Virus record (IMG/VR): IMGVR_UViG_3300044701_003393
Source: an uncultured virus (IMG/VR IMGVR_UViG_3300044701_003393)
Taxonomy: Duplodnaviria > Heunggongvirae > Uroviricota > Caudoviricetes
Reading direction: 5' to 3' (one strand)
Length of the DNA: 64,000 bases
Positions 1-64,000 of the stretch are shown here, one piece after another. Made by a program: the position numbers and the translations under genes. Below the pieces are notes generated by a model. The model made no database searches. It was not told where the DNA came from and was given only the letters and a program-made list of their open reading frames with translations. How positions within the stretch are numbered: position 1 is the stretch's first letter; each line of letters begins with the position of its first letter.

Positions 1-409
1 CCATCCAACGACCAACGAATGGTGAGATATACGTTGCTCCTGCCTTTGAAGCAAGTATTGCTTGTGCTACAGAGAACACCAGAGTTACATTTGTTTTGAT
101 ACCTTGCTTTGATAAGAAGTTACACGCTTTCAGTCCTTCTACAGTACAAGGAACTTTGATTGTAACTGCTGGTGCAATTGAGTAATACTTTTGTGCTTGT
201 GAAAGCATTTCCTCTGCTTCATCTGCGACAACTTCTGCGGAAATGCTTTCTAACTCTGGAAATGCTTGTGATATATTTTCGATAACTTCTTTTAATTGTC
301 TTCCACTTTTAAGAATCAAAGTGGGATTTGTGGTGACTCCATCCAATAGTCCAGTATCATATGCTGAACCAATTAACGAAACATCTGCTGTGTCTAAAAA
401 GATCTTCAT
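1..409 (-). CDS. talC: Transaldolase (TalC/FSA family), N-terminal part; continues past the window edge
   Basis: Manual translation from ATG at 409: MKIFLDTAD...GVTTNPTLI...IKVPCT...NVTLVFS...TYISPFVGR, the TalC motifs. Not in the ORF track because it is truncated. Confidence 0.95.
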
Positions 410-510
410 AAAAGAAAAAGAACTCATAAGTAATTATAAGAAGTTATACCTATAATGCACTGTTATGTTTTGATCTGCAAATATATAATACTGAGTTTAA
501 AGGAGTATCT

Positions 511-801
511 ATGATTACACTCAAAGACTTCTTTTCAAAACTCAGACTTGGATGGTTATACGTATTTGCATCATTTAAATTGTGGTGCAATTATATGAAA
601 AACGAATCTCAGTTTGACTTTTGGATAGATGGTTTTTATAACTTCGATAATGGTCCAGAAGAACTTGAATTATGTTGGAGTAACTATGAAATTGCAATGA
701 AAAATCAGAAGAAACCAAGAGGTAGAGGGAAACCAAAATATCCCAATAATATGGAAGGTTTTTTAAAGTGGCAAAGTGAGCGTAAAAACCGTTCAACTTA
801 A
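511..801 (+). CDS. Hypothetical protein, 96 aa
   Basis: ORF preceded by AAGGAG ribosome-binding site. Confidence 0.7.
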   Translation: MITLKDFFSKLRLGWLYVFASFKLWCNYMKNESQFDFWIDGFYNFDNGPEELELCWSNYEIAMKNQKKPRGRGKPKYPNNMEGFLKWQSERKNRST

Positions 802-830
802 TATATAATCTGTACACTCTATTGAAAATT

Positions 831-974
831 ATGAATTCAAAAACATTAGTACTTAAAGTACCAGACACTTACACTGCAGAACAAATTGCAACTTTACTTG
901 CAAATACTAAATCTCAACTTCCAGAAGTATCAATTGTAGTAGTTCCTCGTGAAGTAGAAATTTCTTGGTTATAA
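831..974 (+). CDS. Small hypothetical protein, 47 aa (MNSKTLVLKVPD...EISWL)
   Basis: Manually translated ATG..TAA ORF, below the track cutoff. Confidence 0.55.
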   Translation: MNSKTLVLKVPDTYTAEQIATLLANTKSQLPEVSIVVVPREVEISWL

Positions 975-983
975 TCTTATTTA

Positions 984-991
984 CATAAATA
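984..991 (+). promoter_or_regulatory. T4-type late promoter (CATAAATA)
   Basis: Matches NATAAATA just upstream of the first hairpin of the structured leader. Confidence 0.6.
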
Positions 992-995
992 ATCT

Positions 996-1219
996 TGCGA
1001 GGAGCAATCCTCTCATTAGAGATAAGATGTATTACTAAAAGATTCCAAAAATGGTTCTTTCATTAATGCTTCATCTCTAATCGGGTAATACAGTCCGATT
1101 TCAAAGAGAAATAATCCCAGACGATTCACCTATGGTCGTCTGTGGGCTCGATTCGTCTGGCATTATGTCAGGGAGGAATTGGATTGTATTGCTCTCCGAT
1201 TAACCTTTAGGAGAAAAAA
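996..1219 (+). ncRNA. Candidate structured 5' leader RNA, family unknown
   Basis: GAGGA-GCAA-TCCTC hairpin (999-1012); long hairpin 1015-1081; long stem 1078-1102/1176-1202 with G-U pairs; internal hairpins. Confidence 0.6.
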
Positions 1220-2047
1220 ATGGCAGATCCAGTTTATATGCCCGATCCTTGGGCAGCACTCTCAGCACAGCACTCAGACATCCGTAGAGAAGGTTCTGTA
1301 GAGCGTGGTGAGATCCGTTACGATGTTGCTACTCGTTCCGCTGACAACCGTTATGCTAATGCTATCGGTCAAGGCGATATTCGTAGAGAATTAGCAAATG
1401 GTTTTGGTGATACCAGATACGCTATTGCTGAGCATTCAGAAGCAACCAACCGTGATGTTCTGAACGTAGGACATAACACAGCAGTTAAAGTAGACGAAGC
1501 TGCTGATAAAATTCAGCAAAGAGCTACTGATTTCTATATTTCTGGTCAGGCAAGAGATTTTGATCAATCCCGTGATCTTGCTGCTTTAAGAGCAACTCAA
1601 GACCTTGCTGCTCAGAAACTCAGCAGTGAAATTCTTCTTGCCACTGAGAAGACTGCTACTGCTGCTGCACTTGAGTCCGCTAAGGTTGCTGCTGCTGTAG
1701 CACTTGGACAGTCACAACTCAGCAAAGAGATTGCTGAGAGCAAGTATGATCTCAGCAAGCAGGTTTCTTATGAAAATGAGAAGACCCGTGACCTCATCAA
1801 TTCTCTCAAGAATGATGAACTCAATCGTATGCTGATTGAGCGTAACACTGACCTCAACCACTGCCGCCACGACTATTGGGGTGCCAGAGATGGTCTCTTC
1901 AATAGCCAGTTCGCAGCACTGTCTTCACAAGTTAACTCTCAGTTAAATGCTTTAAACAGTCAGATTGCTGAGACCCGTCAGGGTATGGTTAACTTCGGAA
2001 CCATGGCTGGTGTTGGTCAGTCATCAACCAGCAATGCTGTACGCTGA
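1220..2047 (+). CDS. Helical, Ala-rich protein with 11-residue repeats, 275 aa
   Basis: AGGAG RBS; repeats DIRREGSVERG/EIRYDVATRSA/DNRYANAIGQG/DIRRELANGFG/DTRYAIAEHSE. Confidence 0.85.
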   Translation: MADPVYMPDPWAALSAQHSDIRREGSVERGEIRYDVATRSADNRYANAIGQGDIRRELANGFGDTRYAIAEHSEATNRDVLNVGHNTAVKVDEAADKIQQRATDFYISGQARDFDQSRDLAALRATQDLAAQKLSSEILLATEKTATAAALESAKVAAAVALGQSQLSKEIAESKYDLSKQVSYENEKTRDLINSLKNDELNRMLIERNTDLNHCRHDYWGARDGLFNSQFAALSSQVNSQLNALNSQIAETRQGMVNFGTMAGVGQSSTSNAVR

Positions 2048-2065
2048 TTTAGTTCAGTAGTTATC

Positions 2066-2099
2066 AGGGGGAGGTTTTTACCTTCCTCCCCCTTCTTTT
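2066..2099 (+). terminator. Intra-operon hairpin or partial terminator
   Basis: AGGGGGAGG...CCTCCCCCT 9-bp stem followed by TCTTTT. Confidence 0.6.
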
Positions 2100-2113
2100 A
2101 AAGGAGAGTAACT

Positions 2114-2758
2114 ATGGACTCAGCAGAAAGAAGACTTATTGATCTTTACAATCTTCTGGCACAATACCAGAGAAGTAATGATCCAAATCTGTTTGGAAAC
2201 ATTCAGTCTATTCGTGCAGAAATCACGGAGATGCTGAATAGTCGTGGTGGTGGAAATGACAACATTAATATTGTCATAGATGGTGATAACTGCCCCGATG
2301 AGTGCCCTCCAGGTCCACCAGGACCTCCAGGAGAGCAGGGACCACCAGGACCTCCAGGACCCCAAGGAGAACCAGGAGAAGCAGGAGAACAAGGTCCTCC
2401 AGGGGAGCAAGGACCACCAGGACCACAGGGGCCCCCAGGGGAACCAGGAGTGTGTACCTGCAAATGCAAAAGCATCTTGGTTTCAGATGATTATGCTGCT
2501 ACTTGCGATGATTACTATATCGGCGTCAACAGCAACGAACCTGTTACTATTACATTACCTGAAAACTGTACCGATTGTTGTGAGATCATTGTAAAAGCAG
2601 AAATGGGACCACCACTAGGAAATCGTAAAGTTACCGTCACAACTTCCGATGGAGCATTGATTGATGGTGCTGATGATTACATCATCACTACACCTTATGG
2701 CGTTATCACTGTTTTTTGTCGTGAAGGGGATTGGTATATTATCTCAGCAAAATTATAA
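2114..2758 (+). CDS. Collagen-like protein with Cys-rich flanks and a C-terminal beta domain
   Basis: About 15 Gly-X-Y triplets flanked by CPDEC and CTCKCK; AAGGAG RBS. Confidence 0.9.
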
Positions 2759-2760
2759 CA

Positions 2761-3543
2761 ATGAACTTCAACATCAAACCATCTAAACCAGATGAAAGAG
2801 ATTACATTTATAGAAGTGATAGTACAAGTTCCTTTCGGGAATATGTAGATCTTCGTGAGTGGGATACGATTGTTGAATCGCAAGATTCATTAAGCAGTTG
2901 TTCTTCCAATGCACTCACTAATGCATATGAACTATCAGTAAACCAATTATATCCAGAGTATTTCACACATCTCAGTCGGTTGTTTATTTACTATAACACC
3001 CGTGCTGAGTATGGAAATATTCAGGAAGATAATGGAATCTATCTCAGAGATGGTTTGAAATCGTTAGCAAAGTTTGGAGTTTGTTCTGAATCTTTGTGGC
3101 CTTATGATTTAGACAAGTTTGATGATCGTCCAACAGATGAATGCTATGAGGACGCAAAGAAAAGAACAGTTCTAAAGTATCAAAAACTTATCAGTGCTTA
3201 TTATATTACTGAAGTGCTGAATAACAACAAACCTGTTGTATTTGGAATGCAAATTTATGATAGTTTTATGGATCTAAATGAACGTATTTCTACTATACAT
3301 TTTCCTTCCAGAAAAGAAAAAAGTCTTGGTGGACACGCAATGTGTATGGTTGGTTATGATTTAGAAAAGAGATTATTCTTAGCAAAGAATAGTTTTGGAA
3401 CTAGCTGGGGGGATAAGGGATACTGTTGGATTCCTTTTGAATACCTCAAACAAGAAGGATACGACATTTGGACTTTTGACATATCCAACCAAACAGGAGA
3501 CTCAAATGTACTATCCGAGACCTTACTACCCATATTGCCATAG
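2761..3543 (+). CDS. Papain-like (C1A) cysteine protease
   Basis: VDLR..., QDSLSSC (catalytic Cys), GGHAMCMVGYD (His), KNSFG (Asn), WGDKGY; ATG at 2761 preferred over the track start 2731. Confidence 0.9.
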   Translation: MNFNIKPSKPDERDYIYRSDSTSSFREYVDLREWDTIVESQDSLSSCSSNALTNAYELSVNQLYPEYFTHLSRLFIYYNTRAEYGNIQEDNGIYLRDGLKSLAKFGVCSESLWPYDLDKFDDRPTDECYEDAKKRTVLKYQKLISAYYITEVLNNNKPVVFGMQIYDSFMDLNERISTIHFPSRKEKSLGGHAMCMVGYDLEKRLFLAKNSFGTSWGDKGYCWIPFEYLKQEGYDIWTFDISNQTGDSNVLSETLLPILP

Positions 3544-3643
3544 AAGATACTATGACTACTATGATCCTTATTATTATGGGCGTTATCCTTACTACGATAG
3601 ATATTGCCCTTATTATCCTTATTATCCGTACTATCCTTACTAA
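3506..3643 (+). CDS. Tyr/Pro-rich peptide, 45 aa (23 Tyr)
   Basis: AGGAG at 3495-3499 before ATG 3506; MYYPRPYYPYCHRRYYDYYDPYYYGRYPYYDRYCPYYPYYPYYPY. Confidence 0.75.
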   Translation: MYYPRPYYPYCHRRYYDYYDPYYYGRYPYYDRYCPYYPYYPYYPY

Positions 3644-3657
3644 GTAGGAGATTCAAA

Positions 3658-3936
3658 ATGCAATACCACTATCAACCATATCCTTATTATATGAGATATT
3701 ATAATATTGATCCTTATTATTATAGAAGATATTATTACAATCCATACTACAACTATCAAAAAAATATAATTGATAGTCAGATTGCAGATGTAGATCAAAG
3801 TATTAATAACTTTGGAGATATGACTGATGTAATTCAGGATTCTGTGATTAATCAATCAATGCATCCTGCTCCAGAATCTTCTAAGAATCCACCAGATGTT
3901 GTTCCGATAATAGAACCAATTCCTCCAGTATCTTAA
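3658..3936 (+). CDS. Protein with Tyr-rich N-terminus and Pro-rich tail, 92 aa
   Basis: AGGAG RBS before ATG 3658; MQYHYQPYPYYMRYYNIDPYYYRRYYYNPYY... Confidence 0.75.
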   Translation: MQYHYQPYPYYMRYYNIDPYYYRRYYYNPYYNYQKNIIDSQIADVDQSINNFGDMTDVIQDSVINQSMHPAPESSKNPPDVVPIIEPIPPVS

Positions 3937-3942
3937 TACTTT

Positions 3943-3976
3943 AAAAGAGTGATGCTACAGCACCACTCTTTATTTT
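3943..3976. terminator. Bidirectional rho-independent terminator
   Basis: AAAGAGTG...CACTCTTT inverted repeat between convergent genes. Confidence 0.7.
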
Positions 3977-4288
3977 TTATTTCATAAATTCTTCAAGACT
4001 TTCTGAAGAAGGTTCCTTATTCAAGGAAACACAATCATTTAAATAAGTCTTTTCAAGTTCCATCATTTCTTTTGCATCAAGAATAACCCATTCTTTTTTA
4101 ATATCAAGATAGGTTTCCCAAAGAGGTACTCCGTCAGATTCCATTCGCCTATACAGTCTACCTTGATAAGGTTCAAAGTATTGCCCAGAGAAGTGTCGGG
4201 ATACTTTGAGTTTTTGGTTTTTCAGTTCATCCAAAGTTTTTTGGAGATCCGAAATCTGTTGTTCGATTTGTTCAATAGTAAGAGACAT
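3977..4288 (-). CDS. Hypothetical protein
   Basis: 103-aa ORF in a tightly packed minus-strand run. Confidence 0.7.
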   Translation of the reverse strand: MSLTIEQIEQQISDLQKTLDELKNQKLKVSRHFSGQYFEPYQGRLYRRMESDGVPLWETYLDIKKEWVILDAKEMMELEKTYLNDCVSLNKEPSSESLEEFMK

Positions 4289-4292
4289 AATT

Positions 4293-4496
4293 TTATTTTG
4301 ATGTAGTATGTTGCTTTAAGGATATAATGCGATTTTGTAAATCTTCTATGTCCTTGTGAAGGACTTTTACTTCAGTTTCAAGTCTTGCAATATTTACAAC
4401 ATTAGTTGAAACAAATGAAGTCATAACACCAAACCATAACCATAATAGAACTTGAAGGGTTCTAACAATTTCTTTTTGTTTTTTTTTCCATATCAA
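4293..4496 (-). CDS. Hypothetical membrane protein (one TM helix plus coiled coil)
   Basis: Overlaps the upstream ORF by 4 nt; hydrophobic stretch. Confidence 0.55.
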   Translation of the reverse strand: MIWKKKQKEIVRTLQVLLWLWFGVMTSFVSTNVVNIARLETEVKVLHKDIEDLQNRIISLKQHTTSK

Positions 4497-4918
4497 TTGA
4501 CCATTACTTCAAAAAGATTTGTGCTTTCGTCAATCACCAGTTCTTTATCAAATAGTTCTACAAGATCTTCAAAGTAATCTTGAATTGCTTGATAACCCAA
4601 AGAGCATCCCATATCCCAAGCCTTATTAAAAATCTTATCTGCTTTTGGATGCCCTGTCATTCCATATTCTTCAATGAGATCTCTACGAAACTCATCCTGC
4701 AATCTTTTGTTTTCTTCATGATAATGTTTCATATGAGCATTAAATGAAACCTCATCAAGAACCTTCTCTTCTACACATCCCTTTGGAGGTTCAAAATCAT
4801 CTTCAAACTGTCTTTTCATTCCTACCATTACTCCCTTTCGGTAATAATAGATGGTCATATAATCGTCTTTCTTTGGTATTGATACCGAAGTCTCTTGATA
4901 ATATGAAAAAGGTTTCAT
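4493..4918 (-). CDS. Hypothetical protein
   Basis: 141-aa ORF. Confidence 0.75.
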   Translation of the reverse strand: MKPFSYYQETSVSIPKKDDYMTIYYYRKGVMVGMKRQFEDDFEPPKGCVEEKVLDEVSFNAHMKHYHEENKRLQDEFRRDLIEEYGMTGHPKADKIFNKAWDMGCSLGYQAIQDYFEDLVELFDKELVIDESTNLFEVMVN

Positions 4919-5028
4919 TTTTTTATCGTAAAGGACATAAAAAAGACACTACACTTGGTGCCCTTTCTTGACCATAGTATAACAAACCTTTAGATATAGC
5001 GCAAGTCCCATTTGTGGGAAGTGTTGAT

Positions 5029-5057
5029 ATTCTATGCGATTTTTGCATAGTTGTCAA
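5029..5057 (-). promoter_or_regulatory. Sigma70-type early promoter
   Basis: TTGACA-17 nt-TAGAAT. Confidence 0.65.
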
Positions 5058-5129
5058 TATCATATGAATGAAATTACAAACATAAAGATACCAAAGAGTA
5101 TGAAGACTGTAAGGATGAAGAACATATGC

Positions 5130-5249
5130 TTAAAAGTACATCATCGAAAGAGTGAATACAACAAACACAATAACTGTAAATATCATAATTCCTACACCAG
5201 CCCAAACCACCCAGGGCTCCATAGGTTCGTAATCGCGGTTATGAGACAT
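5130..5249 (-). CDS. Small single-TM protein, 39 aa
   Basis: MSHNRDYEPMEPWVVWAGVGIMIFTVIVFVVFTLSMMYF; a second 21-aa hydrophobic ORF follows at 5060-5125. Confidence 0.5.
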   Translation of the reverse strand: MSHNRDYEPMEPWVVWAGVGIMIFTVIVFVVFTLSMMYF

Positions 5250-5823
5250 AAAATTTGAGGTTTTCTAAAAGTGTTTGAAGTTCTTGTAGGGTGGCGTCAT
5301 TTTTGAGAGTGTTTGCTCTATTACTTATGACCCACACATTACCTTTTATGTATCCCTTTGAGGGGTCAATACGATCTAAAGATGGAGAATTTCCTTGCTG
5401 ACTTCCCTTACCACGATGACATTCTAATGGTATTCCAAGAAGAGGACACTTATCTGGAATAATAATATCTTTTTGTTCTATTGCGAAGTCTAATCCTTTC
5501 TGCTTTGCTCTATATTTTGCTCTAGACCACATGGCAGATACTTCATCAATACCTTTCTCCCTCCTTTCTTGATGAAGTTCTTTTAATCTACATCCACAAG
5601 ATTTTATTTCTGCTTTAGATCCTATTATATAATCCTTACGAATTTTGTCCTTTATATTACCACATTCACACTCACATTTAAAATAAATGCTTTTCTTATC
5701 ACTATACTGTTCTAAAATAGTAAGTCTCCCACAAGTCTGACCGACATATGAGAGACTTGATTTAGGGCGACCCCCTTTTAATCGGGGGTCATTTTTTAAT
5801 CCTTTATTCCAAACCATTAGCAT
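5239..5823 (-). mobile_element. Free-standing HNH homing endonuclease downstream of psbD
   Basis: WNKG motif, CECECG/SCGC zinc motifs, SLDRIDPSKGYIKGNVWVISNRAN nuclease motif. Confidence 0.8.
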
Positions 5824-5846
5824 TACCGCAAGTAATACTAATTATA

Positions 5847-6908
5847 TCATAAAGCATTTCCTCGCGGCAATATTTCATCAGGAAACTGGAAGTTTTCGTG
5901 AGGTTGATCTGTAGGAGCCATCCAAGCACGGAGGCCTTCGTTTAATAATATATTTTTTGTGTAAAATGTCTCAAATTCCGGGTCTTCCGCAGCACGAATT
6001 TCCTGACTTACAAAATCATAGGCCCTAAGATTGAGAGCCAAACCAATAATGCCAATAGAACTAGTCCAGAGACCCATAACGGGAACAAAAAGCATGAAAA
6101 AATGTAACCAACGCTTATTGGAAAAAGCAATTCCAAAAATCTGCGACCAGAATCGGTTTGCAGTAACCATCGAATAAGTCTCTTCCTCTTGAGTCGGTTC
6201 AAATGCCTTGAAAGTGTTTGCTTGTTCGCCATCTTCAAATAATGTATTTTCTACAGTTGCTCCATGAATCGCACAGAGCAGTGCTCCACCCAGTATACCA
6301 GCAACTCCCATCATATGGAAGGGGTTGAGGGTCCAGTTGTGGAAACCCTGAAGAAACAGAAGGAACCTAAAGATAGCAGCAACACCAAAGGATGGAGCAA
6401 AGAACCAACTGGATTGACCCAGTGGATACATCAGGAATACAGAAACAAATACAGCGATAGGACCAGAGAATGCGATTGCATTGTAAGGACGGATGCCTAC
6501 AAGACGAGCAATCTCAAACTGTCGAAGCATAAAACCTATAAGAGCGAAGGCTCCGTGGAGCGCCACAAAAGTCCAGAGTCCCCCAAGTTGGCACCACCTG
6601 ACGAAATCCCCTTGAGACTCAGGACCCCAAAGTAGAAGAAGAGAATGACCCATAGCATCTGCAGGCGTCGAAACAGCTGCTGTGAGGAAATTAGCACCCT
6701 CAAGGTAACTAGACGCCAACCCGTGGGTGTACCAGCTTGTAACAAACGTTGTGCCAGTAAGCCAGCCACCAAGGGCCAAATAAGCAGTGGGAAAAAGAAG
6801 TAGTCCAGACCAGCCCACAAATACAAAGCGATCTCGTTTAAGCCAGTCATCCAAGACATCGAACCACCCCCTTTGTGAAATTGGTTGTGAAAGTGTTGAC
6901 GAAACCAT
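5847..6908 (-). CDS. psbD: Photosystem II D2 protein
   Basis: [21 protein letters not shown]...LPRGNAL; GGAGG RBS before ATG 6908. Confidence 0.99.
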
Positions 6909-6931
6909 CAATCCTCCGTAATGATTTGTAA

Positions 6932-6965
6932 TATTTATTGTAATGTTTCTTAATCAGGAAGTCAA
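6932..6965 (-). promoter_or_regulatory. Overlapping early and late promoters for psbD
   Basis: TTGACT-17-TACAAT with AATAAATA overlapping the -10. Confidence 0.6.
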
Positions 6966-7234
6966 TCAGTATAGTTACCTAAAATCTTGGTAATGTTCTG
7001 TGTAATAGGAACTCCACCAATATACTCTTCGATTACTTCATCATCTTTAATGACTAGAAGAGTAGGAGTTGCGGTAACTCCATATTTTTTAGCAAATTGA
7101 AGATCTTCTTCGGCACATCCATCATCAAGAAGAATTTCTTTAATTTGTTCTGTCCTTGGGTCATTCATCGTTTTGAAATACTTTTTGACTAGAATACAAG
7201 GACCGCATTCCGTTTTTGAGAAAAGATAAAGCAT
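6962..7234 (-). CDS. Thioredoxin/glutaredoxin-like protein
   Basis: CGPC active site; YGVTATPTL cis-Pro motif. Confidence 0.85.
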   Translation of the reverse strand: MLYLFSKTECGPCILVKKYFKTMNDPRTEQIKEILLDDGCAEEDLQFAKKYGVTATPTLLVIKDDEVIEEYIGGVPITQNITKILGNYTD

Positions 7235-7287
7235 AAAAAAAGAGGGTTGTTATACCCTCTTAATTATATCAGTTATTAAGTTTTATA

Positions 7288-7659
7288 TCAATAAGCATTT
7301 AGATATTCAATCATTTTTTGAAGTGTTTGAATATTATCTCCAACAAGACCCAGTGCAGTATTGCAGTTATTGCAGAGGACACCGCGAACCTTATTTGTAG
7401 AGTGGCAGTGGTCTATACATTTCTTTGTTAGTTCCACATTACATATCTGACAGTTCTCATTTTTCATAAGTTCTGCGTATTGCTGTTCGGTAAGTTTGAA
7501 CTTCCTACGCATAAATTCGTGAGGTTTATAGTATTGCCTACGATTTTCAGTAGAACACTTTTTACATTTTGGTTGCAACCCAACACTACCAGAAGAATAA
7601 GTTCGTTTATGAAAAGAACTTTCTGGTAGAGATTGATTACACTTAGAACAAACTTTCAT
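7288..7659 (-). mobile_element. Endonuclease VII-family free-standing homing endonuclease (F-CphI-like)
   Basis: CQIC...IDHCH...VRGVLCNNCN motif; directly downstream of psbA; own TATAAATA late promoter at 7686-7693. Confidence 0.85.
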
Positions 7660-7692
7660 TTTTTGTAATGCTTATTTTCTATACTTATTTAT

Positions 7693-7718
7693 AAAAAAAG
7701 AGACCCTTTCGGGTCTCT
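7693..7718 (-). terminator. psbA terminator
   Basis: AGAGACCC-GAAA-GGGTCTCT followed by a T run. Confidence 0.85.
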
Positions 7719-7739
7719 AAAAAACTTATGAAGTTTTTA

Positions 7740-8819
7740 TCAACCGATTGTAGGAGCGGTAAGAGCAACAGGAGTTGCTTCTACGCTTGCAAGATCCAAT
7801 GGAAAGTTATGTGCGTTTCTCTCATGGGACACCTCCATCCCGAGATTGGCACGGTTGAGTACATCAGCCCAGGTATTGATTACCTTACCCTGACTATCAA
7901 CAATACTTTGATTAAAGTTGAAACCATTCAAATTGAAAGCCATCGTAGAAACACCAAGAGCAGTGAACCAGATGCCTACAACGGGCCAGGCAGCGAGGAA
8001 GAAGTGCAGCGAACGAGAGTTGTTGAACGAAGCATATTGGAAGATCAGACGACCAAAGTAACCGTGTGCGGCAACGATGTTATAAGTCTCTTCTTCTTGA
8101 CCGAACTTGTAACCATAGTTCTGCGACTCATTCTCAGTGGTTTCACGAACCAGCGAGGAAGTCACCAGTGAACCGTGCATCGCAGAGAACAGAGAACCAC
8201 CGAAGACACCAGCAACTCCAAGCATATGGAAGGGGTGCATCAGAATGTTATGCTCTGCCTGGAACACAAGCATATAGTTGAAAGTACCAGAGATACCCAG
8301 AGGCATACCATCAGAGAAAGAACCTTGACCGAAAGGATAAACCAGGAAAACAGCAGTAGCAGCAGCAACAGGTGCAGAATATGCTACGCAAATCCAAGGA
8401 CGCATACCAAGACGATAGGAGAGTTCCCACTCACGTCCCATATAAGAGAAAATACCGATGAGGAAGTGGAAGACTACCAGTTGGTAAGGACCACCGTTGT
8501 AAAGCCACTCATCAAGAGAGGCAGCTTCCCAGATGGGATAAAAGTGCAAGCCAATGGCGTTGCTTGAAGGAATAACAGCACCTGAAATGATGTTGTTTCC
8601 GTACATTAGCGAACCAGCAACTGGTTCACGGATGCCGTCAATGTCTACAGGAGGTGCAGCAATGAAGGCGACGATGAAACAAATCGTTGCGGCAAGCAGC
8701 GTTGGAATCATCAGAGTACCGAACCAACCAACATAGAGGCGGTTGTTCGTTGAAGTAACCCACTCGCAGAATTGATCCCAAGTGGAAGTAGAACGTTGTT
8801 GTGAAATTGTAGCAGTCAT
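7740..8819 (-). CDS. psbA: Photosystem II D1 protein, intron-less, Glu130 form
   Basis: Full D1 sequence: [10 protein letters not shown]...[13 protein letters not shown]. Confidence 0.99.
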
Positions 8820-8868
8820 TTTTCGTTAAAGGGTAAGTAAAAGTCCAGGGGGTTCTGGATGTTACAAT

Positions 8869-8940
8869 ATTCCCCACACCACCCTCCAGTGTGGGTATGA
8901 GAGACGTGATTTACCCTCCCATAGGTCTCGGTTAACGGGA
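8869..8940 (-). ncRNA. PhotoRC-II-like cis-regulatory RNA
   Basis: ACCGAGACCTATGGGAGGGTAAATCACGTCTCTCATACCCACACTGGAGGGTGGTGTGGG in the psbA 5' UTR; family recognised from memory, needs Rfam confirmation. Confidence 0.7.
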
Positions 8941-8983
8941 GCACAAAGATTAAGAACCTGTTACATTTCTTAACCCGTTGATG

Positions 8984-9017
8984 TATTTATCATAACAGTT
9001 CGTGAAGAACCTGTCAA
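8984..9017 (-). promoter_or_regulatory. Overlapping early and late promoters for psbA
   Basis: TTGACA-17-TATGAT plus GATAAATA. Confidence 0.7.
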
Positions 9018-9052
9018 CCCCCCTAAATACTCTTGCATCATAAGGACTACTA

Positions 9053-9154
9053 ATGTCTAAGTCGCCTAACAAGAAGTCCAAGAAAGGACCTTCAAAACAA
9101 AATCAAGGTAATGCGACTGCGAAAAAAGCAAAAAATGGTGGTAAGAAAAAGTGA
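9053..9154 (+). CDS. Small Lys-rich basic peptide, 33 aa
   Basis: MSKSPNKKSKKGPSKQNQGNATAKKAKNGGKKK with AAGGA RBS. Confidence 0.6.
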   Translation: MSKSPNKKSKKGPSKQNQGNATAKKAKNGGKKK

Positions 9155-9163
9155 GGTGTCACC

Positions 9164-9355
9164 TTGCCGCGAGAATGGAATACTCCCAAGCGTGAGCCTT
9201 GGAACGCACCGATACATAACATTCTAAAAGCAATAGATAATCACACTCAAGAATACTTTAAGAGTGGTGATGTTTGGCATCTACATAAAGCAGATATGCT
9301 GAGACAATACTTACACGAACTTAAAACTTGGATTCATAAGCAAGAGGGAAAATGA
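9164..9355 (+). CDS. Hypothetical protein
   Basis: GAGGT RBS, TTG start. Confidence 0.65.
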   Translation: MPREWNTPKREPWNAPIHNILKAIDNHTQEYFKSGDVWHLHKADMLRQYLHELKTWIHKQEGK

Positions 9356-9492
9356 AAGATGTCGTTTGGTCTGTTAATATTCTTCTTGGTATTTGTTTGG
9401 TTGGTGTTGCTTGGGCTATCTACAAAATCCTACTCATCGCAAATCAGGAAAATGTATCAGTACAAAATAAAGAAGATTCACAGGGTCATTGA
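9352..9492 (+). CDS. Small TM protein, 46 aa
   Basis: ATGA overlap with the previous ORF; MKDVVWSVNILLGICLVGVAWAIYKILL... Confidence 0.5.
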   Translation: MKDVVWSVNILLGICLVGVAWAIYKILLIANQENVSVQNKEDSQGH

Positions 9493-9793
9493 TGGAGACA
9501 CTGTTGACGTTGATATTGATTTAGGATTTAGCATTACACTCAGACAAAGAGTTCGTCTCAAAGATATTGATGCAGCAGAGACAAGAACTAAAGACTTAGA
9601 AGAAAAGAAAAAAGGTATTGATGCAAGACTTTGGTTAGAAAAAGAACTTGCAAGAGAAGGTGACTGGATTATCGAAACACATAAAGAAGACAAGTACGGA
9701 AGAATACTTGGAGTTCTTTATTGTGTTGGAGATCCAGTCACTGTAAATGAAAGAATGTTAAATGAAGGTATTGCGTATCCTTACATACTATGA
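9452..9793 (+). CDS. Thermonuclease (SNase)-like nuclease
   Basis: RVIDGDTV, RVRLKDIDAAE, DKYGRILG; likely start ATG 9452. Confidence 0.85.
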   Translation: MYQYKIKKIHRVIDGDTVDVDIDLGFSITLRQRVRLKDIDAAETRTKDLEEKKKGIDARLWLEKELAREGDWIIETHKEDKYGRILGVLYCVGDPVTVNERMLNEGIAYPYIL

Positions 9794-11025
9794 GGTCCGT
9801 GATCGAAATGATCTGTAGGAAGATCAAAGTGATCGAAGTGAACCTCTGGGAGATTATCTAATACAACATCAGGAATATGAGTATCAAAATTATCAAGAGG
9901 ATGCTCGTTAGGAATTTCGTGAGTATTAATAACATTTAGATCTACTGGATTTTCTTCTAAGAATCTTCCAACAAAATCATCATAATGTTCACTTGGAGAC
10001 TGATCATTTTCAGCGTTATTGTGATTGAGGGAATTACCTGGAGCATCATCATCTCCGTTCCCCCATCCATTATTTTGCTGTTCATCAGGTTTTCCTCCAC
10101 CATTTCCAGCATTTCCTCCATTACCAGGAGGATCTTTTGGATCATTATTTTGTCCTCCATCATTCTTTGAATCGCCTGGAGGTTGGTTTGGTTCGGGATC
10201 TTGTCCATCTTGGTGATTACCTTTGCCTGGATTGTCTGATGCTCCTGTCTCACCATCCCAAGGGGAATTGCCTACATCTTTATCATTACCAGGATTACCC
10301 CCACCAGGTTCCTCTGGATCTTCAGGTTCTTCAGGTTCCTCTGGATCTTCAGGTTCTTCAGGTTCCTCTGGATCTTCAGGTTCCTCTGGATCTTCAGGTT
10401 CTTCAGGTTCCTCTGGATCTTCAGGATCTTCAGGATCTTCTGGTTCCTCTGGTTCCTCTGGATCTTCAGGTTCTTCAGGTTCTTCAGGTTCCTCTGGATC
10501 TTCAGGTTCTTCAGGTTCTTCAGGTTCCTCTGGATCTTCAGGTTCTTCAGGTGGTGGAGGTGGTGGTGGATCTTCAGGATCAACTGGGGGGTCTACAGGA
10601 GGCTCTGGATCAACTGGAGGATCTACCACATCTTCTTCGATAGGTGGTCCATCACTATTGCTAGAACTATCAGGAACAATATTATTCCCAGGTAAACTGC
10701 TAATAACGACATTTGCGTTTCTTATAGGAGTTGTTGAATCTATTCTTGTATTTTCAATCTCTGGAATATTTCTATTCGCAAAGGAAATATTGTCCCCAGA
10801 AGACCCATAAACGTCCTGAGGAATAATGTCGTTTAATATTGGAGATGTTACTTCTACTTCAGGAACGTTTACAGGATCAACCTGTTCGACTGGAGTATTA
10901 TCTTCACCAATTCCTACAGGTGTATATCCATTAGGATACCTAGATGCAGCATTAGGATCATAAGGGATAGTATCCTGTATTTGCTGATTTGACTTTTGCA
11001 GTTCTTCAAGTTGAAATTCATCCAT
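9781..11025 (-). CDS. Acidic low-complexity protein with Glu/Asp-Pro repeats
   Basis: (EEP/EDP)n tract; GNPGNDKDVG and NNGWGNGDDDAPG motifs; His/Asp-rich tail. Confidence 0.8.
   Translation of the reverse strand: MDEFQLEELQKSNQQIQDTIPYDPNAASRYPNGYTPVGIGEDNTPVEQVDPVNVPEVEVTSPILNDIIPQDVYGSSGDNISFANRNIPEIENTRIDSTTPIRNANVVISSLPGNNIVPDSSSNSDGPPIEEDVVDPPVDPEPPVDPPVDPEDPPPPPPPEEPEDPEEPEEPEEPEDPEEPEEPEEPEDPEEPEEPEDPEDPEDPEEPEEPEDPEEPEDPEEPEEPEDPEEPEEPEDPEEPGGGNPGNDKDVGNSPWDGETGASDNPGKGNHQDGQDPEPNQPPGDSKNDGGQNNDPKDPPGNGGNAGNGGGKPDEQQNNGWGNGDDDAPGNSLNHNNAENDQSPSEHYDDFVGRFLEENPVDLNVINTHEIPNEHPLDNFDTHIPDVVLDNLPEVHFDHFDLPTDHFDHGPHSM
10304..10551. repeat. Tandem 9-bp repeat tract (TCAGGTTCT/TCTGGATCT variants) coding EEP/EDP
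   Basis: Visible tandem repeats. Confidence 0.9.
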
Positions 11026-11062
11026 AATAATAACACCTCAATAAAGTCTATTGTTATTTATT

Positions 11063-11536
11063 TTAAGTTCTTTTCCAAAGATCACCCTCTGCTTTTCTTC
11101 TTCTTGCTAATCCTGCCTCTACATTACTTCCAGGATTTCGGTAAAGATATAAAGCATCAGGAACTTTATCCCATTCCTTATTCTTTAATACTCTAGTTAT
11201 GGTATTAAAATTGGGACCCCCGTAGAAATTAGCACCAAGATTATAAGCAAAAGAAAGAAGTGCTCCTTGTTGATTTTCATTCATCTCATTCCAATAAGGG
11301 ATTTTTTGTAGTGCAGGAATAAATTTTGTTTCAATATCAAACATTAACAGATCATCTGCTTCCTGTTGTGTAATGGTATTACCCATTATAAATCCAGTTC
11401 CATCTTTTCTGCTAGTAGAACCCCAACCTATTGTGATTGGAGCACCTCCAGTCAAAGGATCTGGATATGCTCTTAATTTACAACCTTCAAATACTTTTAT
11501 CAGTTCTACCCCTTTAACTGGAATAGAACTAATTAC
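11063..11536 (-). CDS. GH24 phage lysozyme domain with no canonical start; likely reached by -1 frameshift
   Basis: Frame reads ..GVELIKVFEGCKLRAYPDP..TIGWG..ALLSFAYNLG..GLARRRKAE; the first ATG/GTG/TTG is TTG 11455, after the catalytic Glu. Confidence 0.85.
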   Translation of the reverse strand, partial: VISSIPVKGVELIKVFEGCKLRAYPDPLTGGAPITIGWGSTSRKDGTGFIMGNTITQQEADDLLMFDIETKFIPALQKIPYWNEMNENQQGALLSFAYNLGANFYGGPNFNTITRVLKNKEWDKVPDALYLYRNPGSNVEAGLARRRKAEGDLWKRT

Positions 11537-12234
11537 TTTTTTGCATCAAAAATACGACCCCATCCAGTTCTATCTTTTCCTTTATCCAACCATCGTTGCA
11601 TTAGATCTGATCTCTTATATACAGCACCTTTACCATTTGTAACTGGTCCCGTATATCCATCGTTGAGAGAACCATAAGGATCATTTACAACATAATCATC
11701 ACCTTTCTTACCGATCACTACAAGTAAGTGCCCGCCAGTAGGTGCAGATAAAGAACCGCGATGAAGAATCCCGATAACGACAGGTCTCCCAGCGGCAAGC
11801 TCACGATCAAGATCAGCAAAAGAAAGATTGTAAACAAATCGTGACTTAATACCATAACCTTCCAAAACTTTTGTTTGGACGGTGTGATCAGTCGTATCAC
11901 CAATTGCGAATACCTTTTGAATATAGGCATCATCGCCTGTTGCTCCTTGAAGTGTGCCTGGTTTGAAATACTCTAGACACATCGCACAAGAAGATGAATT
12001 ACAGGTTCTTTGTGCATCTCTGTAATTATCTGTTTGTGGGAACCAAGGAACATTAAGAACTCCTGGAACTACTGGTTCTACTTTTGATCTATAAATTTTT
12101 ATCCAACTCGTTTCATCATCAAGCAAGTCTGGATTTTTAGATTCCAAATCCTTTTCAAACTGCTCTACTGCTGCAACGTGCTTTGGATTTTTAGGATCGT
12201 AGTGTAAAAAGAAATTATGGAGATCTATTTTCAT
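11533..12234 (-). CDS. C39-like peptidase (cell-wall hydrolase)
   Basis: VPWFPQ..CNSSSCAM, GGHLLVVIG, VNDPYG. Confidence 0.85.
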   Translation of the reverse strand: MKIDLHNFFLHYDPKNPKHVAAVEQFEKDLESKNPDLLDDETSWIKIYRSKVEPVVPGVLNVPWFPQTDNYRDAQRTCNSSSCAMCLEYFKPGTLQGATGDDAYIQKVFAIGDTTDHTVQTKVLEGYGIKSRFVYNLSFADLDRELAAGRPVVIGILHRGSLSAPTGGHLLVVIGKKGDDYVVNDPYGSLNDGYTGPVTNGKGAVYKRSDLMQRWLDKGKDRTGWGRIFDAKK

Positions 12235-12264
12235 ATCTTTACCTATTCAGTAAATTTATTTATT

Positions 12265-12289
12265 AAAAAAGGAGGGTTTTAACCCTCCT
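12265..12289 (-). terminator. Rho-independent terminator
   Basis: AGGAGGG-TTAAAA-CCCTCCT followed by a T run. Confidence 0.75.
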
Positions 12290-12295
12290 TCTAAA

Positions 12296-12823
12296 TCACA
12301 CAAGTTCTTTTTCTAGAATTGTAGATTTCACATAATCCAGAACTGCTGTTGGAGTTGTTTCCTCATAAGGATCAGTATCAGCATTATCACGCTGACCTGC
12401 TTCAACAAATAGTTTCTCAATCACACCATTATCTACCACAGCAGCGTAACGCCAACTGCGCTCACCGAAGCCAAGATTTGACTTACGGACGAGCATACCC
12501 ATCGAACGGGTGAAGTATGCATTTCCATCGGGAATCAGTTTTACGTTTTGAATATTTTGGTCTTGAGCCCAAGCGTTCATCACGAAACCATCATTCACAG
12601 AGATACAATAGATTTCATCAATACCAAGTGCTTTGAATTCCTCAAACTTCTCTTCAAAACCAGGGAGTTGGTATGCAGAGCAAGTAGGAGTGAATGCACC
12701 AGGAAGTGAGAAAATCACAACACGCTTTCCGTTGAAGAGTTCGGAAGAAGTGCGAGTTACAAACTCACCTGCCTCACGGAACACAAATTCTACTTGAGGA
12801 ATTTGATAACCTTCGCTACGCAT
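12296..12823 (-). CDS. Peroxiredoxin (Prx5/type II)
   Basis: LPGAFTPTCS, SVNDGFVMNAW, RSWRYA; GGAGG RBS before ATG 12823. Confidence 0.92.
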   Translation of the reverse strand: MRSEGYQIPQVEFVFREAGEFVTRTSSELFNGKRVVIFSLPGAFTPTCSAYQLPGFEEKFEEFKALGIDEIYCISVNDGFVMNAWAQDQNIQNVKLIPDGNAYFTRSMGMLVRKSNLGFGERSWRYAAVVDNGVIEKLFVEAGQRDNADTDPYEETTPTAVLDYVKSTILEKELV

Positions 12824-12887
12824 TTTAACCTCCATAGTATTTTCTTCTTTTTTATTGAAAAAATTAAACATAATTAAAATCTAGTAA

Positions 12888-13007
12888 TCAGAATACACCA
12901 GGAATGATTTGACCTGTCGTGAGATAAGAAGCGGTAGCAGCAATGAAACCAATCATCGCAGCACGACCATTCAGTTTTTCAGCAGCATCAGTAAACAGTT
13001 TATTCAT
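12888..13007 (-). CDS. hli: High-light-inducible protein, 39 aa
   Basis: MNKLFTDAAEKLNGRAAMIGF...TGQIIPGVF; not in the ORF track. Confidence 0.92.
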   Translation of the reverse strand: MNKLFTDAAEKLNGRAAMIGFIAATASYLTTGQIIPGVF

Positions 13008-13279
13008 TTGTTTTCTCCTTGATATGGATGTTGTTGTTTAAGTTCTGGATTAGGTTGCGAGAAAACCATAGGACTTCTGGTTTTATTTTTAATCACAATG
13101 AAAGAATCATTTTGATATGTTACTGTCCCAAATGGTTTCGCCCACTTTGCATTAGCATCTGGATGAGTTGCAGTTCCAGTTACTGCTACACCACCGATTT
13201 CAACAGAAAGTTCATCATCGGTATCCCATCCAAGTTTTTCAAGGGCAAGAGCAAACTGCCCCAACATATTAGCACTCAT
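13004..13279 (-). CDS. Hypothetical protein between hli genes
   Basis: 91-aa ORF coupled to its neighbours. Confidence 0.75.
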   Translation of the reverse strand: MSANMLGQFALALEKLGWDTDDELSVEIGGVAVTGTATHPDANAKWAKPFGTVTYQNDSFIVIKNKTRSPMVFSQPNPELKQQHPYQGENK

Positions 13280-13365
13280 CAGTAAGTTTCTACGACCTTC
13301 TCAACAGCATAACTCAGGAGGACTAAAAAAGCAACCCCTGTAAAGGTGAAGATTGTTTCAGTCAT
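13279..13365 (-). CDS. Small TM peptide, 28 aa
   Basis: MTETIFTFTGVAFLVLLSYAVEKVVETY; TGATG coupling at both ends. Confidence 0.6.
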   Translation of the reverse strand: MTETIFTFTGVAFLVLLSYAVEKVVETY

Positions 13366-13559
13366 CAGAAGACACCGAAGAAGAAGTTACCAGTGATAGC
13401 ATAAGAAATAACACCAGCAACAAAACCGACCATCGCCCAGCGTCCATTAGTTCTCTCCTTGACTTGATTGGGGGTCAGCATTCCGTAGTTCTGATAGTAC
13501 ATTACGGGTTCTTTCGCCCACATATTTTGTTGGCCGTACTCATTAGAAGTTACAGTCAT
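13365..13559 (-). CDS. hli: High-light-inducible protein
   Basis: ERTNGRWAMVGF motif; TTGACT-17-TATAAT promoter upstream. Confidence 0.9.
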   Translation of the reverse strand: MTVTSNEYGQQNMWAKEPVMYYQNYGMLTPNQVKERTNGRWAMVGFVAGVISYAITGNFFFGVF

Positions 13560-13638
13560 TTTCTTTTGTAACGATTTACAACAATATTATATAGGGATTG
13601 TTAAGAAAAGTCAAGTAGGTATTTGTTCGGATTTCCAC

Positions 13639-13665
13639 AAAAAAGCACCCCAGAAAGGGGTGCTT
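13639..13665 (-). terminator. Terminator after the porin gene
   Basis: GCACCCC...GGGGTGC followed by a T run. Confidence 0.75.
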
Positions 13666-13688
13666 CCACTCAACCTATGAGTGTTTTA

Positions 13689-15161
13689 TCAGAACGTGAA
13701 CTTGGTCTGGATTACACCACCCCACTTAGCAGAGTCCTGATAACGCTGATTGTTATCAACGTAGAACAGAGCAGGAGTGATGCTGATGTTATCAGACACT
13801 TGGAACTTGTAGAAGATTTCAACAAGAGTGGCGTCATCTACACCTTTGGTATCAGCAGTAGGTGCTTGACCCACAGCAACTCCAGCAGAGTTACCCTTGA
13901 GGAAGACATCGCTCCACTGAAGACCAGCCATCCAGGACTGACTATCAGTAGCATCAGTAACACCAGTAGTACCATTAACCCAGTTGTAACCGTAACCAGC
14001 ACTGATTGAAGGAATCCAACCAGACTGTTCGGGTTGCCAGTAAGCGTTAACTGCAAGACCATTAGAAGTCTGACCGTCTACAAGAGTACCAGTAGCACCC
14101 AGGAGACCGTTGTAGGAGCGAGGACGGGTGCCTTCAGTACCATAGCGGTATCCAACACCAACACCCCAGTTCTTACCACGATAACCGACTTGACCCAGCA
14201 GGTTCAGAGCACCATCTTCATTGAAGACGCCAGTAGAAGAGTTATCACCGTCCTGAGCGACATAGTTCAGACCAGCAACAAATCCACCATTACCAGCATA
14301 CTGAATACCGAAACCAGCACCGAGTGCCTTATTATATACACCAGGAGTACCAGCAGTAGCAAAGAAGTCAAGGATTTCCGACTTATATGCGGAAGGAACC
14401 CAAGCAATCTCAGTGTTACGGACTTTAGCACCAGCAGTGATGGTGGTAGTGTCGTTAAACACAGGGAACTGATAATACAGACGATCAATAACTACGTTAT
14501 CGCCAACTTCGCTAGAAGTGTTATCTGCTTTATCCAGTTTGAAAAGGGAACCCGAAGAAGCAAAAGGATCCGTGCTGAAGTTAGAAGAACGCAGACGAGT
14601 ACGGAGCAGGTCCTTACCAGTGAAGCTGGTATCGAAGTTCAGACGGACATCATAATTAAATGCGGTGTCGCCAACGTTTCCACCGTCATTAGTTTCAAGT
14701 CCAGGAACTCCACCCAGAACAAAGGTAGCCTCACCACGAAGTTTCGTAGTGGTAGAGAACTGAGTTGCTTCCAGTTGACCGACTTGTGCTTCCAGTTTAT
14801 CTACACGACCACGGATAACGGCAAGTTCTTGAGCGAACTCTGCCTGAAGACGCTTCAGTTCATCGGTAACTTCAGTCACACGATCCAGGCAAGCATTCAG
14901 AAGAGCAGCTGCCTCATAACGGGTCATTGACTGACCACCACCATAAGTGCCGTTAGGATAACCAGCAACACAACCATAACGCTCTACAAGGTTGTTGAGT
15001 GCTTGATATGCCCAATCGGTAGGACGAACATCAGAGAACTGTGAGATGCTCGTAACTTGAGATTCTACATAAGGTCCATAAGTGCCATAGGGTTCTGCGA
15101 ACGCAGCACCAGCGACCAGTGGAGTTGCAGCAAGGGTTGCTGCGAAAGCGGATTTAAACAT
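13689..15161 (-). CDS. Cyanobacterial outer-membrane porin (SLH plus OprB-like, Som type)
   Basis: Signal peptide; FSDVRPTDWAYQAL...GCVAGYP SLH motif; QFSTTTKLRGE; C-terminal Phe; GAGG RBS before ATG 15161. Confidence 0.92.
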   Translation of the reverse strand: MFKSAFAATLAATPLVAGAAFAEPYGTYGPYVESQVTSISQFSDVRPTDWAYQALNNLVERYGCVAGYPNGTYGGGQSMTRYEAAALLNACLDRVTEVTDELKRLQAEFAQELAVIRGRVDKLEAQVGQLEATQFSTTTKLRGEATFVLGGVPGLETNDGGNVGDTAFNYDVRLNFDTSFTGKDLLRTRLRSSNFSTDPFASSGSLFKLDKADNTSSEVGDNVVIDRLYYQFPVFNDTTTITAGAKVRNTEIAWVPSAYKSEILDFFATAGTPGVYNKALGAGFGIQYAGNGGFVAGLNYVAQDGDNSSTGVFNEDGALNLLGQVGYRGKNWGVGVGYRYGTEGTRPRSYNGLLGATGTLVDGQTSNGLAVNAYWQPEQSGWIPSISAGYGYNWVNGTTGVTDATDSQSWMAGLQWSDVFLKGNSAGVAVGQAPTADTKGVDDATLVEIFYKFQVSDNISITPALFYVDNNQRYQDSAKWGGVIQTKFTF

Positions 15162-15270
15162 AAGTACCTCTATATTTTCTCGCAGAGTTTTCCTGCGGAT
15201 GTAAGGAGTTTCGACATAACTCCGTTTATTCAGTGAGTCAACAAGTATTTGAGGTATCGTCACCAGAACG

Positions 15271-15304
15271 TATTTATTGTACGCCAGATTTGATCTGGTG
15301 TCAA
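15271..15304 (-). promoter_or_regulatory. Early and late promoters for the porin gene
   Basis: TTGACA-17-TACAAT with overlapping AATAAATA. Confidence 0.65.
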
Positions 15305-16098
15305 GTGGTCTGTTGTGCTGCTGAGTTTTCAGTTATCCTCCCAAGGTAAGGATCATAATTCATATAGTCTTTAATATTAATATCAGATCCTGCTTGCTGC
15401 CAATAGTTCAACAGAGCATCGTGAGGTGCCTTATGGAAAATTCCAAGATGTTCTGGATGAATTGCAGATCCCATTTCAAGGTTATAAAGGAAAAGAGGAA
15501 TAGTATAAGTTTTACCCGTCTCTAAAATAGTATCTTCAGAAACCGCTCTAGGTTTTACACCATTATCCAATTTGTACTTATCGCCACGAATATGATGCTT
15601 CATCATCTTTGCAGCGTGGTGACGAGTAATCAAATAAATTGCAGCAGAAAAATCGTTGATGAATTTTAAGTGCAACTTAACATGGATATCTCCAGTACAA
15701 ATTGTAGTTAACTGAACACAATCCCAATCATATGGCACTTCAACAAAAAAATCAGTCCAGGTAAAATTCCAATACCTAACAATGTCAAAATTAACATCAT
15801 CCTCAAGAATCAAGCAATAATCATCTGTACTATTTTCATAGAAATGTTTAATTGCTTTGAGATGTGACATACAACACCCCAATTCATTTTGTGACACATT
15901 ATCAGGAATTCTTCCTTTTAAATGACTTGATACATCATCCTCTCTCCCGTCATATCCAGAAATACGAGTATGATTCTCAATTTGCCAATATTTAAATTGG
16001 GTTTCCATATACTCACGCCTGTGAGTATCTGCATCAAGGTTGATCCAGTAAATTTGCGGAATTCCTTTAAGTTTATATGCAGACTTATTCTTGTCCAT
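15301..16098 (-). CDS. Glycosyltransferase family 25
   Basis: IYWINLD..RR, ELGCCMSH, LILEDDV. Confidence 0.85.
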   Translation of the reverse strand: MDKNKSAYKLKGIPQIYWINLDADTHRREYMETQFKYWQIENHTRISGYDGREDDVSSHLKGRIPDNVSQNELGCCMSHLKAIKHFYENSTDDYCLILEDDVNFDIVRYWNFTWTDFFVEVPYDWDCVQLTTICTGDIHVKLHLKFINDFSAAIYLITRHHAAKMMKHHIRGDKYKLDNGVKPRAVSEDTILETGKTYTIPLFLYNLEMGSAIHPEHLGIFHKAPHDALLNYWQQAGSDINIKDYMNYDPYLGRITENSAAQQTT

Positions 16099-16909
16099 CA
16101 ATAATTCTTGTCCAGTCATCGGGAATTAAATCTTTAGTATTGTGATCTTTTGTATATCCAGTTTTACCAAACCACTGGACGGGTGCAATAACTTTTTTAT
16201 TCTCATTAGAAGATAACCAAGCAGCCCACCAAGAATAAGAAGAGTTTGCAATAATAAAATCATTGCAGAGAGACATCAAGCAAAGATCCACTCGATTATC
16301 AGTATTCTCAGAAACCATAAAACGATCATCTGAGAATATCTCTTGAGACTTACACCATTCAGGATCATCAGAAAAAATAATCACACTTCGATCATTATCA
16401 AAATGCTTTAATGCTGCTTTATAATATTCAAGTGGAAGATTAAAATGATTATCGCTATTTACAATATAGTCAGTTCTTCTTACGTGAAGTGCCAGAGGAT
16501 TTTCAATAGAAGAAATCATTTCTTGGCAGGGTTTAAGAATCTCATCCTTAAAAGTAAAATCTTCGCGGATCTCCGACTCAATATGTTTAAAGTATTTTTC
16601 TGTCTGAAAATATCCCTGAAGACTCACATGATCCGGACACATTGAAAAAAGTTCCTCATCGAAATGAAAATATCTTTCTTGAACGGTAGGGGAATGTCCG
16701 TTATTCAGAAGTCCAACATTAACTTTCAGATCAAAAGAATCAAAAAGTTCTGTTCTGAGTTTGTTGCCGATACCATCATCAACTGCTTGAGAATGATTTG
16801 GAATACAAATATCTGCTCCTACATTTCTCGCAATTCCTTTAAGTGAGGCATACTGAAACATTTGGTTTGCCAAACGTCCCATTCTACCTAGTGCATTAAA
16901 ACCAATCAT
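16085..16909 (-). CDS. GT11 alpha-1,2-fucosyltransferase-like
   Basis: GRLANQMFQYA, GYFQTEKYF, HVRRTDY, IIANSSYSWW. Confidence 0.9.
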   Translation of the reverse strand: MIGFNALGRMGRLANQMFQYASLKGIARNVGADICIPNHSQAVDDGIGNKLRTELFDSFDLKVNVGLLNNGHSPTVQERYFHFDEELFSMCPDHVSLQGYFQTEKYFKHIESEIREDFTFKDEILKPCQEMISSIENPLALHVRRTDYIVNSDNHFNLPLEYYKAALKHFDNDRSVIIFSDDPEWCKSQEIFSDDRFMVSENTDNRVDLCLMSLCNDFIIANSSYSWWAAWLSSNENKKVIAPVQWFGKTGYTKDHNTKDLIPDDWTRIIDGQE

Positions 16910-17712
16910 CGTATTTGACTTCTGCGATTTTTTACATAGTCCTGATTTTCATAATATCCCATCAATTGATTTCTGTCAAATGTTTTAATTTGATTCCAAA
17001 GATGGTAGTTATTATTAAAGTTGGGGTTGCTAAACCAAGAATTATGAGTTCTTGAGTGTTCTAAATGGTAGACATAATTATCAATTCTTCCAATACGATT
17101 ACCAAGAACGCTCATACGATAATAAAATTCATCATCCTCACATCCCCAGGAAATAAAGTTTTCATTCATCATATAAGACTCAATATACTTCTTTCGGTTT
17201 ACAAATTGAGTCCATCCAATAGTGGAGTTAGAAAGTGATTTATTCTGATCTAAAATAGAGGTATCCAAAGTGCTTACAAATCTCTCATAGATCTCTGGAC
17301 CGTATGATGCTTTCCATTGATAAATTCCGCATCCATAAGGATAGACTACATCTACTCGATCCTCATTAATTGCAGTATATGCCTGATAATATGAATCGAT
17401 TGGAAGAATACAATCAGCATCATAATTTGCAACAACTTTTGTAGATGATGCAACAATTAAATCATTTAAAACTTTACTTTTACAAAAAAGGGGTTCTTGA
17501 GACTCTTCATACAAATACTCAAGATTTGAAGTATCCACATATTTTCTAATTTCAGGAACTGCTCTAAACTGAAATGTAGGACGACTTGAAACTTCTTTGA
17601 CTATTACCTTTGCAGGAATATGTCTAAGCAAATAAGAGACTGAAGAAATGATATTTCTCAATCTATCTTCAGTCTCAATTCTAGTTGGAATTAAAAAAGT
17701 TAAGTCCATCAT
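16906..17712 (-). CDS. GT2/GT7-like glycosyltransferase
   Basis: DAD motif; NENFISWGCEDDE; YHLEH. Confidence 0.75.
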   Translation of the reverse strand: MMDLTFLIPTRIETEDRLRNIISSVSYLLRHIPAKVIVKEVSSRPTFQFRAVPEIRKYVDTSNLEYLYEESQEPLFCKSKVLNDLIVASSTKVVANYDADCILPIDSYYQAYTAINEDRVDVVYPYGCGIYQWKASYGPEIYERFVSTLDTSILDQNKSLSNSTIGWTQFVNRKKYIESYMMNENFISWGCEDDEFYYRMSVLGNRIGRIDNYVYHLEHSRTHNSWFSNPNFNNNYHLWNQIKTFDRNQLMGYYENQDYVKNRRSQIR

Positions 17713-18578
17713 TTTTGTATTCTCTCCTCTGGAATTGGTTCAATGATCCAAGATTCTGGAATTAAATCTTTAAGATTATTAAATGAAAGATTTTTACCAA
17801 ACCAAGGAGTTTGAGTAATAACTTTTTTGTTTGAATTTTTTTGCAACCAAGCACCCCACCAAGATAGAGAGCTATTTGCAATAATGGCATTACTACACAT
17901 AGACATTAAACATAGATCATAAAATGGAACTAATGATCTTTCCATTTGTCCTGCACCATTTAAAGTTTGATGAGGATAATAAACCCTCGTTTCAGATAGA
18001 TAAAATCTATCACTTTGAAATAGTTTTTGTTCCTTTACCCAGTCAAGATCATCAGAACAAATTAAAACTGGTTGATTGTCCGTGAAATATTTTTCAAAAA
18101 GATATTCATAATGTTCTATTGTTGGCATTGGATACCAATTTGGACGACCAGTATTATCTCCCCTACGAATGTGAAGTAAGGTAATATCTCCCTTAAACTG
18201 ACTCATAAACTCAGCACAAGGTTCATAGATATCATCTTTAAATTGATAGTCTTCACGAATAGACTCTTCAATATGTTTGAAATATTTTTCACTTTGACGA
18301 TATCCATCAATATTTACATTATCAGGACAATCGTTAAATAGTTTTTCATCAAATTCAAATCCAGGTTCATCATAAGTTGGACCATTAACTAGACCTGTAT
18401 GTTTTAAATTAGTAAGTTTAAATGCTTCAAAAAGACCATAATTTGCATATGTAGGAGTATCCTCTGGAGGAATGCACCATTCCAAGTTATTGTTTGATGC
18501 AATTCCTCTCAGAGCAGCATATTGAAACATTTGGTTTCCCAAACGTCCATTTGTTCCAAGACGATTATATCCAATCAC
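17709..18578 (-). CDS. GT11 fucosyltransferase-like, second paralog
   Basis: GRLGNQMFQYA, HIRRGD, IIANSSLSWW. Confidence 0.9.
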   Translation of the reverse strand: MIGYNRLGTNGRLGNQMFQYAALRGIASNNNLEWCIPPEDTPTYANYGLFEAFKLTNLKHTGLVNGPTYDEPGFEFDEKLFNDCPDNVNIDGYRQSEKYFKHIEESIREDYQFKDDIYEPCAEFMSQFKGDITLLHIRRGDNTGRPNWYPMPTIEHYEYLFEKYFTDNQPVLICSDDLDWVKEQKLFQSDRFYLSETRVYYPHQTLNGAGQMERSLVPFYDLCLMSMCSNAIIANSSLSWWGAWLQKNSNKKVITQTPWFGKNLSFNNLKDLIPESWIIEPIPEERIQK

Positions 18579-18600
18579 AGTTTACTCTCTACTATTAATA

Positions 18601-19686
18601 TCAGAAGTTAGGAAGTGGTTCCCAATTAGCAAGTCTTTCCTTTTTTTCAATCTGGTATGAAATCCAATCATAAGTCTTGGCAATACCTTCCTCAAGAGAC
18701 ATTCCATAATCCCATTGAAGTTTTTCACGAATCAGATCATTATTTGAATTGCGACCACGAACACCAAGAGGACCATCAATGTGCTTTTTGGTGATTGTCT
18801 TACCAGCAACTTTAGCGGCAATATCTGCTAGTTGATTAATCGTAACCATTTCCTCAGAACCAATGTTAATAGGTCCCAAGAAGTCAGACTCCATTAGACG
18901 ACGTGTTGCTTCCAGACACTCATCAATATACAAGAATGAACGAGTTTGTTCTCCATCGCCCCAAATCTCAACTTCACCGCCATCTTCTGCATATGCCACT
19001 TTACGACACATTGCAGCAGGAGACTTCTCTTTACCACCTTCCCAAGTGCTCTCAGGACCATAGATGTTATGGAAACGTGCAATACGGCAAGGAATTTCGT
19101 GATTGCGATTAAATGCCAAGTACAGTCGCTCAGAGAATAGTTTTTCCCAACCATATTCAGAATCAGGTCCAGCAGGATAAGCATCCGATTCTTTTAGTCC
19201 AGGATTGTTTACATCCATTTGAGCGTACTCTGGATACATACATGCACTGCTACTGTAGAAAATCTTAGTCTTATTAACTTCCTTTCGAGTATTAAGATTC
19301 AGTTGAGCTTTTAGAATATTGAGGTTGATAGTAGCAGAATTATACATTACCTCAGAATCATTTTCTCCACTGAAAATATATCCAGCTCCACCCATATCAG
19401 CAGCATACTGATAGATCTCATCAAAAGAATCCACATATTTTTCCGGAACCAAATTGTGGAAATTACCAGACTCACCTTTATATTCAATAATTCTGGTAAC
19501 AAAATCAAAATCAGTCAGATCTCCAACAATAAATTCGTTTGCTTGTGTTTTAGAATACTCAGGATACTTAATATCAACACCACGAACCCAGTATCCTTCC
19601 GAACGAAGTCTTTTAACCATATGACTTCCAATAAATCCACCAGCACCGCAAACAAGAGCAGTTTTTTTATATTGACCCATTTTCAT
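18601..19686 (-). CDS. NAD-dependent epimerase (GDP-mannose 3',5'-epimerase-like)
   Basis: GAGGFIG, AADMGGAG, YSSSACMYP, YGWEK, GVRGRNS. Confidence 0.88.
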   Translation of the reverse strand: MKMGQYKKTALVCGAGGFIGSHMVKRLRSEGYWVRGVDIKYPEYSKTQANEFIVGDLTDFDFVTRIIEYKGESGNFHNLVPEKYVDSFDEIYQYAADMGGAGYIFSGENDSEVMYNSATINLNILKAQLNLNTRKEVNKTKIFYSSSACMYPEYAQMDVNNPGLKESDAYPAGPDSEYGWEKLFSERLYLAFNRNHEIPCRIARFHNIYGPESTWEGGKEKSPAAMCRKVAYAEDGGEVEIWGDGEQTRSFLYIDECLEATRRLMESDFLGPINIGSEEMVTINQLADIAAKVAGKTITKKHIDGPLGVRGRNSNNDLIREKLQWDYGMSLEEGIAKTYDWISYQIEKKERLANWEPLPNF

Positions 19687-19743
19687 AAAAAATAAAACCT
19701 CTATGTATAGTAATATGTAAAAGCAAAAATGTCAAGAAAACAT

Positions 19744-20706
19744 TTAAATTATATTTATTTTTTCCTCAATGATGTCCATAACGTATTGTGTATCATTACA
19801 AAATCTTTCAAATTCACTGCAAAGAAAATAATCACATTCAACATCCAGATTATGTGCAAGAGAATCAGTGGGATTATTATTAAATGAAATTATATGTTTA
19901 TTCTTATTCATAAAGTTATCCTTTGTGGCACAAAAACAAAAAGGACCAGATTGCTTTCCGATTATAAGATCACAAAAATTACTCAAATAAGAAATTTCAT
20001 TCAAATCACAAATACCATTTGTTCTATCATTCCAAGGGATGTTAAGGCGAATAGGAATATCATATTTGACGGTAATGTCGTCAGTAAACAATATATTTTT
20101 AATTTCACTATCAAATTTCTTAGTACAAATAAAATCATACTCAGGATACTTTTCGGCAAAATACAAAATAATATCTTTCATATCACCAGGAATTGACTGT
20201 CCTGACATTGGAAATCCATTACAAAATAATATTTTCTTGGTGTTTCCTCTTTCTTCCAAAAACTTTTTATGATTTTCTAAATTAAAACATTCAAAGTTAA
20301 TTTCAGGAACATAATTAGACTTTTCCTTTAACTTCAAAGAAGTCCCAAAAGTATCATTAATTTTCTGAAAAATAAACTCCCATTCCAGACAAAGAAGATC
20401 CAAACTTATTCCAATACCATCAACTTGAAAATATGGAGGTTCAAAAGAACAAGCTGGAGAATAAGCTCCACTCCAAGTATTAATATTGAGAGTATTCTCT
20501 TCTTCTACAAATTTATGTACGTTGTGTTCTAACTTATATTGACCCAAACAAGGAATATTCAAATCCAATAAAACCTTTGGATGATTTTCGTGATAATATC
20601 CAAAATTGAATCCAGTTAATTCTGTTGTTATTTGTCTGACAAATTCTTTACTAGAAAATAAATCACCGCAGTGAAATCCATTAAAAAAGTTTATAGTTTT
20701 GTTCAT
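19744..20706 (-). CDS. Hypothetical protein, possibly glycosyltransferase-like
   Basis: 320-aa AT-rich ORF in the glycan island. Confidence 0.7.
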   Translation of the reverse strand: MNKTINFFNGFHCGDLFSSKEFVRQITTELTGFNFGYYHENHPKVLLDLNIPCLGQYKLEHNVHKFVEEENTLNINTWSGAYSPACSFEPPYFQVDGIGISLDLLCLEWEFIFQKINDTFGTSLKLKEKSNYVPEINFECFNLENHKKFLEERGNTKKILFCNGFPMSGQSIPGDMKDIILYFAEKYPEYDFICTKKFDSEIKNILFTDDITVKYDIPIRLNIPWNDRTNGICDLNEISYLSNFCDLIIGKQSGPFCFCATKDNFMNKNKHIISFNNNPTDSLAHNLDVECDYFLCSEFERFCNDTQYVMDIIEEKINII

Positions 20707-20731
20707 GATTAATTTAGTTCAGATTTATATA

Positions 20732-21898
20732 TTATACATCCATTATTGAAATTAATTTATCAATTCTTTCTTTGTTTACGAACTGACTATTACCAACATA
20801 CACACCGTTTTGGTGAAGAGTAAGGACATTGGGAGTTTCTTTTTTGGTACAAAGTTTATAATTTTTAAATGCAGGATGTAGAAGAATATTTCCACTAATG
20901 ATAGGGCGATATTCTATGCCACTCATTTTTAATTTTTCTTTCACCAAGGAAATAGAAGAACTTTCTTTGGTGATAATAGGAAAACAAAAACTACTATTTC
21001 CCCTTTGGTATTCTGGGATAAAATAGGACTCGGATTTAAAAATTTTTTCCCACCAATACTTAAAATTTTCTTTGCGAATCTGGATGTTTTTATCCAACTT
21101 TTTCAACTGAGACAATCCAAGAACAGCACAAACCTCATGATTTCTAAGATTAAACCCTTCTGTCATAAACAAAAAGGTTGGATCAATATCTGGATTTTCT
21201 TCGGAATACTTTTTAAACATATGAGGAGATGCTTCCCTTGCCATACCATGACTACGCTTCATTCTCATCAACTCATAAAGTTCGGTATTATTCGTACAAA
21301 CAACACCACCTTCGATTGTTGTAATATGATGTCCGAAATAAAAACTAAAAGTCGATCCTACAGAATTTATTCCACGTTTATTTCCATCAGGCCCTCGTAC
21401 ACCATGTGATTCGCATATATCTTCCATAACCAATACGTTTGGAAAAATTTCACGAACCTTTTCCACATTAGAAGAAAGTCCAATCAAATGTGTGATGAAG
21501 ACTGCTTTAATATCCGGATGTTCGGATGCAATATACTTTAATTCATCAATATCAAAAGAAAAATTTCTAAGATTAATATCACAAAAAATAGGTTGAAGAT
21601 TTGCTTGAATTACAGGAGCAATATTAGTCATCCAAGTACAAGATGGAACAAGAACTTTATCCCCATCCTTTAATCCATAATATTCCTTTACGGCAGAAAC
21701 AAGCAAAGTATTTGCGGTGCTGCCGCTAGAAACATATAAAGAATGTTTAACACCTAACCACTCAGACCACTTATTTTCAAATTCACGAACTTTTGGTCCA
21801 TTAGTAAGTTTGTCACTAGTGAGAAGAAACAATGCCATCTTAAAACGATCAGAAAACGTAATCGTGTTTTCCATCAGTGGCCAAGTTGATTTAGACAT
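20732..21898 (-). CDS. DegT/DnrJ-family PLP enzyme, His-type; probable ColD-like 3-dehydratase
   Basis: SSGSTAN, EDICESHG, SFYFGHHITTIEGG with His at the usual Lys position. Confidence 0.8.
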   Translation of the reverse strand: MSKSTWPLMENTITFSDRFKMALFLLTSDKLTNGPKVREFENKWSEWLGVKHSLYVSSGSTANTLLVSAVKEYYGLKDGDKVLVPSCTWMTNIAPVIQANLQPIFCDINLRNFSFDIDELKYIASEHPDIKAVFITHLIGLSSNVEKVREIFPNVLVMEDICESHGVRGPDGNKRGINSVGSTFSFYFGHHITTIEGGVVCTNNTELYELMRMKRSHGMAREASPHMFKKYSEENPDIDPTFLFMTEGFNLRNHEVCAVLGLSQLKKLDKNIQIRKENFKYWWEKIFKSESYFIPEYQRGNSSFCFPIITKESSSISLVKEKLKMSGIEYRPIISGNILLHPAFKNYKLCTKKETPNVLTLHQNGVYVGNSQFVNKERIDKLISIMDV

Positions 21899-22817
21899 AA
21901 TTCTGATTTAAATGATTAACAATTTTTACAATACCTCCTCTTAAGGAAGTTTTTGGTTTCCACCCTAGAGAGTTCAATTTACTAACATCCAAAACTCTTC
22001 TTGGTGCTCCGTTTGGTTTTGATGTATCCCATACTATTTTACCACTATATTCAATAATATTGCAAATCTCATCTACTAACTCCACAATACTAGTTTCAAT
22101 ACCAGTTCCAATATTAATAAACGAATCTGTTTTTTGAGTCATTAAAAATATTGCAGCATCAGCGAGATCATCAGAATACAAAAACTCTCTTTTTGGAGAT
22201 CCGTCACCAAAACATTCAACTTGAGGAACGTTATCTTTTTTTGCTTTCCAAATTCTATAGACCAAACTTGACATTACGTGTGCGTTTGGAGAATCGACTT
22301 TATTTTCTATTCCATATATGTTGCAAGGATTCACAGAAATAAAGTCAGATCCATATTGTTTTTGATATGCCTCACAAAGTTTAATTCCAGATACTTTAGC
22401 AATTGAATAAAACTCGTGAGTTTTTTGAAAGTTACCCATCATTAGATTTTCTTCCTTTATGGGCATAGGACTTTCTTTAGGATAAACGCAGGAAGAAGCA
22501 AAAAACATTAACTTCTTAACATCATACTTATGAGAAGATGAAATTACATTATTTTGAATGTTTAGATTATCCAACAAATAATTCACCGGATTGTTAATAT
22601 TATCCAGTATTCCACCGCACTTTGCTGCAGTTAAAAAAACATACTCAGGTCTTACAGATTCAATAAAATCATCAGTTGCTTGTTGATTTGTAAAATCTAC
22701 AAGATGACGGGTGCCTTTCATAATATTTGTGTAACCTTTACTTTCAAGATTTCGAACAATTGCAGAACCAACCATTCCGTTGGCACCAGCAACTAAGATT
22801 CTAGAATCACTTTTCAT
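21891..22817 (-). CDS. fcl: GDP-L-fucose synthase / ColC-like epimerase-reductase
   Basis: [26 protein letters not shown]; likely start ATG 22817. Confidence 0.88.
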
Positions 22818-23811
22818 TGAGACACATATCCTTAACAAGTTCTTTGAAAGAAATTCTTGGTTTCCAACCCAACTTTTCTTTAGCTTTGGAAGCATCGCCT
22901 AGCAAAGTATCAACCTCAGCAGGTCTAAAATATTTTTCATCAACAATAACTCTTACTAGTCCAGAATTTTTATCAACGCCAATTTCTGTCCCAACATCAG
23001 TAAATTGCCATTCAATATTCATATCAAAATAAGGTGCCGCTTCTTCAACAAACTCACGAACAGAATATTGTTCTCCAGTTGCAATCACATAATCCTCAGG
23101 TTCATCTTGCTGGAGCATTAACCACATTGCTTCTACAAAGTCCTTAGCGTGTCCCCAGTCACGTTTTGCGTTCAGGTTGCCAAGTTTAAGAACGGTTTGC
23201 CTACCCTCAGACATTGCCTTGAGACCTCGGGTAATTTTACGTGTTACAAATGTCTCTCCTCTTCTTGGAGATTCATGGTTGAAGAGAATTCCAGAGCAGG
23301 CATATATTCCATATGCTTCTCGATAATTTTTGGTAGTCCAATATGCATAAAGTTTGGCACAACCATAAGGTGAACGAGGATAAAATGGAGTAGTCTCTTT
23401 CTGAGGAATCTCTTGAACTTTACCAAACATTTCTGAAGTAGATGCTTGATAGATTCTTGTTTTCTTTTCCATTCCTAGAAGACGAACTGCTTCAAGAATG
23501 CGGAGAGTTCCAAGACCATCAACCATACCAGTATATTCAGGAGTTTCAAAAGAAACTTTTACATGACTCTGAGCGCCAAGATTATAAATCTCATCTGGTT
23601 GAACATCCTGAATCACTCTAATAATATTGGTAGAATCATTTAGATCACCGTAGTGTAATGTAATTTTATTAAAAATATGATCAATTCTATCCGTGTTAAT
23701 AGATGATGAACGTCTAATAATACCATGAACTTGGTATCCATTTGATAAAAGAAATTCCGCAAGATATGAACCATCTTGACCCGTAATTCCTGTAATAAGT
23801 GCAACTTTCAT
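22807..23811 (-). CDS. gmd: GDP-mannose 4,6-dehydratase
   Basis: [37 protein letters not shown]. Confidence 0.97.
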
Positions 23812-23820
23812 AAACTTAAC

Positions 23821-24915
23821 CTATGAGATAGTTTCTTCGCTTAAAAATTCCAACACGTCATCAAGTTTATCACATCTCATATCGTAGAAAAATTGTTTTC
23901 TATTTCTTATCTTTTGCATTTTTTCAAAGAAATGCACTTTTTGACATATAAAATCACTGTTGGTAACAACAATCTGATTAGTATCGCAATAATATAATGC
24001 CAAATCCTGAGGACCTGTGCCACTACTAATAAAGTTATTAGACTTATTTGCTACTGTCATCAGAAGTCTGACATCAAGAAAATTAGTCATTGTCACATAA
24101 TGAATGTACTCACTTTCAACATGAGGAAATTCAACCAGATCATCAATGACAACTAAATTTATCTTGTTATCAATATGATACTTGACAATTTTACTATAAA
24201 GTTCAAATCCAACAAATCCAAAGTCAGCAGAACTTTCACTTTCAACTAAAAGATCTTCAATATTCGTTGAAGAATGTCTTCTAGTTTTCCAAGAATTTTT
24301 TACAAAAAAGCAATTGTAATTTTCAATATTAAGTTCTTCGCCCTTTATAAAATCAGAATCCCATAAGTCTAAATCCCAATTTGCCGTTCCCGTTCTGTTC
24401 CATTCTGTGTCTGGAGTATACCAAACACCATCTTCACCTTCAGCATACTTATATCCAGGACCAATAGGCCATCCCAAACTCCAATGCAGTTCCTTTCCTA
24501 TTGGATACAAAACATTTTTAAATACATACCCATCAAACATAGAAACATAGGCATCTTCATCAAAATTACGAATAGTATGCCAGAAAGCAATTCCTCTATC
24601 AGATATGTTTTTAAAATTATTTAAAAGTAATTCTGTTTCTTTATTGTCTTTATATGCCTTCGTAGTATCAATAAAACCATCGAGAGTAACTAAAATATCT
24701 ACGTGTTTTTCATAAAATATTTCATGACCCGGAAAACAAAATCCGATTTTTGGTCCCGTAGATTTAAAATAATCAATAAACATTTCATTGAACATCAATG
24801 CAAGAAAACCATATTCAGTCCAAATGTAGTTTACTAATGAATATTCTTCAGTATTAATCGAATTAAGAATCGGTTTTATCTGATCAATAGAACTAATTTT
24901 TATATACTTAGTCAT
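23821..24915 (-). CDS. Hypothetical protein
   Basis: 364-aa ORF, ATGA-coupled. Confidence 0.75.
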   Translation of the reverse strand: MTKYIKISSIDQIKPILNSINTEEYSLVNYIWTEYGFLALMFNEMFIDYFKSTGPKIGFCFPGHEIFYEKHVDILVTLDGFIDTTKAYKDNKETELLLNNFKNISDRGIAFWHTIRNFDEDAYVSMFDGYVFKNVLYPIGKELHWSLGWPIGPGYKYAEGEDGVWYTPDTEWNRTGTANWDLDLWDSDFIKGEELNIENYNCFFVKNSWKTRRHSSTNIEDLLVESESSADFGFVGFELYSKIVKYHIDNKINLVVIDDLVEFPHVESEYIHYVTMTNFLDVRLLMTVANKSNNFISSGTGPQDLALYYCDTNQIVVTNSDFICQKVHFFEKMQKIRNRKQFFYDMRCDKLDDVLEFLSEETIS

Positions 24916-26084
24916 AAATTTATAATAAAAATTGATTCGGTAACGTATTTTTTATCATCAACAAATTTAACTTTTTCCCCATACGTATCAAGTAAGTAAT
25001 CACAGACTTGAGGAGTAACTCTACTATCATTAAGAATGTAAACGGTATGTCCTCGATCTAGTAAATCAATACATAAACGATATTGCTGACTTTCGGTAAG
25101 AATATCAGTTCCTTTCTTATAAGTGATATATTCAAAATAGAAAGGTTTTCTATCAGAATTCATTTTTTCATAATAATCACAAATAAATCCTGCGTGTTGA
25201 TTATTAATTTCATCAGTTACTGATCCTAAATTATACTCCAGTCCAACCTTTTTAGCAAATGCAGCAAAGGATCTATTATCCCTTGGAAGACAAGGACCAC
25301 CATAACCAAATCCATATCCAAGATACTTTCTGCCAATTCTACTATCAGTTCCTACAGCACTCAGAACAGCAGAAACTTCATCCCCACAACCAGAATGATG
25401 AAGAACATCACCAAGCATATTTGCGTAACTAATTTTAGTCGTCAGGAAACAGTTAATTGCAATCTTAGTTATTTCTGCTGCGGTTGTTGACATCGTACAT
25501 ACGATTGCACGAGTAGTCTGGATTTTATCGTATAACTTTTTAATTTCAGATACAATTCTGTCATTATCTTCAAAAGGATTTGTCCCCAAAAGAACCATAT
25601 CAGCGGTACGAAGATCGTTAATAATAGATCCTTGTGCGATAAATTCTGGATTGTAGAAGACACTTACACAGGAAGGAAGTTGCTTTTTAAAGTTTTCACA
25701 GTCACCAGGATTAGTAGTACATCCAACAACAAAATATTTTTTCTTTGGATTTACTTCGATTTCTTCTTTAATATCTTCTACTACACTCCAAATAGCAGAA
25801 ACATCATAAGAACCATCCTCAAGTGAAGGAGTTGCGACAAGTGTGTAAATTAAATCACACTCACGAATTACTTCTTTATTATCTGTAGTCGCTCTAAAGT
25901 TTTTAGCAACACGAAGAAGGTTTTCTACTTCTGGTTCATTTGTAATAATCTTGCGGTCATTTAGACCATTAACATAATCTTCCCTAATATCAGAAACTAA
26001 AACATCATATCCTGCTGCTTCACATAGAAGAGCAAAACAAATTCCAAGTCTCCCAGCTCCAATTACTCCAATCTTCATACTCAT
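24912..26084 (-). CDS. UDP-glucose/GDP-mannose 6-dehydrogenase family
   Basis: GAGRLG, NPEFIAQG, GYGGPCLPRD. Confidence 0.9.
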   Translation of the reverse strand: MSMKIGVIGAGRLGICFALLCEAAGYDVLVSDIREDYVNGLNDRKIITNEPEVENLLRVAKNFRATTDNKEVIRECDLIYTLVATPSLEDGSYDVSAIWSVVEDIKEEIEVNPKKKYFVVGCTTNPGDCENFKKQLPSCVSVFYNPEFIAQGSIINDLRTADMVLLGTNPFEDNDRIVSEIKKLYDKIQTTRAIVCTMSTTAAEITKIAINCFLTTKISYANMLGDVLHHSGCGDEVSAVLSAVGTDSRIGRKYLGYGFGYGGPCLPRDNRSFAAFAKKVGLEYNLGSVTDEINNQHAGFICDYYEKMNSDRKPFYFEYITYKKGTDILTESQQYRLCIDLLDRGHTVYILNDSRVTPQVCDYLLDTYGEKVKFVDDKKYVTESIFIINL

Positions 26085-26863
26085 TCTCCTTTAAGTTTCG
26101 CTGTAATTAATAAATGCCACCCCAATTTTTTTTCTAAAATTTCAAACATTTCATCAGGCATAACTTCAAACCAAGGTTGTTTTATATATTTTCCTTCCTT
26201 GTATGGTTCAATTTGATAAGGAAAAATATGATCTCTTTCTATAGAAATTACATCAAAATCTTCTGAAAGTAAATCATAAATTTCTTCTTCAGTATATGTA
26301 TAAGCAATAGGACATCCATATTGTGCTTCTGGTTGATCGAGTCCAATACTAATCATATAATTCTTCCAGGACTCGGATGCATACATCATCAACTTAAATA
26401 CACCATCCTTACTCATATACTTACTAACTTCTTTGATTACTTTTTCAGGATGTGGAGTATGGTGGATTACTCCCCAAGAATAAACCAAATGATACTTTTC
26501 TTCCGGAAGAAAGTCAGAAAGATTTTCTGCATTTCCTTGATAGAACTCACCACGTTGATTGTAAACTTCAAATCTTCTTTGTGCCAATGCAAGACTTTCT
26601 TCGGAAAGTTCTACTCCAGTGTAATCTGCACCATACCTAGCAAAATTAATTCCTGCGGTAGCCAAACCACATCCAATTTCCAAAACCTTCTTACCATTCC
26701 ATTCATTAAACTTGGAAAAAGATTTAATATGAGGTTCAACAAAAAATTTTTTATTTTCCACCTCATCAAAATATTCTTTAGTTCCAACTTCTTTTTTAGA
26801 ATGCCTAACATTACAAGGTCTATTGTCCCAGAAGGACTTAACTTCATTAATTGTAGGTTTCAT
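26081..26863 (-). CDS. Class I SAM-dependent methyltransferase
   Basis: VLEIGCGL; VYSWGVIHH. Confidence 0.88.
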   Translation of the reverse strand: MKPTINEVKSFWDNRPCNVRHSKKEVGTKEYFDEVENKKFFVEPHIKSFSKFNEWNGKKVLEIGCGLATAGINFARYGADYTGVELSEESLALAQRRFEVYNQRGEFYQGNAENLSDFLPEEKYHLVYSWGVIHHTPHPEKVIKEVSKYMSKDGVFKLMMYASESWKNYMISIGLDQPEAQYGCPIAYTYTEEEIYDLLSEDFDVISIERDHIFPYQIEPYKEGKYIKQPWFEVMPDEMFEILEKKLGWHLLITAKLKGE

Positions 26864-27783
26864 ATAATTTCAGTATAATCGTAGTTTGCTTTTAATGAAT
26901 TAGGCACAAAAGGTCCATTTGTAAAATTATCTCTAACTATCTTTTGATTGCTATTTAAAAGAGATGCTATCCAAGAAAATGAACTATTAGACATTATGAA
27001 TAAATCAGAATTTGACATATGATAGAGATCACTTATGGGATGATCGTCAATATGAAGTTGAATATTAAAATCGTGAGTTTTAAATTCTAAAAATTCTTCA
27101 AAATTTGTCGTAAATCCTTGAGAATGAATGTGAAGAGTTGTTTTTTGATTTTCAGTATTTTTCTTTAAAAAATCAATGAGATTTTTATATCTAAAAAATT
27201 CACGTTCCCTAACATAATATTCTCTCAACGGAGAAGCAATCTCTGAAGGAATATCATTTGGATTTGATGTTCTAAGATGCAAACAAATATTTACACCATC
27301 ATCAAAATACTTTTCTCCATCAAAAGATAGTTTTTCTCTAATTCGATCAATTCTATCTTTAGTAAATATGTCGTCAAGTTTTTGGTGACATATATTTGAT
27401 ATTTGCCTATGACAATTAGAAAGATTGATTAATATTTTCCTATCACTATTTTTGTGATTCTCGATCAAAGAAAATAATTCATAATTAATATCTGTAATAT
27501 TATAAACTTCGTCCCAACTATTCTTTAAATTTGGAAAATTAAAAAAGGAATCAATCAAATTCATATATTCATTTTCAGAATATCCACTGTAAGAATGATG
27601 AGCAAAATTTGCAGAACCAGGATAAGTAAAATCTACCCCGATGAGGTCTGTAAAAAACCTCAGGAGTAGATGATATTGCATCATGGAACCTATTCCTTCT
27701 GTTCCAAATCCGTCAATCAATGGAATAGTTTTTTTCCAACTATCATCGGAAATTTTATTACTTAAAGTAAGACAAACACTCAT
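26860..27783 (-). CDS. Hypothetical fucosyltransferase-fold-like protein
   Basis: EGIGS..., LHLR, MSNSSFSW. Confidence 0.6.
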   Translation of the reverse strand: MSVCLTLSNKISDDSWKKTIPLIDGFGTEGIGSMMQYHLLLRFFTDLIGVDFTYPGSANFAHHSYSGYSENEYMNLIDSFFNFPNLKNSWDEVYNITDINYELFSLIENHKNSDRKILINLSNCHRQISNICHQKLDDIFTKDRIDRIREKLSFDGEKYFDDGVNICLHLRTSNPNDIPSEIASPLREYYVREREFFRYKNLIDFLKKNTENQKTTLHIHSQGFTTNFEEFLEFKTHDFNIQLHIDDHPISDLYHMSNSDLFIMSNSSFSWIASLLNSNQKIVRDNFTNGPFVPNSLKANYDYTEII

Positions 27784-28520
27784 AGAGTAAAAGTAGGAAT
27801 AGGATTCATTTTATGACTGTTTATAGCATTGAATTTTTTAAGAACTTCTACAGCATCACCTGTACCAAGTTCCATTGCTTCCTCTAAAGCAGAATAAGAA
27901 GCACCGAGTTGATCTTCATCAGTTCTTCCATCATCCCAGAGACCATCAGTAGGAGAGGCATCAATAATGCGTTGATCTACACCAAAATGCCTACCAAGTT
28001 CCCAAACCTCAGTCTTATAGAGATCTGCGATAGGAGCAATATCAACTCCACCGTCACCATATTTAGTATAAAATCCTACACCATAATCCTCAACTTTGTT
28101 TCCTGTACCAACAACAATACCACCAACTGAAGTGGCAACTTGATACAATGTAACCATACGAATACGAGAACGTGTATTGGCAAGAGCATGAGTATCAGTA
28201 CCGAATTCTCTCATCGTGAACTTAAAGGTCTCAAACACTTTAGTGAGATCATACTTTTGAACGATGACATTACTAAAGTTTGCTTGCAACCATTCAAGAT
28301 GGGTATCAGAGAGTGATTCCTGTTCTTCCTTTTGAAGGATAGGCATTCCAAGAGCATAAACTGGAAGACCTGTTTTAGCAGCAAGAGTGGATGAAACGGC
28401 AGAATCAATCCCACCAGAAACACCAATTACAAATGCCTTAATATTAAATTTTTCGGCATATTCTTTTAACCAAGAAACAATGCGAGTTTCAAGATCAGAG
28501 TAATTTGTAATTCGATTCAT
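27780..28520 (-). CDS. nadE: NH3-dependent NAD+ synthetase
   Basis: GVSGGIDS, NTRSRIRM, GTGNKVE, TKYGDGG, TDEDQLG. Confidence 0.95.
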   Translation of the reverse strand: MNRITNYSDLETRIVSWLKEYAEKFNIKAFVIGVSGGIDSAVSSTLAAKTGLPVYALGMPILQKEEQESLSDTHLEWLQANFSNVIVQKYDLTKVFETFKFTMREFGTDTHALANTRSRIRMVTLYQVATSVGGIVVGTGNKVEDYGVGFYTKYGDGGVDIAPIADLYKTEVWELGRHFGVDQRIIDASPTDGLWDDGRTDEDQLGASYSALEEAMELGTGDAVEVLKKFNAINSHKMNPIPTFTL

Positions 28521-28565
28521 TTTTTTACTTAATACTTAATTGCAATTATAGTATGAAAAAATAAG

Positions 28566-28904
28566 TTATGCAACTCTACCGTAGTTATCTTCAATTCTTA
28601 CAATATCATTTTCATCACAAACACCACGTTGAACTTCGATAAAAGTTAATCCTTCCGGACCAGCAGTTGCTCTATGGATGTTTTTTGGTGGAATATGAAA
28701 CCTATCGCCAACAATACAATTTCTAACTTCAAAACCATCGTTAATTATACCACTACCTTGAACCACAATCCAATCTTCCCAACGATTATTATGGTACTGA
28801 AGAGAAAATGATTGATTTGGATTTACATATATTCGTTTTACCTTATAGGTCTCTTCATCACATAAGTTTTCAAAAATCCCCCAAGGTCTTTCTTCTACGT
28901 ACAT
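28566..28904 (-). CDS. Mannose-6-phosphate isomerase type II cupin domain
   Basis: ERPWG, SLQYH..R.E.W, IEVQRG, DIVRIEDNYGR. Confidence 0.88.
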   Translation of the reverse strand: MYVEERPWGIFENLCDEETYKVKRIYVNPNQSFSLQYHNNRWEDWIVVQGSGIINDGFEVRNCIVGDRFHIPPKNIHRATAGPEGLTFIEVQRGVCDENDIVRIEDNYGRVA

Positions 28905-28908
28905 AGTT

Positions 28909-29634
28909 TTAATTATTTGGAATGTAAATTGGATTTGTATTTAGAAATGGAATGTGCTTCACATCATCATTATGAATTCCCTGATACATTAGATATTTCT
29001 CAGCTTTAATATCAAGAACATCAATCAGGTAAGGAACCGATGTATGTACTGTATGAATTTCTTTTGCATTTTCAAGTACTTTGCAATAGTCAAATAAACA
29101 ATAATTAATATCGTTCTCTACAACTGGAAGATCAAATTCTGGAAATTTAAGAATGTTGTTTTTCTTGAGATCAGTGTTTGCATAACGATTAACGTACACA
29201 TATTCAGAATCATCTTTCAGACCCAATACATCATAATAAAGATAATTTTCTCTTTCTATGTTTCGTGTGAATTTAAATCCTTCAGACCATTTAGTCCAAT
29301 CAAGAAAGAGTTGAAGATACTTTGCGTGCATACACATACACGTTTCAGACTCAGAAATTCCAAAATCATTTTTCCAAAAATGGATCATATCCATTCCAAG
29401 ATAAACAAATTGAGGAGATTGAATAATTCCCATTTGTCCATAATATTCCTTTCCAGGAAAATTATCATTTTGAGAGCAAAAATCAATATCAGTAATATAA
29501 TCTTTAATCCAAAGAATACTTTCTCTTAACGGCCAAATAACTTTGTATCCCATTTCAAGATACTTTCTTGCAACATATTGCAGAAAAAATACATCACCAA
29601 TTCCTGCTGGTTGATTAATTAAACAAATTTTCAT
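28909..29634 (-). CDS. Hypothetical, glycosyltransferase-like
   Basis: QPAGIGD N-terminal motif. Confidence 0.65.
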   Translation of the reverse strand: MKICLINQPAGIGDVFFLQYVARKYLEMGYKVIWPLRESILWIKDYITDIDFCSQNDNFPGKEYYGQMGIIQSPQFVYLGMDMIHFWKNDFGISESETCMCMHAKYLQLFLDWTKWSEGFKFTRNIERENYLYYDVLGLKDDSEYVYVNRYANTDLKKNNILKFPEFDLPVVENDINYCLFDYCKVLENAKEIHTVHTSVPYLIDVLDIKAEKYLMYQGIHNDDVKHIPFLNTNPIYIPNN

Positions 29635-29975
29635 TCAACACCTTTATAAAGTTTTACAGAATCTTCCCTCAAAGTTCTTCCCGTGGAAATTGCATTATCT
29701 ACCATTAGATTCACAGCTTGAACCAAACGTGGTCTTTTAACCTTAAAGCAAATGTCAATTTTCTTTTTTAGTTCTGCTATTTCTGCATCTGTTTTTGCTT
29801 CTTGAATTGCATCTTCCAACATCCACATACGAGTATGAAGAATTGAAAGTTTTTCAATTACTTCCCCAAGATTGTCAGTTTCAATGTATTCAACATCAGG
29901 AAGTTCTCTGCGAGAAAGAACTTCATTAATTGTTTCTTCAATACACTTATCAATCAGTTCTCCGAAATTACTCAT
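29631..29975 (-). CDS. Hypothetical helical protein
   Basis: Likely start MSNFGEL at 29975. Confidence 0.7.
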   Translation of the reverse strand: MSNFGELIDKCIEETINEVLSRRELPDVEYIETDNLGEVIEKLSILHTRMWMLEDAIQEAKTDAEIAELKKKIDICFKVKRPRLVQAVNLMVDNAISTGRTLREDSVKLYKGVE

Positions 29976-29979
29976 AGTT

Positions 29980-30567
29980 TCACTCCACGTATGCAAATAG
30001 TTGATAATCATCGACAACTCGATGAGAAGTATATTCTGGAGCAATTCCAAAATATACGGGGACATATTCAATTTTATAATCTTTATTAATAGAAAAAATT
30101 AAATTTTCCAATTCTTCCTTCTTATCAGAAAAGTAAACTGGAATATCATCGATCACAATTGTGTGATTTTTTATCGGATGATCTTTAATGAGTTGAAGTT
30201 CTTCAAATGTAGGAACTCCACCACCCTCATCATGAGCGTCTAACCAAAAACATGCTTTATCATTCACTGCTTCCAGCATTTTAGGCATACATTCTAATGA
30301 AGTTCCAAGATAAAGATTTACATTATCATTTTTTGCAAACCTATCCATACAATGCTGATATCTATCCTGCATGAACTCACAACTTAGAACATACTCAAAT
30401 CCATGATCCAATGCGTACTGAACTCCATGTCCGAGATGTGTTCCAGTTTCAACAAAATATTTGCATCCAAGTTTAACTCCAAAATCCCTAAACAGAAAAG
30501 CGCAAGTTGGTATATTTTTAGACTCTTTTGCATATACCTTCTTGAAGTATTTGTTTTTATCAAACAT
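29980..30567 (-). CDS. Putative methyltransferase-like protein
   Basis: FVETGTHLG, FWLDAH, IVIDD. Confidence 0.6.
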   Translation of the reverse strand: MFDKNKYFKKVYAKESKNIPTCAFLFRDFGVKLGCKYFVETGTHLGHGVQYALDHGFEYVLSCEFMQDRYQHCMDRFAKNDNVNLYLGTSLECMPKMLEAVNDKACFWLDAHDEGGGVPTFEELQLIKDHPIKNHTIVIDDIPVYFSDKKEELENLIFSINKDYKIEYVPVYFGIAPEYTSHRVVDDYQLFAYVE

Positions 30568-31366
30568 AATAATTCTCCCAAATAAAATCTTCTAAAATTT
30601 CCATCTTTTTAGCACGCTCCAAATTGTCCTGAATTGCATCCATTTTACTATAATAGATTTCTTCAGAAACATCAAACTCTTCACTCAATACAATAATACC
30701 ATCAGTATTAAAATGACTACCAATATCTGGTGCTCCAAGATAAACAGGAATTGTTCCTGTTGCGAAACAATCAAGAAGTTTTTCTGTAAAGTATGTTTCA
30801 TACTGACCGTTCTCAATTGCTACCGAGAACATATAGTCACATAATCCTTCTTCTTTATCAGCAATTTCTTTAAATCCGCGACCATAAAGGTCAACTTGTT
30901 CTCCAATCCTCTCTACCCATTCCAACCTTTTAATATGCCCCTCACACATTCTTTTGTTTGAAGAGATCATTGAAATCATTTTTGATTTCTCATAAATTTT
31001 AGGTTCTTTAATCCAAAATCCCTGAGCGGGAACCCACTTAAACTTATCACCAAGATTTAAAAGTCTCTGATCGTGAGTGAAAATAGTCTCATAAGTATTC
31101 TCAACTAACTCACGATTTTCAATAATACTTTCTACAAGTCCAGGTTTAATGAATTTAGATTCAAGCAACCAAAGATATTTTGGTCCCTTCATTTTATCAT
31201 TAATCCCATTATTAATAGTATCATCGATGTAAAAAGTTCCATCACCACCATCTTGAACCCACTCAATATATTTGGATTCTTTTCCATGAACGGAATATCC
31301 CTTGTTACCATTAGTAAGATGGGTAAAAGTATTACCAACTAAGTTAAACTTTTTTTTCATAATCAA
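30560..31366 (-). CDS. GT10-like (alpha-1,3-fucosyltransferase) protein
   Basis: YMFSVAIEN...YFTEKLLDCFATGTIPVYLG. Confidence 0.8.
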   Translation of the reverse strand: MIMKKKFNLVGNTFTHLTNGNKGYSVHGKESKYIEWVQDGGDGTFYIDDTINNGINDKMKGPKYLWLLESKFIKPGLVESIIENRELVENTYETIFTHDQRLLNLGDKFKWVPAQGFWIKEPKIYEKSKMISMISSNKRMCEGHIKRLEWVERIGEQVDLYGRGFKEIADKEEGLCDYMFSVAIENGQYETYFTEKLLDCFATGTIPVYLGAPDIGSHFNTDGIIVLSEEFDVSEEIYYSKMDAIQDNLERAKKMEILEDFIWENYYV

Positions 31367-32268
31367 TATCCATCAGTAAAATAAAAAAGATCATATGAAA
31401 CATCTGGGTTCATAGACAATGCAGAAAGAAACATATTACTACTACTACCAATAATGAGATCGGTTTTACTGGATAAAATTACATCTAGAAAGGCATTCTG
31501 ATATTCAATTGCATACTCATCATCAGTCATAGATTCCTGATTAGAAGGTCTTCCACCTTTCCAATCAATATCAGTAGAAAGTCTTGGTCTTTCAGCACAA
31601 ATGCACCTATTACCAAAAACACTTTTAAACTCATCAACAAACGGTTGAATCATTGTGGTTAAGAGAACAGCATCATAATCATCTATTTTACTCTTAACTG
31701 AGTCGATAGCATGTTCTACAACGTTGGTTATTCCTTGATAATGCCCCGAATGCCTTAGCATAATAGACATTACTTTTTTTCCCTCTATTAGTTTTTCTTC
31801 TTCTTTTGCTTTTTGATTAAAATGATCCAGAAGTTTAAACTTATTCCACTGTCGATTTAAAGCTACTCTTGTTTTGCTAATATTTTCCAGGTCAACATAC
31901 TGCTCTTTTTTACTACCTCTACCATCATATTTTAGAGTATCTTCTGGATAAAATTTTAGTTCAGATTTTATATCTGCAGGATAAGCTTCAAAATAAGTAA
32001 ACTCTTTTGGATATTCTTTTACCATATACTCATTTGGTTCAAAAAAATCAAAAAGAACGTTTTTTTCCAAAACCTCATCAAAATTATTTACTTCAGAAGA
32101 CTTCAACCACCTATAGTTTGAATAGCTGCTACCGGGGTAATGAGTTTTATTTCTTGTGTGAAGTGAAAGATTTATTTCTCCATCTGATCTTTCTGCGGTT
32201 TCCATCCATGCAAGTTGCAGAAGAAATCCACTAAAAACTCCCGCACAATTTCCAGCAATTACATTCAT
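31363..32268 (-). CDS. Hypothetical, NodZ/O-fucosyltransferase-like
   Basis: AGVFS N-terminus; LDVILSSKTDLIIGSSSN. Confidence 0.55.
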   Translation of the reverse strand: MNVIAGNCAGVFSGFLLQLAWMETAERSDGEINLSLHTRNKTHYPGSSYSNYRWLKSSEVNNFDEVLEKNVLFDFFEPNEYMVKEYPKEFTYFEAYPADIKSELKFYPEDTLKYDGRGSKKEQYVDLENISKTRVALNRQWNKFKLLDHFNQKAKEEEKLIEGKKVMSIMLRHSGHYQGITNVVEHAIDSVKSKIDDYDAVLLTTMIQPFVDEFKSVFGNRCICAERPRLSTDIDWKGGRPSNQESMTDDEYAIEYQNAFLDVILSSKTDLIIGSSSNMFLSALSMNPDVSYDLFYFTDGY

Positions 32269-32301
32269 CGAAAATAACTAAACGCCATCTATATATGATA
32301 C

Positions 32302-32328
32302 AAAAAAAGGAGGTTGTTGTCAACCTCC
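32302..32328 (-). terminator. Terminator overlapping a sigma70 promoter for the glycan island
   Basis: GGAGGTTG-ACAA-CAACCTCC-T7; contains TTGACA-17-TATCAT. Confidence 0.7.
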
Positions 32329-32339
32329 AATAATTAATT

Positions 32340-32436
32340 CAGGCTCGCCACCAATTCTTTAACTGGAAATTGGAAACCAGGCGGAGAAAGAATTCCCCAT
32401 CCGCACCACCAATTCTTGAGAGAAATTGGAAACTCA
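32340..32436 (-). ncRNA. manA/wcaG-like cyanophage structured RNA, 3' modules
   Basis: Two repeated GTTTCCAATTTC...AAGAATTGGTGGYG modules around a GCGGA...TCCGC hairpin; family recalled, not searched. Confidence 0.65.
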
Positions 32437-32631
32437 GAAAGACATTTTTTTAGAAAGTCTCTCAATAAGATTATTAACCTTTGCTTCTAAAGCAGAAAGT
32501 CTATCTTCATCAATATTATCTGAACTAGAATCGCTGAACTTTTCTTCAAGATTTTGAAGACGAGTCTCAACACTTTTATCGTATTCGGACATATAAGGTT
32601 TATCCGAAGATGTTGATTTTTTAACTGTCAT
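32434..32631 (-). CDS. Hypothetical coiled-coil protein
   Basis: 65-aa ORF. Confidence 0.65.
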   Translation of the reverse strand: MTVKKSTSSDKPYMSEYDKSVETRLQNLEEKFSDSSSDNIDEDRLSALEAKVNNLIERLSKKMSF

Positions 32632-32697
32632 TTTTATTAGTAAAAAACTCTCAATTTATTTAGTTTTAAGGGGTCGTGTTGACTCCACCACTTAGTT

Positions 32698-32925
32698 TTA
32701 TGAAACTAAGAAAAGTTGGGATAACTTTGATATTTCGGAGATACCAAAGAAAGCGCATAAGAATAGCACATCCCAAAGTTTAAGTTTAATTGCAAAAGGT
32801 ACTGTGAGTAATCCCCCAACAACTTTTAACATTAAACCATATTTAAAATCTCCCCATAACATAGTTTGATAACCAATAATGAGAAGAAGATTACCAAGAT
32901 ATCGTAAGATACTTGTTTTTGACAT
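32698..32925 (-). CDS. Small membrane protein
   Basis: 75 aa with three hydrophobic segments. Confidence 0.7.
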   Translation of the reverse strand: MSKTSILRYLGNLLLIIGYQTMLWGDFKYGLMLKVVGGLLTVPFAIKLKLWDVLFLCAFFGISEISKLSQLFLVS

Positions 32926-32972
32926 TAGGGGTTTGCTCCCGACCAGTGCTGTTAAAGTCCATCCGTGACTAT

Positions 32973-33206
32973 TTAATCATCATCCCTTACATAACAAGGA
33001 ACTCTATCTGGATCTAACCATTTCGCATACTCAATGTCTTCCATAGCGGTAGTACATTGAAGACCATTATCAAAAAGATAAATGTCGTTCCAGCGTTTGG
33101 TATAGTAATTTTGTTTCTGTAAACGATAATCAGGTTTACCGTTGATTTCAAGGATACCTGCTTCCACGAAGCGATATCCTTCACGTTCCAGAAGAACTTT
33201 TGTCAT
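32973..33206 (-). CDS. Hypothetical protein
   Basis: 77-aa ORF, ATGA-coupled. Confidence 0.75.
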   Translation of the reverse strand: MTKVLLEREGYRFVEAGILEINGKPDYRLQKQNYYTKRWNDIYLFDNGLQCTTAMEDIEYAKWLDPDRVPCYVRDDD

Positions 33207-33469
33207 GCAACTTCAACGGATTCAAGATCGGCAAGAACATATTCCATAAGCATTTCATAATCATCCAGAGGATCACCCGAGAACACTACACCTTCGTTTT
33301 CATAGTAACGGCGAACCTTTTTGTAGAGTTTCGGATTCTTTACATCAAGGTAGAAATCACCATTTGCTGCACCGCGAAGGGTTTGAACGTCTTTCTTGAA
33401 TTTAGAAGTGAGAGTCATTGTTTTGATTGTTGACCTTGTTATTATAGAGTGTTGATGTTTGAAAGTCAA
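33203..33469 (-). CDS. Hypothetical protein; true start probably internal (MTLTSKF)
   Basis: ORF track. Confidence 0.7.
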   Translation of the reverse strand: MTFKHQHSIITRSTIKTMTLTSKFKKDVQTLRGAANGDFYLDVKNPKLYKKVRRYYENEGVVFSGDPLDDYEMLMEYVLADLESVEVA

Positions 33470-33494
33470 GTAGGACGCTTTGGGAAGTGTCTGA

Positions 33495-33567
33495 TGCTGG
33501 TTGTCGGGATCGAACCGACCTATCTTGCCTTATGAGGGCAGTGCTTTCGCCAGAGAGCTAAACCAGC
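33495..33567 (-). tRNA. tRNA with CAT anticodon (Met or Ile2)
   Basis: GCTGGTT...AACCAGC-A cloverleaf; loop CT-CAT-AA; GGTTCGATCC T arm. Confidence 0.88.
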
Positions 33568-33977
33568 GTTTGTAAAAACTCTCCCCAACTATCACCATAA
33601 TGTAATATATGATGGCAGTTATGACAAAGAAGATCACATTTATCTACTTCTTCTTTGATAGTGTCCCATTTCCTATTAGCAAAAGATCTTCCATCAAGTT
33701 TTAATTCTTTTTGAGAAGGATCTCTATGATGAAAGCATAGAGTTGCTGGCCTATCTTCACCACAAGTTTGACACTTAGCACCTTTATATTGAAGTGCTTT
33801 CCATTTATTGGAATATGCACGTTCTTTTTGTTCAGTATAAGTGTTTCTGTTCATAACACAAGGATCATTTCTATATCTCCATTTCATTCGGCAAGTTTCA
33901 TTACAATAGAGTTTTGCTCTTCCACCTTTTCGTGGATGTTGTTCAACTTCTTTACCGCAGGATTTACAGATAATCAT
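33558..33977 (-). mobile_element. HNH-type homing endonuclease in the tRNA region
   Basis: CQTCG...CFHHRDP...CDLLCHNCH; TATAAATA late promoter at 34004-34011. Confidence 0.75.
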
Positions 33978-34176
33978 TTTGGTTATGAACGTATACATAC
34001 ACCTATTTATAATAAATGTATGTTGGAGGAGAGATCCATACAGTGAAACAGAAGCGCAATACAAGTCATAGGTCTGTTTCGCACCGACTTGCAGCTGGGG
34101 TTTTTCACTCTCCTTTTTTCAAGTAGGTTTTCTGTTGCTTATCCTAAAAAACCCACTACAAAATGGATAAGCAAAG

Positions 34177-34248
34177 TAGGACTGCTGAGACTTGAACTCA
34201 GTTCACACCGTTATAAGCAGTGGGCCTTAACCCATAGGCGACAGTCCC
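34177..34248 (-). tRNA. tRNA-Ile (TAT)
   Basis: CACTG-CT-TAT-AA-CGGTG anticodon arm; full cloverleaf. Confidence 0.9.
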
Positions 34249-34287
34249 TTAAGACCAGATCTATAGTAGCGGACCTGGAACGCTCTG

Positions 34288-34521
34288 TCAAGACCCTTCT
34301 TCGTGGTCTGTGTGAATCTTGACTATCTCTTCAAGATCCACATTTGCTTCGTTACATATACTAACCACTTCTTTGTAAGGAACCATTACTGCATTTCCGT
34401 GTTGACTTTTGATGAGTAGTGTCTCACCGCTTTCTACTCTATTCATAAGGTTATCAAAATCTGCTTGAAACTCTTCAATTGTAAAGGATGGAAGTTTTTC
34501 GATTTCTGGATTCATTTTCAT
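34288..34521 (-). CDS. Hypothetical protein (Phd-like N-terminus)
   Basis: FTIEEFQADFDNLMNRVESGE...IK. Confidence 0.6.
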   Translation of the reverse strand: MKMNPEIEKLPSFTIEEFQADFDNLMNRVESGETLLIKSQHGNAVMVPYKEVVSICNEANVDLEEIVKIHTDHEEGS

Positions 34522-34537
34522 AAAGTGATTTTATGAG

Positions 34538-34611
34538 TCCGAGTTGCAGGATTCGAACCTGCGACCCTCTGCTCCCAAAGCAGATGCGCTACCAAACTGC
34601 GCTAAACCCGG
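34538..34611 (-). tRNA. tRNA-Pro (TGG)
   Basis: TCTGC-TT-TGG-GA-GCAGA anticodon arm. Confidence 0.92.
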
Positions 34612-34728
34612 TTACTTGTCTCTATGTATAAACATAATACCAGCAAATGGTACGATTGTCAACCCGCACCCGCAGAGAAAAAGAAAAAATGGATTTGCTG
34701 CGAGTGCTTCTACGATATGGAAAATCAT
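34612..34728 (-). CDS. Small TM protein, 38 aa; one of several tiny ORFs at 34612-35260
   Basis: MIFHIVEALAANPFFLFLCGCGLTIVPFAGIMFIHRDK. Confidence 0.5.
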   Translation of the reverse strand: MIFHIVEALAANPFFLFLCGCGLTIVPFAGIMFIHRDK

Positions 34729-34910
34729 TTTATATATGCGTGATCTAGGGACCAAATGATTAACAATCCTATTATACCAAAGATTGTGAGTGCTGTATAG
34801 ATGCGGTCATTCATCGTCTTCGTCCTCGTATGTAGAAGGTTCTTCAAAAAGTTCATTCATCTTTTGTTGTAAAACTCTTTTTAGTAGTTCTTCTAAATCT
34901 TCTTCTGACA

Positions 34911-35114
34911 TTAGTTTAACGTGATCTTAAGCCAAGGTAAGAGTGGGGGAATAATACCAATCAGTCTCAGTAGTCCCTCAGCAAATAAAGCAAGAACCAC
35001 CCAACCGACGCACATACTAATGATAGAAGCATTACGGTTGTGTCGTCGTATTGCTGCATCAATCATCTCCTGAACTTCTGAACGAGTAATAAATTCGTCT
35101 TGAGGTTCCATCAC
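34911..35114 (-). CDS. Small membrane protein
   Basis: 67 aa with one TM helix. Confidence 0.7.
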   Translation of the reverse strand: MMEPQDEFITRSEVQEMIDAAIRRHNRNASIISMCVGWVVLALFAEGLLRLIGIIPPLLPWLKITLN

Positions 35115-35372
35115 TTCTCATCTCCAAGAAATTTTGCAAGAGGATCTCTACGGGTTTTAACTATCTCAACTGCTCTTTTATAGAACATATTATCAGTGTT
35201 ACCAGAAGCCTCAAAAGTTTCTTTGATCTTCACCCAATTATCATAGGTGCGTTGATCCATTTTTCTAGTTCGTATTACTACTATATACTAGTTCTGGACT
35301 TTTGAACGTCAACGATTTGTGTTCAAAGAGTAACACTGTTGAAGAGAATCTTAAATTTTTAATGCTTCTTAA

Positions 35373-35457
35373 CGGAAAGGGTGGGATTCGAACCCACGGA
35401 TGCTTTCACATCGCCAGTTTTCAAGACTGGAGCCTTCAACCACTCGACCACCTTTCC
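35373..35457 (-). tRNA. tRNA-Ser (TGA)
   Basis: CCAGT-CT-TGA-AA-ACTGG; long variable arm. Confidence 0.93.
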
Positions 35458-35469
35458 AATATTCAGTTC

Positions 35470-35721
35470 TTAACGAACTTCAAAATCAAGACGCCTAACT
35501 TTACGCTGGCGACGTGCTTCTTGCCAAGCAATATCTTGAGAAGTCAGCACACCTTTTTTTTGATTTTCTTTTAAAGAGTTTAGCATAACAATGCGAGATA
35601 AGTCAAGTGCCGAAATCTTATCTCCACGAATTGTTGCCATATTCGGACATCCACAAGTAACTGTTTTTGAGTGGTGTCCTGTTAGTTCTCTATTACAATC
35701 TTTGCATCTTATTGATAACAT
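35470..35721 (-). CDS. Hypothetical Zn-ribbon protein
   Basis: CKDC...CGCPN. Confidence 0.7.
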   Translation of the reverse strand: MLSIRCKDCNRELTGHHSKTVTCGCPNMATIRGDKISALDLSRIVMLNSLKENQKKGVLTSQDIAWQEARRQRKVRRLDFEVR

Positions 35722-35736
35722 TGTTCTTCATCCTCA

Positions 35737-36171
35737 TCACTGTAAATGTGATCTTAATTGCCATACAAACTTACCGTGAGATTCCATTAAATCTTGAACT
35801 AGATTAGCAGTTGCATAAGACTTTTGTTGCTCTGCTTCTTCCGAAATCTCTACCATCAACTCACAAAACTTAGTGTTATTATCCAGAAGTTCTTGAAGCA
35901 TATCTTTTGCTCCAGATGAACTTGCTGCCTCTTTAATTTGTGTAACCTCAAGCATTCTTGAAAGAGAACTTAATGGTTTTACATTTAAGTATCTCATATG
36001 TTCGGAGAGTCTGTCAATCTCTTCAAACATCGTTTCATACTGTCCGCCAAAGAGTTGATGTAGTTGAGTAAAATCTTCTCCAACTACATTCCAGTGAAAC
36101 GCCCAAGTTTTATGAAATAAAACAAAAAGTGATGACTGAGCATCACTTAAGAGTTTAAACAGTTTTTCCAT
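35737..36171 (-). CDS. dps: Dps / ferritin-like protein
   Basis: FHWNVVGEDFTQLHQLF, IDRLSEH, HGKFVWQL. Confidence 0.9.
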   Translation of the reverse strand: MEKLFKLLSDAQSSLFVLFHKTWAFHWNVVGEDFTQLHQLFGGQYETMFEEIDRLSEHMRYLNVKPLSSLSRMLEVTQIKEAASSSGAKDMLQELLDNNTKFCELMVEISEEAEQQKSYATANLVQDLMESHGKFVWQLRSHLQ

Positions 36172-36201
36172 TATACTCTTTTTGTATTTATTTATCAAGT
36201 A

Positions 36202-36274
36202 TGCCCGATATAGGTTCCGCCCCTACCGATGCCTGCTTGTAAGGCAGGTCCCTTCACTAGCTGGGTCATCGGGC
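36202..36274 (-). tRNA. tRNA-Val (TAC) with atypical T loop
   Basis: CCTGC-CT-TAC-AA-GCAGG; T loop GGCGGAA. Confidence 0.8.
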
Positions 36275-36280
36275 AAAAGG

Positions 36281-36353
36281 TCCTCTGTCTAGGAATCGAA
36301 CCTAGTTTCCAAGTGCATTGTCTGCCTGTCCTTACCAATAGACTACCAGAGGA
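36281..36353 (-). ncRNA. tRNA-like RNA with a non-canonical anticodon arm
   Basis: TCCTCTG/CAGAGGA acceptor, D loop TGGTAA, CTAGG-TTCGATT-CCTAG T arm; no 5-bp/7-nt anticodon arm. Confidence 0.65.
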
Positions 36354-36588
36354 TGTGGTAGGTGTTGGGGACTTTACCTATGTCCCCACTCTTTACATTC
36401 ACCCAAGCACCAGTTTAAACATCGACCTGGGGAGAGGTTTTGGCACCTACGAAGGTTTCCAATAGCCGTTCTTATCTCCCATAAGGAAGATGTAGGTATC
36501 GAACCTACAAAGGACAGTCCCTAACGGAACTGCTGGGAATTCCACCCAGAACCAATATGAAAGAATCGGACATTTCCAACCCTTTCAA

Positions 36589-36660
36589 CTCCACAACCTG
36601 GATTCGAACCAGGGACCAAAAGATTAACAGTCTTCTGCGCTACCGCTGCGCCATTGTGGA
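36589..36660 (-). tRNA. tRNA-Asn (GTT)
   Basis: GAAGA-CT-GTT-AA-TCTTT. Confidence 0.92.
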
Positions 36661-36680
36661 ATAAGAACCCGAAGGTTCAG

Positions 36681-36751
36681 AGCGGGTAACCGGAATCGAA
36701 CCGGTGACTCCAACTTGGAAGGATGGCATTTTACCCCTAAACTATACCCGC
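36681..36751 (-). tRNA. tRNA-Gly (TCC)
   Basis: GCGGGTA acceptor; CT-TCC-AA loop. Confidence 0.92.
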
Positions 36752-36791
36752 TTATGAGACAATCATAAACCTTTTGAGTTTGATTGTCAAG

Positions 36792-36876
36792 TGCCCGAAA
36801 CAGGATTTGAACCTGTAAGCCGTCGTAGGGCGATAGGACCTAAACCTATTGCGTTTGCCAATTCCGCCATTCGGGC
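36792..36876 (-). tRNA. tRNA-Leu (TAG)
   Basis: ATAGG-TT-TAG-GT-CCTAT; variable arm. Confidence 0.92.
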
Positions 36877-36960
36877 AAGATGGAGTAAGTGTGATATACC
36901 TCATAAGGATATAACAGAGACTTACTCTCTATTACTTTTATATATGGAGATAAACTCCAA

Positions 36961-37032
36961 CAGGCTCACCTGGAATCGAACCAGGGACATTCGCTTAGAA
37001 GGCGAAGGTTATATCCGCTTAACTATGAGCCC
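36961..37032 (-). tRNA. tRNA-Arg (TCT)
   Basis: TTCGC-CT-TCT-AA-GCGAA. Confidence 0.92.
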
Positions 37033-37228
37033 ATATAAGTTGGAAACGCATAAGACAGTGCCTTATGTATATTACCAGAAGTGTTAGAGGACTTCCGAAC
37101 CAACAAAACAATCATACCAGGTTAGGATTTGATCGTCAAGTGAGTGTCGCGTGGTTGTGAATCTAAATTAAACCTTTTTAATAAGTGCCCCACTGGATCT
37201 TATCTTAAGGTTTAAACCGCGACATATT

Positions 37229-37690
37229 CTATTTTACAGGTTCTTCCTTACAGGTGTCAAGCCACGGAGCACAAAGTCTCATTTCTCCTCCTAGTTTCTT
37301 ACACTCTTCAGTGTAACATATAGAAGCTTCTGGAGCCTTCTCTATCAACCGTGGCAAAGGTATTCTAGGGGTTCCAGAGTCCCCTGTCAAGCGTTCATAG
37401 TCATATATGGCTTGATCTACTTTGTTTTTGATGATAAAATCTAATAACTTCTCATCATTCCTAAACTTCTCATTCAAATCCTCTCCAAATTCAATTCCCA
37501 GTTCCTGTTGAATAAGCGTAATAAACTTCCAAAGATCTTCTTGAGATAATTTAAAATATCCCGCAATAGCAACTACAATACTTGATGTAATAAAAGCGAT
37601 TACCATCGCCTTAGTAATACCGAATATATTAACTTTTCCACCTTTGATAGTGAAAAGTTTAATCATTATATTCCTCCAGAGACTTATCAA
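37229..37690 (-). CDS. Hypothetical membrane-anchored protein
   Basis: TM segment; C-terminal CYTEEC..CAPW. Confidence 0.7.
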   Translation of the reverse strand: MISLWRNIMIKLFTIKGGKVNIFGITKAMVIAFITSSIVVAIAGYFKLSQEDLWKFITLIQQELGIEFGEDLNEKFRNDEKLLDFIIKNKVDQAIYDYERLTGDSGTPRIPLPRLIEKAPEASICYTEECKKLGGEMRLCAPWLDTCKEEPVK

Positions 37691-37943
37691 TAACTCTATC
37701 TATACGATATTTTAATAACTCTTCATCTTGAATAATATAATCATTAATAACATCAATAGTCCCGATTCTCAATTGAATCTCATCCATTAAATTAAAAGCC
37801 TTTCTTTTCTCAACTCCAGGAATCAAAGAAATCAAGTCTAAAGATCCGTGAATAATTGCACCTATCTTTATCCATTCCTTTAGAGATTTTTTTTCTTTAC
37901 CAAACTTAAATTCAAAGATATTAAACTTACTGTTGCTCATCAA
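37659..37943 (-). CDS. Hypothetical protein
   Basis: ORF track. Confidence 0.65.
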   Translation of the reverse strand: MMSNSKFNIFEFKFGKEKKSLKEWIKIGAIIHGSLDLISLIPGVEKRKAFNLMDEIQLRIGTIDVINDYIIQDEELLKYRIDRVIDKSLEEYND

Positions 37944-38220
37944 AAAAATCCTCTAGAGCATCATCTAATATTTGTTCTGGATCAATTTTCTTTCTAGGTT
38001 CTCTCATCTTTTTGGTATCAAAAGTTAGAGTCGGCGTTATAGACCCATCTGCTTCTACTTTTAACTTTGTTCCAAATGGAGTTCCTTTTGGTTGTATCTC
38101 TACCTGATTATAAGAGTTTAATTTAACTTCACCTATATCAGTTTCTACTTTTAAATATCCTGTTCTAGCAGCAATATTAACTATGTCTTCTGGTTCTTGT
38201 GGAAGATTATCAATAGACAT
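37927..38220 (-). CDS. Hypothetical protein
   Basis: ORF track; late promoter AATAAATA upstream. Confidence 0.7.
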   Translation of the reverse strand: MSIDNLPQEPEDIVNIAARTGYLKVETDIGEVKLNSYNQVEIQPKGTPFGTKLKVEADGSITPTLTFDTKKMREPRKKIDPEQILDDALEDFFDEQQ

Positions 38221-38255
38221 AAGAGGAGAGCATACACTCCCCTCTATTTATTTTA

Positions 38256-38453
38256 TCAAGCAGATGCCTTTGCTTCTTTTCTGGCAGTCTTCTCTTCTGA
38301 GATTTCTGACCTACGTGCTTTTGCAAGTTTAGTCAGTTCTTGAAGTGCTTTACGGGCTCTGGTGCCAGCAGCACTGTTTCCATTCGCAAATTTTTCATCC
38401 TCAGATTGCCAAGTCGCAAATGCATCAGCAATTTGTTGTGCAGTTTCAGACAT
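38256..38453 (-). CDS. Histone H1-like (Hc1-type) small basic protein
   Basis: GNSAAGTRARKALQELTKLAKARR; GAGGGG RBS before ATG 38453. Confidence 0.75.
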   Translation of the reverse strand: MSETAQQIADAFATWQSEDEKFANGNSAAGTRARKALQELTKLAKARRSEISEEKTARKEAKASA

Positions 38454-38525
38454 AATACCCCTCAAAAAAATAATTAGGATTAAGTATATATGCACTAAAA
38501 AGGGGAGTGTATACTCCCCTTACAA

Positions 38526-39149
38526 TCAAACTTCTACCTGAATCAGTCGGTTGGCATAATCATGAGCATACGAAGTGCGGGCACCATGATGCCCCCAACC
38601 AATCCAACTATACGCATAGTCCATATAACGATTGATAGACTTGCCAGGAGTTTTCATCCTTTCTTCAATTCGTCTCCATTGGACTTCAGTTGTAAGATAA
38701 CGAAGTTGCGTATCAAGTGATGATGGAGAACCACCATACCTTTTAGCAAAATCACCCAATCCATAATAACGATCGGCAGATGTCCATTGAATCAGTCCAT
38801 AACCGCGGCCGCAGTTATTCCAACTGGTTCTGCTACCACCTTCACAAATGTTAGGAATAAAAGTTGATTCCTGACGAATGTTACCCATGATGGTAGCAAG
38901 GGCGTTTCTGTCTTTAATACCACGGTCCTGGAAATATGCCAGGGCAGCATTTTCATGTTCATTACACCCTTTACAAATTAGCCTTTTCTCTTTTGGCTTT
39001 TCGGGAGCAACCTCTAGGATCGCTGTCTTCTCTGGTTCAAACTCCTTAATAATAGAATATTTTGGAGCACTTGCAGATGATGGCAGTGTTGCCGTTATGG
39101 TTGTAACCGATGCCAGAAGGGGCAGGGCTACAGTAAAGACGTTAAGCAT
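38526..39149 (-). CDS. Phage tail-lysozyme-like (lysozyme2) exported hydrolase
   Basis: Signal-like N-terminus; ATIMGNIRQES, GYGLIQWT. Confidence 0.8.
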   Translation of the reverse strand: MLNVFTVALPLLASVTTITATLPSSASAPKYSIIKEFEPEKTAILEVAPEKPKEKRLICKGCNEHENAALAYFQDRGIKDRNALATIMGNIRQESTFIPNICEGGSRTSWNNCGRGYGLIQWTSADRYYGLGDFAKRYGGSPSSLDTQLRYLTTEVQWRRIEERMKTPGKSINRYMDYAYSWIGWGHHGARTSYAHDYANRLIQVEV

Positions 39150-39305
39150 TAAAATTAATAGAACTCTACATCCGTATAGAGAAAGCGCACATCCCCTTTC
39201 TCAAGGGGCAGTCTCCACGGCTCTAAATCAAGTATCAAAGTCTCATAATAAAAAACCCTGCTCATAACAGGGATTTTAGCATTATAAGTTTTTATTTAGA
39301 GTTTG

Positions 39306-39479
39306 TCAATCTTCTGGTTCTAAGGAAACAATTTCAAGTTCATCTCCTTCTGGTTCAATCCACTCATAGAACTCAGCAAGAATTGCACGGGCATCTTCCT
39401 TTTCAATACTCATATCCGCAGCACGGTCAAGAGACCACCCTCGCACATGAGCAACAATATCTTCAGTCGTTGCGTTCAT
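39306..39479 (-). CDS. Small hypothetical protein
   Basis: Likely start MNATTEDIV. Confidence 0.6.
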   Translation of the reverse strand: MNATTEDIVAHVRGWSLDRAADMSIEKEDARAILAEFYEWIEPEGDELEIVSLEPED

Positions 39480-39906
39480 AATAATCTTTTCGGAAGTACC
39501 TGTTGAGGATGTTGCTATTGTAGTACCTTGGGGTTCCGTCGTCAAGTCCTTCGGTAAGGACGTTATGGGCGAATAACTGTCTGGTTTCCTCAAAGTTTGT
39601 TTTGCCCTTTGTTTTATGTAATGATAAGATAGTTCGACTAAAATTTTCTCTGCCAAATTTGTCAATGTCTTCTTTAAGTTCCGGACAAGACCCATAATAC
39701 TCCTTCCAGTTGGACTCGGATTTTACTTTTCGTTTTTTCCCCTTAGGAGTTCTAAAACTCCAAAAATATTTTCTACCAATATATTCCCTACCATTGAGAT
39801 TGTTTTGAATATGATAAACAAAACCAAAATGATCTTGAATATCACTAGACTCAAAAACCTTTCCATTATAGGTCCAAGGGTTTTCATAGTCAATATCTGT
39901 ACTCAT
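39463..39906 (-). CDS. GIY-YIG-like nuclease
   Basis: GFVYHIQN...YIGRK, YYGS, YYN. Confidence 0.75.
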   Translation of the reverse strand: MSTDIDYENPWTYNGKVFESSDIQDHFGFVYHIQNNLNGREYIGRKYFWSFRTPKGKKRKVKSESNWKEYYGSCPELKEDIDKFGRENFSRTILSLHKTKGKTNFEETRQLFAHNVLTEGLDDGTPRYYNSNILNRYFRKDYYERND

Positions 39907-40051
39907 CAATAATATCAAGAACTTCGTTCAGATATTTATGAGCGAGTCCTTTCATATCCATATCATGCCTAATATGTTCATTATACAAATTATTTTTTAG
40001 TTTTAAAACGCGAACTTTTAACTCATCTTTTGTAAGTTGATTCTTAGACAT
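39890..40051 (-). CDS. Small hypothetical protein, 53 aa
   Basis: Manual translation MSKNQLTKDELKVR...DEYRY. Confidence 0.55.
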   Translation of the reverse strand: MSKNQLTKDELKVRVLKLKNNLYNEHIRHDMDMKGLAHKYLNEVLDIIDEYRY

Positions 40052-40190
40052 AAAAAAAGGAGGTATAACCTCCTATATCTATTCATTTGCACCTAACCAT
40101 TCCCTACAAAAGTCATAATCTCCAAACATAAACTCATCGCATTCTGCTGCCTCTTTATAGGCATTTAGAATTGCTTCCTCGCACCATTCA

Positions 40191-41387
40191 TCATAATTGG
40201 AATCCTGCGAAAGTATTTTTGGTAACATCCTGCTTAATGCCTCCAACTACATAGGATTCTACCTCAGTTTCCTGTGGAGCAACCTGAAGACCTTTGGAAG
40301 AAATCCAGTGCTGGGTCCAAGGAAGTGGGTTGTTATTTGCAGAAATATCATATTGGGGTTTAAGACCAATCGCTTTAAGTCTACGATTAGCAATCCACTC
40401 AACATATTGCTGAAGAAGTTTATCATTGAGTCCAATCATACTGCCATCTTTAAAAAGATAATCAGCCCACTTCTTTTCTTCATTTACAGCACGATCGAAC
40501 ATTTTATAAACCCATTCTTCCTCTTCTTTAGCAATTTGTTTCATTTCAGGATCATCACCTTCTCTCCACTTATTCAGAATATTCTGAGTAAGTGCTAGGT
40601 GTTGATTTTCATCCCTTGCAATAAGAGAAATAATTTTTGCTGATCCTTCCATGAGCTTGAGTTCACCAAAGGCGAAACTACAAGCAAAACTAACGTAGAA
40701 GCGAATGCCTTCAAGAATATTAACGTTTGCGACTGCTCTATACAGTTTTCGTTTAACATCTGTGAGTGTCTCTTTTGCGGTTTGTACTCCCTCAAGTCTA
40801 AACATCCAATCACTGGATGTCCCATAAGTTTGTGCTGATTGAATGAAGTCGTCATATGACTCTGTAACGCTTCTAGCACGCTCTAGAATGCGCTCGTCAC
40901 CGATGATGGTATCAAAGACCTCAGAAGGGTCGGAATAAACATTCTTGATGATGTAGGTATAGGATCGTGAATGGATCATTTCCATAAATCCCCACACTTC
41001 CATACAGGCTTCCAGTTCAGGAAGAGAACAGTAAGGAATAAATGCCATACCAGGACCACGACCTTGAACGGAATCAAGCATAATCTGATACTTCAAATTG
41101 GAAGTATAGATATGCTTTTGTTCTGGTCGTAAAGTCTGATAATCTCCACGATCCTTCTGGAGAGAAACCTCTTCGGGTCTCCAAAAGTATCCAAGTTGTT
41201 GAGTTGTTAATTTATCAAAGATAGGGTATTTGTATGAATCATATCTTTGAATTCCAAGAGGTTTGCCAAAAAACATTGGTTGTTTTTTGGTATCAACCTT
41301 TTCAGTATTAAATACCGTCATTCCTTTAATATTTGTTTGTTGGTCTTCCGTGGAAGAAACTTTAAAATCAAACTGCGCAGGATTCAC
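40191..41387 (-). CDS. nrdB: Ribonucleotide reductase class Ia beta subunit
   Basis: FWRPEE, LDSVQGR, EMIHSRSY, EGIRFYVSF, RDENQH, VAPQETE. Confidence 0.97.
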   Translation of the reverse strand: MNPAQFDFKVSSTEDQQTNIKGMTVFNTEKVDTKKQPMFFGKPLGIQRYDSYKYPIFDKLTTQQLGYFWRPEEVSLQKDRGDYQTLRPEQKHIYTSNLKYQIMLDSVQGRGPGMAFIPYCSLPELEACMEVWGFMEMIHSRSYTYIIKNVYSDPSEVFDTIIGDERILERARSVTESYDDFIQSAQTYGTSSDWMFRLEGVQTAKETLTDVKRKLYRAVANVNILEGIRFYVSFACSFAFGELKLMEGSAKIISLIARDENQHLALTQNILNKWREGDDPEMKQIAKEEEEWVYKMFDRAVNEEKKWADYLFKDGSMIGLNDKLLQQYVEWIANRRLKAIGLKPQYDISANNNPLPWTQHWISSKGLQVAPQETEVESYVVGGIKQDVTKNTFAGFQL

Positions 41388-43668
41388 ACTCTCCCTCCTC
41401 TACTGAACTTAACTCATTAAGAAGACTTTCCAATTCGGACTTCTTCTCTTCTACCACTTCATCAGTCTTAATATCATATGTATTTTGATAATAAGAAGTT
41501 TTCCATCCGTACTTGTATGTAGTCAGAAAATCATTTGCCATTACTGAAGTAGGAACTTCATTGTTGGCATAATTTTCTGGATTATACGACCAGTTTCCAG
41601 AAATCGCTTGATCGAAGAATTTTTGCATAACTGCAACAATATTAATATACCCACGGTTGCTAGGCATATCCCACAGAAGCGTATAATTGTTCTTAAGGGT
41701 TTGATACTGTGGAACAATCTGCTTGAGAGGTCCTTTTTTGGACTTTTTAACGGACAGGTAATCTCTAGGTGGTTCGATTCCATTAGTTGCGTTTGACACA
41801 ACGGAACTGCTCTCCGATGGCATCTGTGCGGACAGTGTTGAGTGCCTGAGACCGTGCTCCAGGATCGATGACCTAAGAGATTTCCAATCGTGTTCATAAT
41901 CAATGGAAGTGATTTCGTCTACATCTTTTTTATAGGTATCAATTGGAAGAATACCATCAGCATACTTAGTACGTCCAAAGTATTCACAATGACCTTTTTC
42001 TTTAGCAAGTTGATTGGATGCTTTCAGAAGGTAGTACTGGAAAGACTCAGAAAGTCCATGAACTGCATCCCATGCTTCTTGAGAATCATAATTAAATCCA
42101 AGTTTAGCAAGATAATGTGCCAATCCAATAAACCCAACACCAAGAGAACGACGTGCCTTAGTGGCGATTTCTGCCGCTGCTACGGGGTATTTTTGATAGT
42201 CAATCAACTCATCCAATCCACGAACAGAAAGATCACAGAGTTCTTCAAGTTCCTCATCAGACTTTACTTTGCCAACGTTAATAGCGGAGAGAATACAGAG
42301 AGCGATCTCACCCATATTATCATCAATATGCTGAATAGGATCTGTTGGAAGAGTGATCTCCTGACAGAGATTACTCATATTTACTTTATCCTTGAAAGAA
42401 GAGTGTGAATTGCAGTGATCGATATTCATAATGTAGACACGACCCGTTTCCGCACGTTCCTTAAGGAGGTTAAGAATGAGTTCTTGCGCTTTAATAGTCT
42501 TTTTCTTAATGGACGGATCTTTTTCATACGAAACGTAGAGATCATCAAAATCAGAGAATCCGAAACGATCATATAGTCCAGGTACATCATGTGGGGAGAA
42601 AAGCGTGATCTCACCATCCTGAATGAACCTCTCATAGAAGAGTTTGCTGATTTGAATGCTGTAGTCAAGTTTGCGAACACGATTATCCTCCGTACCTTTA
42701 TTGTTTTTCAGCACTAGGATGTCTTCGATTTCTTGGTGCCAGATTGGGAAGTGGACAGTTGCTGATCCACCACGGATGCCATTTTGAGTGCAGCATCGGA
42801 CAGTTGCCTCAAACTTTTTGAGGAATGGAACAACACCTGTGTGCTGAACTTCTCCACCTCTGATTTTACTGTTGATGCCACGGATGCGGCCTGCGTTGAT
42901 ACCGATGCCCGCCCTCTGTGCAACATACCTACCAATTGCCATATCAGAGCTAAAGATAGAATCGAGGGTGTCATCAACATCAACAAGAACACAGCTAGCA
43001 AACTGTCGAAGTGGAGTTCTAACCCCCGCCATGATAGGTGTGGGAATGTTGATTTTGTGCTTTGAGATTGCGTCATAGTACCTCTTAACATATGACATAC
43101 GGGTTTCTTTTGGATACTCTGCAAAAATAGTCAGAGCAATCATCATATACATGAACTGAGGAGTTTCATATACTCCACCACCACTACGATCTTGAACCAA
43201 GTACTTATCAACTACTTGGCGAAGACCTGCATAAGTGAAGAGATAATCACGACTATGATCGATATATGAATCGGCACGTTCAATTTCTTCTCTAGAGTAT
43301 TTGTTAAAAATATCATCATCATACACTTGAGCATTTACACAAGTATAGATGTGTTGCTCTAGTGTTGGAATTTCTTTCATTCTTCCATACAATTGCTTTC
43401 GGACTGCAAATAAAAGCAGACGAGCAGCAACATACTGATAATTTGGATGATCCAAATCAATAAGGTCAGAAGCAGAACGAATCAAAATTTCCTGAATTTC
43501 TGCTGTTGTAATTCCATCATAAAACTGAATACCAGAAGTCATTTCAACTTGACTAGCAGAGACTCCAGCAAGACCCTTACACGCCTCTTCAACCATCAAA
43601 TGCATTTTATCTAGGTCAAGAGATTCAATTCGACCATCACGCTTTTTAACTTTGGTTCCGTTGCTCAT
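41368..43668 (-). CDS. nrdA: Ribonucleotide reductase class Ia alpha subunit
   Basis: ATP cone; FASCVL, SNLCQEI, C-terminal CESC; uninterrupted. Confidence 0.98.
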   Translation of the reverse strand: MSNGTKVKKRDGRIESLDLDKMHLMVEEACKGLAGVSASQVEMTSGIQFYDGITTAEIQEILIRSASDLIDLDHPNYQYVAARLLLFAVRKQLYGRMKEIPTLEQHIYTCVNAQVYDDDIFNKYSREEIERADSYIDHSRDYLFTYAGLRQVVDKYLVQDRSGGGVYETPQFMYMMIALTIFAEYPKETRMSYVKRYYDAISKHKINIPTPIMAGVRTPLRQFASCVLVDVDDTLDSIFSSDMAIGRYVAQRAGIGINAGRIRGINSKIRGGEVQHTGVVPFLKKFEATVRCCTQNGIRGGSATVHFPIWHQEIEDILVLKNNKGTEDNRVRKLDYSIQISKLFYERFIQDGEITLFSPHDVPGLYDRFGFSDFDDLYVSYEKDPSIKKKTIKAQELILNLLKERAETGRVYIMNIDHCNSHSSFKDKVNMSNLCQEITLPTDPIQHIDDNMGEIALCILSAINVGKVKSDEELEELCDLSVRGLDELIDYQKYPVAAAEIATKARRSLGVGFIGLAHYLAKLGFNYDSQEAWDAVHGLSESFQYYLLKASNQLAKEKGHCEYFGRTKYADGILPIDTYKKDVDEITSIDYEHDWKSLRSSILEHGLRHSTLSAQMPSESSSVVSNATNGIEPPRDYLSVKKSKKGPLKQIVPQYQTLKNNYTLLWDMPSNRGYINIVAVMQKFFDQAISGNWSYNPENYANNEVPTSVMANDFLTTYKYGWKTSYYQNTYDIKTDEVVEEKKSELESLLNELSSVEEGECESCAV

Positions 43669-44639
43669 ATTTTCTTCCAAGTAGTAAATTTTAGTTTTGC
43701 TTCTAATCCAGAATAAGTATTTAATTCTATCACAGACTGAACGTCCAGTCCAGATAGTACCATCTCATTAATGTCTTTCTCTTTTATTGATGAAGGCCAG
43801 ACAACGACCCTTTCTCCTCTGTCAATAACGCGGGAGATTCTTGAATGGATTTCTGCATTACGTGGTTCGTTATCGTAAATCCAAACACACCTGTCAATAC
43901 CCCACTTACTAACATCACCATCAGCTCCACATAAAGCAATCGCGTTGCGAATGAATGTTGAGTCAAATGGACCTTCGGTGATGTAGACAGTTTCAGTTTT
44001 TTGTATTTCATCGAGACCATAGATTTTTGGGGCATCATCATTTAACATCACGGTGATATATTTAATCTTATTTGGACCAAGTGCTCTTCCTTGAAATCCG
44101 ACTAGAGTATTTTGATAGAACAAAGGAATAATAATCCTTGGTTCATCTCTTTCTGTGCTGTCGAATGTTTGTTGGAGAGAATTAGTCCACTCCTTAAATT
44201 TGTCGGTATAATAAAATTTATCCGGATTTAATTTTCTCTTTTCTAAGTAAGATTTTGCTATGGAATTCTCAGATGCTTTCGGTAAATCTAACTTAGGTTT
44301 AAACTTCGGTGCTTCGAAATTAAATTTCGGTTCATCTACAATAAAGTTTTTACCAGTATTTCCATCTTTAAATTTTTCGAATGTATATTGTTTGTAAATT
44401 ACTGGATCTAATTGTTTGAGAAAATTATTAAAGGAAATATTAAGTCCGCAATTATGACACTTAAAGTTTGTATTACTTTTGACTTGATACAAATATCCCC
44501 GTGCTTTATTCTTATTCTTCTGCGAGTCTCCACAAATAGGGCAGCGAAAGTTGTAGAGATTGTGCTTTACTTTCTTAAACTTTTGAAATCGCGCAGAAAT
44601 CAAATTGATGTACTTTACATCAACAAAGTCCATAATCAA
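43665..44639 (-). CDS. gp61: DNA primase (T4 gp61-like)
   Basis: RCPICGDS..CHNC zinc finger; EGPFDS; DNEPRN. Confidence 0.95.
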   Translation of the reverse strand: MIMDFVDVKYINLISARFQKFKKVKHNLYNFRCPICGDSQKNKNKARGYLYQVKSNTNFKCHNCGLNISFNNFLKQLDPVIYKQYTFEKFKDGNTGKNFIVDEPKFNFEAPKFKPKLDLPKASENSIAKSYLEKRKLNPDKFYYTDKFKEWTNSLQQTFDSTERDEPRIIIPLFYQNTLVGFQGRALGPNKIKYITVMLNDDAPKIYGLDEIQKTETVYITEGPFDSTFIRNAIALCGADGDVSKWGIDRCVWIYDNEPRNAEIHSRISRVIDRGERVVVWPSSIKEKDINEMVLSGLDVQSVIELNTYSGLEAKLKFTTWKKI

Positions 44640-44802
44640 ACAGTATCCAGTTGATGTATTCTACCAGTTTATTTGGACTTGTCAAGGCAAAGTGAAGTGA
44701 TGATTCCAGTCCACTTCACAACAGAATTTGTTGTTTTTTGTAGGGTGTAGAGAGTAACTTTCTTTTGAGTTTTCATTGGCTCTAACGCCAACACTCAACT
44801 AT

Positions 44803-45264
44803 TTATTTTTGTCGTATCTGTACTTGAGGTGTGTCTGGAGTTAAAAAATCAACAACCATATGAGATTGTGAAAATGCAAAAGAAACAACCGCAAAAACCC
44901 CAACTATTATCCAACGATATTTTACAAATTCTTCTAATTTATTTTCTACCTTTTCTATTCTTTTTGATACTTCTTCGTGCTGATCTTTATTTTCAACTCT
45001 TAATTCTTCAATAACTCTACCAATATAATCATCTGTTTTGTGACACTGCTCTATTCTTTCTTCATGAACGGCGAGCATCTTATTAATATTTTGACTTGCC
45101 TTTCCCATTATCTGTATTGCTTCATCAATCTTATTAATCATAGTTTCATAAGCGGAAAGGCGCTCTTCCAATACTGCAATTTTAGTGTCAGCAGATGTAT
45201 TTTGATTAAACATTTTTTTGAGGTGATTATTTCTCCTACTACCTCTATGAAACAAAAACCTCAA
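44803..45264 (-). CDS. Coiled-coil membrane protein; start probably MFNQN
   Basis: Coiled coil plus C-terminal TM helix. Confidence 0.7.
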   Translation of the reverse strand: MRFLFHRGSRRNNHLKKMFNQNTSADTKIAVLEERLSAYETMINKIDEAIQIMGKASQNINKMLAVHEERIEQCHKTDDYIGRVIEELRVENKDQHEEVSKRIEKVENKLEEFVKYRWIIVGVFAVVSFAFSQSHMVVDFLTPDTPQVQIRQK

Positions 45265-45276
45265 GTAGTATTGAAA

Positions 45277-45489
45277 TTATTTATCCTTTACCCATCTTCT
45301 ATAATTTGGTTTGATTCTTCTAAAATCTACTGTTCCATCCTTCTTCTTTTTTCCCATCAAAGGATCAAATCCAGCAACAGGTCCCTTTGGATCCGCAGAA
45401 CCAGAAAATCCACCAGAAGCACCTGGAGCATTTGCAACCATTTGCTCTCTTATAATTGAAACAATCCAATCAAGCTTCTTCTTTTCCAT
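45277..45489 (-). CDS. Hypothetical protein
   Basis: ORF track. Confidence 0.65.
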   Translation of the reverse strand: MEKKKLDWIVSIIREQMVANAPGASGGFSGSADPKGPVAGFDPLMGKKKKDGTVDFRRIKPNYRRWVKDK

Positions 45490-45862
45490 TGTAGATCTTA
45501 TATAATTGTTCTAAGCAATATAAATCAACTTGGATGTTATGAATATAACACTTGGGATACTCTGGAAGTTTATTCAAGAATATTATAAAACTTTTCATAG
45601 AAGACCAAAGATCTTTTTCTATTTTAAAAAACAACATTGGAGTTGCTGCTTCACCAAAGATATTATAAAGGACAATAAAATGATTTAAAATCAGGTGAGT
45701 TTTGAGCTCACCTGATTTTTTGTATCTCTTCAGCAACCTTTTGATATATTTAAAATGATTTAAATCTTTTTCAAAGTCTTCTTTTGTAACCGCTTGTGGG
45801 TTCTCATAATGTTTAATAGCAAATAAGAGAAAATTACTCTCATTCAATTCATTAAAAATCAT
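45470..45862 (-). CDS. Conserved T4-like hypothetical protein
   Basis: FAIKHYENP...FKYIKRLL..LILNH. Confidence 0.8.
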   Translation of the reverse strand: MIFNELNESNFLLFAIKHYENPQAVTKEDFEKDLNHFKYIKRLLKRYKKSGELKTHLILNHFIVLYNIFGEAATPMLFFKIEKDLWSSMKSFIIFLNKLPEYPKCYIHNIQVDLYCLEQLYKIYNGKEEA

Positions 45863-45868
45863 ATATTA

Positions 45869-46633
45869 TCAGACAGGAGTTGGATAAAGAATTCCGTCAG
45901 ATCCAGTTGTAATTCCAGACATTGCAACTAAAGTTTCAGTCTTAACTCTGAAGTTTCCTTGGCAGTCAATGTAGGTTGTTACTCCAACCCATCCAGCGTG
46001 AGCGTACCCACTGTATCCAACTGCAACATAATCAGTTGTTGTAGAAATTCCATAAACTTGACGGTCATATCCATCAGTATATCTCTTAAATGTCAGAGTA
46101 TCTCCCGTCGCAATTCCAGCAGAAATTGTAGATGCAAGAGTAATGCTGGTAACTCCAACAACAGAAATGCGAATGTTGCTTGAGTTATTTAAAAGTAAAT
46201 CGCCAGCAATCAAACCAGATGGAGGAACAACAGGAATAACTGAAGTTCCAATATTAGCATTTGTAGTTGCTGTTCCCGTAATAGCTAAAGTTGCTAATGA
46301 TGGGGCAGCATCATTAGCATTACTAAAGGTACTGTCTAGAACTGTGTAACTAGGAAGTTCGCTAATATAGAAAGATGTTCCTGCAATTGCTGCTCCACTT
46401 AGTCCTGCAGTAGATCCAATAGTTAATAATGTATCACTTGTAATACCAACGATCACAGCATCTCCGAAGTAGGTGCCACCGCCACCACGAATACCAAATC
46501 TAATCACATCTCCAGTTGCAGCCGCACCAACTCTTCCGAAAGTAGTTCCGGTTCCAGTGACCTCAAGAGTACTATAATTTAATGATACTGTACCACCAGA
46601 ACCAACATTGTCATTGTTTCCCCAGAGTGCCAT
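45869..46633 (-). CDS. Putative virion structural protein
   Basis: MALWG start; Gly/Thr-rich; HAGWV...RVKTETLVAM. Confidence 0.7.
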   Translation of the reverse strand: MALWGNNDNVGSGGTVSLNYSTLEVTGTGTTFGRVGAAATGDVIRFGIRGGGGTYFGDAVIVGITSDTLLTIGSTAGLSGAAIAGTSFYISELPSYTVLDSTFSNANDAAPSLATLAITGTATTNANIGTSVIPVVPPSGLIAGDLLLNNSSNIRISVVGVTSITLASTISAGIATGDTLTFKRYTDGYDRQVYGISTTTDYVAVGYSGYAHAGWVGVTTYIDCQGNFRVKTETLVAMSGITTGSDGILYPTPV

Positions 46634-46725
46634 TCTTTTTACCTTTTCTAAATTTATTCGTAGAAATATTTATAAAAAATAGAGACCCCAAAAATGAGGT
46701 CTCTTTAAGAGTTTATAAAGAAATA

Positions 46726-46911
46726 TCAAGGAGTTGGATCAACTGCACCACCATCTTCCGCCTTTTTGCGAACTTGTTGCAAAATAAATGAAAGGATTCC
46801 GTTTGCTTTGACTTTTGGATTCGCGCCAAGAAACTCAGAAATAATAAGTAGAATCGTTAAAATTGCTGCTTCATTTGCTTTATAAAAAGCAAGTAGTGCT
46901 CCAATTGACAT
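46726..46911 (-). CDS. Small membrane protein
   Basis: GAGG RBS; hydrophobic. Confidence 0.65.
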   Translation of the reverse strand: MSIGALLAFYKANEAAILTILLIISEFLGANPKVKANGILSFILQQVRKKAEDGGAVDPTP

Positions 46912-46954
46912 AATGACCTCCTATAAGTATAACCTAAAACTATTTAGGATTTTT

Positions 46955-48676
46955 TCACCCAAAACTAGATACTGAAGTTCCAGCTGGAGTTTGTCTAAGG
47001 GTTTGTAGTTCCTTCGTCTTAAGAGTTACTGCTGCTGATTTTGCTCTTTGTGCTGCTGCTTTTGCCTTTGCGTCCTGATTTGCTTGTTGAGACTGTTGAG
47101 GTTGAGCCTGCGTTTTTGGTTGAATTTCCATTGCCTGCTCTGCCATTCTTTTAGCCATTTTAGTAGCAGTAGCATACATCACTTCTTTACCACGACCAGG
47201 ATATCTCTTTTCAAAGTCTGGTGCTTTTGACTTCATCGACTTTACAATTCTTTCCTTTTCTTTTGTTTCAGCAGTACTTAAGACCTTTTCATCAATCTGA
47301 ACGCTTTCACTTCTTACAGATGCAAGCAAATCATCTAACTTTGACTTTCTCTTTCTTTTTGGTGCAGTAGTTGCCTTTGCCTTTGGTGCTGCTGCTTTTT
47401 TAGTTTTTGCTTTTGCTTTTGGTGGAGTTGTCTCACTTCCAGCCCAGGGATCTGGTGATTTTTCTGCTTTCTTTTTAGATGGTGGAGTATAAGATCCACT
47501 GCTTACTTTTTCCTTCTGACCTGCACCAGCACCACGATAGGTTGATGGTTTTCTTGCTGCAGTATGTGGTTTTTTGTCTCCGCCTTCCATCTTACGTGCA
47601 ACACCCAATGCACCCTTAGCAACTTTTCTTGCACCAGTTGCTACTGCTTGTTTTGCTGCTTTCTTAGCACCACGAACTTTACTAGAAAGTTTTTGTCTTG
47701 CAAGTCTTGCTACTGCTCCCACAAGATTTTTTCTCTTCTTCTCTCCAGTTGGAGTATCATGACCGTAGGTTACAGTTGCTTCAGTTAAAGCATACTCAAT
47801 TGCCTCTTCAATATCATCTTCTTCATATCCTTCTTCTAGAAGTTCATCATAAACGCTTTCAACAACATAATCCATTTCATCAATCTCTACCATCTCAAGT
47901 AGAGTTCCACCAAGATTTTCTACTGCCTCACCCATAGATGGGTTAATCTTGATTTTATTATTTACTTTCTTTTCAGTAATTTTTTGATCGTTCTGCTCTT
48001 TATCAACGACATCCATTACTTCAGAAAGGTCTTGTCTCCAATTTGAGAAACCTTCTTTAATTTTTTTCTTTTTCTTAAACTTACCAGATACTTCTCCTTC
48101 CTCATATCCCTTTCCATCACCATCATCATCCCACCATCTCTTCACTTCTTTTGCTTCGTGAGTTGAGATTGCCTTACCGATTGCCTTTCTACGGTTCTTA
48201 AGATACTTGTCGGCGTTGGTGTTCTTCTTACCATCATTATCAACATCATCATCTTCGTGCCCTACGGGATCGAGTGCTTCGTCAAACTTCTTTGCTGCTG
48301 CTGCCGCCATGCTCTTATAAGCATCAGTCTTCTTCATATCTTCAACTGCCTTTTCGTTTGCTTCACGACGCTTCTTCATATCGGTCTCAAGATGTGAAGT
48401 TTCATCAACTACATTTTCCTCTTCTTTGATTGGAGAGACAGTAACAACTCTCCTCTTTGCTTGCTTACTATAAAGTCTTTCTGCTTGTGCTCTCTTCTTC
48501 TTTGCCTTTGCTGCTACCTTGGGATCACCACCACTCAATCCAGCAAGAATACCAGCTCTCTTTCCTGCTTCTTTTGATGCTCTTAGAGCAAGATCAGCAG
48601 AAACTTCGGTTACACAATCTGATGCAACCTGCTCCAGATACACTCTGGAAATATCGTTCAGAGGATTAATAGACAT
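46955..48676 (-). CDS. Large charged protein, putative internal virion protein
   Basis: Alternating acidic and Lys/Ala-rich blocks. Confidence 0.75.
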   Translation of the reverse strand: MSINPLNDISRVYLEQVASDCVTEVSADLALRASKEAGKRAGILAGLSGGDPKVAAKAKKKRAQAERLYSKQAKRRVVTVSPIKEEENVVDETSHLETDMKKRREANEKAVEDMKKTDAYKSMAAAAAKKFDEALDPVGHEDDDVDNDGKKNTNADKYLKNRRKAIGKAISTHEAKEVKRWWDDDGDGKGYEEGEVSGKFKKKKKIKEGFSNWRQDLSEVMDVVDKEQNDQKITEKKVNNKIKINPSMGEAVENLGGTLLEMVEIDEMDYVVESVYDELLEEGYEEDDIEEAIEYALTEATVTYGHDTPTGEKKRKNLVGAVARLARQKLSSKVRGAKKAAKQAVATGARKVAKGALGVARKMEGGDKKPHTAARKPSTYRGAGAGQKEKVSSGSYTPPSKKKAEKSPDPWAGSETTPPKAKAKTKKAAAPKAKATTAPKRKRKSKLDDLLASVRSESVQIDEKVLSTAETKEKERIVKSMKSKAPDFEKRYPGRGKEVMYATATKMAKRMAEQAMEIQPKTQAQPQQSQQANQDAKAKAAAQRAKSAAVTLKTKELQTLRQTPAGTSVSSFG

Positions 48677-48677
48677 C

Positions 48678-49982
48678 TTAATAAGTACTTGCTTTCTTTG
48701 CCTTATACTTATTTATGAAATTGACTCCGTATGCCTTACCACCTTTCTGAAGATACTGACTATTGGTTCCTATTACTCCTGGGGTCATTTTTGCATAATG
48801 CTTAAATGCACCCAAAGTTCCCACCAAAGTATTTGGATGCGTCTTATCTCTCATTGGACTATCCATTTTCACTTCAGTATATTCCATCAAATCCTTAATC
48901 CAAGATTTAAACATATAACCTTCTTCTGTTACACAGATTAAATGATTGGTTCCTCTACGCATTACTTCACCAATCAACCCAGTATTTAAGTTCTCAACCT
49001 TATCTCCAATTCTAAAAATTCTACCTCTCACATAATTTTCACGAAGATTTCTCATATCACATTTTGGAGCAATCTCCCAGAGATTATAACTCTCCTTTTT
49101 GACTTTTGATGCTTTCTTCGCACCCATTCCCTGACGAACTGCATCAAAGAGTGTTTGAGTATCTCCATCATCCAATGTCTTTGGAGTTCCTCTACGGAAT
49201 GATGCAAAGTCATTATCCATTACCGCCTTTCTCATCTTGGATGCAGACATTCCTTCTACACCTTCAGCATCTGCATCACGAACACCGGCGGAGATTACAC
49301 GAATTTGATCGAAGGTATAAAGATCTCCATTGTACTTTTGCGCTAGGTTCTCAAACTCTGCCTGACGATCAGAACCAACAACAATGTTTACACTTGTGTA
49401 TCCATCTTCGTTAGCAGAAACAAGAACGTTAAAGATGGTCTTCATCTCATCATCGTTAATGATGTTATCCTTAAACTCAGGGAACATCCTCTTCATAAAC
49501 GAAACTTTTTTATTTGGATCCAATGGATTTTTCTTTGGATCTTGAGATCTTGATGGATAGATCTTAATGTCTCCACCAGCAGAAATTCTCTTTGCAGACT
49601 TTAGAAGTTTTTCGTGTCCGACTGTTGGTGGATTAAAACGACCAAATACGACAGTCAGTGGTGGAAGTTCCTGTTGTTGCTCTTGGTCCTGTGGTGCTGC
49701 TCCAGGTGCTTGAGGGGCGGCAGGAGCGGGTGCTTGTGCTCCTTGAGGTTGCTGAGGCATAGGGGCTGCACCTGACTGCCTTGGTGCTGCAGCGGGTTCC
49801 TGTGCTCCTGCTGCTTGGCGACCATCAATGAACTTCAGTTTTCCTTTATCAGTTCTTGCTACGACTTTACCAGAACGATCCAACCAACCGCCGTGACCGT
49901 CTCCTTTCAAACCCATTTTTTGAGCCTGCTGAGATGCTTGTGATTGTGTTGCTTCTGATAAAAATGTAAAGAAACTCTTCAT
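48678..49982 (-). CDS. Cytidylyltransferase-like nucleotidyltransferase
   Basis: FGRFNPPTVGHEKL, VVGSDR, MSASKMR. Confidence 0.88.
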   Translation of the reverse strand: MKSFFTFLSEATQSQASQQAQKMGLKGDGHGGWLDRSGKVVARTDKGKLKFIDGRQAAGAQEPAAAPRQSGAAPMPQQPQGAQAPAPAAPQAPGAAPQDQEQQQELPPLTVVFGRFNPPTVGHEKLLKSAKRISAGGDIKIYPSRSQDPKKNPLDPNKKVSFMKRMFPEFKDNIINDDEMKTIFNVLVSANEDGYTSVNIVVGSDRQAEFENLAQKYNGDLYTFDQIRVISAGVRDADAEGVEGMSASKMRKAVMDNDFASFRRGTPKTLDDGDTQTLFDAVRQGMGAKKASKVKKESYNLWEIAPKCDMRNLRENYVRGRIFRIGDKVENLNTGLIGEVMRRGTNHLICVTEEGYMFKSWIKDLMEYTEVKMDSPMRDKTHPNTLVGTLGAFKHYAKMTPGVIGTNSQYLQKGGKAYGVNFINKYKAKKASTY

Positions 49983-50008
49983 ATTGTTTAATCTTATACC
50001 TTTATTTA

Positions 50009-51346
50009 TTATTCTAACTTTATGTAAGGTGCTGAAAAACTTGCTTGAGAACTTGCGTAAAGATATAAATCCTTTACAACTTCATCTGCTTTATCTTTAT
50101 TTGCATTCTTAATTGTCAATAGTAATCTCATAACCAAATACTTAGAATATCTATATTTGTTTGATTTGGATTGAATTGTTGACGCCATAGCATCAAGATC
50201 TCCACTTTTTATCAATCCATAATCCACCATCATTTTTGATATATCTTTGGCGTGTTTCTCAGTATTTTGTTCCGCTAACCTAGCAGACTCTTGCGATGAA
50301 GGTAGTTCTTTAAATCCGTGTCTTTTTAAAATATAGTTTAATGGACCAAGAGAAACTTTACCTTGATTTGCAGACGCTCCTTTAATTTCTCCCTGCCATC
50401 CAGTCAATGAAGTTTCTCCACCAAAACTTCTAAATTGAATTTTTTCACTTGGAGCAGATCCCCATTGAATATAACCATCCATAGCATCTAAATTTGTAGT
50501 AGTTCCTTTAAATGATGCTGTTGTTATTTTTTTATCTGTTGGAAAATTTTTTGGTGTTATTTTTGCCTTACCACTTTCATTCTTCTTCAAAGAAACTCCT
50601 ATCACCTTTTTACTTTGAATGTACTCAAACATTTTTTCATTCAGTCCCTTAAGAGTTTTTTCTTCTGATATATCTCTGATGGCAGAAGAATCCGAAATCA
50701 TGTATATATCAGCAGGACTCCATTTATTAAGATTACCAAAAGCACGTTCTTCTCTATTAATTTTAGTAAACGTATTTTCTATAATTTCTACAGATTTTGA
50801 TCCTCTATGAAAAGTATATTTTCCACTTCCACCATACATCTTAAATAAGGCATTAGCACCTGCTATAGATGACTCTATCCAATCATCAGGTAAATCATTC
50901 ACCATTTTTTGAAAACTTTCATCAGTATCAGCAGTTGCGAGTGCTTTTTGAAAGTTTTCTTTTGTTAAATCTTTATTTGTAATTTCCCTTTTCAAAACAT
51001 TAAATGCCATCGCAGCATACAAAGCCTGAGATGATTCGGCTAACTTAGTTACTGCTGCACCAGCACCTGATCCACCACCTGCACCTTTTTTATATATTAA
51101 CTTTATAATAGATTTTGATTTTTTTAATTCTATTTTAGTTACTGGAAAAGAAGATTCGCTTTTATCAATTTCATTAACAAATTGAACTCCTCTTTTCTTA
51201 AGTTCTTTGGATATAAGATCTTGTGCTTCTGCTCTCTGAGAAGCAATTATTCTGATTTTATCTACCTTTGGACCAGCTTTAACTACTTTAGTTTGGTAGT
51301 TTTTTAAAGCAATATTTACAGCTAGCAATACTTCAGTATCTGTCAT
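50009..51346 (-). CDS. Hypothetical protein, possible PD-(D/E)xK nuclease
   Basis: KWSPADIY...IGVSLKK; AT-rich; next to tRNA-Ala. Confidence 0.6.
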   Translation of the reverse strand: MTDTEVLLAVNIALKNYQTKVVKAGPKVDKIRIIASQRAEAQDLISKELKKRGVQFVNEIDKSESSFPVTKIELKKSKSIIKLIYKKGAGGGSGAGAAVTKLAESSQALYAAMAFNVLKREITNKDLTKENFQKALATADTDESFQKMVNDLPDDWIESSIAGANALFKMYGGSGKYTFHRGSKSVEIIENTFTKINREERAFGNLNKWSPADIYMISDSSAIRDISEEKTLKGLNEKMFEYIQSKKVIGVSLKKNESGKAKITPKNFPTDKKITTASFKGTTTNLDAMDGYIQWGSAPSEKIQFRSFGGETSLTGWQGEIKGASANQGKVSLGPLNYILKRHGFKELPSSQESARLAEQNTEKHAKDISKMMVDYGLIKSGDLDAMASTIQSKSNKYRYSKYLVMRLLLTIKNANKDKADEVVKDLYLYASSQASFSAPYIKLE

Positions 51347-51375
51347 TTTTAATGACTATTTACTTATATTTAGAA

Positions 51376-51448
51376 TGGAGAATAGGGGACTCGAACCCCT
51401 CACCCCCGCCGTGCAAAGGCGGTGCTCTACCAAATGAGCTAATTCCCC
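51376..51448 (-). tRNA. tRNA-Ala (TGC)
   Basis: GGGGAAT acceptor with G3-U70; CCGCC-TT-TGC-AC-GGCGG. Confidence 0.93.
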
Positions 51449-51517
51449 GAGTTCAGATATTATAAAACCCTCTCGACTAAAAGTCAAGAGGGTTAGAGCA
51501 ACCTTCCGATTTATTTA

Positions 51518-51703
51518 TCAAACACCAACTACAGCACCAATACTATCATCAAGTTGTTGAATGACTTCACGAACATCAGCAATTCGCGGAGGAACACTTA
51601 CTTCATCATATGTGTATCCTTTTTGTGCTTCAAAAAGAATTTGACGAACTGCTGCTGCTTGACGAGCATCCATTTTAATAGTTACTTGTTTTTCTTTAGT
51701 CAC
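51518..51703 (-). CDS. Hypothetical protein
   Basis: GTGA overlap with mazG. Confidence 0.7.
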   Translation of the reverse strand: MTKEKQVTIKMDARQAAAVRQILFEAQKGYTYDEVSVPPRIADVREVIQQLDDSIGAVVGV

Positions 51704-52113
51704 AGGTCTCCCTCCACACGATTTTCGGAACGATAAACATCAAAAGTACCTTCAGGATAACGAGCACTCAGTTTCTCATAGTTCATTTGAAGAATTTCTT
51801 CAAAGTTAGTATCAAGAGCCATAAATGCTTGAGAGAGATACCAACAGATATCACCAAGTTCACGCTTCAGGTGAAAAGCATTCTCTTCGTTATAAGGTTT
51901 ACCTTGAAGAACAATCTTTTTAACAACTTCAGTAAACTCACCTGCTTCTGCACTCATACCTAGTGCAGCAGTCAGAAGACGAGGAACATCAGCATCTGCA
52001 GTTGCTTCCAGTTCCGCAATACGAGCAAGAAGTGCTGCTAGATCACTACTTGCAGGACTTGTAGTTTGACGAACGAATTCAATATATTTGTTTGTATCAA
52101 TAACTTGAGTCAT
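51700..52113 (-). CDS. mazG: MazG-like NTP pyrophosphohydrolase
   Basis: EAGEFTEVVKK, ELGDICWY, NYEKLSARY; likely start ATG 52113. Confidence 0.92.
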   Translation of the reverse strand: MTQVIDTNKYIEFVRQTTSPASSDLAALLARIAELEATADADVPRLLTAALGMSAEAGEFTEVVKKIVLQGKPYNEENAFHLKRELGDICWYLSQAFMALDTNFEEILQMNYEKLSARYPEGTFDVYRSENRVEGDL

Positions 52114-52114
52114 A

Positions 52115-53491
52115 TTAGAATTTAAATCCTTCAAATGATTTTTTAGGTTTCTTTTCCTCATAATCATACTCTTCTTCCTTTCCAGAGTCAAGTATGTCTT
52201 GTTGGGCGGATTGTTCGCAGTCATAAAGACGCATTTTTGCCCTATCAATTCCAACCACAAACCTCTTGTGAATGGTTGGGTCATTATAACGATTCTTAAG
52301 TTGTTTTACGAGAATCTGTCCCAGACCCTCCAACTCTTCAGTGCTAATAAGGGCAAACATAAGGTCAGCAGTAGCAGGAAGACCAAAGGACTCAGAAGTA
52401 TCAGTAAGTTCAACATCAGAACTACCATAACCTGAGCGAGTGGTCTGAGTAGCGGAGACAATCGGGACATTAAACTCAACTGCGAGCCCCCTAAGTTCCT
52501 CAGCAATTGCCTTGACAAATGTATAAGAATTGATGTTGCTGTTTCCGCGATACCTAGAGGAAGCACAAATATTAAGGTAATCAATAAAAATAATATCAGG
52601 TCTAAATGACTTCTTAAGTGCAAGTTCATTAAGAAGTGACTTAAAGTGTCCTGCATGTGCGGAAGCAGTAGGATATTCCTTAATTATAAGTGTTCCTTGG
52701 GTCTTCTTTGCAAGATTATTGACCTTATTCTCAAACATTTGTTTGGGAAGATCAACAATATCTTGAATAGGAACATTCAAGAGGTTTGCATCAATTCTTT
52801 CAGCAATGCGCTCTTCTGCCATTTCCAACGTAATGTAGAGAACGTTCCTCCCTTGGAGCAAGACGGAGCTAGCAACATGGCACATGAATAGAGACTTGCC
52901 GACACCCGTACCAGCAAGAGCGATATTAAGAGTCTTATTAGGGAGACCGCCTTTGGTAATTTTGTTAAAGTATTCAAGATCAAATTCAATTTTATCCTCC
53001 TTTTTGTGATATGACTCATATCTTTGTTCGTAATCCTGTAAGTAATCGTGACCTATATGAGTATCAAAACTTACAGCAAGAGCATCAGAAAGAATAGAAG
53101 GAATACTATCTCTATTTTTCTTTTCATCTTTACCGTCAGCAATATGAATTGACTCCATAAGTGCAAGATAAATTGCACGATCACGACACCATTTTTCAGT
53201 ACAATCAACCAACCAATTAAACTCAACTGGAACATCTTCAAGAGAAGAAATAAGATGAATGATATCTTTAAAAGAAGTATCATTAATATCCTGCCGCTTC
53301 TCTACCTCAATACAAAGGACTTCTTTGGTTGCTGGTTGATTATATTCCTGAACGAAAGAAAGTATTTCTTCAAATACAATCTTTTGATTTTGATCTTCAA
53401 AATATTCAGATTTGATAAATGGTATTACTTTTCGGACATATTCTTCATTATGTAACAGGTTTCTAAGAATTAGAAACTCAACTTTCTCCAT
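52115..53491 (-). CDS. gp41: Replicative helicase (gp41)
   Basis: AGTGVGKS, LEMAEE, IDYLNI, QLKNRY. Confidence 0.96.
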   Translation of the reverse strand: MEKVEFLILRNLLHNEEYVRKVIPFIKSEYFEDQNQKIVFEEILSFVQEYNQPATKEVLCIEVEKRQDINDTSFKDIIHLISSLEDVPVEFNWLVDCTEKWCRDRAIYLALMESIHIADGKDEKKNRDSIPSILSDALAVSFDTHIGHDYLQDYEQRYESYHKKEDKIEFDLEYFNKITKGGLPNKTLNIALAGTGVGKSLFMCHVASSVLLQGRNVLYITLEMAEERIAERIDANLLNVPIQDIVDLPKQMFENKVNNLAKKTQGTLIIKEYPTASAHAGHFKSLLNELALKKSFRPDIIFIDYLNICASSRYRGNSNINSYTFVKAIAEELRGLAVEFNVPIVSATQTTRSGYGSSDVELTDTSESFGLPATADLMFALISTEELEGLGQILVKQLKNRYNDPTIHKRFVVGIDRAKMRLYDCEQSAQQDILDSGKEEEYDYEEKKPKKSFEGFKF

Positions 53492-54485
53492 AACTAAATT
53501 CCTTTCGTGCGATTTCGTCCAACTGTTGCATTACTTCTTCAGTGAAATATACTTCAGGTTCTTTCAGAATCTGTTTAGCATAAATCTTCTTACCATCAAT
53601 CTCATAGCGTCCTGCTACATTCTTCCAAAGTCCTCCAATCTCTCCAAGTTCAAGAAGACCGTAGTAACGATCAAGACCACGCTCATCATAATAAAGACGA
53701 ACCTCAACATCTTTATTCTCTTTACTCAAACGCGATTTAGCAGTCTTAGCCTTGATAATATTTCCGACCACTTCCGTTCCATCCTTTTCTTTTTTCTTTG
53801 AGAGATAAATGATTGTAGAGGCTGCGTATTTGAGTCCAGAACCTCCTCCCATTTCTTTCGTTGGTACATAAGCTCCGATGACATCGTATGTATGATTTGT
53901 GACAATGAGTGGAACATTTGCTTGACCTAGTTTAAGTGTTAGCATTCGGAAAGCACCTTTGATAAGTTGCGATTTAGTCATATCACGAACTTGCTTATCA
54001 TTCAGTGCATCAGTAATCTCTTTCTCTGTAGAAAGCATACCCAGAGAGTCTAACACAAACATGCAAGGACTACGTTCCCCTTCGGGTTTCTTCATATAAA
54101 GATCAACTGCTTTAAGAGCCTTACTGCGGAATTCTTCTACGGTGACAACATTAACCACGACAAGGCGTGATGTGTCAATGCCGCGTGACTCCAGGAGAGA
54201 CTTTGTAATGGCAGCCTCAGTATCAAAATAGAGACAATAACCATCGGGATTATTATCAAGAAAATTCTTAACCACGGCGAGACTGAAGAAAGTCTTTCCA
54301 GTAGAAGACTCTCCAGCAATAGCAGTAATTTTATTCCCAGATACACCACCAAAGATGCTACCCGAAACCAGTGCATTAAAAATATACGAACCCGTGTCAA
54401 CATAGATCTCCGTCTCATCAATATCCGATGCTAACTTTGTATAGTCATCACCAATTTCTTTTACAATATCTTTAAGAAAATCCAT
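53478..54485 (-). CDS. uvsX: RecA-like recombinase UvsX
   Basis: AGESSTGKT, LDSLGML, MGGGSG. Confidence 0.95.
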   Translation of the reverse strand: MDFLKDIVKEIGDDYTKLASDIDETEIYVDTGSYIFNALVSGSIFGGVSGNKITAIAGESSTGKTFFSLAVVKNFLDNNPDGYCLYFDTEAAITKSLLESRGIDTSRLVVVNVVTVEEFRSKALKAVDLYMKKPEGERSPCMFVLDSLGMLSTEKEITDALNDKQVRDMTKSQLIKGAFRMLTLKLGQANVPLIVTNHTYDVIGAYVPTKEMGGGSGLKYAASTIIYLSKKKEKDGTEVVGNIIKAKTAKSRLSKENKDVEVRLYYDERGLDRYYGLLELGEIGGLWKNVAGRYEIDGKKIYAKQILKEPEVYFTEEVMQQLDEIARKEFSYGES

Positions 54486-55843
54486 TAGGCAAAAAATGAA
54501 TCAAGGTTTACTGTCTTTTCCATATTCCACCCAATAATATCAAGAATAACTTTGAGTGGTTCTAGAAATGCTTTCTCAAATTGTAATTCATAATCTATGT
54601 ATTTGTCAAGATTCAGTTCCTTGGGAAACTCCTGAATAAATGAGATTACATTCTCATGAATCGTATTTGGTTTCTTGAGGTAAACAAACTTGATCTTTTC
54701 TCCGTTCTGAATCAAAGAATATTTTCCAGTCAGGTTATTTTCTTTGACATAATAATTAAAGAGAAGTGCTCCACGAACATGAATCGGAGTTCCCTTTACA
54801 TAAATTTGAGAGTGTGATGTATATTTCTGAACGTCAGACGCAGAACGTGGGAATGAGATTTCTTCAGGTGGTAATTTCTTAAATTTATTGCGGAAATCAT
54901 CAATAAACTGAATCATATCATCTTCACTTCCACTCATCAGAATATTAAATGCTTCTTTCAGCATCTTACGACAAGGAGCAGGAGTAGAAGATTTGATTGC
55001 TTCAATACCCTTGATTTTCAGTTTGGGTGATTCATATCGAACACCTTCACTATCCCATACACTCAGAATGTATCGTTTCTTCGCAGTCCAAATACCACGT
55101 TCAGCAATACACTCACGCTTCATAATCATCTTCTGATCGTAAGCGTTTACATAATTCGCCAATTCTTGATAAGAACTTTCAATATATTTTTCAAGTTCCA
55201 CTTGACACACCTTATCAAGGAACGAAACAATGTCTTGAGTAGTTTTCTCTCTTCCTTTGAATACAGTTTCAACCAAAGGACCCATATTGAGATAGATAGA
55301 ATCAGTATCAGAAGCAATAACATAATCTTCACCATCTGTTTTAAGAATTTTGTTTATGTAGGAGTTCATCTTATTCATAATCCACTGAATTGAAACCTTA
55401 CCGGAAAGAGTAATCGCTTCAGCGTTTGCTAGTTTATAGTAACGGAAATACTGATTGCCAATAGCACCATAAGCAGAGTTAAGCTGAATCTTCCTCGCCA
55501 TTTGGATGTTATTACATCGCGCAATTTCCTTTTCCAACTCTTTTGTTTTAGTCTTCTCATACTGTTGTTCTGCAGCAAGCATCTTCTTCTTGAAGATCAC
55601 ACGTTCATTGTAGATCTTCTCCATCAGTTCAGGAAGAAAACCATTTACTCTACGATAAAGTGCTCCGTTTGCAGTAATAGTCAAATTGACTTTTCGCAAA
55701 GGTTCTAAATCCAATTCTTGATTAAGAAGTTTATCAACATTCACTTGATTAGAAAGTTCTCTTACTTTCTTAAGTGCTTCCAATTCCTCTTTAATTTCTT
55801 GAGGAGACATTTGACGAACATCTTTCCACATATTATTATTCAT
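54485..55843 (-). CDS. gp43: DNA polymerase gp43, C-terminal half (fingers, palm, thumb)
   Basis: ANGALY, KIQLNSAYG, ASDTDS, KKRY. Confidence 0.93.
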   Translation of the reverse strand: MNNNMWKDVRQMSPQEIKEELEALKKVRELSNQVNVDKLLNQELDLEPLRKVNLTITANGALYRRVNGFLPELMEKIYNERVIFKKKMLAAEQQYEKTKTKELEKEIARCNNIQMARKIQLNSAYGAIGNQYFRYYKLANAEAITLSGKVSIQWIMNKMNSYINKILKTDGEDYVIASDTDSIYLNMGPLVETVFKGREKTTQDIVSFLDKVCQVELEKYIESSYQELANYVNAYDQKMIMKRECIAERGIWTAKKRYILSVWDSEGVRYESPKLKIKGIEAIKSSTPAPCRKMLKEAFNILMSGSEDDMIQFIDDFRNKFKKLPPEEISFPRSASDVQKYTSHSQIYVKGTPIHVRGALLFNYYVKENNLTGKYSLIQNGEKIKFVYLKKPNTIHENVISFIQEFPKELNLDKYIDYELQFEKAFLEPLKVILDIIGWNMEKTVNLDSFFA

Positions 55844-56379
55844 AGTATTTTAGTAATTTTTTTAATACCAAACTCTTTTAATCTTTGTTTAATCAATACT
55901 TCACTACAATTATAATGTTCGGCAATTTGCTTCCTTGTCTTATTCTCAATAATATACAATTTTCTCAAATCTTCACTTTCAATTTTATAAGTTCTATTTT
56001 GTCTCATAGTTTCTCTATACCTTTGACGGGTATTTTCACTCATAGGATATGATTTACCTTTTACTCTACCACCACTTTTTTTTGAAATATTATAAAGTGT
56101 TCCACCTTCACTTATCAATTTATACTTTTCAATAAGTTCTTCTTCTAAGACTAAACATTCTTTTTTTGTTCCCTCAAAAATCTTTTCAACAAATGGTTCT
56201 CTTCCCGACAAAAAAATAGATTTTATTTTACCATAGAAAGATGGATAATTTGCATCATATGGCATATAAGAACTTGGTTTTAAGTGAGCCCACATTCTAT
56301 ACCCCTGCCCCATACCAACATAAAAAACTTTATCATCATCTTTGTATTGATAAACATACATAGGATACTCTCTTTTCAT
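55840..56379 (-). mobile_element. GIY-YIG-type homing endonuclease inserted within gp43
   Basis: YVYQY...FYVGMG..R..H, conserved Glu, LYN, C-terminal HTH; TATAAATA at 56399-56406. Confidence 0.8.
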
Positions 56380-56406
56380 TTATAAACTATCTATATCCTA
56401 TTTATA

Positions 56407-57678
56407 TTATAGCATACTTTCGAGTTCTGCAATCCTCTTATTTACATCATCCATACTCACAAGAGTTTCTGGGGATATTGAGTATTGCATAATAAGGTGG
56501 GGATAAAGGCTGTTCAAATCGAAACTTACAACATAATCATACATACCAGAAATAGGTTCTTTTACATAAGCACCTTCATACTTTTCATCTTTCTTAGTCT
56601 TGTTCTTTGGGGGGATTACAATGTTCTTCTTCTTGAGATATGTGTAGATGATATTATCCCACATACGAACCTGATAAAACACATCAGCATAATTCACCTT
56701 TGCGTCATATGCCATCGTCAGAGCAAGTTCAATCAGTTTCATCTTGTCTTCCAGACGGTCAACAAGTTCTACGTCAATGATGTTATATTCAATGAACTTC
56801 TGCCATCCTTTGGTGTAGAAATCTTTGAATGTATCAAACTCAGAGTGATCCAGTTTTTTCTGTCCCAGTTCCACTTCAGCAATATAATCTAGACGATAAG
56901 ATTCCTGAACTTTATAAGTAAATTTCTTATAAAGATCCAAATAGTCAAGTTGAGTCAAACCACCTACATCAAATGTGGTGTGCTTGCGTCCATTGATGAA
57001 TACTTCACCCTCAGTCACAAGTCCCCAGTTAGAGAACCGTTTCATCAGTTTCTCACCAAGAACACGATTCAGTCTCTTACAGATATAAGGAACGTCATAC
57101 ATCTGGATGTTCCATCCTGTAATCACATCAGGAACATCCACCATCCAATAATTGATGAAGTGATTGAGAAGTTCATACTCAGAGGGGCAATGATGATAAG
57201 TCACATCCTTGCGGGTGTTATTGAATGGTTTAACTCCCCAAGTAATAATCTTCTTTGTTGTATAATCCTGAATAGAGATAGAAAGGATTTCTTCAGATGC
57301 AGATTCTACATCAGGGAATCCTGCTTCTGATGCAACCTCAATATCTAGAGTTACAAGTTTGATTTTACTGATATCAAACTTAATTTCATCGTCCGGATAT
57401 TTTTCCGAAATGTATTGGTAGATATAACGGTCATTTCCGTAGATCTCAAATCCATCTACACTTTCATACTTATTATAAAATTCACGACAGTCACGAACTG
57501 TTCCCGGATTTACTGGTTCAACTGCTTCGCCACTTAATGTTCGATATTTAGAATCTTTTTTAGTTTTCACATAAAGAGTTGGGAAGAACTCATCTCTTGT
57601 TTCAAATCTTTTTCCATTTTCTACCCCACGAACCAAAAACTGATTTCCAATCAATTGAACATTAGTATAAAATCTCAT
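56407..57678 (-). CDS. gp43: DNA polymerase gp43, N-terminal half (exonuclease plus motif A)
   Basis: LDIEV, TGWNI..YD, YNIIDV, SFDLNSLYPH..ISPET. Confidence 0.93.
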   Translation of the reverse strand: MRFYTNVQLIGNQFLVRGVENGKRFETRDEFFPTLYVKTKKDSKYRTLSGEAVEPVNPGTVRDCREFYNKYESVDGFEIYGNDRYIYQYISEKYPDDEIKFDISKIKLVTLDIEVASEAGFPDVESASEEILSISIQDYTTKKIITWGVKPFNNTRKDVTYHHCPSEYELLNHFINYWMVDVPDVITGWNIQMYDVPYICKRLNRVLGEKLMKRFSNWGLVTEGEVFINGRKHTTFDVGGLTQLDYLDLYKKFTYKVQESYRLDYIAEVELGQKKLDHSEFDTFKDFYTKGWQKFIEYNIIDVELVDRLEDKMKLIELALTMAYDAKVNYADVFYQVRMWDNIIYTYLKKKNIVIPPKNKTKKDEKYEGAYVKEPISGMYDYVVSFDLNSLYPHLIMQYSISPETLVSMDDVNKRIAELESML

Positions 57679-57932
57679 TCCTTAATCAAATCCTCATATT
57701 TTTCAAGAAGTGTTGGAGTTGGATCAGAGAGTGTGAGAATCTTGTCCGAACTCATCATAAATGTATCTTGTTTAGTATAACCCATTAGGAAAGGTTCTAA
57801 TGTTTTATCTTTAGTGACTGTGAATGGTTTAACTAACTTACAGTCAGGTTCTCCAATATCAGCACTTACCTCTTCAATCTGGGTTATTAGAATTTGATTG
57901 TTCGTTAATAACAATACTTTGATTAGTTTCAT
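57675..57932 (-). CDS. Hypothetical protein
   Basis: ORF track; ATGA-coupled to gp43. Confidence 0.75.
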   Translation of the reverse strand: MKLIKVLLLTNNQILITQIEEVSADIGEPDCKLVKPFTVTKDKTLEPFLMGYTKQDTFMMSSDKILTLSDPTPTLLEKYEDLIKE

Positions 57933-58263
57933 CTTCTTTAATACCTAATACTTGAGTTTCATACATTTGTTTAAGACTTTCAACAGGATCTAAAACTGTA
58001 ACAATAGAATTTGGAGAAAGTTCAATTGTAGTTAGTTGTTCTTTTGCCAATGATAACATAGAAGGCCAACGACGAAGTGAGATGCTTACTTTATTTTCAT
58101 TATCCCCATCATCCTCTTGATCTAAAATTTTGTAAGTTCCATTAACAAATACATTGCAGGGATTCTCTAAAACATAACAGACTAATTTATCCTGAAAATA
58201 ACCCTCCTTTATTTCAGAAACAATGTTTTCTCCAGATTGCAACAAAATAAGTTTAACAGACAT
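57874..58263 (-). CDS. Hypothetical protein
   Basis: MSVKLILLQSGENIVS N-terminus. Confidence 0.7.
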   Translation of the reverse strand: MSVKLILLQSGENIVSEIKEGYFQDKLVCYVLENPCNVFVNGTYKILDQEDDGDNENKVSISLRRWPSMLSLAKEQLTTIELSPNSIVTVLDPVESLKQMYETQVLGIKEDETNQSIVINEQSNSNNPD

Positions 58264-58361
58264 TTTTTTCTTGTACCTCCAAATATTCTAGCAACAAAAA
58301 AAGGAGGAGTCAACCTGGATTGTGCCAGGTGCTCCTCTGCGCCGACGATATTCAATTCTAT

Positions 58362-58541
58362 TTATTCTCCACCATCTCCCCCACTTCCATCTCCACCATC
58401 TCCATTACCACCAGCACTTGAGCGACTTCTTACAGGAACTGCTTTTCTTTTTGGAATTTTTTTTGATTTTCCTCCAGAATAAACAGTGTGAGGAATTGCA
58501 TTTTTATATGCAATTTCTTTGAACTCTTCGAAAGATTTCAT
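58362..58541 (-). CDS. Small protein with Gly-rich tail, 59 aa
   Basis: Manual translation MKSFEEFKEIAY...GGDGGE; CTAAATA upstream. Confidence 0.6.
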   Translation of the reverse strand: MKSFEEFKEIAYKNAIPHTVYSGGKSKKIPKRKAVPVRSRSSAGGNGDGGDGSGGDGGE

Positions 58542-58553
58542 TTTTATTTTTAT

Positions 58554-58988
58554 TTAGAGATAATCTTTACGAGTATGATGTTCTGGAACAATCTTACCAA
58601 GAACAATAGTTAACAATCCATCCTCGAAAGTGACATCCTTGATTGTTGTGTCATCGGATAATGTCCATGCTCTCTTAAAACTTCTTTGAGCCAATCCCTT
58701 ATGGACGTAGCGGGTATCAGTTTCTCGGTCTTCCTTTTGTCCTTCAACAAAAAGTTTTCCATACTCTGTGTATACATAAACCTCCTCCTTCTTAAATCCG
58801 GCAAGTGCAAGTTCTAAGCGAGATTCTACATTGCTTACTTGAACAAGATTGTATGGCGGATAATTAGAGGTAGTTTCATGAAGATTGAATAGGCGATCAA
58901 AATATTCGTCCATTCCAATACTGTTGCGAGTAATCTTATCCAACAAAGTAGAAAGATCCGCAGTAGTATATCGTGAAAGGTTAGTCAT
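58554..58988 (-). CDS. hsp20: Small heat-shock protein Hsp20
   Basis: NYPPYN, ELALAGF, HKGLAQRSF, DGLL; AGGAG RBS. Confidence 0.95.
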   Translation of the reverse strand: MTNLSRYTTADLSTLLDKITRNSIGMDEYFDRLFNLHETTSNYPPYNLVQVSNVESRLELALAGFKKEEVYVYTEYGKLFVEGQKEDRETDTRYVHKGLAQRSFKRAWTLSDDTTIKDVTFEDGLLTIVLGKIVPEHHTRKDYL

Positions 58989-59149
58989 TATGGTAGCTCC
59001 TTTTTAAAGCGAGTTTGTGTTTTGTGGACCCTCTCGGCATCCATAATATAATTATACAAGATAAGAAAAAAAGAGGTACGGAAAAAACCGAACCTCTTTT
59101 TAGGGTGTTCCGAACTTTTGTAGAGACCGCACGAAAGTCTCAAATATAT

Positions 59150-59587
59150 TTATTCGGTTTCTACACCCTTTCCCTTTTTACCAATATTATATTTTTGTTC
59201 CAGAATCCAATCGCCTTTATCTTTATAAGAAAGAACTTTGATCTGATTCAATGGTGCAATATCAGATACAGAATCTTCCTTTACAACTGTAATCAGTCCC
59301 CAGTCAGAAAGAAGACGTGCGATACGGTTGCGACGCTGAACGTCATTTACTGTAAGGTTTGCGTGTTTACCGTCGAGAGCAAATAGTTCCTTAAAATGAA
59401 CGATGTAGTATCTTCCCTGCTTATGCAGAATATGGCAAGATTGGTAGAGTTTTTTCTCTTTACGTGATGCGACTCCGATTCGGGTCAAAGTTTCACGAAC
59501 TTTCAGAAAGTCATCAGGTTCATTAAGAATTACCTCTACCATTTGGTCTTGAGACCAATTAACAGTAGGTTCTACCGTAGTAGTCAT
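59150..59587 (-). CDS. regA: Translational repressor RegA
   Basis: FLKVRETLTRIG, QSCHILHKQG, HFKELFALDG. Confidence 0.97.
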   Translation of the reverse strand: MTTTVEPTVNWSQDQMVEVILNEPDDFLKVRETLTRIGVASRKEKKLYQSCHILHKQGRYYIVHFKELFALDGKHANLTVNDVQRRNRIARLLSDWGLITVVKEDSVSDIAPLNQIKVLSYKDKGDWILEQKYNIGKKGKGVETE

Positions 59588-59952
59588 TTTGTTCCTCCAA
59601 TATCAAGTCGTTTTTTAATGAAAGTAAGTTGTTCTTTTGTCAGGATTTTCAGTGCTTGAGATGCTTTTTCATTACTATAACCATAGTATTGTTTTACACA
59701 TTCTAAGTCCGTGATCTTATCCTTGCGGAGCCAGGGAGAAAATCTCTTCCGTTTCCTTAGACTATTTAGATAAAACGAATATTGCATACCTTTGTCAAGA
59801 TGATGATTCATATTCATTTCATTAGCAAAAAGAACAGAATCAATATGACCCGCTAAGCATTTATTGATAATAAATGGAGGATATTCTTTGATATTTTCCG
59901 ACAGATCTTCTTTTGTAAAATTAATTGAGTTCAACCAATCCTTCAATTCCAT
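59584..59952 (-). CDS. gp62: Clamp loader small subunit (gp62)
   Basis: MELKDWLNSIN, YPPFIIN, ANEMN, YYGYS. Confidence 0.9.
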   Translation of the reverse strand: MELKDWLNSINFTKEDLSENIKEYPPFIINKCLAGHIDSVLFANEMNMNHHLDKGMQYSFYLNSLRKRKRFSPWLRKDKITDLECVKQYYGYSNEKASQALKILTKEQLTFIKKRLDIGGTK

Positions 59953-60775
59953 AATTAAAAAGTAGCAGTTCCTTTCTTTGTTTTTGCTCTCGCATATATT
60001 CACCAACAGAACGCATCGTATAAGTCAGGTCAAACTCAGCAGCATTCCATTTTTCACCTAAGAAGCGATCTTTAACAAGTTGATTCGTATTATAACTTAC
60101 CAACATATCCATATTGTTGGAATTGCAATCAGCAGCAAACTTATCGTGATCAAATCCTTTATGCATTGATCCCTTATTCCCATAGAGATTATCCTTAATA
60201 TCATAAGGAGGATCGAGATACATAAAAGCATCCTTGTTTCCATCCATCAGATAATCATAGGAGTAATTAGTTATACGCCAATGTTCTATAAGTTTAGAGT
60301 ACTCGGGGAGTTTTTCAATTCCACGAACAGAAAAATTAGAGTTACTTGCTTGTGCCGAAAAAGAAGAACTTTCAGTAAGACCACTAAAAGAACACTTATT
60401 TACAATATAAAATCTCACAGCACGTTCGAAATCACCAGTGTTTGGATCATTTAAGATCTGCTTTGAGATATCAAAAAGACCCCTAGCAGATTCTGGGTTG
60501 GGGCAAACACTTTTGAAGTGAAGTAGATGTTCTTTCAGTTCTTCCCCAAACATCTGGAGTTGTTGCCAGAAGATTACAAGAGGAGGATAAAGATCATTGA
60601 CCCAAATCTTTAGATCTGGATATTTTTTTGTAATATGAATTGCAACAGATCCTCCACCAAGAAATGGTTCACGGAACTCATCATAGTTACGAAGATCTGG
60701 AAAGTAAGGATCCATCTTTACACAAGCACGGGACTTACCGCCGGGATACCTTAGGGGTGTCTTAAGAGATTTCAT
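59921..60775 (-). CDS. dam: DNA adenine methyltransferase (Dam/D12 class)
   Basis: LRYPGGKS, EPFLGGGS, YLDPPY. Confidence 0.92.
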   Translation of the reverse strand: MKSLKTPLRYPGGKSRACVKMDPYFPDLRNYDEFREPFLGGGSVAIHITKKYPDLKIWVNDLYPPLVIFWQQLQMFGEELKEHLLHFKSVCPNPESARGLFDISKQILNDPNTGDFERAVRFYIVNKCSFSGLTESSSFSAQASNSNFSVRGIEKLPEYSKLIEHWRITNYSYDYLMDGNKDAFMYLDPPYDIKDNLYGNKGSMHKGFDHDKFAADCNSNNMDMLVSYNTNQLVKDRFLGEKWNAAEFDLTYTMRSVGEYMREQKQRKELLLFNYGIEGLVELN

Positions 60776-61716
60776 TTGAATTCACACTCACACATAATTT
60801 CAGTTAGTGCCGCTAGGAGGTTAATTTCCTGATCAGCCACGAACGCACATTGGTATTGATACTTAGCAATAACAAGAACGGCAGCAGGGATAGATTGGGG
60901 TGAAAGGCAATCATAAGAGGCGTCATAAATCCTGCGAAGTAGATGAGAAGCATCGTTATCCAAGTTAGAGACCACCCACTTACGGACTTCTGGGAAGTTC
61001 TTCTCCTTGAGGTTCTTGACGAGTTCATTTACAGAGATGTCTGAGAAAGATGCAAGAATGCCCGAGTCGATTTTTCCTCCCGTAGCGTACCTCTGACACT
61101 CGTTAAGGACCCTACGAAAGTCTGGGAAGTGCTTTGATACAAGTTCAGCAAGGACTTTTTGATCGTACTCAATCTTTTCCTGATCCAGGATCGTTTGGAG
61201 ACGTTGGAAGAAACTTCCTGCAAGTTGAACCCGTTGCTTCCCTTTGATGGTGAAGTCAATGACGGCACATCGGGAATGAAGAGGTTCAATGATCTTGTTC
61301 TTGTAATTGCAAGTGAAGATGAATCGGCAGTTGCTATAAAATGCCTCAATATTTGCCCGTAGTAGGAGTTGTACATCTGAGGTTGTGTTGTCACTCTCAT
61401 CCACAATGATGACTTTGTGCCTACCATTTCCTTGAAGAGATACGGTCGAAGCAAAGTTCTTTGCTTGGTTCCTGACAGTATCCAAGAAACGCCCTTCGTC
61501 GGATCCGTTGATGACATAGTAATCTGCTCCTAATTGTTCGCATAGTGCCTTGGCAATAGTTGTTTTCCCAATGCCCGGAGGACCAGACAATAGTAGATTG
61601 GGAATTTCACCTTTATTAATAAAGTCCAAAAAAGTTTTTTTAGTATCCTCTGGAAGAATACAATCCTCTACTTTTTTTGGTCTCCACTTTTCCACCCACA
61701 AAAAATTGTCACTCAT
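60772..61716 (-). CDS. gp44: Clamp loader large subunit (gp44)
   Basis: LWVEKWRP, GPPGIGKT, IVDESD, LHSRC. Confidence 0.95.
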   Translation of the reverse strand: MSDNFLWVEKWRPKKVEDCILPEDTKKTFLDFINKGEIPNLLLSGPPGIGKTTIAKALCEQLGADYYVINGSDEGRFLDTVRNQAKNFASTVSLQGNGRHKVIIVDESDNTTSDVQLLLRANIEAFYSNCRFIFTCNYKNKIIEPLHSRCAVIDFTIKGKQRVQLAGSFFQRLQTILDQEKIEYDQKVLAELVSKHFPDFRRVLNECQRYATGGKIDSGILASFSDISVNELVKNLKEKNFPEVRKWVVSNLDNDASHLLRRIYDASYDCLSPQSIPAAVLVIAKYQYQCAFVADQEINLLAALTEIMCECEFK

Positions 61717-62165
61717 CAATAAACTCCATTTAATACATTCCAAATACTTTTTTGACTTTTTCCCATAATATCAGCAACTTGTCTTTGGGACAATCCCTGA
61801 CTGGAAAGATTCATAATTTCTCCTTTCACGTCAGGTTCCATTTGAACTACTGCTTTTCTTGGATTTGATTTTCCAATTTGAGACCTTCTTGTGTTTTCTG
61901 AACGAGGCAACCATCTCAAGTTTTCAACTTTGTTGTTGGTTTTATTTTCATCAATATGGTCTATACACCAATCTATACCTTTTGGTCTTGGTTCCCCCCA
62001 ACATTCTACCACAAGTTGATGAAGTCGTTTTTCACGAACTACAACATAACCATCTCTTTTATCAACTCTTCCAATAGGTTTTACATTTAGAATTTTACCA
62101 CAAGCACTTACATAAATGTCTGGATAAGTTTTTGATTGTTTGTAGGTAATTCCGTTGAGTTCCAT
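61716..62165 (-). mobile_element. HNH homing endonuclease with C-terminal HTH
   Basis: LHQLV..IDHIDENKTNNKVENLRW; TATAAATA at 62187-62194. Confidence 0.85.
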
Positions 62166-62225
62166 TAGAAGAGTAATAACTATTATTATTTATAACCAAA
62201 CGACATTTGATGTAGTTTGGAATAA

Positions 62226-62489
62226 TCACTCATCCACCAGTTTCTCCAATTTTAACTTATTTTGCAGAAGTTGAATGTTTGCTTCCAATTTTTCAATGTT
62301 CTTTTGAACCTCAGGATTACTTTGATTGAGTTCTTTGAGTGTAGATGCAAACTCAAGTTGAGATTTCAGTTGCCCTTGCAAAAATTTGATTTGTGCTTGT
62401 GTAAGTTCAGTCATTTTCACTCCAATACTCTTCATAATCAATAAAATCTCTGGGTTCAGTATAAGGGTCTTCACAACCAGTATAGGCAT
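62226..62489 (-). CDS. Hypothetical coiled-coil protein; start probably MTELTQ
   Basis: ORF track. Confidence 0.55.
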   Translation of the reverse strand: MPILVVKTLILNPEILLIMKSIGVKMTELTQAQIKFLQGQLKSQLEFASTLKELNQSNPEVQKNIEKLEANIQLLQNKLKLEKLVDE

Positions 62490-62673
62490 ACATTTTGTTA
62501 TTCATCTTATACCAATCGTGGTTGAGACAATACCAAAAATCCATAATATACCAATCATAAAAACCCAAACTTTCTTTATCTTTAAGTGCCCAAATTAGGG
62601 TTCTATCTGGAAGGGTCATCCAGATTTTCCATTTATCAAAGATTATTCGTGTGAGTTTCATAATCAAATCCAA
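62407..62673 (-). CDS. Hypothetical protein
   Basis: ORF track. Confidence 0.55.
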   Translation of the reverse strand: MDLIMKLTRIIFDKWKIWMTLPDRTLIWALKDKESLGFYDWYIMDFWYCLNHDWYKMNNKMYAYTGCEDPYTEPRDFIDYEEYWSEND

Positions 62674-63176
62674 TCAGGTTTTCGTTCTGGCATACGAAGA
62701 TAATTAGATGCAACCCAAGGTTTGCTGCTAATGTACATCTTGTAAGCAGTAAAAGTATCAATAGTTGTGTCCAGTTTAAATTCATCTGGCATCGCACGGG
62801 CAAATGGAGTTACTTCAGTAATCTTACCTTTGGGGAAAAGATAGTAAGCATCTACAAGTGTCTTGTAGCACGAATGAACTTTATTATAACGCAAAGTGTA
62901 CTCGTCACACAAGTTCAACCCGTGCTTAATCAACCAATAGGCATTGTGAATACTTTCTAAGGCCCATTTGGTGCAGGGATGATTGCGAAAAGCACCCTTT
63001 TCAGTTTTGTAAGGTGTCTCATCAGATTTATAAAGATAACCATACCCATGACCCCACTTTTCAGATGCTACAATAGACAGCATTTGACAGCACTCTAGTG
63101 GCATCTTGACAACGTGCTTATCGGGAAGGCAGATAGCACTTTCAGCAGGCCAAGGGGAAGTTACAAAGATGTTCAT
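62664..63176 (-). CDS. Pyrimidine-dimer DNA glycosylase (DenV-like) family protein
   Basis: MNIF...DKHVVKMPLECCQML, NHPCTKW. Confidence 0.8.
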   Translation of the reverse strand: MNIFVTSPWPAESAICLPDKHVVKMPLECCQMLSIVASEKWGHGYGYLYKSDETPYKTEKGAFRNHPCTKWALESIHNAYWLIKHGLNLCDEYTLRYNKVHSCYKTLVDAYYLFPKGKITEVTPFARAMPDEFKLDTTIDTFTAYKMYISSKPWVASNYLRMPERKPDWI

Positions 63177-63838
63177 CCGAAAGTAGAATCAGGTTCCAGA
63201 GCAATATAATAGCACAGGTCGTGGTTCTTGGATTGAAACCGTGACAAAAGTTTTTGTGACACAACCACCTCATAGGTCCCAGGAAGAATCTTGATGTTCT
63301 CTACTTTGAAGTTGAATGTAAAGACGCTATCAGTCTCACCAACAACGATAGAGAAATCGTTGGAAGTGTCGTTCTTCTTGTCACGAACAACCAGTTTTAC
63401 AACACCTGCTTCACCAACAGCAGAAATATCAGGAAGTTGATAAACCGCTGCTGCTTTCAGAAGTTTATCCATTTGCTCCGTAGAGAGTTCAAAACAAACA
63501 TCTTCACTAGGAAGATTGATTTCTTTGTCTGGAGGAGTAACGATTACACTAGGGTCGGCAAAGAAATACTTAGACCGCATTTTACCTTCACGAATGACGA
63601 CATAACCATCATTTCCAAAGTCCAGTTCAGGTGCTTTGTGAAGACCAAGACCATTCAGAAACTGGTTAAGGTCATAGATACCAAAGTCACGAGGGAACTC
63701 TTCAGTAATTGTTGCTTCCGCAAGAATGTTCTTCATCACACTGATTGTGCGAAGTTTGTTTCCTTCCTTAAAGAGAATAGATTGATTGATACCAGAGAAG
63801 TTTTTCAGGACCGAAAGAGTTTTATCAGAAAGTTTCAT
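63173..63838 (-). CDS. gp45: Sliding clamp (gp45)
   Basis: MKLSDKTLSVLKNFSGINQS, FGIYDLNQFL, YYIALE. Confidence 0.96.
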   Translation of the reverse strand: MKLSDKTLSVLKNFSGINQSILFKEGNKLRTISVMKNILAEATITEEFPRDFGIYDLNQFLNGLGLHKAPELDFGNDGYVVIREGKMRSKYFFADPSVIVTPPDKEINLPSEDVCFELSTEQMDKLLKAAAVYQLPDISAVGEAGVVKLVVRDKKNDTSNDFSIVVGETDSVFTFNFKVENIKILPGTYEVVVSQKLLSRFQSKNHDLCYYIALEPDSTFG

Positions 63839-63843
63839 AATAA

Positions 63844-64000
63844 TCAGCGAAATTCAGAGAGACCATTATCTTGACGAGAGTAGTGACCGTCAAAGTGAAG
63901 AAGGAGCATAGCATAGTGAATGACTTTCAGCAAATCACGCTTATTGCGTCCATCCTTATCACCATAACGAGAACCATATTTTAAAATATTTGCCTGACAG
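63844..64000 (-). CDS. DUF3310-like protein, 3' end only
   Basis: Manual translation ...NILKYGSRYGDKDG...DLLKVIHYA. Confidence 0.7.
   Translation of the reverse strand, partial: CQANILKYGSRYGDKDGRNKRDLLKVIHYAMLLLHFDGHYSRQDNGLSEFR

Follow-up and report, generated by a model that had tools for sequence, protein, structure and literature searches.

A conserved RNA element with two pseudoknots in the tRNA array of apparent T4-like cyanophages

Since the days of T4, small RNAs other than tRNAs have been known from the tRNA clusters of phages; to our knowledge, what they do has never been explained. A candidate of this kind lies in the 64,000-nt stretch of DNA from an uncultured virus that we analysed (IMG/VR IMGVR_UViG_3300044701_003393; referred to as the window), where the minus strand can be folded into two tandem pseudoknots directly behind tRNA-Ile(UAU). 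Is this stretch a leader or spacer of the tRNA operon, a part of the HNH cassette that follows it, or a gene for an RNA of its own? The initial annotation had named five helices, and all of them were found at the minus-strand coordinates it gave (Table 1). When the sequence was shuffled with its dinucleotides preserved (n = 1000), crossing helices of at least the observed length appeared in 0/1000 shuffles for domain 1 and in 1/1000 for the interior of domain 2, so that a chance origin is unlikely. The element was also said to start 2 nt after the tRNA; this is right if tRNA-Ile ends at the discriminator A34177, as in the Rfam match, while ARAGORN sets the end at 34176.

Table 1. Features of the element and its surroundings (window coordinates unless an accession is given; S1 and S2 belong to domain 1, P3 to P5 to domain 2).
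Feature	Position	Strand	Sequence or remark	Basis
Sigma-70-like promoter before tRNA-Ile	34263..34291	minus	TTGACA, 17-nt spacer, TACTAT	consensus scan, 10/12 matches
tRNA-Ile(UAU), upstream neighbour	34176..34248	minus	no CCA encoded	ARAGORN; Rfam tRNA 52.2 bits
Whole element, two-domain structured RNA	34027..34174	minus	148 nt	covariance model R1, 188.9 bits on 34024-34176
S1	34174-34165 with 34144-34135	minus	UUGCUUAUCC with GGAUAAGCAA	
S2, crosses S1	34157-34148 with 34131-34122	minus	AGUGGGUUUU with AAAACCUACU	
Linker joining domains 1 and 2	34115..34121	minus	UGAAAAA, nearly invariant	homologue alignment
P3, closes domain 2 (34027..34114)	34114-34108 with 34033-34027	minus	AGGAGAG with CUCUCCU	
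P4	34093-34086 with 34067-34060	minus	UGCAAGUC with GACUUGUA	
P4 3-bp extension	34085-34083 with 34073-34071	minus	GGU with ACC; UAU bulge 34070-34068	covariation
P5 as first read, crosses P4	34080-34073 with 34052-34045	minus	GAAACAGA with UCUGUUUC	
P5 refined	34080-34074 with 34051-34045	minus	first strand inside P4 hairpin loop	covariation
Late-promoter-like motif (presumed T4 type), left edge of HNH cassette	34004..34011	minus	TATAAATA, outside the RNA	read in sequence
HNH homing-endonuclease ORF	33558..33977	minus	139 aa	PHROG phrog_2255, HNH endonuclease, E 6.3e-23
tRNA-Met(CAU)	33495..33567	minus		ARAGORN
wcaG	32337-32437		in window	Rfam
PhotoRC-II	8859-8953		in window	Rfam
S-CREM1 copy	OP535465.1 44179-44328			R1 39.8 bits, E 1.7e-5

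Homologues were collected from viral and metagenome contigs, giving 31 distinct full-length sequences. The metagenome part (24 loci) came from exact-pattern scans, which under-sample diversity, above all in S2 and in the second clade described below. On the 31 homologues the helices as first read were 95.0% paired, with 11/43 pairs changed on both sides compared to 2.7 ± 1.1 in shuffles (0/500), and moving the 3' partner by 1-3 columns reduced pairing to 42-50%. Covariation corrected this reading at one point: the P5 helix stands, but its last pair gives way to a 3-bp extension of P4, so that domain 2 takes the form of a classical H-type pseudoknot in which UAU is bulged. RNAalifold, run on the alignment, predicted P4 with this extension independently. 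The refined fold was 98.4% paired (slid controls, 40-52%), and 14/43 pairs had changed on both sides compared to 3.0 ± 1.3 in shuffles (0/500). Hence, as the initial annotation had proposed looking for, both crossing helices are retained in homologues, with compensatory changes above the shuffled level.

At least one double change was seen in each of the six helices. In S1, 99.6% of cells were paired; nine pairs are conserved, and the tenth forms in 10/31 sequences. One column pair of S1 is C-G in 10, U-G in 12 and U-A in 9 sequences, and another shows a change from C-G to U-A. S2 was 100% paired over 9 pairs, eight of which are invariant in clade 1; the support for this helix within clade 1 comes from one sequence, locus L324, with a single G-C to A-U double change. 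P3 (7 bp, a purine-rich strand against a pyrimidine-rich one) was paired in 99.5% of cells with two pairs changed on both sides, and P5 in 97.7% with 4/7; for P4 the count was 3/8, and for its extension 3/3. Loops and joining strands are nearly invariant across clade 1. This clade is shallow (mean column identity 88%), so recent common descent or lateral spread may account for some of the conservation. The element adds to the RNAs of tRNA clusters a well-supported family with a defined fold of two pseudoknots and 14 covarying pairs, and offers a compact natural double-pseudoknot RNA for structural work.

Three further features were considered and dropped. An inner extension of P3, sought by eye, has a clade-1 candidate, CAG/CUG, that does not covary, and a 6-bp UCUUGC/GCGAGA is present in S-CREM1. 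An AUA codon for tRNA-Ile(UAU) in the 3' strand of S1 is not kept, as the position is G in 22/31 sequences. Nor is a small ORF likely, since the 33-aa GTG frame at 34007-34108 leaves the conserved block and the homologues differ by indels of 1-4 nt.

A second clade consists of the cultured phage S-CREM1, in whose record the copy is unannotated, and one IMG/VR contig (L341; R1 37.3 bits). Here both pseudoknots and their crossing order are kept with different helix sequences. S1 is wholly replaced, the counterpart of S2 is CCAGUUA/UAACUGG and crosses at the same place, P3 is GGGGAGGG/CCCCUCCC with 8 bp instead of the 7 bp of clade 1, and P5 is GGAGUAG/CUACUUC; both clades share their P4, bulge and L3 sequences. 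ACCA follows P3 in both sequences. A scan with a pattern specific to clade 2 matched only the contig already known. As the cultured host of S-CREM1 is Synechococcus sp. CB0101, this pair makes the role of tRNA-cluster RNAs directly testable.

Could S1 and S2 be mutually exclusive hairpins of a conformational switch, so that the RNA is real and domain 1 no pseudoknot? Covariation methods cannot tell the two helices formed together from each formed in turn. In the window, the S1-only hairpin reaches -12.0 and the S2-only hairpin -8.8 kcal/mol, with a nested minimum of -13.2; the minimum-energy fold of the single sequence picks S2, and the alignment fold picks S1. Moreover, the loop that crosses the 9-10 bp of S1 has only 3-5 nt in clade 1, which is tight by the usual rules of pseudoknot geometry. 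Against a switch, S1 and S2 are 99.6-100% paired in the 31 sequences, and clade 2 rebuilds both with new sequences in the same crossing order, with a crossing loop of 5-9 nt. In addition, a strand of 3-5 nt lies between S2 and the 3' strand of S1, so coaxial stacking is not required. We therefore regard a switch as unlikely.

The family is found in freshwater and estuarine cyanophages. Only one copy per contig was found in 6/6 records searched whole, and likewise in the window. When the element was compared by blastn with 50,697 phage records, it had a 49-nt match in S-CREM1 and otherwise only matches of 21-28 nt (E 0.5), in six records of Lactococcus and Shewanella phages; with the S-CREM1 copy as query, S-CREM1 itself was the only match. 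R1 at E <= 0.05 found nothing in seven other cultured cyanophages (S-SRM01, RN05-S, DSL-LC03, S-H68 as a partial record, S-PM2, S-CRM01 and S-SCSM1), indicating that the RNA is dispensable for the group. A 17-bit R1 match in S-PM2 was dropped as it is away from any tRNA. Cellular genomes were searched for exact matches to one domain-2 core pattern, and the resulting 23 contigs of unrelated bacteria and archaea were discarded as well (best R1 score 13.9 bits, E 0.17).

Placement was counted on 36 distinct clade-1 copies. tRNA-Ile(UAU) lies upstream in 24/36, at a distance of 0-2 nt in 20 copies and of 27-28 nt, behind an extra hairpin, in 4. Another 8/36 have a promoter-like site (TTGRCA-16..18-TAWRAT) directly before the element; in these, domain 1 begins a few nt after the -10 box and tRNA-Gly is downstream. 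The element ends no more than 5 nt before a tRNA in 30/36 copies (Met 20, Gly 9, Leu 1); tRNA-Met, 3-5 nt away in its 20 copies, is directly next in most relatives. For the L217/L327 copy, ARAGORN calls no tRNA within ~400 nt to either side; this copy is one of a row of small non-coding units, two or more of which are led by a promoter. In relatives lacking the element, the gap between tRNA-Ile and tRNA-Met is 4 nt (RN05-S) or 1 nt (DSL-LC03), which makes the element a discrete, insert-sized unit. It occupies a tRNA-gene slot in the array, and gaps in phage tRNA arrays should not be taken for spacers. By ARAGORN, none of the other nine tRNAs of the window has such an element as neighbour.

A slot between tRNAs would also suit a cis-acting leader or spacer of the operon. 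Domain 1 would then shield the 5' end of the pre-tRNA transcript or insulate the folding of the neighbouring tRNAs, domain 2 would be a tRNA-sized stand-in removed by RNase P, and the pieces would be discarded after processing. Indeed, domain 1 is constant in clade 1, while its sequel varies: domain 2 as described here (type A) in 31 distinct copies, another domain of 55 nt in 4 and, in 1, tRNA-Leu(UAA) with no second domain in between. This variation fits a modular leader as well as a single RNA. In the eight promoter-led copies, a primary transcript running into tRNA-Gly would begin with domain 1. P3, with its 7 bp, resembles an acceptor stem and follows the same UUGAAAA(A) linker as does the acceptor stem of tRNA-Leu where domain 1 stands alone, and the ACCA of clade 2 fits as well. 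However, the near-invariant loops of clade 1 and the P4, bulge and L3 sequences shared between the clades amount to more constraint than a passive spacer needs. Furthermore, the 24 copies behind tRNA-Ile lie within the transcript, so that a role like that of a 5' cap does not apply to them, and the L217/L327 copy abuts no callable tRNA. Domain 2 has no T-loop motif or T-arm, the Rfam tRNA model (RF00005) is silent on it at E <= 10, and CCA follows P3 (as UCCA) in only 4/31 clade-1 copies. With these points, a leader without a function as an RNA of its own appears improbable.

In the window, the HNH ORF separates the element from tRNA-Met and overlaps the 5' end of that tRNA by its last 10 nt. 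The element stands directly upstream of this ORF and of TATAAATA, which we take to be a T4-type late-promoter-like motif, and its 148 nt are close to the length of two tRNAs. It could thus be a 5' UTR or target site within the HNH cassette, or a functionless pair of decayed tRNA genes. Both versions are contradicted by the relatives. No HNH gene is present behind 31/36 copies, and S-SRM01 has the same cassette (89.6% identity over 530 nt), likewise preceded by TATAAATA, directly after tRNA-Ile without the element. The element is independent of the HNH gene downstream. As for decay, ARAGORN found no tRNA within 34027-34174 and RF00005 gave no match there even at E <= 10, and neither the compensatory changes nor a divergence of clades that preserves the helices is expected in decaying DNA. 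We consider this explanation extremely improbable.

Rfam 15 was searched with the whole window at gathering thresholds; none of the 11 matches fell on the element. With E <= 10 allowed on 33900-34300, the highest-scoring matches other than tRNA reached 10-20 bits against thresholds of 34-95, and the S-CREM1 copy had one match, at 13.2 bits against a threshold of 40. The element therefore matches no Rfam 15 family. We found no description of it in the papers searched; it may be among the 10,006 unnamed candidates of the IMG/VR structured-RNA survey (PMC10690425). The suggestion of an undescribed RNA of ~150 nt linked to a tRNA is thus borne out by its compensatory conservation, its constant placement in tRNA arrays and its absence from Rfam and from the papers searched.

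Pseudoknotted RNAs directly downstream of phage tRNA genes have a precedent in the HDV-like theta ribozymes of gut phages, according to the available text of PMC10879173. The element, rich in pseudoknots itself, begins 2 nt after the tRNA-Ile discriminator, and 20/36 copies lie 0-2 nt after a tRNA, so it might be a self-cleaving ribozyme that matures neighbouring tRNA ends. Yet it is about three times longer than the theta ribozymes, and no Rfam 15 ribozyme family matches it, even at E <= 10. A mapping of domain 1 onto the HDV-like fold fails, as the 5' strand of S2 is separated from the 3' strand of S1 by only 3-4 nt, where that fold needs its P3/L3 hairpin. The eight copies behind a promoter and the one without an ARAGORN-callable tRNA alongside argue against a ribozyme that purely cleaves tRNA trailers, and for the other nine tRNAs of the window, RNase P and 3'-end processing are already supplied by the host. 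Such a ribozyme is very unlikely.

The closest analogy is offered by T4, where RNA C (species 1) and RNA D (species 2) accumulate as stable RNAs in the tRNA cluster, a behaviour known from the older literature, whereas the cyanophage element is known here from its sequence. The T4 order is tRNA-Ile, the homing-endonuclease gene segB, tRNA-Arg, rnaD (119 nt) and rnaC (139 nt), each flush with its neighbour (spacers of 1 and 6 nt). As in the window, small non-tRNA RNAs and a homing-endonuclease gene next to tRNA-Ile thus share a T4-type cluster. The T4 rnaC, however, has a canonical T-arm sequence and a nested fold, unlike the cyanophage RNA with its two pseudoknots. R1, with filters off, gave no match in the T4 tRNA region on the strand and coordinates of rnaC and rnaD; the best minus-strand match (15.1 bits) was in a protein gene. 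The element thus appears analogous to RNA C and RNA D, not homologous with them. The roles of the two T4 RNAs are given as unknown in the accessible part of PMC3014915.

Likeness to other structured RNAs was more limited. The wcaG, manA and PhotoRC-II motifs of T4-like cyanophages, found by comparative genomics, are located in the 5' UTRs of protein-coding genes and have a presumed cis-regulatory role, as the available text of Weinberg et al. 2010 states (PMC2864571). The element differs in that it sits in a tRNA slot, has no downstream ORF in 31/36 copies and matches none of their models. The tRNA-like structures at the 3' ends of plant RNA virus genomes have pseudoknot domains upstream, and their acceptor arm is itself a pseudoknot. 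They resemble the element in their tandem pseudoknots beside or forming a tRNA-sized module, in a terminal helix of 7-8 bp and in the ACCA of clade 2 (2/2). In contrast, the terminal helix of the element is a plain stem, and the Rfam tRNA model gives domain 2 no score. A mimic of a CCA end is a weak candidate, as CCA is not conserved in clade 1. GOLLD and ROOL are large, ornate RNAs of phages and prophages that have no established function and often lie beside tRNA genes. Both are 4-6 times larger than the element, on which no Rfam match to either was found (see also 10.1101/2024.12.08.627333).

Regarding expression, the sigma-70-like promoter before tRNA-Ile is likely to be the start of the transcript that carries the element, and cotranscription with tRNA-Ile is plausible. 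No terminator-like site was present on the minus strand within 33400-34700, including the stretch from this promoter to tRNA-Met; S2 is followed by UUGAAAAA and P3 by UCCA, neither of which is a U run. The element was accordingly rejected as an intrinsic terminator or attenuator. Thirteen public sequencing runs had small word shares, and four riverine metatranscriptome runs were compared with the locus. These gave exact, low-depth contigs over 33615-34097, in pieces. Two of them, 33923-34097 and 33916-34058, had a depth of 2-5 and 0 differences and spanned the start of the HNH gene together with the 3' portion of domain 2. They left the 5' half of the element uncovered and, being contigs, cannot show RNA ends; they could be carried-over DNA. 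They support neither expression of the element nor its absence. High depth at 34533-34610 in the metatranscriptomes came from tRNA-Pro of other organisms.

Taken together, the element is probably a free-standing gene for a stable, small structured RNA that is cut from tRNA transcripts in the tRNA array of a T4-like cyanophage. For its transcription, processing enzymes, stability and action in trans we infer the following course. The element would be transcribed with the neighbouring tRNAs from sigma-70-type promoters, in the window on a transcript shared with tRNA-Ile(UAU), and host tRNA-processing enzymes would release it. Since the upstream tRNA encodes no CCA, a cut of the RNase Z type after its discriminator is proposed, which would place the 5' end of the RNA 2 nt before S1. 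The 3' end, left by an RNase P cut where the next tRNA starts, would be 3-5 nt after P3. With cuts at both edges, both RNA ends would be locked in helices. The body would consist of two compact pseudoknot domains, S1 crossed by S2 and P3 around the H-type knot P4/P5. An RNA locked in this way should resist end-dependent nucleases and accumulate, as T4 RNA C and RNA D do. Its action would most likely be in trans and rely on its shape and the invariant loops, with a protein as the probable binding partner. Nuclease blocking, catalysis and a decoy function, which the initial annotation suggested, are candidate activities.

A more specific version of this free-standing RNA gene would be a phage effector acting in trans, freed from the tRNA operon by host tRNA-processing enzymes, whose two nuclease-proof pseudoknot domains bind and disable a host protein, or alternatively a new class of small ribozyme; we hold this to be quite unlikely. 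Such an effector could act on a nuclease of an anti-phage system, either tRNA-directed or RNA-processing. If so, spare tRNAs would be encoded in the same array as an RNA that inhibits the enzyme attacking them. In the window, an orphan Phd-like antitoxin gene lies directly upstream of tRNA-Ile, which would fit a theme of counter-defence.

Direct reading of the minus strand recovered, at the same coordinates, all five helices that the initial annotation had proposed for two tandem pseudoknots. Its 2-nt gap to the tRNA was also borne out: the discriminator of tRNA-Ile(UAU) lies at 34177, and the element begins with UUGCUUAUCC at 34174-34165 (-). Domain 1 consists of helix S1 crossed by S2; in domain 2, the closing stem P3 encloses P4 crossed by P5. 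The minimum-energy nested fold of 156 nt only mildly outperformed shuffled sequences (z = -2.09, 5/200), which is to be expected, since crossing helices are out of reach of nested folding. Crossing helices were then searched for directly, and the score of the best pair was compared with 1000 dinucleotide shuffles. The score of domain 1 (10, 22) was equalled in none of the shuffles, and that of the domain 2 interior (8, 17) in one.

When 50,697 phage records were searched by blastn, the element itself was unmatched, and the query matched only through its tRNA-Ile part and the beginning of the ORF downstream. Homologous loci were gathered by exact-pattern scans of IMG/VR and metagenome contigs, and true copies were sorted from chance pattern matches by blastn and motif extraction. 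One IMG/VR record (G001) is 100% identical to the window across 821 nt around the element. Clade 1, the window-like copies, is represented by alignment A1, which has 160 columns and a mean column identity of 88% and contains 31 distinct full-length sequences, the window's among them. Checked for crossing covariation over these homologues, the helices as first written were paired in 95.0% of cells, compared to 42-50% when the 3' partner was slid by 1-3 columns, and 11 of 43 pairs were doubly changed versus 2.7 +/- 1.1 in shuffles (0/500). RNAalifold, which is blind to pseudoknots, independently found S1, P3 and P4, and added three pairs extending P4 (columns 92-94 with 104-106). With this extension, 98.4% of cells were paired and 14/43 pairs doubly changed versus 3.0 +/- 1.3 (0/500 shuffles). 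We conclude that the element is a real, conserved and uncatalogued structured RNA gene.

The refined P4 and the covariation thus define domain 2 as a classical H-type pseudoknot, in which an 11-bp stem interrupted by a UAU bulge is combined with a second stem of 7 bp; the first loop measures 2 nt, the second is absent and the third measures 7-12 nt, and the 7-bp P3 surrounds the whole knot. The knot of domain 1 is less classical: two helices of 9-10 bp each cross one another, and the loops measure 7, 3-4 and 3-5 nt, lengths that we judged by the geometry rules of pseudoknots. Judged separately, a two-state switch, with S1 and S2 as alternatives instead of a knot, is an unlikely reading of domain 1.

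Divergent copies form a second clade (clade 2). Loose-threshold blastn of the element alone gave one weak 49-nt match, in the cultured estuarine cyanophage S-CREM1, where it falls in a 175-nt gap that separates tRNA-Asp from tRNA-Glu and carries no annotation. With S-CREM1, the element's function can be tested in a cultured phage-host system. The covariance model built from A1 (R1) aligns end to end with this gap (39.8 bits, E 1.7e-5) and also matches the IMG/VR contig L341, likewise in the tRNA-Asp/tRNA-Glu slot (37.3 bits). Read from the sequence, every helix is retained with different letters. The unbiased crossing-helix search found S1 and S2 in both sequences, with scores of (7, 14) (5/1000 shuffles) and (6, 15) (54/1000). 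In the clade-2 domain 2 interior it did not return P5 and preferred another, G-U-rich pairing; clade-2 P5 is therefore a reading of the sequence and not a script result. That domain 1 is rebuilt from new sequence with unchanged topology is the strongest evidence for S2 being real.

Features of the window and its homologous loci (window coordinates unless a locus is named; "both sides", pairs changed on both sides in A1)
Feature	Location	Strand	Details
Two-domain RNA element	34027-34174	(-)	148 nt
S1			both sides 1/9, plus one pair C-G 10 / U-G 12 / U-A 9; clade 2 ACGUCAU/AUGACGU (S-CREM1), ACAUUCUUC/GAAGAAUGU (L341)
S2			both sides 1/9 (G-C to A-U, L324 only); clade 2 CCAGUUA/UAACUGG, crosses S1
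P3			both sides 2/7; clade 2 GGGGAGGG/CCCCUCCC
P3 5' strand with preceding A's	34108-34116	(-)	AAGGAGAG, Shine-Dalgarno-like
P3 3' strand	34027-34033	(-)	pyrimidine complement of the 5' strand
P4			both sides 3/8; clade 2 CGCAAGUC/GACUUGUG
P4 extension			both sides 3/3; clade 2 GAU/AUC
P5			both sides 4/7; clade 2 GGAGUAG/CUACUUC
Late-promoter-like motif	34011-34004	(-)	TATAAATA; 3' of element, heads HNH cassette (33558-34011)
HNH endonuclease ORF	33977-33558	(-)	139 aa; PHROGs, E 6.3e-23; no Pfam match at E <= 0.01
HNH cassette in S-SRM01	L001 1501-2028		89.6% identity over 530 nt
wcaG RNA	32337-32437	(-)	Rfam, 95 bits; known cyanophage motif
PhotoRC-II RNA	8859-8953	(-)	Rfam, 80.1 bits; known cyanophage motif
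Long tRNA-Ile(UAU)	L001 1410-1499; L014 1604-1691; L119 500-587		ARAGORN
Type B second domain	L111 511-629; L146, L204, L310		closing stem GAGAAAAG/CUUUUCUU
Type C (domain 1 alone)	L119 587-652		three large contigs
Extra hairpin, clade 1	L313, L315, L324, L326, L328		27-28 nt before element; GCUAUUCGC...GCGAAUAGC
Extra hairpin, clade 2	L333 608-631; L341 ~245-287		S-CREM1 reads GGAGAU...AUCUCC; longer two-part stem in L341
77-aa ORF	34288-34521	(-)	directly upstream of tRNA-Ile promoter
tRNA-Asn/tRNA-His gap	36353-36587	(-)	235 nt, unannotated; T-arm-like hairpin GUAGGUUCGAUACCUAC
tRNA-Arg(UCU)/tRNA-Leu(UAG) gap	36877-36959	(-)	83 nt

Genomic placement was tabulated for 36 distinct clade-1 copies with enough flank (31 full-length, four with another second domain, one with domain 1 only), excluding the truncated copy L164. 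Upstream, tRNA-Ile(UAU) was found in 24/36 copies, at a distance of 0-2 nt in 20 and, with an extra hairpin in between, of 27-28 nt in four; eight carry a promoter-like TTGRCA-16..18-TAWRAT immediately upstream. Such a hairpin between upstream tRNA and domain 1 occurs in some copies of both clades. Downstream lies tRNA-Met(CAU) at 3-5 nt (20 copies), tRNA-Gly(UCC) at 4-5 nt (nine), tRNA-Leu(UAA) (one), the late-promoter-like motif with the HNH gene (five) or another promoter (one). The element therefore occupies two alternative slots of the tRNA array. In the element-free relatives RN05-S and DSL-LC03, tRNA-Ile and tRNA-Met are spaced by 4 nt and 1 nt, respectively. The window contains one copy, and so does each of the records that were searched over their full length (6/6), all of which are fragments with a completeness of 6-58%. 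A domain 1 with ~93% identity to that of the window is also found ahead of tRNA-Gly, where a different, shorter second domain follows it (type B), and by itself directly ahead of tRNA-Leu(UAA) (type C). The two domains thus behave as modules that can be exchanged. Near the L217/L327 copy, no ARAGORN-callable tRNA was found. There, L327 1-851 (minus strand) holds several small non-coding units in succession: one of ~85 nt whose closing stem is CUCCCG/CGGGAG, then the element, then another structured stretch. Near-identical TTGACA-17-TATGAT promoters precede the first and the third of these. In the "promoter" just upstream of the element, the spacer is collapsed to 6 nt; this copy is therefore probably transcribed from the promoter of the preceding unit.

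In the window, the insertion point of the HNH cassette coincides with the 5' edge of tRNA-Met, and the last 10 nt of the ORF overlap the tRNA; this arrangement parallels T4 segB beside tRNA-Ile. S-SRM01 carries the same cassette directly behind tRNA-Ile and lacks the element, and 31/36 element copies lack the HNH gene; element and HNH gene are therefore independent. Neither ARAGORN nor RF00005 calls a tRNA in the element. That this neighbour of the cassette and of tRNAs is a part of the former or a decayed one of the latter is extremely improbable. A coding function was rejected as well: frames span only 30-36 codons, extend beyond the conserved block and are disrupted in homologues by indels of 1-4 nt. 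The purine/pyrimidine asymmetry of P3, with its Shine-Dalgarno-like strand, is retained in all variants, clade 2 included; the nearest GUG is just 1 nt beyond this strand, and a real ribosome-binding site is therefore unlikely.

The element is spaced from its neighbours by the same few nt as the tRNAs from each other, its promoters resemble those heading neighbouring tRNAs, and no terminator-like site was found on its strand. The enzymes trimming the flanking tRNAs would free a molecule with S1 at its 5' end and P3 at its 3' end. No CCA is encoded in the window's tRNAs; in cyanobacteria, tRNAs without encoded CCA go with RNase Z-type 3' cutting. We consider it probable that the element is an independent stable RNA released by tRNA processing; a cis-acting leader or spacer is an improbable alternative. 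Loops and joining strands are near-invariant in clade 1, and the sequence of P4, bulge and L3 is retained between the clades, which point to a putative specific partner of this RNA. That the conserved fold is a ribozyme, as the initial annotation had also entertained, is very unlikely.

No Rfam 15 family matches the element, and none of 23 matches of one core pattern in cellular genomes was confirmed as a copy. The term "undescribed" has held in the parts of the literature searched, and a survey of 10,006 candidate structures may contain the element (PMC10690425). In the S-CREM1 genome paper, the listed non-coding RNAs come from Rfam and tRNAscan only, and Table 4 opens with abiF, wcaG and manA. 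The closest known RNAs are T4 RNA C and RNA D, which share the genomic niche and a neighbouring homing endonuclease; their architecture differs, and covariance-model comparison detected no homology to rnaC or rnaD. Among the small RNAs encoded in phage tRNA clusters, a kind that is known though unexplained, the element forms a new family.

The closest named relatives of the window are T4-like Synechococcus phages, mainly S-SRM01, which comes from a freshwater reservoir; coverage of an 8-kb query was only 8%. Ten tRNA genes were called in the window by ARAGORN, all on the minus strand, and nine by Rfam. In S-SRM01 and several contigs, tRNA-Ile(UAU) measures 88-90 nt with a long extra arm, which is unusual for an isoleucine tRNA. 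The 77-aa ORF resembles Phd/YefM antitoxins, scoring 23.2 bits against PF02604, under the 29.8-bit cut-off; in relatives it is annotated "prevent host death protein". No toxin gene adjoins it, and the antitoxin therefore seems to be an orphan. The tRNA-Asn/tRNA-His gap folds at -86.5 kcal/mol, far better than shuffles (z -3.88, 0/200), and might hold a further RNA of the array, either a non-tRNA or a degenerate tRNA. The fold of the tRNA-Arg(UCU)/tRNA-Leu(UAG) gap likewise outperforms most shuffles (z -2.79, 4/200).
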